Positions 1 to 24,000 of a DNA stretch of 24,000 nucleotides are shown piece by piece. The translations under genes were made by a program, and so were the position numbers. The stretch is taken from NCBI GenBank assembly GCA_035639555.1, contig DASQXU010000259.1:557-24556 (forward strand), in the 5' to 3' direction. How positions within the stretch are numbered: the stretch's first letter is position 1; the number at the start of each line of letters is the position of its first letter. The DNA comes from Thermoleophilaceae bacterium. GTDB taxonomy: Bacteria > Actinomycetota > Thermoleophilia > Solirubrobacterales > Thermoleophilaceae. The notes below the pieces were generated by a model. It was given only the letters and a program-made list of their open reading frames with translations, was not told where the DNA came from and searched no databases.

Positions 1-65
1 CGCCGCCGCGGCGGAGCTCACCGCCGGCCGAGCTCACGGGCGGGCGATCGAGCGGCTTGATGCGC

Positions 66-1352
66 TCAGGCAGCCGCGGGCAGCTCTGCGGAGGCGGTCG
101 CCGCGGTGATCGCCTCGGAGGTGACTCCGACGAGGTGCTCGAGCTCGGCCTCCGAGATCGCGAGCGGCGGCATCAGGACCACGACGTCGCCGAGCGGGCG
201 GATCACTACGCCGCGGTGGCGAGCTTCGAGGGTGACCCGGTGACCCATGGCGAGCTCCGGCGGGTAGTGGCGCAGCTCGATCCCGACCATGAACCCGCAG
301 CGGCGGACCTCGCTCACCGCCGGGTGGGCGGCGATCGGCTCGAGCAGCCGCCCGAGCAGCTCGATCTTCGGCTCCAGGCGCTCGAGGGTGTCCTCCTCGG
401 CGAACACGTCGAGGGTGGCCAGGGCGGCGGCGCAGGCCAGCGGGTTGCCGGTGTAGGTGTGTCCGTGGAAGAAGGTGCGCCGCTCCCGGGGCTCGCCGAG
501 GAATCCTTCGTAGACCCGCTCGGTGGTGAGCGTCGCGGCGAGCGGCAGGTAGCCACCGGTCAGTCCCTTGGCCAGGCACATGAGGTCGGGGGCGACCCCC
601 TCGTGCTCGCAGGCGAACATCCGCCCGGTGCGGCCGAAGCCGGTGGCGACCTCGTCGACGACCAGCAGGACGCCGTAGCGGTCGCACAGCTCGCGGACCT
701 CCCGGAGGTAGCCGGGCGGGTGCACGAGCATCCCCGCCGCGCCCTGGACCAGCGGCTCCATGACCACTGCGGCAACCCGGCGATGGTGCGCGGACAACAG
801 GCGCTGCATGTCGCCCGCATCACCCGGCCGGGCCTTGAGCGTGTCGAACAGCAGCGGCCGGTAGAGCGAGTGGAAGAGGTCGATGCCGCCGACCGACACC
901 GACCCGAGCGTGTCGCCGTGGTAGGCGTCCTCGAGCGCGATGAACCGTGTGCGCGGCTCGCCCCGCTGGTGCCAGTACTGGAACGCCATCTTGAGCGCGA
1001 TCTCGACCGCCGCCGAGCCCGACTCCGAGTAGAAGACCCGCCTGAGCCCGGGCGGCGAGAGCTCGATCAGCCGCCTTGCCAGCTCGATCCCCGGCGGGTG
1101 GCTCAGGCCGAGCATGGTGGAGTGGGCGACGCGCCCGAGCTGTCCGCGGACCGCGGCGTCGATGCGGGGTTGGCGGTGGCCGTGCACGTTGCACCAGAGC
1201 GAGGAGACCCCGTCGAGGTAGCGACGGCCGGCGGTGTCGATCAGCGTCGTGCCCTCCGCCCGCGCGACGATCAGCGGCTCCTCCGCGCACCAGCCGCGCT
1301 GCTGGGTGAACGGGTGCCAGAGGTATGCGCGGTCGGCGGCGACCAGGTCCAC
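66..1352 (-). CDS. bioA: adenosylmethionine-8-amino-7-oxononanoate aminotransferase (BioA)
   Basis: 428-aa ORF with a GTG start at 1352. Class-III PLP aminotransferase with BioA-type motifs: LWHPFTQ near the N-terminus, SLWCNVHGH, AYHGDT, MEPLVQGAAGM, and the PLP-lysine context CLAKGLTGGYLPL. Lies in a biotin-gene neighbourhood. Confidence 0.9.
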   Translation of the reverse strand: MDLVAADRAYLWHPFTQQRGWCAEEPLIVARAEGTTLIDTAGRRYLDGVSSLWCNVHGHRQPRIDAAVRGQLGRVAHSTMLGLSHPPGIELARRLIELSPPGLRRVFYSESGSAAVEIALKMAFQYWHQRGEPRTRFIALEDAYHGDTLGSVSVGGIDLFHSLYRPLLFDTLKARPGDAGDMQRLLSAHHRRVAAVVMEPLVQGAAGMLVHPPGYLREVRELCDRYGVLLVVDEVATGFGRTGRMFACEHEGVAPDLMCLAKGLTGGYLPLAATLTTERVYEGFLGEPRERRTFFHGHTYTGNPLACAAALATLDVFAEEDTLERLEPKIELLGRLLEPIAAHPAVSEVRRCGFMVGIELRHYPPELAMGHRVTLEARHRGVVIRPLGDVVVLMPPLAISEAELEHLVGVTSEAITAATASAELPAAA

Positions 1353-1363
1353 GGACGGCGACC

Positions 1364-2638
1364 CTAGCCGCCGGGGTGGTCGGAACCGACGGTCACGAGC
1401 ACGGCCTCGTGCGGCGCCAGGCCGGGCACGCGCACGTCCGCCCGGCCGTGGTCCACGTGCACCTCACCGGCGAACAGGAGCCGCGGCTCCGGCAGCGGCC
1501 GCTCACCTGCCGCGGGCAGCGCCTCGACGCGCACGGGCGCGTCGCCGTCCGGAAGGCCACGCAGCGCGAGATCGAGGTCGAGCCCGCCCGTCTGGCCGCG
1601 GGCCGCCCGCCCAAGGAGGACACGGGCCGGAGAGCCGCCACTAGCGAGGGCGGCCACCCGTCCATCGGAGGCGCTTGCGCCCACCCTCGCCTCGGCCGGG
1701 GTGGCGGCGTACCAGCGGTAGGCCCACCAGGCGGCTCGCGGTACGCCGGCGCGGGTCAACACCCCGTCGAGGGTGTCCGCGCCGCAGTTCGAGCGGCCGC
1801 GCGAGTCCGGCCAGCACGCGCGGGCCGCCGCGTCGGCCCCGCCCGCCTCGATCGCCGCGAGGTAGCCGACGATCTCGCCCGGCAGGTACTGGTCGGCCTC
1901 GCCCACCGACTCGTTCACCTCGACCGGACGGCCCAGCCGGCGGGCGGCGCGCAGGTCTGCGGTGATGCTCGCGATCGGCTCCGGCGGGCGCGGGTTCGCG
2001 TGCCAGGAGAGGAACTCGGCGCCGCAGCAGCGAAGCAGAGCGGTGAGCCAGGCCGGCCTGAACCCGGCGGTGCTCGGGCCGCCGATCTGCGCCCCCGGTC
2101 CGAGCTCCTGTCTCAGCGCCCGTCGGGCGACCGCGTAGACGCGCAGGAACCGGCGCAGGCCGCCGCCGAACGACTCCGGTCGATTGGGCTCGTTCCAGAC
2201 GTCCCAGAGCAGCGGCCGGCCGCGCTGCGAGCGGGCCACCTGGCGCACGAGTCCGGCCCAGCGACCGAGGTCTCGCCAGGGCGGCCCGTGGCCCCGCCAG
2301 CCGTCCTTGGGATAGCCCCAGAAGTCGCTCAGCACGACCTCGTAGCGGGCGCCGAGGGCGAGCGCCCGCCGCACCGGCGCCCGCAGGAGGTCGCTGCGCC
2401 AAAGGCGCGGGCGCAGCGGCGCCACGAGCCGGTCGGGAGGATCGGTCGGGGTAAGCGCGTGGAGGAAGCCGCTCGCCGAGTGCCTACCCGGAAGCGGCCG
2501 GTCGAGCTGCACGCTGACGGTGACGTCCGCGGGCGGCGGCGGTCGGGTCTTGCCGCCCCCGCAGCTCGCGAGCAGCGCGAGCGCCAGAATAGGAAGGAGC
2601 CCACGCGGATATCGACGGCGTGAAGGGAGGAGCGGCAT
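1364..2638 (-). CDS. exported lipoprotein, putative clan GH-A (TIM-barrel) glycoside hydrolase with C-terminal beta-sandwich-like region
   Basis: Track ORF 1364-2656. The N-terminus MPLLPSRRRYPRGLLPILALALLAS-C-GGG has a basic n-region, a hydrophobic core and a lipobox Cys. WDVWNEPN matches the NEP acid/base motif of GH-A enzymes, and VEVNESVG follows later. ATG at 2638 is preferred and GTG at 2656 is possible. The stop lies 11 nt upstream of the bioA start. The family assignment is only motif-level. Confidence 0.6.
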   Translation of the reverse strand: MPLLPSRRRYPRGLLPILALALLASCGGGKTRPPPPADVTVSVQLDRPLPGRHSASGFLHALTPTDPPDRLVAPLRPRLWRSDLLRAPVRRALALGARYEVVLSDFWGYPKDGWRGHGPPWRDLGRWAGLVRQVARSQRGRPLLWDVWNEPNRPESFGGGLRRFLRVYAVARRALRQELGPGAQIGGPSTAGFRPAWLTALLRCCGAEFLSWHANPRPPEPIASITADLRAARRLGRPVEVNESVGEADQYLPGEIVGYLAAIEAGGADAAARACWPDSRGRSNCGADTLDGVLTRAGVPRAAWWAYRWYAATPAEARVGASASDGRVAALASGGSPARVLLGRAARGQTGGLDLDLALRGLPDGDAPVRVEALPAAGERPLPEPRLLFAGEVHVDHGRADVRVPGLAPHEAVLVTVGSDHPGG

Positions 2639-4265
2639 GAGCTTCAGGAAGTACACCCTCGGAAGCTATGAGGAGATGTGCGCGCAGCATCGCTGGGAAG
2701 TGCCCGAGCGCTACAACATCGCGCGGGACGTCTGCGACAAGCACGAGCGCGACCGGCTCGCCATGGTCTGGGAGGACTGGCGCGGGAACGAGCGCCGGGT
2801 GACGTTCGGCGAGCTCCAGGACGTGTCGAGCAAGTTCGCGCACGCCCTCGAGGCCCAGGGGGTCGAGCGCGGCGACCGGGTGGCCACCCTGCTCCCGTCG
2901 CTGCCGGAGACCGCCGCCGTCTTCCTCGGCATCTACAAGCGCGGGGCGATCTTGCTGGCGATGTCGATCCTGTACGGCGACGAGGGGATCGAGTACCGCC
3001 TGCGTGACTCCGGCGCGAAGGCGGTGGTTACGGACGCCCAGAACCGCCACCGGATCCCCGACGGGCTGGTGGAGAAGGTGTTCGTCATGGGCGGCGCCGA
3101 CGAGGCGGAGGACGTCGACTTCGACGACGCGCTGAGCAAGGCGTCCCCCTCCTACGAGGTGGTCGACACCGCGGCCGAGGACCCGGCCCAGCTCTACTAC
3201 TCGAGCGGCACCACCGGGACGGCCAAGGGCATCCTCCACGCCCACCGCTACATGCTGGCCCACGAGGAGTTCGAGTTCTGCCATGACGTGCGGGACGGCG
3301 AGCTCTTCCACGGCTCGGGCGAGTGGGCCTGGGCGGCCGGCATCTGCCCGCTGCTCGGGCCGTGGCGCTATGGGGCGGTCGCCCTCGTCTACGCCCGCAA
3401 GGGCGGTTACGACCCCGAGGAGCACTTGCGCTTCCTCTCGAAGCACGGCGTGGAGAACATCTTCACCACGCCGACGGCGCTACGGGCGATGACCGGCGTC
3501 CGCGACGCCGGCAAGCGCTACCCGCTCGAGCGGCTGCGGATCACCTGCTCGGCGGGCGAGCCGCTCAACCCCGAGGTGATCCGCTGGTTCCGGGAGCAGT
3601 ACGGGATCACCGTGCTCGACTACTACGGCCTGACCGAGAGCTATCCGCTCTGCGGCAACTTCCCGACCGTCGAGGTCCGGGAGGGCTCGATGGGCAAGCC
3701 GGTGCCGGGCTGGGAGGTGGCGGTGCTCGACGAGGAGGAGAAGCCGCTGCCCCAAGGGGAGCGCGGCGAGATCTGCCTCAAGGCGCGCTCGAACCCGCAC
3801 TACCCGCTCGGCTACTGGAACCGGCCGGAAGACACCGAAGAGGTGTTCGGCGGAGAGTGGTTCCACACGAAGGACGCCGCCGCGGTCGACGAGGACGGCT
3901 ACTTCTGGTATTCCGGCCGCGCGGACGACGTGATCATCTCGGCCGGCTACCGAATCGGCCCGTTCGAGGTCGAGTCGGCGTGCGTGGAGCACCCCGCGGT
4001 GCTCGAGGCGGCGGCGGTGGCGTCGCCTGATCCGCAGCGCGGCAACATCGTCAAGGCGTTCATCGTCCTCTCCGAGGGACACGAGCCGAGCGACCAGGTG
4101 GCCGCGGAGATCAAGAGCTTCGTCCGCGAGCACCACTCGGCTTACGCCTACCCGCGGGAGATCGAGTTCGTGGACGACCTCCCGAAGACCCTGACCGGCA
4201 AGATCCGGCGCGTCGAGCTCCGGGAGCAGGAGCGCCAACGCAAGGAGGAGGCGGCGCAGGTCTAG
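2637..4265 (+). CDS. AMP-forming acyl-CoA synthetase (medium-chain/ACSM-like adenylate-forming enzyme)
   Basis: Track ORF starts at 2520, but ATG 2637 is preceded by the SD GGGAGGAG (2625-2632). Motifs present: YSSGTTGTAKG (AMP-binding), YGLTES, GYRIGPFEVES and LPKTLTGKIRR (C-terminal catalytic Lys). Substrate is not inferable from sequence alone. Confidence 0.85.
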   Translation: MSFRKYTLGSYEEMCAQHRWEVPERYNIARDVCDKHERDRLAMVWEDWRGNERRVTFGELQDVSSKFAHALEAQGVERGDRVATLLPSLPETAAVFLGIYKRGAILLAMSILYGDEGIEYRLRDSGAKAVVTDAQNRHRIPDGLVEKVFVMGGADEAEDVDFDDALSKASPSYEVVDTAAEDPAQLYYSSGTTGTAKGILHAHRYMLAHEEFEFCHDVRDGELFHGSGEWAWAAGICPLLGPWRYGAVALVYARKGGYDPEEHLRFLSKHGVENIFTTPTALRAMTGVRDAGKRYPLERLRITCSAGEPLNPEVIRWFREQYGITVLDYYGLTESYPLCGNFPTVEVREGSMGKPVPGWEVAVLDEEEKPLPQGERGEICLKARSNPHYPLGYWNRPEDTEEVFGGEWFHTKDAAAVDEDGYFWYSGRADDVIISAGYRIGPFEVESACVEHPAVLEAAAVASPDPQRGNIVKAFIVLSEGHEPSDQVAAEIKSFVREHHSAYAYPREIEFVDDLPKTLTGKIRRVELREQERQRKEEAAQV

Positions 4266-5851
4266 CTCGAACCGAGCGGGCGGAGCGCCGTCCGCCCCGA
4301 CCGTCGCCCGATGGCGAGCACCTCGACCCGGTTGGCGCCCGCCCGCAGGGCGCTCTCCGGCACGAGGACCGACGCCCACTCGGCGGGCGTCTCCGCCAGC
4401 TGCACCGTCACCCCGGTCCCGACGATCCGCCCGTTCACCGCCACCGCCACCGGGTGGCCACGGCCCGGCGGCCGGCCGACAACCCGCCCCTGCACATGGC
4501 AGGGGACGTAGCCGGAGGCAGGTCGAACCGCCCTCAGGTCGCGGCGCAGGAAGAGGTGCACCCGGACGCGCCCCGGACGCAGGAGGCGAAAGGCGGACAG
4601 CGGCTTGCCGACCAGCTCGCGGTGCGGCCCGATCGCGAACAGGCCGGGTCCGCGATCGCCGGAGCCGAACAGGCGCAGCTTCCGCGCGAGGGCGCGCGCC
4701 CTTCTGCGGGCGAGCCAGGCCGCGTCGACGACGTAGCGGCCGCCGACCGTGCCGAGCGCCGTCCCGATCCGGTGGTACACAGTCACCCGGGCGTGCCGCC
4801 CGGTCGGCCGCCGCCCCACCGGCATACCGTCCATCCGCCACCGCGGTCGCAGGTGGGCGAAGCGAGCGATGGTCGGGACCACGTCGACCGTCTCCACGTG
4901 CCGGTCGTCGATCCGGCCCCGGCGTTGCAGCGGCGCCTTCACGATCAGCGGCACCGGCGCTAGGTCCTGGATGTTGGCCAGAGTCACCGCGCGCCGGTTC
5001 GCTCCGCGGTGAAAGCCGATCCCGTGGTCGGCGGTGACCACGATCAGCGACTGCTCGTAGAGGCCGGTGCGGCGCAGGCGACGCAGCAGCTCGCCGAGCA
5101 GCCGATCGGCGAGCCCCGTCTGGAGCAGGTGGCGCTGGTAGGACTGGCGAACCAGGAACGGGTCGTTGAATCCGAGGTCGCTGTTCAGGCCCGGGATCAC
5201 CTCGGAGACGTGACGTCGGTACTGGTGCCCGGAGGGGAGGAACTCCCACGGAACGTGGGGCAGCAGCGTGTGCTTGAAGTAGAGCGTCGGGCCCGGGCGG
5301 GGTCGGATCGAGCGCACGTACGCCCGGAACCGCGCCGGGCGCTTCGAGCCGAGGTTGTGGAACGTGCGGTTCCCGATGGTGCGGGCGGCGGCGCGGGCCT
5401 GCGCCGGGCACAGCCGCGGCGGGCATAGGAGGGTGGCGTCCTCGGATACGTCGAGGCGGTAGCGGCCGCCGAACAGCGTGAACAGATTGTCGGGGTGGCC
5501 GGTGTAGTCGTGGGGCAGGACGCTTCGCGGGTAGCGGCCGTCGAGGATGGCGGGCACCGCGAGCGTGGTGCTGTCGTGCACCCCCGTCGCCCCGCGGTAC
5601 CAGGTGGCACCGCCCGCGAGCGACGCGAAGCTCGGATAGCGACGGCGGTCGATGCGTCCTCGCTCGTCCATCAGCGAGGTGAGCGGCAGCTCATCGAACA
5701 CCACGAGCACGACGGTCGGATGGCGCGGGGCGACCGTGCGCAGGTCCGGTACGGAGCGCCGGTCGAGCCGGGGGCTACCGGCGGAGGCCGCGACGAGGGC
5801 GAGCACGGCACAGGCGGCCGCTGTCCCGATGAGCGCTCGCGCGGTCAGCAC
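4262..5851 (-). CDS. exported alkaline-phosphatase-superfamily (sulfatase/phosphotransferase-like) protein
   Basis: 529-aa ORF with a GTG start. Signal-peptide-like N-terminus (ALIGTAAACAVLALVAASAG). VVVFDELP and IVVTADHG match the metal-ligand motifs of the sulfatase/alkaline-phosphatase fold, and HDSTTLAVP is a candidate nucleophile region. A C-terminal ~150 aa extra domain is present. The gene starts 22 nt after the bioD stop. Confidence 0.6.
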   Translation of the reverse strand: MLTARALIGTAAACAVLALVAASAGSPRLDRRSVPDLRTVAPRHPTVVLVVFDELPLTSLMDERGRIDRRRYPSFASLAGGATWYRGATGVHDSTTLAVPAILDGRYPRSVLPHDYTGHPDNLFTLFGGRYRLDVSEDATLLCPPRLCPAQARAAARTIGNRTFHNLGSKRPARFRAYVRSIRPRPGPTLYFKHTLLPHVPWEFLPSGHQYRRHVSEVIPGLNSDLGFNDPFLVRQSYQRHLLQTGLADRLLGELLRRLRRTGLYEQSLIVVTADHGIGFHRGANRRAVTLANIQDLAPVPLIVKAPLQRRGRIDDRHVETVDVVPTIARFAHLRPRWRMDGMPVGRRPTGRHARVTVYHRIGTALGTVGGRYVVDAAWLARRRARALARKLRLFGSGDRGPGLFAIGPHRELVGKPLSAFRLLRPGRVRVHLFLRRDLRAVRPASGYVPCHVQGRVVGRPPGRGHPVAVAVNGRIVGTGVTVQLAETPAEWASVLVPESALRAGANRVEVLAIGRRSGRTALRPLGSS

Positions 5852-5873
5852 GGCCGGGAGTGTGGCGCGGCCG

Positions 5874-6575
5874 CTAGGCGGCCCGCGTCGCGGTGGCCGG
5901 CGAGCCCAGCCAGTCGTCGAGGGGCAGCGTGGCGCCCGCTGCCGCCAGCGAGCCCGGATCGGTAGGGGGCAGGCCGGCCACCGGCACCCGGGCCAGCCGT
6001 TCGACGGTCGCGCGGTTGGAGCGCTCGACCGGTGAAGGCGCCTCGGGCCACGGGGTCATCACGACACCGACCAGCCCCAGCCCGACCACCCGCGCGGCCT
6101 CCACCGTCAGCAGCGTGTGGCTGATCGTCCCCAGGCCGGCACGAGCGGCGACGAGCACGTTCAGCCCGAGCTCGACCGCGAGATCCCGGACCAGGTAGCG
6201 GCCGCTCAGGGGCACGAGCAGGCCGCCGACTCCCTCGCACACGACGGCGTCGGCGCCGCGGCCGAGCGCCCGAGCCGCGTTCGCGATCGCCCGGGGCTCG
6301 AGCTCGACCCCGGAGAGCTCGGCGGCGAGATGCGGCGAGGCCGGCGGTCCGAAGCGCCAGGGCGCGACCTCCTCCGGCGACTGTCCCGCGCTCGCCGCAC
6401 GAGCGAGCAGCTCGTGGTCGCGCGGCCAGGAGCCGGGTGGCTCGTCGAGGCCGGTCAGCGCCGGCTTGAACGCCGCGACCCGCTCGCCACGCGCGGCGAG
6501 GGCCGCGCACACCGCCCCGGCGACAACGGTCTTTCCGGCGCCGGTGTCGGTGCCGGTGACGAACAGCCCCCGCAA
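5874..6575 (-). CDS. bioD: dethiobiotin synthetase (BioD)
   Basis: 233 aa with a TTG start. The N-terminal P-loop LFVTGTDTGAGKT is typical of BioD. Only 7 nt separate it from the bioF stop. Confidence 0.9.
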   Translation of the reverse strand: MRGLFVTGTDTGAGKTVVAGAVCAALAARGERVAAFKPALTGLDEPPGSWPRDHELLARAASAGQSPEEVAPWRFGPPASPHLAAELSGVELEPRAIANAARALGRGADAVVCEGVGGLLVPLSGRYLVRDLAVELGLNVLVAARAGLGTISHTLLTVEAARVVGLGLVGVVMTPWPEAPSPVERSNRATVERLARVPVAGLPPTDPGSLAAAGATLPLDDWLGSPATATRAA

Positions 6576-6582
6576 ACGCGCG

Positions 6583-7806
6583 CTACGCCGCGTCTGCCAG
6601 CCCGTCGAACACCCGGGCCGCGCCAGCGCTCGCCGCCGGGGCCGGCCGACGAGCGGCCTCGGGCACGACCGAGGCCACGGCCCGCGCGACCTCCCGAAGC
6701 TCGCGTGCCGTGTGGGAGGCCATGGCCGCCAGCCGAAGCCGGGAGCTCCCCGCCGGCACGGTGGGCGGGCGGATTGCCTGGGCGAAGATCCCCTGCTCGA
6801 GCAGCCGCTCGCTGGCGGCCACCGCGGCCTCAGGGTCGCCGATCACCACGGGGACGATGTGGGTCTCCGAGGGATCGGTGGGCACGCCGTCCGCCTGAAG
6901 CGCGGCCCTGAGCACCTCCCCGTTCCGCTGAAGGCGCTCCACCCGGTGGGGCTGCGCTCGCAGGAGCTCGAGCGCGGCGAGCGCCGCCGCCGCCGAGGGC
7001 GGTGGCAGCGCGGTGGAGAAGATCAGCGTGCGCGCGGTGTTGACCAGGTACTTGGCGATCGCCCCCTCGCAGCACACGTAGGCGCCGTAGGAGCCGAGCG
7101 CCTTGCCGAGCGTCCCGAGGACGAGTTCGACCTCGCCCTCGAGCCCGGCGTCGGCCACCGAGCCCCGGCCGCCCGGGCCGACGGCGCCGGTGGCGTGCGC
7201 CTCGTCGACCATCACCCGCGCGTCGAAGCGCTGCGCGAGCTCGACGATCTCCTCCAGCGGCGCGAGGTCCCCGTCCATCGAGAAGACGCCGTCGGTCACG
7301 ATCAGGCTGCCGCGGCCGCCGGCCCGGCGAAGCCCCGACTCGAGCTGCTCGACGTCGCCGTGCTCGTAGATGAACGTCTCGGCCCGGGCCAGGCGGCACC
7401 CGTCGACGATGCTCGCGTGGTTGAGGCGGTCGGAGAACACGACGTCGCCCTCGCGGGCGAGCGCCGAGACCACCCCGACGTTCGCCAAGTACCCCGAGCC
7501 GAACAGGAGGCATGCCTCCGAGCGCTTGAACTCGGCGAGCTGCTCCTCGAGCCGCCGGTGGATCGTCATGTTGCCCGAGACGAGCCGCGATGCCCCGGCG
7601 CCGGCCCCGTAGCGCATCGCGGCCTCGGCGGCGGCCTCCCGCACCTGGGGATGGTCGGCCAGCCCCAGGTAGTTGTTCGAGCAGAGCAGGAGGACCGGCC
7701 GCCCGTCGAGCAAGACCCGGGGGCCCTGCGGCCCCGAGACGACGCGCATCCGCCGGTAGAGCCCCCGACCGCGGATATCCCGCAGCCGCTCCTCGATCTC
7801 GTTCAT
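6583..7806 (-). CDS. bioF: 8-amino-7-oxononanoate synthase (BioF)
   Basis: Alpha-oxoamine synthase motifs: CSNNYLGL, GSGYLAN, DEAHATG and the PLP-lysine context GTLGKALG. The ATG at 7806 shares its A with the bioB TGA (TGATG coupling) and follows GGGGGGA. The track ORF uses an alternative GTG at 7818. Confidence 0.9.
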   Translation of the reverse strand: MNEIEERLRDIRGRGLYRRMRVVSGPQGPRVLLDGRPVLLLCSNNYLGLADHPQVREAAAEAAMRYGAGAGASRLVSGNMTIHRRLEEQLAEFKRSEACLLFGSGYLANVGVVSALAREGDVVFSDRLNHASIVDGCRLARAETFIYEHGDVEQLESGLRRAGGRGSLIVTDGVFSMDGDLAPLEEIVELAQRFDARVMVDEAHATGAVGPGGRGSVADAGLEGEVELVLGTLGKALGSYGAYVCCEGAIAKYLVNTARTLIFSTALPPPSAAAALAALELLRAQPHRVERLQRNGEVLRAALQADGVPTDPSETHIVPVVIGDPEAAVAASERLLEQGIFAQAIRPPTVPAGSSRLRLAAMASHTARELREVARAVASVVPEAARRPAPAASAGAARVFDGLADAA

Positions 7807-9029
7807 CAGTCCCCCCACCCGGCCGGGTCGCGGCCCGGCTCGACCATCACGAGCGCGGGCATCTCGACGGTGTCCGCCTCCGCGGGGTCACGCTCCCTCG
7901 GCCGGTTCTGCGTCCCGTCGGGGCGAGGGGGAACGTGCCGCTTCGGCCGGCGCCGGAGCTGGCGCTCGGGGTTCCAGAGGTTGGCCTCGGACTGGCGGTC
8001 GATCAGCTCGTCGACCGGGGTGCGCGGTGTCTCTCCCTCGAGCCAGCCCGAGCGGTTGTCGGGCCTGGGGCGCTCGCCGTTGTCCGGCTGGCGTCCGACG
8101 TTGAGGCCGAGCTCCTCGAACATCGCCCGGTCCTCCTCGGGCTCGGCGCCGAGCGTGGTCAGGAAGTTGCCCATCATCACCCCGTTGAGCCCCGCCTTAA
8201 CCGCGAGCGGCTGGAGCTCGCCGAGGTTCTCGACCCTCCCGCCGCAGAGCCGGAAGAGCGCCCGGGGCAGGATCAGCCTGAAGATCGCGATCCACTTGAC
8301 CGCCTCCCACGGGTCCATCAGCTCGCGGTCGCCGAACTTCGTGCCGGGCCGCGGGTTGAGCAGGTTGATAGGGACGCTGGTGGGATCGATCTCGGCGAGC
8401 TGGAAGGCCATCTCCACCCGCTGCTCGGGCGTCTCGCCGAGGTTCAAGATCCCCCCGACGCAGGTCTCGAGCCCCGCCTGGCGCACGGCCTCGATCGTGC
8501 GCAGGCGCCCCTCATAGCGCACGGTGGTCGAGACCTCGGGGTAGTAGGACTCCGCCGTCTCCACGTTGTGGTGCACGCGCTGTACACCCGCCTGCCTGAG
8601 CGCGCGAGCGCGCTCGGGCGAGAGGTGGCCCACCGATGCGCAGCGCTTGAGGTTGGTGCGCTCGGCGACGAGCCGCGCTCCCTCGAGCACGGTCTCGAAG
8701 TCGCGCTTCGAGAGCCCCTGTCCCTGGGTGACCATGCAGAAGCGGTGGGCTCCGGCCGCCTCGGCCGCCCGGGCGTGCTCGAGGATCTGCTCGGGGGACA
8801 TCATCGCGTGCATCGGGGTGTCGGCCTCCGCGTAGCGCGACTGGGCGCAGAACCCACAGTCCTCGGCGCAGCCGCCGGACTTGGCGTTGACCAGCGAGCA
8901 CATGTCGGTGGAGTCGCCGAAGCGATCGACACGCGCACGCCACGCGCGTTCGACGAGCGCCTCGATCTCGGCGTGGGAGCGAAGCTGCCCGAGGCGCAAG
9001 GCCTCTTCGTGGCTGATGAGCGGCGGCAA
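7806..9029 (-). CDS. bioB: biotin synthase (BioB), radical SAM, with ~95-aa low-complexity C-terminal tail
   Basis: CAEDCGFC forms the CxxxCxxC radical-SAM cluster at Cys54/58/61. BioB-like core runs through ...FEELGLNVG. TTG start at 9029, 8 nt after the SD GGGGAGG. The tail (7809-8093) keeps a strong coding G/C third-position bias. Confidence 0.9.
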   Translation of the reverse strand: MPPLISHEEALRLGQLRSHAEIEALVERAWRARVDRFGDSTDMCSLVNAKSGGCAEDCGFCAQSRYAEADTPMHAMMSPEQILEHARAAEAAGAHRFCMVTQGQGLSKRDFETVLEGARLVAERTNLKRCASVGHLSPERARALRQAGVQRVHHNVETAESYYPEVSTTVRYEGRLRTIEAVRQAGLETCVGGILNLGETPEQRVEMAFQLAEIDPTSVPINLLNPRPGTKFGDRELMDPWEAVKWIAIFRLILPRALFRLCGGRVENLGELQPLAVKAGLNGVMMGNFLTTLGAEPEEDRAMFEELGLNVGRQPDNGERPRPDNRSGWLEGETPRTPVDELIDRQSEANLWNPERQLRRRPKRHVPPRPDGTQNRPRERDPAEADTVEMPALVMVEPGRDPAGWGD

Positions 9030-9091
9030 GGGTGGGACCTCCCCTGGGCGGTGGATTGGCGCTCACCGTATGCCGGGGGTCGGACGGAGCC

Positions 9092-9907
9092 TCAGCGCCC
9101 CTTCCACCGCGGGCGCCGCTTCTCGGCGAAGGCCCGCACCCCCTCCCTGAAGTCCTCGGAGCGAAAGCACGACTCGCGCAGCGAGATCAGTGAGCGCTCG
9201 ACGTCCTCGGGAAGGTCGGTCGCCGCCCCGCGCAGGGTGCGGATTATCCGCTTGTTCCCGGCCAGGGAGAGCGGCGCGTTCCCCGCGATCTCCGCCGCGA
9301 GCTCGAGCGCCCGCTCGGCGAGCTCGTCCGGCTCGACCACGTCGTTGACCAGTCCCATGCGCTCGGCGCGCTCGGTGTCCACGTTGGCGCCCCGGAAGAA
9401 CAGCTCGCTGGTGTTCGCCGCCCCGCAGACGTCGAGGAACTTCCGAAGCCCCGTGTGCGAGTAGATGAGCCCGAGCTTCGCCGGCGGCATCCCCAGCGTT
9501 ATCCCCCGCGCGGCGACCCTCACGTCGCAGGTCAGCGCGAGCTCGAGCCCACCCCCGATCGCGTGCCCGTTGAGCTGCCCGACGACCGGATAGGCGTAGT
9601 CCTCGAGGGCCTCGATCGCGGCTTGGAACGGGTGGGCGACCAGCTCCTCCGCCTGCTCCTCGAAGTTACCCTCCTCGAGGTTCCCGATGTCGTAGCCGGC
9701 CGAGAACATCGTCCCCTGGCCGGTGATGAGCAGACAGCGCGCATCGAGGGTCCGCGCGGCGCCGGCGAGAGCCTCGAGCATCTCGTGGTCGAGGGCTCCC
9801 CGGCGCTCGGGGTTTGCGATCGTGAGGCGGGCCACCCCCTCGGCCGGCTCGTCGAGGAGCAGCTTGCCCGAAGCGAGCTCCCCGAGGGAGCTCCTACTCG
9901 AGGACAA
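9092..9907 (-). CDS. crotonase-superfamily enzyme (enoyl-CoA hydratase/isomerase family; non-canonical active site, methylmalonyl-CoA-decarboxylase-like layout)
   Basis: 271 aa with a TTG start at 9907, 10 nt after the SD AGGAGGGG. Motifs: FSAGYDI, oxyanion-hole AIGGGLELAL, and the C-terminal EGVRAFAEKRRPRW. The position of the second hydratase Glu reads GMPPAKLG, with no Glu. The gene overlaps the upstream gene by 14 nt. Confidence 0.85.
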   Translation of the reverse strand: MSSSRSSLGELASGKLLLDEPAEGVARLTIANPERRGALDHEMLEALAGAARTLDARCLLITGQGTMFSAGYDIGNLEEGNFEEQAEELVAHPFQAAIEALEDYAYPVVGQLNGHAIGGGLELALTCDVRVAARGITLGMPPAKLGLIYSHTGLRKFLDVCGAANTSELFFRGANVDTERAERMGLVNDVVEPDELAERALELAAEIAGNAPLSLAGNKRIIRTLRGAATDLPEDVERSLISLRESCFRSEDFREGVRAFAEKRRPRWKGR

Positions 9908-10106
9908 CGAGTGGGTCCCCCTCCTGGACCGACTGTCCCTCCTCGCAGAGGATCTCCTTGACGACGCCCTCCTCCTCGGCCTCCACCGGCATCTCCATCT
10001 TCATGGACTCGAGGATCACGAGCGTGTCGCCCTCCTCGACCTCCTGGCCGACCTCGCATTCGATCTTCCAAACGGTGCCGGTGATGTGGGCCTCCACCTC
10101 GGGCAA
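9894..10106 (-). CDS. stand-alone biotinyl (biotin/lipoyl attachment) domain protein, ~70 aa
   Basis: The C-terminal part of track ORF 9894-10574 reads ...GTVWKIECEVGQEVEEGDTLVILESMKMEMPVEAEEEGVVKEILCEEGQSVQEGDPLVVLE, carrying the canonical E(A/S)MKM biotinyl-lysine motif. TTG at 10106 lies 5 nt after GGAGGA, and a GTG at 10097 is an alternative. The rest of the track ORF overlaps plsC and is Arg/Gly-rich junk. Confidence 0.8.
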   Translation of the reverse strand: MPEVEAHITGTVWKIECEVGQEVEEGDTLVILESMKMEMPVEAEEEGVVKEILCEEGQSVQEGDPLVVLE

Positions 10107-10229
10107 GCGGTTCCTCCGGGTCGGTCCGTGGTGCGCGCGGGCACGATACCTTCCCTCGGGCCTGATCCCTGCGCCCGCCGGACCGGCCGGCCGGGTAACG
10201 AAGGCCGCGCCCTCGGGTAGCAAGCCTCT

Positions 10230-11006
10230 GTGAAGCCGCAGGTCTACAAGGACCCGAGGCCGGCCGAGTACTTCAGCCGCTTCCACGAGCGCGCGCGGAC
10301 CAAGCGGCCGGACTACATCTACGACCTCGCCCGGCTGCTGCTGACCCCTTGCGTGATGCTGTTCTTCCGCGCGCGCTGCATCGACTCGCAGCACGTGCCG
10401 CCGGACGGCCCGGCGATCATCGCGCCGAACCACTTCTCGTTCCTCGACCACTTCTTCGTCGCGGTCTACCTCCGGCGCAAGGTGCGCTTCATGGCCAAGT
10501 CGCAACTGTTCAAGCGGCCGATGCAGTTCATCTTCACCCACGGCGGCGTCTTCCCGGTGCGGCGCGGCCACCACGACGAGGAGGCCTTCGAGACCGCGCG
10601 CCGGATCCTCCGCCGGGGTGACCTCGTCGTGATGTACGCGGAGGCCGGCCGCTCCCGCACCCAGGAGCTAGGGAAGCCCCGCTACGGCCTCGGAAGGCTG
10701 GCGCTCGAGTCCGGGGTGCCGGTCATCCCCACGGTGATCGCCGGCTCGGAGAAGGCGCGCGACTGGAAGCGGCTGCGCTTCCCGAAGGTGACCGTCCAGT
10801 ACGGCGACCCGCTTCGCTTCGAGGGCGTCGAGAAGCCCTCCCGCGACCAGGCCCAGGCCGCGTCTGAGGTCATCTTCGAGCAGGTGCGGCGCATGCACAC
10901 CGCCCTGCGTCGCGGCGGGCGCCGCAGCGCCGTGCGCGCCGCGCGGGCGGCCCGCAGGGCGGCGCGCGCCGCCGAGGGAGCCACGCGCCGGCCGGTCATC
11001 GACTGA
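10230..11006 (+). CDS. plsC: 1-acyl-sn-glycerol-3-phosphate / lysophospholipid acyltransferase (PlsC/LPLAT family)
   Basis: 258 aa with a GTG start. The HX4D catalytic motif is present as NHFSFLD. FPVRRG, YAEAGRSR (EGTR-like block) and VPVIPTVIAGS follow. The C-terminal tail is basic and Ala/Arg-rich. Confidence 0.8.
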   Translation: MKPQVYKDPRPAEYFSRFHERARTKRPDYIYDLARLLLTPCVMLFFRARCIDSQHVPPDGPAIIAPNHFSFLDHFFVAVYLRRKVRFMAKSQLFKRPMQFIFTHGGVFPVRRGHHDEEAFETARRILRRGDLVVMYAEAGRSRTQELGKPRYGLGRLALESGVPVIPTVIAGSEKARDWKRLRFPKVTVQYGDPLRFEGVEKPSRDQAQAASEVIFEQVRRMHTALRRGGRRSAVRAARAARRAARAAEGATRRPVID

Positions 11007-11085
11007 CCCGGGATTCGATCGCGGCCTCGCCGGGCATCACATGCCGGGGCGCCCTGCGCCCGCGGAGCACGAAGGAGGAACGAAG

Positions 11086-11643
11086 ATGACGCACCATCAG
11101 CACGACGAGCCCCTCGCCGGCAGGCGAGCCGCGGTGGCCGTCGGCCCGATGTTCGAGGACGTGGAGGCGCTCTATCCGCTCTACCGGCTCCGGGAGGCCG
11201 GCGCGGCCGTCGCGGTGATCGGATCGGAGGCCGGCGCCACGGTGAAGGGCAAGGTCGGCCACGCGCTCGAGATCGAGCATGCCGCGGTCGATCTGGTCGC
11301 CGACGACCTCGACCTGCTCGTTATCGCCGGGGGCTATGGACCGGACAAGCTCCGGATGGACGACGGTATGCTCGCCCTCGTGCGCGACCTGCACGCCCAG
11401 GAGAAGCCGATCGCGTTCATCTGCCACGCGGGCTGGGTCCCGGCCTCGGCCGGCATCGTGGAAGGCCGGCGGGTGACCTCCTATCCCGCAATCGCCGACG
11501 ACCTGCGCAACGCCGGTGCCGACTGGGAGGACTCGGAGGTGGTCGTGGACGGAAACCTGATCTCCTCGCGCCGCCCGAGCGACCTGCCGGCCTTCATGCG
11601 CGCGACGATCGAGGTGGCCGCGCACACTCCGGCGCCGGCCTAG
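11086..11643 (+). CDS. DJ-1/PfpI family protein (class-I glutamine-amidotransferase-like fold)
   Basis: ATG 11086 lies 5 nt after the SD GAAGGAGGAA (11071-11080), so the track start at 11041 is rejected. Motifs: LVIAGGYGP, the nucleophile elbow IAFICHAGW (Cys-His), and VVDGNLISSRRPSDLPAF. Confidence 0.85.
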   Translation: MTHHQHDEPLAGRRAAVAVGPMFEDVEALYPLYRLREAGAAVAVIGSEAGATVKGKVGHALEIEHAAVDLVADDLDLLVIAGGYGPDKLRMDDGMLALVRDLHAQEKPIAFICHAGWVPASAGIVEGRRVTSYPAIADDLRNAGADWEDSEVVVDGNLISSRRPSDLPAFMRATIEVAAHTPAPA

Positions 11644-12019
11644 CGGCGGGGCACCGCGGCCGCGGGGTGGCTCGCGGAGGGCCGGAACGGCCGCCCGCGA
11701 AGCCGTCGAGGGCGGTGTCCGAGGCGCCCCTCGCACGCGCGCCGCCCCGCTGCCTCGGCGCGGCGCCGGCGAGCGCCGGATCACCGCGGCCGGCGGCGTG
11801 CACAACCCTGCCCGCGTCCACCTCTAGGCGACGCGTGCGGGGTTGCTCACGATCTTCGTGACCAACCCCTGCTCGCGTCCGGCGCGATCGCGCCACGTGG
11901 GCCGGGTCTTGCACGCTTGGCCTGGACCGCGGGTGCGGCGTGCCGGAGGCCTGGGCTGCGCCCCCTGCCTTCCGCCGCCTGCATGACGACCGTCGCGCGA
12001 TTTCGACTTCCGGCCGCCG

Positions 12020-12676
12020 CTAGGCGATCACATTCCGCAGGACGCCGATCCCCTCGACCTCCAGCTCTACCACGTCCCCCGGCCGAAGCCAGCGGCCGTC
12101 GCCGTGCTCGAGGATGCAGCCGCGGCCGACCGTGCCCGACCCGAGCACGTCTCCGGCCTGGAGGCCGGACGTGTTGCGCGCTGCCTGGCTGAGGATCTGC
12201 TCCCACGACCAGTGCATCCCGCCGGTCCGTGAGTCGGTCCGCACCTCGCCGTTGACGCGCGCCAGCGCCCGCAGGTCGAGGTCCGCCGGCAGCTCCTCCG
12301 GCGACACGAGCTCCGGCCCGAGCGACGTCGCGAAGTCCTTGGCCTTGGCCGGACCGAGCCCGACCGCCATCTCGCGGGCTTGGAGGTCGCGGGCGGACCA
12401 GTCGTTCATGATCGTGAAGCCCTCCGGCCGTCCGCCGTCGCCGATGACGCAGGCCAGCTCGAGCTCGTAGTCGAGCATCTCGGTGTCGGCCGGCTTCGGC
12501 ACCGCATCGCCGTGGCCGTAGATGGCGGCCGGATTCGAGAAGTAGAACACCGGGAGCTCGTACCACGCGGGGGGCACCTCGAGGCCCCGGCTCGCGCGCG
12601 CGTTCCGGACGTGCTCCTCGAACGCCATGAAGTCGCGCACCGAGGGCGGCTGGCCGTCGGGGAACGGTCGCCTCAC
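12020..12676 (-). CDS. fumarylacetoacetate hydrolase (FAH) family protein, catalytic domain only
   Basis: Region RDFMAFEEHV...PPAWYELPVFYFSNPAAIYGHGDAV...DYELELACVIG...KDF... parallels the catalytic domain of fumarylacetoacetase. The track ORF start (12892) lies inside lrp in another frame and reads as junk. GTG at 12676 overlaps the lrp TGA (GTGA). GTG 12640 and ATG 12628 are alternatives. Confidence 0.78.
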   Translation of the reverse strand: MRRPFPDGQPPSVRDFMAFEEHVRNARASRGLEVPPAWYELPVFYFSNPAAIYGHGDAVPKPADTEMLDYELELACVIGDGGRPEGFTIMNDWSARDLQAREMAVGLGPAKAKDFATSLGPELVSPEELPADLDLRALARVNGEVRTDSRTGGMHWSWEQILSQAARNTSGLQAGDVLGSGTVGRGCILEHGDGRWLRPGDVVELEVEGIGVLRNVIA

Positions 12677-13122
12677 CGCTGGAAGAGGGTAGAGAGCACG
12701 ACCTCGGTCACCGTCCGGGTGATGCCCTCCTGGGCGCGGATGCGCTCGAGCGCGGTCTCGAGGTCCTTGGTGTCCTCGGCCATCACGTGGAGCAAGGCAC
12801 TCGCCTCCCCCGCGACCGTGTGGGCCGACACCACGCCCGGCTCGCGCTCCACCGCGCGCTTGATCGCCTCTCCGGGCATGCGACCGTCGCAATAGAGGTC
12901 CACGAAGGCCTCGGCGTGCCAGCCGTAGGCGAGCGGGTCGACGATCGTCGTGTAGCCGCGGATCACCCCGTCCCGCTCCAGGCGGTCGACGCGCCGCTTC
13001 ACCGCCGGGGCCGAGAGGTGGACGTGCTCGCCGATGTCCTTGAACGAGCGCCGGGCGTTCTGGCGAAGCAGCGCAACGATCCTACGGTCGATGTCGTCGA
13101 GAAGTGGCTGAACTGTCGCCAT
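12673..13122 (-). CDS. Lrp/AsnC family transcriptional regulator
   Basis: 149 aa. N-terminal HTH (LDDIDRRIVALLRQNARRSFKDIGEHVHLSAPAVKRRVDRLERDGVI) followed by a C-terminal RAM/AsnC ligand domain. Divergent from hppD, a known arrangement for tyrosine-catabolism regulators in actinomycetes. Confidence 0.9.
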   Translation of the reverse strand: MATVQPLLDDIDRRIVALLRQNARRSFKDIGEHVHLSAPAVKRRVDRLERDGVIRGYTTIVDPLAYGWHAEAFVDLYCDGRMPGEAIKRAVEREPGVVSAHTVAGEASALLHVMAEDTKDLETALERIRAQEGITRTVTEVVLSTLFQR

Positions 13123-13195
13123 GTTGCAAGAAAGCGGCGTTGAAACGTCGCCCTGATGCGGGAAACATTACATCGATAGCGAAGGGAGGAGGAGG
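13123..13195. promoter_or_regulatory. divergent lrp/asnC - hppD control region
   Basis: 73-bp gap, visibly less G+C-rich than its surroundings (ATGTTGCAAGAAAG..., GGAAACATTACATCGATAG). Carries the strong hppD SD GAAGGGAGGAGGAGG. Individual promoter and operator elements were not resolved. Confidence 0.4.
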
Positions 13196-14329
13196 ATGGC
13201 GACAGAGCAGCTTCAGACCCACCCGCGCTCCGAGGCCGCGGACCGCATGCCGCTCCACGGCATCGACCACCTGGAGCTGTACGTCGGCAACGCCACCCAG
13301 GCCGCCTACTACTTCACCCGCGCCTTCGGCTTCACCGAGACGGCGTACGCCGGGCTCGAGACCGGTCGGCGCGACCGGGTCTCGAGAGTGCTCGAGCAAG
13401 GGCGCATACGGCTCGTGCTCACCGGCACGCTGAGGGGGGACGACGAGATCGCCGAGCATCACCGCCGGCACGGAGACGGGGTGCACAAGGTCGCCCTGTC
13501 GGTTCCGGACGCCGAGGCCGCGTACTGGCACGCGGTCGACCACGGCGCTCGCGGTGTGGAGCTGCCGCGCTGGGTCGAGGACGAGCACGGGCGGGTGCAG
13601 CTCGCGTCAGTCGCCACCTACGGAGAGACGCTTCACCTCTTCGTTCAGCGGGAGGACTACCGCGGCCCATTCCTGCCCGGCTTCGAAGCTCGCCAGCCGG
13701 CCGAGCAAGATCTCGACCGCTTGCTGCTGGTCGGCATCGACCACGTGGTCGGCAACGTCGAGCTCGGCCATATGGAGGAGTGGGTCTCCTACTACGAGCG
13801 TGTCTTCGGCATGACCGAGATGATCCACTTCTCGGACGAGGCGATCTCGACCGAGTACTCGGCGCTGATGTCGAAGGTGGTCACCGACGGCTCGGGACGG
13901 GTCAAGTTCCCGATCAACGAGCCGGCCGAGGGCAAGCGCAAGTCACAGATCGAGGAGTACCTCGAGTTCTACCGCGGGGCCGGCGTGCAGCACGTGGCGC
14001 TCTCCACGCTGGACATCGTGGACGCCGTCTCCGAGCTCCGTAGCCGAGGGGTCGAGTTCCTGCCCATCCCCGAGAGCTACTACGAGGAGGTCCCGGCGCG
14101 GATCGGCGAGATCGACCAGGACTTGGCCGACCTCCGCCGGCTCGGCATCCTGGCGGACCGCGACGACGAGGGCTACCTGCTGCAGATCTTCACCAAGCCG
14201 CTCGGCGACCGGCCCACGGTGTTCTTCGAGGTGATCGAGCGCCACGGCTCCCGCGGCTTCGGCGAGGGCAACTTCAAGGCGCTCTTCGAGGCGCTCGAGC
14301 GCGAGCAGGAGAGGAGGGGGAACCTATGA
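13196..14329 (+). CDS. hppD: 4-hydroxyphenylpyruvate dioxygenase
   Basis: 377 aa. Two-domain vicinal-oxygen-chelate layout: GIDHLELYVGNA..., GIDHVVGNVELG.... C-terminal motifs: GVQHVAL, YLLQIFTKP, FFEVIERHG and GFGEGNFKALFEA. Confidence 0.9.
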   Translation: MATEQLQTHPRSEAADRMPLHGIDHLELYVGNATQAAYYFTRAFGFTETAYAGLETGRRDRVSRVLEQGRIRLVLTGTLRGDDEIAEHHRRHGDGVHKVALSVPDAEAAYWHAVDHGARGVELPRWVEDEHGRVQLASVATYGETLHLFVQREDYRGPFLPGFEARQPAEQDLDRLLLVGIDHVVGNVELGHMEEWVSYYERVFGMTEMIHFSDEAISTEYSALMSKVVTDGSGRVKFPINEPAEGKRKSQIEEYLEFYRGAGVQHVALSTLDIVDAVSELRSRGVEFLPIPESYYEEVPARIGEIDQDLADLRRLGILADRDDEGYLLQIFTKPLGDRPTVFFEVIERHGSRGFGEGNFKALFEALEREQERRGNL

Positions 14330-14372
14330 CGGCACCGGGTGCCTCGCCTCTCGTGCGCCCGCCGGCGTTAGC

Positions 14373-14399
14373 GCGGGTCCGGCCGGGGGCGGGTCCGGC
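14373..14399 (+). repeat. tandem direct repeat GCGGGTCCGGC (x2, 16-nt period) upstream of hmgA
   Basis: Exact 11-mers at 14373-14383 and 14389-14399, 31-57 nt upstream of the hmgA ATG. Function unknown. Confidence 0.5.
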
Positions 14400-14429
14400 G
14401 CGCGGACTCCACCCCAAGGAGGGTTGGCG

Positions 14430-15635
14430 ATGAGATACGAGGTTCGGGGCGAGGTCCCCAAGAAGCGACACACGGTCTTCCGCGACGACGGGCGCCTCCT
14501 CGTCGAGGAGGTGATGGGCTTCGAAGGTTTCTCCGGGAACGAGTCGATTCTCTACCACCTCCAGACGCCGTGCCGCGTCAAGGAGCTCGGCGAGTTCGCC
14601 CCGATCGAGCGAGAGGAGTGGGTGCCGGAGGCGCACGCCTGGCATCACCTGGAGACCGGCGGCGTCGAGCCCGCCGGCGACCCCGTCCACGGCCGTCGTC
14701 TCCTCATGTGGAACGAAGACGTGGAGATCGCCCTGTGCCGGCCGACCGAGGAGCAGCGGTTCTTCTTCCGTGACGGCGAGGGCGACGAGGTGATCTTCGT
14801 CCATCGGGGGTCGGGCGAGATCGAGACGACCTTCGGCACCCTCAGCTACCGCGAGCACGACTACGTCGTCATCCCGCGCGGTACGACCTATCGCTTTCGC
14901 CCGGAGGGAGAGCAGCTGTGGCTCACCTTCTTCACGCCGGGCGAGATCGAGACGCCCGACCGCTATCGAAACCGCTACGGGCAGCTACTGGAGCACGCCC
15001 CCTACTCGCAGCGTGACTTCCGCCCGCCCGGGGAGCTGGTCACCCACCGCGAGCAAGGCGAGTTCGAGCTCGTTGTCCGGGCCCGCGACGGCTACCAGCG
15101 CTATCTGCTCGATTACCACCCGCTCGACGTGGTCGGGTGGGACGGCTACGTCTACCCCTACACGTTCAACATCGACGACTTCGAGCCGGTCAGCGGGCGC
15201 ATCCACATGCCGCCCCCGGTCCACCAGACCTTCCAGGGCCCGAACTTCGTGATCTGCTCGTTCTGTCCGCGCCAGCTCGACTTCGATCCGGACGCCGTCC
15301 CGATCCCCTACAACCACTCCAACCTGCAGTCGGAGGAGATGATCTATTACGTCGCCGGCCACTTCGGGTCGCGGAAGGGCGTCGGCGTCGGGTCGATCAC
15401 CCTGCACCCCTCGGGGCTGCCCCACGGCCCGCAGCCGGGACTGTACGAGAAGTCACTCGGGAAGAAGTGGACGGACGAGCTGGCGGTGATGTGCGACACC
15501 TTCCGCCCGCTTCGCCTCAGCGCACTGGCGGGCGAGCTGGACGACGGGCGCTACGCGCTCAGCTGGTACGAGGCTTCCGCGGATGCGGAACACGCCGGGG
15601 CGGGAAGCCCGGCGGGGGTCACGAGCCACCTCTAG
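14430..15635 (+). CDS. hmgA: homogentisate 1,2-dioxygenase (short bacterial type)
   Basis: ~401 aa. ATG 14430 lies 7 nt after AAGGAGGG (14416-14423), so the track TTG at 14424 is less likely. Cupin-type protein with ...GFSGNESILYH..., FRPPGE, HMPPPVHQTF and HPSGLPHGPQPG. Sits directly downstream of hppD. Confidence 0.87.
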   Translation: MRYEVRGEVPKKRHTVFRDDGRLLVEEVMGFEGFSGNESILYHLQTPCRVKELGEFAPIEREEWVPEAHAWHHLETGGVEPAGDPVHGRRLLMWNEDVEIALCRPTEEQRFFFRDGEGDEVIFVHRGSGEIETTFGTLSYREHDYVVIPRGTTYRFRPEGEQLWLTFFTPGEIETPDRYRNRYGQLLEHAPYSQRDFRPPGELVTHREQGEFELVVRARDGYQRYLLDYHPLDVVGWDGYVYPYTFNIDDFEPVSGRIHMPPPVHQTFQGPNFVICSFCPRQLDFDPDAVPIPYNHSNLQSEEMIYYVAGHFGSRKGVGVGSITLHPSGLPHGPQPGLYEKSLGKKWTDELAVMCDTFRPLRLSALAGELDDGRYALSWYEASADAEHAGAGSPAGVTSHL

Positions 15636-15694
15636 GGAGGGAGTGGCGTACACCCCCGCGGGGACCCGCCCCGGCCCCTGCGCTCCGGACGAGC

Positions 15695-16522
15695 TCAGAA
15701 GTACATGCCGCTGAACTGGCCGCCGGTCACGCTCAGCACCTGTCCGTGGACGTAGTTCGACCATGGTGAGCAGAGGAAGAAGACGCCGCCGGCCGCCTCC
15801 TCGACCTTCGCAGGCCGGCCCAGGGGGATGAGTAGGTACGCCATGGAGCGCATCTGCTCGGGGATGCCGAGCTCGATCTCCTGGCCATCCCTCCGGAACG
15901 TTCCACCCTCTTCCTTGCGCGCGGTGAGGCGGGTCTCGACGAACCCGAACGCCACGGCGTTCACGTTGATCTTGAACTGGCCCCACTCCTTGGCCAGCGT
16001 CTTGGTCAGCCCCACCACCCCGGACTTCGCGGCCGAGTAGTTGGCCTGACCGGCGTTGCCCATCATGCCCGAGATCGAGCTGACGTTTACGACCTTCCGA
16101 AACACCTCGCGGCCCTCGGCCGCCTCCCGCTTGGCCGGCTCGCGCAGGTAGGGAGCGGCCGCCCGCAGCACCCGGAAGGGCACGATCGTGTGGACGTCGA
16201 GCATCGCCTGGAACTGCTCGTCGGACATGTTGTGCACGGTGCCGTCCCAGGTGTAGCCGGCGTTGTTGACGATGATGTCGAGCTGCCCGAACTCGTCCAC
16301 CGCCTTGGTGACGAGCTGCTCGCAGACTCCCTCCTTGGTGAGATCCCCGCCGAACACGGCGGTCTCGCCCTCGATCTCGCTCGCGGTCTGCTCGGCGACG
16401 TCGGCGTCGAGGTCGTTGATCAACACTCGGGCCCCGTGCTCGGCGAGGAGCTCGGCCGTCGCTCGGCCGATGCCCCGCGCAGAGCCCGTGACGATCGCCG
16501 CCCTACCGTCGAGTACTCCCAC
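15695..16522 (-). CDS. short-chain dehydrogenase/reductase (FabG-like, classical SDR)
   Basis: 275 aa with a GTG start, 6 nt after the SD AGGAGA. Motifs: TGSARGIG (TGxxxGxG), NNAG, and the catalytic S...YSAAK. Confidence 0.85.
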   Translation of the reverse strand: MGVLDGRAAIVTGSARGIGRATAELLAEHGARVLINDLDADVAEQTASEIEGETAVFGGDLTKEGVCEQLVTKAVDEFGQLDIIVNNAGYTWDGTVHNMSDEQFQAMLDVHTIVPFRVLRAAAPYLREPAKREAAEGREVFRKVVNVSSISGMMGNAGQANYSAAKSGVVGLTKTLAKEWGQFKINVNAVAFGFVETRLTARKEEGGTFRRDGQEIELGIPEQMRSMAYLLIPLGRPAKVEEAAGGVFFLCSPWSNYVHGQVLSVTGGQFSGMYF

Positions 16523-16621
16523 AAGAACTCTCCTTGTTCGCTTGGTTCGAGGCCGGCGGAGCCGGCCGGCTCGGCATCATGACGGGAGGGCCGGCTCGGA
16601 TGGCCGCCACCGGGCCGGTGG

Positions 16622-17086
16622 CTAGTGGTGCCCGTGGACCAGGGCGTGTCCCTTCCCGCGCCGGATGAGGTGGCGATTCGCGGCGAAGGCGGGGCCGAAG
16701 GCGACCCCGAAGCCCCCGGCGATGCTCGCCCAGAAGAGCAAGTCCCCGAGGCCCGCGTCCATAGCTCCGGGCACGGCCAGCACGAATGCGTTGTCGATCG
16801 CCTCCATGATGGCGATCGAGACCGTCTCCGACGCGACGGCGATCGGGATCACCTCGGTAAACGAAAGCCCGGCGCGGAGCAGGGGCAGCGCGGTCAGGGC
16901 ATAGCCGAAGAAGAAGGCGAGCCCGACCGCTGCCCCGGTGGTGGCGAGATTGGCCCAGCCGAGTGCGGTCCCCAGGGCCATACCGCTCACCTCGCCGATC
17001 GCGCATCCGGTCAGGCAGTGGGCGGTGGCCATCAGTGCGAGGCGGTTGAGCGGACCCGCCCCGTGGGCTGTCGCCCCGTGCCCCAT
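16622..17086 (-). CDS. small polytopic membrane protein with HCxxGCxxGE motif (DUF4396-like)
   Basis: 154 aa with about 4 hydrophobic segments. N-terminal TAHCLTGCAIGEVSG and a His-rich C-terminus (HALVHGHH). The ATG lies 6 nt after the NmrA-like stop. The family name is from memory of the motif and was not verified. Confidence 0.6.
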   Translation of the reverse strand: MGHGATAHGAGPLNRLALMATAHCLTGCAIGEVSGMALGTALGWANLATTGAAVGLAFFFGYALTALPLLRAGLSFTEVIPIAVASETVSIAIMEAIDNAFVLAVPGAMDAGLGDLLFWASIAGGFGVAFGPAFAANRHLIRRGKGHALVHGHH

Positions 17087-17092
17087 CCTGGC

Positions 17093-17989
17093 TCAGGAAG
17101 CCACCGCGGGCCGCCGAGGCACGAGCTGGCCAAACCGTGAGCGCTTCGAGCGCGCCCAGTCCGCGTAGCGGCGCCACCCGACCTCCGGGTAGCGGCGGCG
17201 CAGGGCCGAGATGTCGACATCGTGGCCCACGCGCTCGAGCCAATCGAACAGGGCTCGAGGGCCGGATGGAAGCTCCTCCGGCGCGATCCGCTGCGCCTCG
17301 AGATCGAGGCCGACGGCGCTCGCGACGGCGGCGGCCGCCTGCTCGGCGGTCAGCTCGTCCGAGGCGACTCTGATCCGCTGACCGGCGAGCTCATCCCCCC
17401 GCTCGATGGCCAGAGCGGCAAGGGCGGCGAGGTCGGCGATCGCCACCTGCTGCAGCGGCATGTCGACGGGGACCGGACTGGGGAGGATGCCGCGGCTGAG
17501 GGCGGGCACGTTCCACGGGTTGAACAGGTTCTCCATGAAGTAGACCGGGGCGAGGATGGTGTATCCGACGCCGACCGACCGAATGTGCTCCTCGACCCTC
17601 GCCTTCACCCGAAAGAGCGGCAACGGGCTGTCGTGCGCGGCTCCGTCGCCCGAGCTGTACACGAGGTGCGCAACTCCGGCCGCGGCCGCGCCGTCGGCCA
17701 CGTTTCGGCCGTGGCGTAGCTCACCATCCGGCCCCGCCTGGTGCACCGTGCCGGTCGCGAAGAGAGCGTCGGCGCCGGCTGCCGCGGTCTCGATGCTCGC
17801 GGGGTCCTCGAAATCGCCGAACACCAGATCGACTCCCAGGCCGCCCAGCAGCGCTGCGGCGGGCGAGCTCGGGTCGCGGGTCATCGCCCGGACCGAGTGC
17901 CCGCGGGCGAGCAGGATCTCGACGATCACCCCGAGCCGCCCGGTCGCCCCTGCGACCACCACCGTCTTCGGCCGGGCCTCAGTGGGCAT
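17093..17989 (-). CDS. NmrA-like / atypical SDR NAD(P)-binding protein
   Basis: 298 aa. N-terminal Rossmann fingerprint VVVAGATGRLG followed by an NmrA-like body. The start overlaps the permease stop by 11 nt (ATGCCCACTGA). Confidence 0.75.
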   Translation of the reverse strand: MPTEARPKTVVVAGATGRLGVIVEILLARGHSVRAMTRDPSSPAAALLGGLGVDLVFGDFEDPASIETAAAGADALFATGTVHQAGPDGELRHGRNVADGAAAAGVAHLVYSSGDGAAHDSPLPLFRVKARVEEHIRSVGVGYTILAPVYFMENLFNPWNVPALSRGILPSPVPVDMPLQQVAIADLAALAALAIERGDELAGQRIRVASDELTAEQAAAAVASAVGLDLEAQRIAPEELPSGPRALFDWLERVGHDVDISALRRRYPEVGWRRYADWARSKRSRFGQLVPRRPAVAS

Positions 17990-19247
17990 GGGTGGCCTGC
18001 CGTGCCCGGGCGGGGCGGTGGCGATAGCGGTCCGGGTCGGCCTCGAACGCGTGGAGGCAGTGCTCGGAGCAGAAGTGATAGGTCTGGCCGGCCAGTTCCT
18101 TGTGGATCGCCCTCGCCCGGTCGACCTTCATGCCGCAGACCGGATCGGTGGCTCCGCGGCGGATCGTCGGGTAGAGGAGGGCGGCGAAGACGAACGACGC
18201 GACGACGTTCAGGAACAGCTTGTAGTTGACGGTCACCGACCCGAAGACGTCGGCGCGCGACGGGCGAGCGCCCGACGGGATCAGCCCGAGACCTCCGAAC
18301 AGGGCGTCGATGATCAGGGCGCTCACGACCATGGTCACGAACATCAGCGCCGTGATCCTGAGCGCGAACCCGAAGCCGTAGTACTTCCGGTAGGCGACGA
18401 GGATCGGCAGGACGATCAGGTCGGCGAACAGGAATGAGATGACGCCGCCGAACGAGATCCCGCCCGACCACAGCACGGCGGCGAGGGGCACGTTGCCGAT
18501 CGAGCAGACGAAGCTGAGCACGGCGATGACCGGGCCGACGAGGACGTTCTCGAGCGTGCGGAGCACCGGAGGCGCGTCGGTGACGAACAGGGCACTCCAG
18601 AAGTCGTTGCCGAGCAGTCCGATGAAGCCGGCGAGGAAGAAGCCGATGGCGATCTCCTTCCAGAGCATCTGCCAGTCGCCGCGGAAGTTGTGCGCCACGT
18701 CGAACCAGGCGTCGCCACTCGTCAGGCGCCGACGCCAGCCGAGGCCCTCCGAGACGGCGGCGTGATGCTCATGGCCGCTGGCCGCCTCCTGTGCGTGGCG
18801 ACGCGCGCGCTCCTCGAGCCGTGGCGAGACGAAAGCCCGCAGCAGGAGCGACATCAGGACAATCAGGAGGATCCCGCCGACGTACTCGGCGAGCGTGAAC
18901 TGCCAGCCGATCAGCACCCAGAGCACGAGGCCGAGCTCCCAGACCAGGTTGGTCGAGGCGAACTGGAAGGCGAGCGCCGAGGCGGCGGAGGCGCCCTTCT
19001 GGAACAGCGACTTGGCGATCGCGATCGCGGCATACGAGCACGACGAGGAGGCCGCACCGAGGCCGGTCGCTTTGGCCACGGGCCCGAACCCTCCGCCCGA
19101 CAGCGCGCTCTCGATCCGGCGCCGCGGCACCCAGGCCTGCACGATCGCCGAGATCGCGAAGCCGAGGACCAGCGCCCACCAGACCTCGTATGCCATGAGC
19201 AGGGATTGCTCGAAGCCCTCCCCGACGGTGCTCACTACATCGGCCAT
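17979..19247 (-). CDS. COG0701/ArsP-like (UPF0718) permease fused to a C-terminal YHS/TRASH metal-binding domain
   Basis: 422 aa and polytopic. Two repeat-associated Cys motifs (GAASSSCSYAAIA and FVCSIGNVPLAAVLW) and a His-rich loop (GHEHH). The C-terminal DPVCGMKVD...YHFCSEHCLHAF is a YHS/TRASH signature, and the tail ends ATHAH. Confidence 0.75.
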   Translation of the reverse strand: MADVVSTVGEGFEQSLLMAYEVWWALVLGFAISAIVQAWVPRRRIESALSGGGFGPVAKATGLGAASSSCSYAAIAIAKSLFQKGASAASALAFQFASTNLVWELGLVLWVLIGWQFTLAEYVGGILLIVLMSLLLRAFVSPRLEERARRHAQEAASGHEHHAAVSEGLGWRRRLTSGDAWFDVAHNFRGDWQMLWKEIAIGFFLAGFIGLLGNDFWSALFVTDAPPVLRTLENVLVGPVIAVLSFVCSIGNVPLAAVLWSGGISFGGVISFLFADLIVLPILVAYRKYYGFGFALRITALMFVTMVVSALIIDALFGGLGLIPSGARPSRADVFGSVTVNYKLFLNVVASFVFAALLYPTIRRGATDPVCGMKVDRARAIHKELAGQTYHFCSEHCLHAFEADPDRYRHRPARARQATHAH

Positions 19248-19260
19248 CGGTTGCGAGGAT

Positions 19261-19277
19261 ATACCCTACCCGGGTAT
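19261..19277. promoter_or_regulatory. CsoR-type operator (ATACCC-N5-GGGTAT)
   Basis: ATACCCTACCCGGGTAT lies in the 39-bp gap between the permease ATG (19247) and the csoR ATG (19287). It closely resembles known G/C-tract pseudo-palindromic CsoR boxes such as the B. subtilis copZA-type TACCCTAC..GGGGGTA. It overlaps the -10-like TATAGT (19275-19280). Confidence 0.65.
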
Positions 19278-19286
19278 AGTCTGCAC

Positions 19287-19586
19287 ATGGCAGACGAGGG
19301 ATCGGTCACCCGCGGCTACTCGGCGACGAAGGCCGAGCTACTGAACCGGCTGGCCCGGGTCGAGGGGCAGGTGCGCGGGGTCTCCCGCATGGTCGAGGAG
19401 GACCGCTACTGCATCGACGTCCTGACCCAGATCGCCGCGGCACAGGCGGCACTCGACAAGATCGCTCTCGGCCTCCTCCACGACCACGCCCGCCACTGCA
19501 TGCTCGGCGAGGGTCAGGCGCCCGAAGACCCACGTGACCAGGTCGACGAGCTGATGGGCGCGGTCGGCAGGCTGGTCCGCAGGTAA
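19287..19586 (+). CDS. csoR: CsoR/RcnR-family metal-sensing repressor with Cu(I)-type x-C-H-C ligand fingerprint
   Basis: 99 aa. Motifs: RLARVEGQVRGVSRMVEEDRYCIDVLTQIAA... and LLHDHARHC, with His and Cys spaced H-x3-C. The track ORF start at 18690 is rejected. The ATG lies exactly 6 nt after TATAGT with no SD, so the transcript is probably leaderless. Confidence 0.88.
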   Translation: MADEGSVTRGYSATKAELLNRLARVEGQVRGVSRMVEEDRYCIDVLTQIAAAQAALDKIALGLLHDHARHCMLGEGQAPEDPRDQVDELMGAVGRLVRR

Positions 19587-19616
19587 GCATTGCTCAGTTT
19601 TTGTTAAGCGATGCTT
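19585..19616 (+). terminator. A/U-rich hairpin overlapping the csoR stop codon (possible weak terminator)
   Basis: AAGCATTGC (19585-19593) pairs with GCGATGCTT (19608-19616), giving 9 bp including one G-U. The loop is 14 nt and is followed by only T then G. It sits in an unusually A+T-rich 90-bp island. Confidence 0.3.
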
Positions 19617-19674
19617 TGAAGGCGCCGGTCTTGGGAATACCGGCCGTCGGAAAAACGCAAGTGGGGAGGGTTCT

Positions 19675-21180
19675 ATGCGGATGCTTCGCAGGCTCGGAGG
19701 CCTGGTCGTGTGCGTCGGTGCGGCGCTCTTGGCTGCGTCACCCGCGGGGGCGTCGGTCACCACTCCAGTGCAGGTGACCGGCAGCTCGCCCTTCGTGCCG
19801 GGGTGCGCCGGTCCGGGCCACGACCCGACAGGAAGGCTGTACGAGGAGGGGGAGGTCGAGCCGTGGGTGGCGGTCGACCCCGCCGACCCGAGCAACATCG
19901 CCGGCAACTGGCAGCAGGACCGCTGGAGCGACGGCGGCTCGCACGGCCTCGTGGCCAGCGGCTCGACGACGGGCTCGTTCGGGCCCGAGACCTTCGCGGA
20001 CTTCAGCCGCTGCCCGCTGTTCGCGCACTACGGCAATCCGGATGCGCAGGAGCCGGGCAGGGAGTTCGATCGCGCCAGTGACCCGTGGGTCTCGTGGGGC
20101 AGCGGGCACCGGCTGCACCAGATCGCGCTAACGCTCAGCCAGCCGGACTTCGGCCTCGGGTTCAACTCCGGGATTCTCGCCTCCTACTCCGACGACTTCG
20201 GGGCCCACTGGTCGCACCCCCAGGTCATCAAGCAGGATCAGGGCGGCAACAACCTCAACGACAAGGAGTCGATCACCGGCGACCCGGCCAGCGGCTACGT
20301 GTACGCGATCTGGGACCGCCTGGTGGTGGCGAACAGCCACGCGAACCTCCACGCCGTCGAGAACGCCATCGGCTACCGCGGGCCCACGTGGTTCGCGTCG
20401 AGCGCCAACAACGGCCAGAGCTGGTCGCCCGCGCGCAAGATCTACGACCCGGGTGAGAACAACCAGACGATCGCCAATCAGATCGCGGTGGAGCCGGACG
20501 GGACGCTCCTGGACGTGTTCATCTTGATCAACAACTTCAAGAACGCGCACGGGACTCGGGGCTTGAACGTCGCTGTGATGCGCTCGTCCGACCACGGCCT
20601 GACCTGGTCGAGGCCGGTGATCGTCAGCAAGCTGGCGGACAAGACCGTGGTGACGCCGGGCGACAACCTGCCGGTGCGGACCGGGGACATCATCCCCGAC
20701 ATCGCGATCGATCGCTCCTCGGGCGCGGCGTACGTGGTCTGGCAGGACGCCCGCTCGGGAACGCCCGCGATCTATCTCGCGAAGTCGACCGACGGCGGCG
20801 TCCACTGGAGCGCCCCCCAGAAGGTGAGCGACTCGCCGGCCGGCGTCCAGGCGTTCACCGGATCGGTCGACGTGAACAGCAACGGGGCGGTCGGAGTGAC
20901 GTTCTACGACTTCCGCAACGACACGTCCAGCACCGCGACGGCGTTGACCGACTACTGGTTCCGCGCATCGACCGACGGCGGCGCGAGTTGGGGCAACTCG
21001 CAGCGGGTGACGCCGACATCGTTCGACATGAAGACGGCGCCGGTGGCCCGTGGCTTCTTCGTGGGCGACTACGAGGGGCTCGACCACGCGGGGAGCACGT
21101 TCAAGGTCTTCTTCGTGCAGACGGATAGCACGCCCGGGACCAGCCCGACCGACGTGTTCTCGGCGAACGCGACTCCGTAG
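19675..21180 (+). CDS. secreted BNR/Asp-box repeat protein (sialidase-like beta-propeller fold)
   Basis: 501 aa, with the SD GGGGAGGG 5 nt upstream. Signal peptide MRMLRRLGGLVVCVGAALLAASPAGA. Five Asp-boxes (SxDxGxxW): SDDFGAHW, SANNGQSW, SSDHGLTW, STDGGVHW and STDGGASW. Confidence 0.8.
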   Translation: MRMLRRLGGLVVCVGAALLAASPAGASVTTPVQVTGSSPFVPGCAGPGHDPTGRLYEEGEVEPWVAVDPADPSNIAGNWQQDRWSDGGSHGLVASGSTTGSFGPETFADFSRCPLFAHYGNPDAQEPGREFDRASDPWVSWGSGHRLHQIALTLSQPDFGLGFNSGILASYSDDFGAHWSHPQVIKQDQGGNNLNDKESITGDPASGYVYAIWDRLVVANSHANLHAVENAIGYRGPTWFASSANNGQSWSPARKIYDPGENNQTIANQIAVEPDGTLLDVFILINNFKNAHGTRGLNVAVMRSSDHGLTWSRPVIVSKLADKTVVTPGDNLPVRTGDIIPDIAIDRSSGAAYVVWQDARSGTPAIYLAKSTDGGVHWSAPQKVSDSPAGVQAFTGSVDVNSNGAVGVTFYDFRNDTSSTATALTDYWFRASTDGGASWGNSQRVTPTSFDMKTAPVARGFFVGDYEGLDHAGSTFKVFFVQTDSTPGTSPTDVFSANATP

Positions 21181-21187
21181 CCGTTTC

Positions 21188-21225
21188 GCATCGGGGGGCG
21201 CGGCGACCGCCGCGCCCCCCGATGC
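21188..21225 (+). terminator. perfect 18-bp G+C-rich inverted repeat (factor-independent-terminator-like hairpin without U-tract)
   Basis: GCATCGGGGGGCGCGGCG-AC-CGCCGCGCCCCCCGATGC begins 8 nt after the BNR gene stop. No T-run follows on either strand. Confidence 0.55.
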
Positions 21226-21240
21226 GGCTACCGTGACGGC

Positions 21241-22110
21241 GTGCCCGCGCCGCTGCTCGCCGTCGACGCCCCCTCGATGCTGTTCAGGGCGTTCTACGCC
21301 CTGCCGACCTCCATCGAGGGCCCGGACGGCACCCCGGTGAACGCGCTCCTCGGCGCGGCCAACCTGATCCTCCGGGAGGTCGAGCGCCACCGGCCTCGCG
21401 CGGTGGTCCTCTGCTTCGGCCCCGATGCCGCCGACTACCGCGTCGAGCTGTTCCCCGACTACCACGCCCACCGCGTCGAGATGCCCGCCGAGCTGGCCCC
21501 CCAATTCGCCGACGCCTCGGCGTTCTTCGGCTCGTTCGGCTGGACGATCGCGACGCACGACTCGCTCGAGGCCGATGACCTCCTCGGCTCCTTCGCGAGA
21601 CGTGAGGCCGACGCCGGCGGCCGGGCGCTGCTCCTCACCGGAGACCGCGACATGTTCCAGTGCGTCGGCGAGGCGGTGACCGTCCTCTTCGTCCGGACGG
21701 GTGCCAAGGGCCCGGAGGAGGTCGACGAAGCCGCGGTGGAGCGCCGCTACGGCATTCGACCCGAGCTCGTCCCTGACTTCATCGCCCTGCGCGGCGATCC
21801 CTCGGACGGCATCCCGGGCGCCAAGGGCGTGGGCGACAAGACCGCGGCCGAGCTGCTTCGCGAGCACGGCTCGCTCGAGGCGACGCTCGCCCGAGCGGTG
21901 CGCGAGCGACGCCCCCGCCTGCGCGGGGCGCTGCTCGAGGGGCGCGAGCGGCTGCTGGCGTTCAAGGCGATCGCGACCCTGCGCGACGCCGACGTCGAGC
22001 GGCCCGCGGATCGCCCGACCGACTGGGTGTCCGCGGCCGGTGCGGCGCGGGAGCGTGGAATGAACCGCCTGGCCGAACGCCTGGAGCGCGCTGCGGCCGG
22101 CTCGGGGTAG
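21241..22110 (+). CDS. stand-alone 5'-3' exonuclease / flap endonuclease (Pol I N-terminal-domain family)
   Basis: 289 aa with a GTG start. Motifs: LLAVDAPSMLFRAFYA, LEADDLLGS, LLTGDRDMFQ, and the H3TH block LRGDPSDGIPGAKGVGDKTAAELL. Confidence 0.85.
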   Translation: MPAPLLAVDAPSMLFRAFYALPTSIEGPDGTPVNALLGAANLILREVERHRPRAVVLCFGPDAADYRVELFPDYHAHRVEMPAELAPQFADASAFFGSFGWTIATHDSLEADDLLGSFARREADAGGRALLLTGDRDMFQCVGEAVTVLFVRTGAKGPEEVDEAAVERRYGIRPELVPDFIALRGDPSDGIPGAKGVGDKTAAELLREHGSLEATLARAVRERRPRLRGALLEGRERLLAFKAIATLRDADVERPADRPTDWVSAAGAARERGMNRLAERLERAAAGSG

Positions 22111-22123
22111 GAATTCGGCAGCG

Positions 22124-24000
22124 CTAGCGGGCCACCATCACTTCGGCGACCTGGCTCGCCCAGCGAGTCATTCCGAGCTCGCCGTACTCCTCGCCGGCGG
22201 ACGCCAGTAGCGCCCGGGCGCGCTCACTGTCGCCACCCCTAGCCAAGAGCATGCTCCCGTACCCGTGCCGGGTGTGAGCTACCCATGGGCGCGCCCCCAT
22301 CGCGGCGTTGTGTGCCAAGGCCGCCTCGAAGTGGCGCGCGGCGTCATCCCAGCGCGCGAGCGTCGCCGCGAGTACCCCGAGCGGCCTCGAGACGGAACCG
22401 GTCGCGAGCTCGTCGGCGTTCGCCGCGTTGAGGTGGGCGAACGGGGCGAGAAGGTCGTACAGGACCGTGGCGGCATGGAGGTCGTGGAGCTCGTGCGCGG
22501 TGTCCGCGAGGAAGCCGAGCGAGAAGAGGAACTCGTTGTCTCGCTGGATCGCGGCGAAATCGTCGGGCGCGATTTGATGAAGAAGGTCGCGAGCCCGGTC
22601 GCGGTGCCCGAGTTCGGCGTGAACGCACGACAACGCGCACCTGAAGACCGGCCGGGTCGGGAAGTCCGCGACGGCGCGTTCGATCAGCTCTTCGATCTCG
22701 GCCAGGTCGCCAGTCTCCCTTCGGAGGAGGAACAGCTGGAGTCGATGCGAGAGAACGGCGTCGCGGCGCTGGGCGCGCTCCCCAAGCCTCAAGGCGGTCT
22801 CGATCAGCGGCTCGGCGTCGGTGAACCTGCCATGGAGAAGCGCGACGACCGCGCGTATCGCCGCTGTCATCCACAGCTGAGCCGGCTGGCGAAGCACGGC
22901 TGCCCGCTCGGCGGCGATCTCGAGCTCCGCCTCTGCATCGATCATCCGACCGAGCTCCATATGGGCGATCACGCGGTAGATTCGCCCTTCGATGGCGCGC
23001 TCGTCGTCCGACACCTGCTCCGCGAGCGCCACGATCTCGTCGGCCACCGTGAGGCGGTCCTCGGGGTTCTCCGGCCACAGCACGGCGCCGTAGCGACCGG
23101 CGAGGACGTAGGCCCGCGCGGCCGGGTCGGCCAAGCTTCGCGCGATTCCCACCGCTTGGGCGCTGAGCGACGCCCGCCGTTCGCGCGAGGGATGATCGCG
23201 AAGCGCACCAGCCAGACGAGCCATGACCTTGGCCCGAAGGTCGGGGACGTCGGCGGGCAGTGAGACGAGTGCCTCCTCGAGCAGCGGGATGAGGTGCGCA
23301 TCCGTGTACGCACGCGACCACACGAACCTGCCCCCGTAGCCGAGGGCCGCCCTGGCGAGCTCGAGCGACAGGCCGGCTCGCCTGGCCACGTCCGCGGCCT
23401 GAAGGAAGGTTGCTCGGGCGCCCGTCTCGTCCCCCGCTCGCGCCGCCGCGTCACCGAGCGCGACGAGCAGCTCGCAGCGCTCGTCGTCCGCAGCCGGCGC
23501 CGCGATGTCCAGCGCGGCAAGCGCGAGCCGGTAGAGGCGCACGGCCTCCTCATAGGCGAGCAGCTGCCCGGCGCGGCGACCTGCACGCCGCGCATACTCG
23601 ACCGCCTTGCCGGGCTCGCCTGCCGGCAGGGCCTCGTAGAAGTGGTGCGCGAGCTCGGCGAGGTGGGGGTCTGGGTCGCGCGCATAGAAGGACTCGAGGA
23701 TCTCGCCGGCCCGCCTGTGGGCCTCGCGGCGCTGGGCCGCGGTGAGGCTCCCGTAGAGCGTGTCCCGGACGAGGGCATGGGAGAAGCGAACGCGGTCGAC
23801 GGCAGACGACGGCGTGAGCACCCGTGCCGTGATCGCCTCGTCCAGGGTCTCGAGAACGGCGCTCTCCTCCATGCCGCTGACCGCGGCGAGCTCCTTCACC
23901 GGGAACTCCCGACCCAGAATCGAAGCGCCCCGAAGCAGGGCTCGGCACTCCGGCGGAAGGCGGTCCAACCGCTGGCTGATCACTTCGGTGACCGTGTCCG
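22124..24000 (-). CDS. large ATPase/TPR signal-transduction protein (AAA-TPR, LuxR-associated/COG3899-like type), C-terminal part only
   Basis: The reading frame stays open to the window edge (...DTVTE-V-ISQRLDRLP...). It contains the post-ATPase helical region RLDRLPPECRALLRGASILGREF... followed by ~500 aa of TPR-like Ala/Leu/Arg-rich helical repeats. No C-terminal HTH is seen. The N-terminal domains lie outside the window. Confidence 0.65.
   Translation of the reverse strand, partial: DTVTEVISQRLDRLPPECRALLRGASILGREFPVKELAAVSGMEESAVLETLDEAITARVLTPSSAVDRVRFSHALVRDTLYGSLTAAQRREAHRRAGEILESFYARDPDPHLAELAHHFYEALPAGEPGKAVEYARRAGRRAGQLLAYEEAVRLYRLALAALDIAAPAADDERCELLVALGDAAARAGDETGARATFLQAADVARRAGLSLELARAALGYGGRFVWSRAYTDAHLIPLLEEALVSLPADVPDLRAKVMARLAGALRDHPSRERRASLSAQAVGIARSLADPAARAYVLAGRYGAVLWPENPEDRLTVADEIVALAEQVSDDERAIEGRIYRVIAHMELGRMIDAEAELEIAAERAAVLRQPAQLWMTAAIRAVVALLHGRFTDAEPLIETALRLGERAQRRDAVLSHRLQLFLLRRETGDLAEIEELIERAVADFPTRPVFRCALSCVHAELGHRDRARDLLHQIAPDDFAAIQRDNEFLFSLGFLADTAHELHDLHAATVLYDLLAPFAHLNAANADELATGSVSRPLGVLAATLARWDDAARHFEAALAHNAAMGARPWVAHTRHGYGSMLLARGGDSERARALLASAGEEYGELGMTRWASQVAEVMVAR

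Follow-up and report, generated by a model that had tools for sequence, protein, structure and literature searches.

A stand-alone biotinyl carrier and a crotonase beside the biotin genes of Solirubrobacterales, probably the detached end of a carboxylase-BKACE operon

In a stretch of 24,000 nucleotides from a Thermoleophilaceae bacterium (the window), a very small biotinyl-domain protein (the carrier) and a crotonase (ECH2) are encoded directly upstream of bioB, bioF and bioD (Table 1), which raises the question of whether this pair takes part in biotin synthesis. A first-pass annotation had offered two answers, not mutually exclusive: (a) the carrier is a biotin acceptor acting as a sink or sensor, its apo form tuning repression as in E. 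coli, and (b) the pair belongs to an unrecognised route to the pimeloyl precursor. Here, we propose another origin. The carrier and crotonase are probably the detached 3′ end of an ECH1–carboxyltransferase (CT)–BKACE–carrier–ECH2 operon, which would encode a split acyl-CoA carboxylase module. The linkage, co-occurrence and gene order of this module are supported by genome comparison.

Table 1. Positions of the features discussed, numbered along the window
Feature	Position	Strand	Residues, scores or remarks
bioA-like class-III aminotransferase	66..1352	-	PF00202, E 9e-101; 4.5 kb 3′ of bioD
bioD	5874..6575	-	TIGR00347, 133 bits, above cut-off
bioF (longest ORF)	6583..7818	-	TIGR00858, 482 bits, above cut-off
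bioB with C-terminal extension	7806..9029	-	TIGR00433, 353 bits, above cut-off
Two-part promoter-like motif CGTCCG-N10-TACGGT between the crotonase gene and bioB	9065..9086	-	PafBC promoter geometry
Non-hydratase crotonase ECH2, 271 aa	9092..9907	-	Y72, E122, P142, Y149
Putative stand-alone biotinyl carrier, TB7.3/PRK05889 type	9894..10106	-	70 aa, Lys36 in SMKM
Shine-Dalgarno GGAGGA of the carrier gene	10112..10117	-	sequence
-10-like hexamer TATCGT 5′ of the carrier	10143..10148	-	putative promoter element
plsC-like acyltransferase, divergent	10230..11006	+	equally conserved; control for synteny without functional link

The carrier matches Pfam Biotin_lipoyl over residues 2-69 (E 2.9e-21) and NCBIfam NF004547 (TB7.3-type) over residues 3-69, with 83.6 bits for a cut-off of 75. 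Together with the GGAGGA upstream of its TTG start codon, these matches confirm the reading frame of about 70 codons, restricted to a biotinyl domain and with a good Shine-Dalgarno sequence, that had been described from the letters alone. In biotinyl domains, the MKM lysine lies about 35 residues from the C-terminus (PMC3048393), a position rule that Lys36 of this single 70-residue domain fits, and the ESMKME motif is invariant among 16 carrier sequences. Across the order Solirubrobacterales, the identity of the carrier is 67-90% and that of the crotonase 54-78%; since both are conserved across the order, both are real genes. A TAnnnT hexamer is also present 5′ of the carrier gene in all the related loci listed. 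A search for homologous proteins returned close relatives only, and their names were uninformative; the relatives with a named source are Thermoleophilaceae and Solirubrobacterales. Elsewhere in this genome (L061, contig C422:2336-2560), a second small biotin/lipoyl-domain match lies between two genes that, by their sequence, are probably pxpC-like and pxpA-like.

The crotonase matches Pfam ECH_1 (E 1.2e-40) and is not a canonical hydratase with two catalytic Glu. Indeed, Glu122 is retained, while the second position, aligned with a Glu of 5zai, is occupied by Pro142; a Pro stands there in 46 of the 47 sequences of the order, in which E122, Y149 and Y72 are invariant. The earlier description of an ScpB-like enzyme keeping the first Glu and devoid of the second is thus upheld. 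With E. coli ScpB the crotonase has 30% identity, and its E122, P142, Y149 and G153 align with E113, P133, Y140 and G144. We assume H66, G110, E113, P133 and Y140 to be the active-site residues of ScpB; of these, the G, E, P and Y are kept, whereas His66 is replaced by Tyr72 in 47/47 sequences. The crotonase also differs from ScpB by a score under the PRK11423 cut-off (164.8 < 257) and by having no adjoining mutase. In other classes, both catalytic Glu of ECH2 are gone and Gln occupies the first Glu position (17/17). The same Gln is found in EchA6, a catalytically inactive acyl-CoA shuttle (PMC7688586). The window crotonase is unlike EchA6 in keeping Glu122 and Tyr149, and it scores 141 on PRK07854, for which the cut-off is 237; one ECH2 of another class, devoid of both Glu, reaches 181, still under this cut-off.

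In a tree comparing ECH2 with the other crotonases of this genome, all the crotonases that follow a carrier, along with an unlinked relative from family f7, form one branch (SH-aLRT 97). When E. coli ScpB and mycobacterial EchA6 are included, EchA6 is the sister of the ECH2 proteins of other classes with moderate support (89/87) and ScpB joins the wider ECH2 group (84/76). The data neither reject nor establish a single clade for ECH2 (p-AU 0.35), and strict orthology with ScpB or EchA6 is not claimed. An AlphaFold model searched with Foldseek gave a generic crotonase fold that does not discriminate subfamilies, and the predicted complex of ECH2 with the carrier, scored 0.00, gives no verdict and counts neither way. 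The f7 relatives (L104-L115) are ScpB-like, with 40-43% identity and Tyr149 kept; they stand near a PEP carboxykinase-like gene, with no carrier, BKACE orthologue or bio genes nearby.

How tightly is the pair bound to the biotin genes? Both genes were detected by tblastn in 34 of 41 Solirubrobacterales genomes and are adjacent in 32 of these, in a syntenic block where plsC, glpK and a glycosyltransferase on one strand are followed by the carrier, the crotonase, variable inserts, bioB, bioF, bioD and later bioA; a bioA-like cluster comes after bioD in many relatives. We confirmed that, in the window, bioB starts 62 nt 3′ of the crotonase and is followed by bioF and bioD. The crotonase and bioB are co-oriented and less than 8 kb apart in 40/40 loci having both. 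The expectation that relatives keep the pair near bio genes is thus borne out across the order, but not the tight linkage: the gap is at most 110 nt in only 10 of the 40 loci, and in the other 30 it holds 0.5-7.9 kb of unrelated, often antisense genes. The 14-nt overlap of the carrier and crotonase ORFs, described earlier as translational coupling, is confirmed in the window. This overlap is not conserved in the relatives, where the gaps, approximate as they come from a simple custom gene caller, range from -14 to over +100. As to the other side of the block, the window has an insertion 5′ of plsC (12673-15635), in which an Lrp regulator is encoded divergently from the tyrosine catabolism genes hppD and hmgA-like, and glpK is absent there from its usual position.

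In this block, the constancy of plsC and glpK equals that of the bio genes, and the proximity of the pair to the latter may by itself be inherited synteny. Moreover, four genomes have the pair although searches found no bioB and no bioD in them (G040, 100% complete; G361, 99%; G183, 95%; G301, 94%), and three genomes retain bioB and have lost the crotonase (G035, G039 and G096). With a loose linkage to bioB and a pair that is kept without bioB and bioD, the locus does not behave as a biotin operon, and a role of the pair as a component of biotin synthesis is mostly not supported.

The hexamer TACGGT in the 62-nt gap, previously put forward as a possible -10 box of an independent bioB promoter, which would speak against the first-pass reading, turned out to be part of a conserved bipartite element. 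Indeed, GTCCG-N10-YAnnnT is found within 80 nt of bioB in 43/45 loci, against 1/52 carrier upstream regions and a background of about 1% of the genes in this genome. All but two of the 44 matches have the N10 spacing (42), and over the whole genome there are 23 occurrences with N10 and 5-8 with other spacings. Besides the window, the element stands upstream of bioB in L003, L031-L039 and L065-L123; in family f5, whose bioB is missing or displaced, it stands before bioF. This genome (G000) has further copies on contigs C334, C258, C24, C92 and C74, and the DNA-repair genes that the motif precedes here are, by their sequence, presumably recA-, lexA- and priA-like. It also encodes a fused WYL-WCX/HTH_PafC protein, which is PafBC-like, on C222 (L348:756-2816). 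The bioB element shares the 22-nt geometry of the PafBC promoter, with the consensus tGTCgg(N10)tA(N3)T (PMC8635444), and differs from it by its upstream element, CGTCCG. The bio genes may be under PafBC control. Thus bioBFD possesses a promoter-like element of its own, though it may also be reached by read-through from the carrier promoter. A scan for sigma-70 promoters and terminators, which omits the actinobacterial -10-only type, detected none in the gap, and no report placing bio genes within the PafBC regulon was found in the literature checked so far. The presence of a PafBC-type motif before bio genes throughout the order points to a connection, open to testing, of biotin synthesis with DNA damage, to which it may respond.

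Three features of the bio genes can be added. In f5 loci L083, L087, L100 and L103, bioF comes after the crotonase and bioB is gone from the block; it is on another contig in G028 and G037 and was not found in G033. BioB of the window extends about 95 residues past its BATS domain (7806-8100), and the conserved part of this extension, to about residue 375, is rich in Pro, Arg and Asp and has no Pfam match. Finally, a rubredoxin-like gene convergent to bioA, followed by a NUDIX gene, is found in L066, L078, L080, L084, L089, L092, L101 and L102.

These observations bear on both biotin-related proposals. The only biotin ligase found in this genome (91% complete) has 237 aa, with catalytic and C-terminal domains but no HTH, and aligns to BirA models from position 73-103 onward. 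Because this ligase lacks the HTH domain, BirA sensing of the E. coli type is without its repressor here, and idea (a) fails in its E. coli form. The carrier could still be a module-independent biotin store or sink that works without BirA and was kept beside bioBFD for that reason. This would agree with its conservation being higher than that of ECH2, with its persistence near bioB in the three genomes where ECH2, CT and BKACE were not found, with its retention alone in family f45, with the shared orientation of ECH2 and bioB within 8 kb in all 40 loci having both, and with the lack of a detected terminator in the crotonase-bioB gap. We nonetheless consider it unlikely: BirA-type sensing is unavailable, plsC and glpK are equally conserved neighbours, the carrier has no bio genes nearby in other classes, and bioB has its own motif behind inserts that are often antisense. 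As for idea (b), neither BioW nor BioC above its cut-off was found in this 91% complete genome, the pair is near bioBFD across the order, and a reaction of the BKACE type could conceivably connect 3-oxopimelate with glutaryl-CoA and acetoacetate. This route is weakened by the genomes described above, four with the pair and no bioB or bioD found and three with bioB despite the loss of ECH2, and we regard it as very improbable.

The neighbourhood of the carrier in other actinobacteria supports the operon origin proposed here. The carrier was searched phylum-wide, in a survey that covers Actinomycetota (unpublished genomes are left out of the following counts of 28 and 36 loci). In families outside Thermoleophilia, the gene order is ECH1–CT–BKACE–carrier–ECH2–pdtaS, often 3′ of sigH-rshA. 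Of the 28 loci concerned, CT is present in 24, BKACE in 21 and ECH2 in 20; all five genes are in order in 11 and partial forms occur in the 17 others. No match to bioB, bioF, bioD or bioA was found in 36 carrier loci outside Thermoleophilia. A consistent tie of the pair to acyl-CoA carboxylase genes, which the first-pass annotation had cited among the observations that would speak against its reading, is thus what is seen outside the order, with CT and BKACE as neighbours and no bio genes. In the mycobacterial-type family f45, only the carrier occupies the slot, in the order sigH-rshA-carrier-pdtaS, presumably that around M. tuberculosis Rv3221c.

The front half of the operon was found in this genome as well. 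ECH1, CT, BKACE, a family III CoA-transferase and a MerR regulator are encoded on contig C123, with a divergent acyl-CoA dehydrogenase; the remark that the window holds no carboxyltransferase partner is therefore correct, CT being located elsewhere. In 20 contiguous relatives, BKACE is on the contig of the carrier, 10-36 kb away and on the other strand. The BKACE orthologues are a distinct group (at least 57% identity, the next group being at most 41%) and occur in 30 of 201 genomes of the phylum, 29 of which have a carrier over the cut-off (26/27 without the unpublished G181, G225 and G263, which bear on no other claim made here). Among 26 genomes of the order, 22 have ECH2 together with the BKACE orthologue, and in the remaining four neither was found; likewise, CT was not found in the three of these four that were tested. 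As these genomes are kin, the joint absences represent few independent events, maybe two or three. The loss of the module in G035, G039, G096 and family f45 has spared the carrier, which leaves room for a second carrier role. Against the module stands family f7, with its ECH2 relative and no carrier or BKACE orthologue. On C123, ECH1 and CT enclose a coupled gene of the arginase family (L188:4876-5730), which remains with ECH1 in G039 after the loss of the rest.

In the detached-operon reading, the front half and the tail would have been separated in Solirubrobacterales, the front half now lying 10-36 kb off in opposite orientation and the tail having come to stand before bioBFD. The carrier would be the biotinyl subunit for the module CT and would receive its carboxyl group from the general biotin carboxylase, a fused enzyme, except in two lineages that have a dedicated one lacking a carrier domain. 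Indeed, L166 and L172 have at the operon head a biotin carboxylase of 440-443 aa; as it has no biotinyl domain, a separate carrier is explained in these lineages. On the other hand, the one biotin carboxylase of four single-contig relatives is already fused to a biotinyl domain, which counts against this reading because it does not account for a separate carrier. We do not regard the second biotin carboxylase of this genome, on C53, as a dedicated partner since its protein is 96% identical to that on C375, with the same flank; these two accA loci are probably a strain duplicate from a mixed assembly.

Which reactions might such a module perform? CT is one family across classes; overall, it matches PCC and transcarboxylase 12S with E 1e-157 and is more distant from MCC/GCC (E 1e-84 to 1e-100), while its loop GAGxYxMCGxAYxP is shared with AccD1 (MCC-type) and is unlike the PCC loop. 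BKACE retains its zinc and catalytic residues (HxH, Glu and RVGxED), and ECH1 retains the second Glu only. We tentatively suggest, as a serious candidate that falls somewhat short of an even chance, a route for 3-branched acyl-CoAs resembling Liu, the leucine/isovalerate pathway, and Atu, the acyclic terpene pathway. The acyl-CoA dehydrogenase would form a 3-branched enoyl-CoA, CT and the carrier would carboxylate it and ECH1 would hydrate the product; a lyase encoded elsewhere would then release acetyl-CoA and a free beta-keto acid, to be cleaved by BKACE with acetyl-CoA, and the family III CoA-transferase would recycle acetoacetate. The dehydrogenase, the biotin carboxylase system, the one-Glu hydratase and the MCC-type loop of CT are consistent with this likeness. 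The PCC-like character of CT overall and the lack of a lyase gene in the module count against it, and the module further differs from Liu and Atu by its separate carrier and its additional BKACE and family III CoA-transferase. No match to an HMGL-type lyase was found in the 36 carrier loci; this genome has a separate CT-hydratase-HMGL-like cluster on C180.

A stand-alone carrier for a split acyl-CoA carboxylase has a counterpart in B. subtilis BLAP/YngHB (PDB 1z6h), the best PDB match of the window carrier (E 4.9e-15); the window carrier stays under the PRK08225 cut-off (82.6 < 95). BLAP/YngHB belongs, we assume, to the yng methylcrotonyl-CoA carboxylase operon. In comparison with yng, the module has a CT of a PCC-like family with an MCC-type loop, an added BKACE and no HMG-CoA lyase.

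Alternatively, CT, the carrier and BKACE could constitute an ATP-independent system resembling transcarboxylase, in which the zinc TIM-barrel enzyme would take CO2 from a beta-keto acid and load the carrier with it for transfer by CT to an acyl-CoA, or the reverse. In line with this, most lineages have no dedicated biotin carboxylase, BKACE is immediately 5′ of the carrier in most loci and transcarboxylase 12S is the second-best PDB match of CT. Yet the Claisen residues of BKACE are intact, two lineages do have a dedicated biotin carboxylase at the operon head, and CT and the carrier occur with no adjacent BKACE in 4 loci, so that this system seems quite unlikely to us. Equally doubtful is the extension of this idea to an unrecognised transcarboxylase of soil actinobacteria, of which mycobacterial TB7.3, perhaps with EchA6, would be the surviving piece.

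Within the carboxylase module that we favour, ECH2 looks accessory because 8 of the 28 module loci lack it. In the order, it is probably a biotin-independent, ScpB-like decarboxylase that would remove wrongly carboxylated (alkyl)malonyl-CoA; in other classes, it is probably an EchA6-like acyl-CoA binder. The active-site residues of ECH2 differ between its groups, which counts against the detached-operon reading, as does a single ECH2 clade that is not demonstrated. In f45 genomes, EchA6 is unlinked from the carrier.

The module also hints at the original role of TB7.3 (Rv3221c, NF004547/PRK05889), so far unexplained. Like the window carrier, which exceeds the cut-off of this family, TB7.3 is a stand-alone biotinyl domain of 70-71 aa, listed as a putative BCCP (PMC3048393). 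The TB7.3-type carriers of f45 are 40-47% identical to that of the window and sit between sigH-rshA and pdtaS, the slot of the whole module in other families; the window carrier differs in keeping its crotonase neighbour and in adjoining bioBFD instead of sigH/pdtaS. An ancestral context is thereby provided for TB7.3, as its gene ends an operon with CT, BKACE and an EchA6-related crotonase in several actinobacterial families.

In the literature on TB7.3, BKACE, carboxylases or Solirubrobacter biotin, we found nothing on this module or on the combination. The families of its parts are known; added here are the five-gene form in one contiguous stretch, the slot in common with TB7.3-type carriers, the position of ECH2 relative to ScpB and EchA6, and the motif of PafBC type before bioB. 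The interest of the locus shifts from biotin synthesis to a carboxylase-BKACE module that is widespread and unstudied and offers a few proteins for assays. Finally, metagenome contigs L282, L286 and L304, possibly from outside Actinomycetota, encode members of this BKACE group with different surroundings; one of them is at 37% GC and two have a crotonase directly upstream.

Follow-up and report, generated by a model that had tools for sequence, protein, structure and literature searches.

A predicted CsoR operator precedes a YHS-fused ArsP_1 permease in a Thermoleophilaceae bacterium: a candidate copper-handling operon with NmrA-like and DUF4396 proteins

Gene content and layout of the locus

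We analysed a window of 24 kb (the whole stretch of 24,000 nucleotides studied here) from a Thermoleophilaceae bacterium, in which four genes are arranged around a short divergent region. The genes and the associated features are the following:

19287-19586, plus strand: csoR (99 aa), predicted Cu(I)-type CsoR-family repressor, PF02583
17979-19247, minus strand: permease-YHS (422 aa), ArsP_1/COG0701 permease with a C-terminal YHS domain
18018-18149, minus strand: YHS domain (permease residues 367-410), PF04945, with Asp368, Cys371, Cys393 and Cys397
17093-17989, minus strand: NmrA-like atypical SDR protein (298 aa), PF05368
16622-17086, minus strand: DUF4396 membrane protein (154 aa), PF14342
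19261-19277, no strand: predicted type-2 CsoR operator, ATACCC-TACCC-GGGTAT (TAC-N9-GTA), inside the divergent gap
19251-19280, plus strand: csoR promoter-like site, TTGCGA, 18-nt spacer, TATAGT

The csoR and permease genes are separated by a divergent gap of 39 bp (19248-19286). The 3' end of the permease gene overlaps the start of the NmrA-like gene by 11 nt (17979-17989) and 6 nt (17087-17092) separate the NmrA-like and DUF4396 genes; this overlap and short spacing indicate co-translation of the three products. No terminator-like sites were found within 16400-19750. An earlier, sequence-only reading of this DNA had reported the four open reading frames, the gap, the overlap, the spacing and the palindrome, and all of them were re-found, together with the motifs that it quoted for CsoR (RYCIDV, HDHARHC), the permease (SSSCSYAA, SFVCSIGN, GHEHH and DPVCGMKV...HFCSEHC) and the DUF4396 protein (HCLTGCAIGE and an end in GHALVHGHH). 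The same reading held that the locus lacks CopA and CopZ. The HMA motif MxCxxC, CPC and DKTGT were absent from all ORFs of at least 45 aa in the 24-kb window, so copA and copZ are absent from it and the statement holds within the window, as judged by this motif scan of ORFs. The window contained no ars genes either.

The regulator and its operator

The csoR product matched PF02583 (Pfam; E 2.7e-29) with a bit score of 101.8 (cut-off 22.8), and its best PDB match was S. lividans CsoR (4ADZ, E 2e-22). The RYCID (Cys42) and H67-A-R-H-C71 stretches aligned on the YCID and HLRHC motifs of 4ADZ, which we take to be the Cu(I) ligand sites of that protein. The predicted Cu(I) ligands are thus Cys42, His67 and Cys71, with Tyr41 preceding Cys42, and the DNA-binding RLxR motif is present as RLAR (residues 21-24). 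Among the CsoRs adjoining related permeases, 59 out of 60 kept YC(I)(D/E) and H-x3-C. The alignment of the x-C-H-C set on 4ADZ agrees with the Cu(I)-type assignment made from the sequence alone, and supports placing the regulator in the Cu(I)-sensing subclass of the CsoR/RcnR family. Its best NCBIfam match was RicR (NF052430), at 95.6 bits against a curated cut-off of 175; the score being below this cut-off, we rejected the regulator as a RicR orthologue.

The palindrome ATACCCTACCCGGGTAT at 19261-19277 had no second exact copy in the window. When up to 2 mismatches were allowed, the window contained 2 matches against 0.17 expected, a number reached by none of 100 shuffles. The type-2 CsoR operator has the streptomycete consensus ATATACCCCTNAGGGGTATAT, or TAC-N9-GTA, derived from ITC and operator mutants (PMC3902906). 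The box fits this consensus, a G/C tract lying between the TAC and GTA arms of an inverted repeat at the csoR promoter, so that the CsoR-like box of the earlier reading can be classed, by prediction, as a canonical type-2 CsoR operator. The promoter consensus scan for csoR gave 1 site against 0.2 expected, and the operator sits between and over its hexamers (TTGCGA and TATAGT). The -10 hexamer ends 6 nt before the ATG; the csoR transcript is therefore probably leaderless. On the permease side, a -10-like TANNNT hexamer (TATCCT) may be provided by the other operator arm, 8 nt before the ATG, and the operator would then overlap promoter-like hexamers of both divergent genes.

S. lividans CsoR (SLI4375) resembles the window regulator in its YCID, H-x3-C and RLxR motifs and its TAC-N9-GTA operator; it controls its own expression through a site in its promoter, and the box of the window likewise lies at the csoR promoter. 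The targets differ, with two copZA operons and csoR in S. lividans, whereas the only target in view here is the permease-YHS/NmrA/DUF4396 operon.

The permease-YHS fusion

The permease matched PF03773 (ArsP_1; Pfam, E 4.9e-60) over residues 18-313 of 422, and PF04945 (YHS; E 2.1e-15) over residues 367-410. In the permease alignment (A1), Cys70 (SSSCSYAA), Cys248 (SFVCS[IV]GNVP) and a GHxHH loop (158-162) were invariant, and so were Asp368, Cys371, Cys393 and Cys397 of the YHS domain. One Asp and three Cys is the ligand set proposed for the YHS domain, which serves as a copper sensor in an adenylyl cyclase of M. phlei (PMC4626032). We recovered more than 8000 permease homologues, and the ArsP_1-YHS architecture was present in 119 of the best 120. 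There were no solved structures in the permease family, and the confidence of the structure model was poor (pLDDT 61.6). The positive-inside rule, our only basis for the topology, would place the YHS domain and the His loop in the cytoplasm, and the helix preceding the YHS domain ends in RRG, which suggests a cytoplasmic position for that domain.

The permease scored 52.4 bits against the NCBIfam model of the SO_0444 family (NF033936; cut-off 300) and 51 bits against SaoE (NF040736; cut-off 325). Both scores lie far below threshold, so membership of either family was rejected and the permease is only a distant relative of the genetically tested SO_0444. SO_0444, a COG0701 protein of Shewanella oneidensis, is needed for Cu and Zn tolerance, with complementation shown (PMC3219624), and in Nitratiruptor both Cu and Cd induce SO_0444 (PMC10092412). 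The two permeases have the ArsP_1/COG0701 superfamily models in common at the domain level. However, SO_0444 is under a MerR/ZntR-type activator whereas the window permease lies behind a CsoR box and is fused to YHS, and SO_0444-family members can carry UxC/CxC (PMC13188914) whereas the window permease has one Cys per repeat.

ArsP (TC 2.A.119) is similar in its PF03773 domain, two-repeat membrane architecture and functionally placed cysteines, but it is found in ars operons under ArsR, in contrast to the YHS-fused permease in a CsoR/cop context. In the organoarsenical exporter ArsP, one TM helix presumably carries two vicinal cysteines. With one Cys per repeat, no CxC and no ars genes in the window, the permease was not assigned as an ArsP exporter proper.

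The DUF4396 and NmrA-like proteins

The third protein of the operon matched PF14342 (DUF4396; Pfam, E 7.9e-33), and its AF2 model was a four-helix membrane bundle (pLDDT 85) with no PDB fold match at E 0.001 or better. Invariant positions in the A4 alignment were His23-Cys24-x3-Cys28-x3-Glu32 in helix 1, Met94, Glu95, Asp98 and Asn99 in helix 3, and His151; His147 and His154 of the C-terminal tail were kept in at least 90% of the sequences. Among 80 metagenomic DUF4396 loci, 33 had a CsoR box with up to 1 mismatch upstream (about 1 expected), and csoR or copA was present at 25 of the 80. Metagenomes showed copA-csoR-DUF4396, csoR-DUF4396 and copA-DUF4396 arrangements. Plasmid pKRAD01 of Kineococcus radiotolerans carries csoR-copZ-copA-DUF4396. 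In this plasmid and in the copA-csoR-DUF4396 operons of soil metagenomes, DUF4396 (53-67% identical to that of the window) belongs to a CsoR-controlled copper operon; in contrast to the window, these operons have the canonical ATPase and chaperone without permease-YHS and NmrA, and DUF4396 is uncharacterised there too. DUF4396 is a separate, recurrent gene of CsoR regulons, frequently within copA-csoR-DUF4396 operons.

The NmrA-like protein matched PF05368 (Pfam; E 5.6e-41), and its PDB relatives were 5f5l (E 2.4e-56), HSCARG, triphenylmethane reductase and YtfG. It contains a GATGRLG dinucleotide-binding motif (GxxGxxG, residues 14-20), in which G14, A15, T16, G17 and R18 were invariant in the A5 alignment and L19 and G20 were kept in at least 90%. 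Arg34, Arg38, Lys129 and Tyr150 were also invariant; the invariance of Lys129 and Tyr150 would fit catalysis and pure NAD(P)H sensing alike. We sampled the contexts of 6 NmrA orthologues, chosen by the length of their contigs alone, and all 6 either belonged to the module or had a CsoR box immediately before them. Three of them directly follow permease-YHS (P0254, P0302, P0340) and another follows permease-copA (P0283), while in L178 and L179 the orthologue and DUF4396 point away from each other and an exact box occupies or adjoins the short region that separates them. Finally, in L023 a 54%-identical orthologue is divergent from DUF4396-csoR-permease-copA, and between them lie a box (1 mismatch) and another palindrome that resembles it.

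Conservation in other genomes

Relatives of the permease are encoded at 576 or more places in species-representative genomes. Where enough flank was available, csoR was the gene immediately before the permease at 56 of 78 loci, in divergent orientation at 51. The 200 nt upstream of the permease contained a box (2 mismatches at most) in 60 of 80 related loci, some of them without adjacent csoR. These counts provide the census of YHS-permease and CsoR co-occurrence that had been proposed from the sequence, and they bear the association out. The box consensus across the related permease loci was aTACCCC-n3-GGGGTAT. On a mycobacterial plasmid, an mmcO-like multicopper oxidase and an ArsP_1 permease, the latter without a Pfam YHS match unlike that of the window, are divergent around a perfect box, ATATACCCCAATGGGGTATAT.

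Counted from the permease side, 9 of 80 loci included DUF4396 and a single one included the NmrA orthologue. The conserved core is thus csoR with permease-YHS, and the three effectors do not form a fixed unit. The closest syntenic relatives lack the NmrA gene: it is deleted in L081 and L082, and frameshifted into two ORFs in a near-identical assembly of the window locus (L090; DUF4396 99% identical); its absence from 79 of the 80 loci, these deletions and this split show that it is not essential to the mechanism. The proposed three-gene module stands in that all three effectors recur behind CsoR boxes elsewhere, and falls as a fixed set.

One could then regard csoR and the permease as the sole functional unit, with NmrA and DUF4396 as passengers of the lineage. 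The low counts from the permease side, the loss or disruption of NmrA in L081, L082 and L090, the split of DUF4396 in L082 and the heterogeneous genes downstream of the permease in other loci are in line with this. We nevertheless consider it very unlikely, given the 6 out of 6 sampled NmrA orthologues in the module or directly behind a box, the boxes upstream of DUF4396 far above expectation and the csoR or copA genes at its loci, and the overlap and 6-nt gap that indicate co-translation.

A P1B ATPase was found in one operon with genes of the module in L023, L183, L088 and many DUF4396 loci; the earlier suggestion that the module needs no ATPase is overstated. We found no description of the gene set as a unit in the literature searched, in agreement with the sequence-only reading.

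Proposed mechanism and alternative readings

We consider it fairly probable that Cu(I) derepresses the operon and that this encodes a secondary copper exporter lined with thiolates, together with two accessory proteins. The regulatory part is well supported, and the gene set, the type of sensor, the operator and the conserved linkage of the effectors to CsoR boxes are shown by the sequence and by comparison between genomes. At low copper, a CsoR tetramer would occupy the single TAC-N9-GTA operator, and since this overlaps the putative -10 regions of both probably leaderless promoters, csoR and permease-NmrA-DUF4396 would be repressed together. Binding of Cu(I) to Cys42, His67 and Cys71 would then release the repressor.

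The main effector would be a secondary transporter of the ArsP/COG0701 type, not driven by ATP. Each of its two pseudo-symmetric halves would place one invariant Cys (Cys70, Cys248) in the membrane path, and the putatively cytoplasmic YHS domain (Asp and three Cys) and GHxHH loop may gather Cu(I) or gate its entry, so that the permease would most likely move Cu(I) out of the cytoplasm. DUF4396, an independent four-helix membrane protein, could bind Cu via its buried HCxxxCxxxE, either as an additional exporter of accessory rank or as a chaperone in the membrane. An NADPH-dependent accessory function is proposed for the NmrA-like protein: its substrate may be Cu(II) or Cu-reactive quinones, which it would reduce, or alternatively it may tie the activity of the transporter to NADPH status.

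The true signal or substrate could also be a different thiophilic species, for example Ag(I) or Zn/Cd, an organoarsenical, or else reactive sulfur (sensed in a CstR-like manner), with copper as one of the inducers or none. ArsP_1 takes its name from the organoarsenical exporter, SO_0444 protects against Zn too (PMC3219624) and Cd induces it (PMC10092412); the CsoR family includes Ni/Co, formaldehyde and persulfide sensors, and the gene after permease-DUF4396 encodes a SAM methyltransferase at several loci (6 of the 44 genes downstream; L085). However, the sensor has the full x-C-H-C set with Tyr41, kept in nearly all permease partners, the operator type is that of copper-sensing CsoRs (PMC3902906), and the neighbours in other genomes include copA, HMA chaperone, multicopper oxidase and DUF305 genes, with no ars or cst genes seen beside the module. 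A signal or substrate of this kind is decidedly unlikely in our view.

For the direction of transport, one comparison is Rv2963 of M. tuberculosis, a putative ArsP_1 protein. It is listed as a putative permease in the RicR regulon, with ricR, mymT, lpqS, mmcO and socAB (PMC3944814). RicR resembles the window CsoR in being a CsoR paralogue with a palindromic motif and non-ATPase effectors, a putative permease among them; the view that characterised CsoR-family regulons control only copA and copZ thus fails (PMC3944814). A transposon mutant of Rv2963 was slightly, but not reproducibly, more copper-resistant (PMC3944814), which counts against export because loss of an exporter predicts the opposite. 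The permease could instead import copper or supply exported cuproenzymes, the operon serving copper supply or envelope metallation, and copper enzymes encoded next to the module in other genomes are in keeping with such a role: in L175 the permease gene has a divergent multicopper oxidase neighbour, and in L180 a tyrosinase gene adjoins csoR. Against it, a CsoR-type repressor turns genes on in Cu(I) excess, when import would be counter-productive; the RRG-ending helix suggests a cytoplasmic YHS site, SO_0444 mutants are Cu- and Zn-sensitive (PMC3219624), and the module is often in one operon with copA exporters. We regard import or a supply role as unlikely and retain the exporter reading, for which RicR-controlled Rv2963 (PMC3944814) and the COG0701 Cu/Zn efflux protein SO_0444 are a partial precedent.

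In a stronger form, the three effectors would be one ATP-independent copper-export machine with chemistry coupled to transport. The NADPH-dependent NmrA-like protein would dock on the YHS/His region, where it may supply Cu(I) by reducing Cu(II) or a Cu-thiol/quinone adduct; alternatively it may gate export by NADPH status. DUF4396 would then relay Cu(I) via its buried HCxxxCxxxE. We hold this form to be rather improbable.

Implications

Copper export from the bacterial cytoplasm is usually explained by P1B ATPases and CopZ chaperones, and Thermoleophilia are a dominant, barely cultured group of soil bacteria. At least several hundred Thermoleophilia species have a CsoR operator before a secondary permease with thiolate sites and YHS, and this recurrence behind a CsoR box suggests that copper is dealt with by an unstudied route that does not depend on a pump. 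Provided that the permease is a Cu(I) exporter, the membrane potential and not ATP could power copper tolerance in these organisms. The locus gives a first testable functional context to DUF4396, to a dedicated NmrA-like subfamily and to YHS-fused COG0701 permeases, and it suggests what RicR-regulated Rv2963 may do, in a regulon that contributes to the virulence of M. tuberculosis. Should the three effectors indeed work as one export machine, they would represent a new class of bacterial copper resistance and would provide functions for DUF4396, for YHS-fused COG0701 permeases and, by extension, for Rv2963.

Organisation of the csoR locus

We identified four ORFs in the module, and all of them were assigned to Pfam domains:

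16622-17086, minus strand: DUF4396 protein, 154 aa (PF14342)
17093-17989, minus strand: NmrA-like protein, 298 aa (PF05368)
17979-19247, minus strand: permease, 422 aa (PF03773 and PF04945)
19287-19586, plus strand: csoR (PF02583)

The divergent gap between csoR and the permease gene is 39 bp; the permease and NmrA ORFs overlap by 11 nt, and the NmrA and DUF4396 genes are spaced by 6 nt. The sequence-only reading had proposed the same ORFs and spacings, which matched our ORF calls exactly; each of its domain calls was recovered by Pfam and all the protein motifs it quoted were found in the translations, so that, with the palindrome described below, its observation as a whole was confirmed. It had also described the module as lacking CopA and CopZ, and this held within the 24-kb window (G+C 71%), where a motif scan detected no HMA, CPC or DKTGT motif in any ORF. 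That the module works independently of an ATPase is a hypothesis.

According to the annotation of twin contigs, the neighbours of the module were a tyrosine-catabolism cluster, an SDR, a BNR protein and a 5'-3' exonuclease, with no metal-related genes among them. The tyrosine/homogentisate cluster (about 12000-15650; annotation via contigs L081 and L090) adjoins the module, has FAA hydrolase and AsnC-type regulator genes on its other side, and had no established copper connection. It comprises:

13196-14329: HPPD-like glyoxalase-fold gene (twin-contig annotation, L081 and L090)
14424-15635: homogentisate dioxygenase (twin-contig annotation, L081 and L090)

The CsoR regulator and its operator

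The closest solved relative of the window CsoR was S. lividans CsoR 4ADZ (E 2e-22). The RYCID motif (Cys42) aligned to YCID of 4ADZ and H67-A-R-H-C71 to its HLRHC, the two motifs that carry its Cu(I) ligands. Residues 21-24 (RLAR) matched the RLxR DNA-contact motif (PMC3902906). Against the RicR model the protein scored 95.6 bits, with a cut-off of 175, and it is therefore no RicR orthologue. A CstR-type persulfide sensor was also considered and rated unlikely, because the His ligand is kept and copper genes are found as neighbours.

The palindrome ATACCCTACCCGGGTAT, which the earlier reading had placed in the divergent gap, was present at 19261-19277 and is the sole exact copy in 24 kb; with two mismatches allowed there were 2 matches against 0.17 expected, and no shuffle reached 2. 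It conforms to the type-2 CsoR operator, TAC-N9-GTA, experimentally defined for S. lividans CsoR and also seen at other CsoR operator sites, with ATATACCCCTNAGGGGTATAT as the streptomycete consensus (PMC3902906). The box is enclosed by a promoter-like site, TTGCGA-18-TATAGT (19251-19280), that stops 6 nt short of the csoR ATG, and on the opposite strand manual reading located a TANNNT hexamer from the other box arm, 8 nt before the permease ATG. Both divergent promoters are thus probably leaderless and, since promoter-like elements lie at both box arms, one bound repressor would block both.

A second, degenerate box-like palindrome (GTACCCGTGCCGGGTGT, 2 mismatches) was located at 22259-22275, inside a large BTAD/AAA_16 regulator gene, and was also kept at L090:4808 and L091:1098, two contigs with identical or near-identical DUF4396. 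It is probably a chance match in coding sequence.

Genomic context of the permease

The ArsP_1+YHS fusion is very common (more than 8000 homologues); the best 120 of these were 73-100% identical and all but one had the same architecture. In a species-level scan with one genome per species, at least 576 places encoded permease relatives, nearly all of them in Solirubrobacterales, Gaiellales and other Thermoleophilia. The sequence-only reading had proposed a gene-neighbourhood census, which we carried out on the 80 best loci of these at least 576: csoR was immediately upstream of the permease in 56 of the 78 loci with enough flank (51 divergent, 5 co-directional). The YC(I)(D/E) and H-x3-C motifs were kept by 59 out of 60 CsoRs neighbouring permeases. 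The TACCC-N5-GGGTA box (up to 2 mismatches) was detected at most 200 nt from the permease start in 60 of the 80 loci, also at loci without a neighbouring csoR, and its consensus, derived from 56 loci, was aTACCCC-n3-GGGGTAT.

Around this core the gene content varied. DUF4396 was found at 9/80 loci (directly downstream in 6), an NmrA orthologue at 1/80, and a P-type ATPase within 6 kb at only 3/80. No conserved downstream partner emerged from the 80 loci; the genes that follow the permease in the same direction, 44 in all, were heterogeneous (e.g. 6 methyltransferase, 3 CDF and 3 glyoxalase genes). Judging from these neighbourhoods, the three effectors do not form a fixed unit; the set has accreted in variable form around a core of csoR and permease.

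In the permease alignment A1, Cys70, Cys248 and the GHxHH loop were invariant, as were the YHS residues Asp368, Cys371, Cys393 and Cys397. The AlphaFold model of the permease (24 close sequences; pLDDT 61.6) was too poor for a fold search, and topology is stated here from positive-inside inference only. Some permeases of 476-489 aa (P0015, P0099, P0112) carried a tandem second YHS/TRASH domain at the C-terminus (A1, columns 440-500). Homologous permeases were also observed in metal islands of Paraburkholderia and of haloarchaeal plasmids.

DUF4396 and the NmrA-like protein: passengers or partners

A rival explanation takes both NmrA and DUF4396 as passengers, and the contexts of each family bear on it. 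DUF4396 has thousands of homologues. Among 80 metagenomic DUF4396 loci, csoR was present in 21 and copA in 14, and a CsoR box (up to 1 mismatch) lay at most 400 nt upstream of DUF4396 in 33, although only 59 of the 80 have 400 nt of flank (about 1 expected by chance from base composition). Common gene orders were copA-csoR-DUF4396, csoR-DUF4396 and copA-DUF4396, with annotated examples of the CsoR/cop linkage on Kineococcus radiotolerans pKRAD01 (csoR-copZ-copA-DUF4396) and contig L088; DUF4396 also occurred on its own or in a pair with a SAM methyltransferase. From this census, DUF4396 is an independent, recurrent member of the CsoR regulon, as far as gene order and operator sequence tell.

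The invariant residues of DUF4396 were His23-Cys24-x3-Cys28-x3-Glu32, Met94/Glu95/Asp98/Asn99, Asn137-Arg138 and His151, and His147 and His154 of the C-terminal tail were conserved in at least 90% of sequences. The AlphaFold model was a confident four-helix membrane bundle (pLDDT 85) and had no fold match in PDB.

Several further arrangements were observed. On pKRAD01, a tandem pair of exact boxes (GTACCCCCTGGGGGTAC), 27 bp apart, closely precedes csoR-copZ-copA-DUF4396 (L177:1019-1066). A SAM-dependent methyltransferase of about 215-226 aa (UbiE/Methyltransf_25 type) was repeatedly found behind DUF4396, with the permease upstream or not (L085:5001-6191, L005:7273-8392, L007:7465-8584, L015), a pairing that recalls ArsP/ArsM. 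The DUF4396 at L023:3275-4627 carries a fused C-terminal extension of some 290 aa, with a borderline YtkA-like match (E 1.7e-5, 25.8 bits vs a cut-off of 25.9), and heads the operon DUF4396-csoR-permease-YHS-copA. Finally, at L082:1896-2359 gene calling gave two ORFs, of 63 and 101 aa, for DUF4396, reflecting either a frameshift or an assembly error.

The NmrA-like gene was at first viewed as a chance insertion or passenger, given its single occurrence among the permease loci, an indel in the closest relatives and a split copy. The closest syntenic relatives, L081 and L082 (same flanking genes, permeases 87-89% identical), have the permease followed by DUF4396 without NmrA between them, and the alignment placed an indel of about 870 bp at NmrA (window 17093-17989 vs L081:4457-4516 and L082:1874-1896). 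Roughly ten codons from each end of NmrA still have counterparts in the L081 spacer, so the gene was more likely lost from L081 and L082, apparently by internal deletion, than gained in the window. A near-identical assembly (L090:9099-9994), which shares the flanking genes and has DUF4396 at 99% identity, carries two ORFs, of 127 and 189 aa, in place of an intact NmrA. Within this clade the gene seems to be undergoing decay.

The view of a chance insertion was rejected after a reverse census of 6 NmrA orthologues (60-69% identical), selected solely for long contigs, because every one of the 6 either belonged to the module or immediately followed a CsoR box. In particular, 3 were directly behind permease-YHS with overlapping stop and start (P0254, P0302, P0340), one was behind permease-copA (P0283), and 2 (L178, L179) were divergent from DUF4396 with no csoR nearby; in these two, the short divergent region contains or adjoins an exact CsoR box (positions 4041 and 3976, respectively). 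At L023, a 54%-identical orthologue is divergent from the DUF4396-csoR-permease-copA operon, and the NmrA/DUF4396 intergenic region contains one box (1 mismatch) and one further box-like palindrome. Taking permease-side rarity and loss together with the reverse census, the NmrA-like protein is, on genomic context, an accessory that is rare and dispensable yet dedicated to this module.

The NmrA subfamily alignment kept GATGR, Arg34/Arg38, Lys129 and Tyr150, and contained no conserved Cys. Solved relatives were the NmrA-like 'monooxygenase' 5f5l (E 2e-56), the NADPH sensor HSCARG, a triphenylmethane reductase and the oxidoreductase YtfG. At L180:2244-3692, a gene for tyrosinase, a copper enzyme, was observed directly beside the csoR of a csoR/permease-YHS/NmrA module.

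Precedents and proposed function

In the literature searched we found nothing on the function of DUF4396, on CsoR paired with YHS permeases or NmrA, or on the module genes in Kineococcus copper proteomics. Partial precedents exist. In the RicR regulon of M. tuberculosis, a palindromic RicR motif precedes Rv2963, described as a 'putative permease', whose mutant was hypervirulent and slightly, though not reproducibly, more copper-resistant (PMC3944814). The reviews do not give the protein family of Rv2963; its putative relationship to the window permease as an ArsP_1 protein rests on literature wording and on the Mycolicibacterium aubagnense plasmid pJCM15296 (L175:3281-6287). There, a multicopper oxidase gene and an ArsP_1 permease gene (42% identical to the window permease at full length) diverge from a perfect CsoR/RicR-type box, ATATACCCCAATGGGGTATAT (L175 4934-4954), with a heavy-metal ATPase and an MPT63-family gene nearby; the locus resembles a plasmid version of genes in the RicR regulon. 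The Rv2963 mutant phenotype, and oxidase and tyrosinase genes as neighbours, favour a rival explanation in which the permease transports copper inward or towards cuproenzymes.

Tolerance of Cu and Zn depends on the COG0701 protein SO_0444 (PMC3219624), which copper and cadmium induce in Nitratiruptor (PMC10092412); another rival explanation is that the module handles a thiophilic substrate other than copper. In an M. phlei adenylyl cyclase, copper is sensed by a YHS domain (PMC4626032).

The interpretation given in the sequence-only reading was partly supported: its link to copper stands, as does a part for all three genes. The best-supported reading, which we hold as more likely than not, is a Cu(I)-derepressed secondary exporter with accessory proteins; its regulatory part, in which Cu(I) would release CsoR from a single operator shared by both promoters, is very probable. 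Release would induce an ArsP/COG0701-type secondary exporter for Cu(I), in which membrane-embedded thiolate sites would be combined with an acceptor formed in the cytoplasm by the YHS domain and His loop. This exporter would be assisted by a four-helix membrane protein lined with Cys, His and Glu (DUF4396) and, in some lineages only, by an NADPH-dependent enzyme or sensor (the NmrA-like protein).
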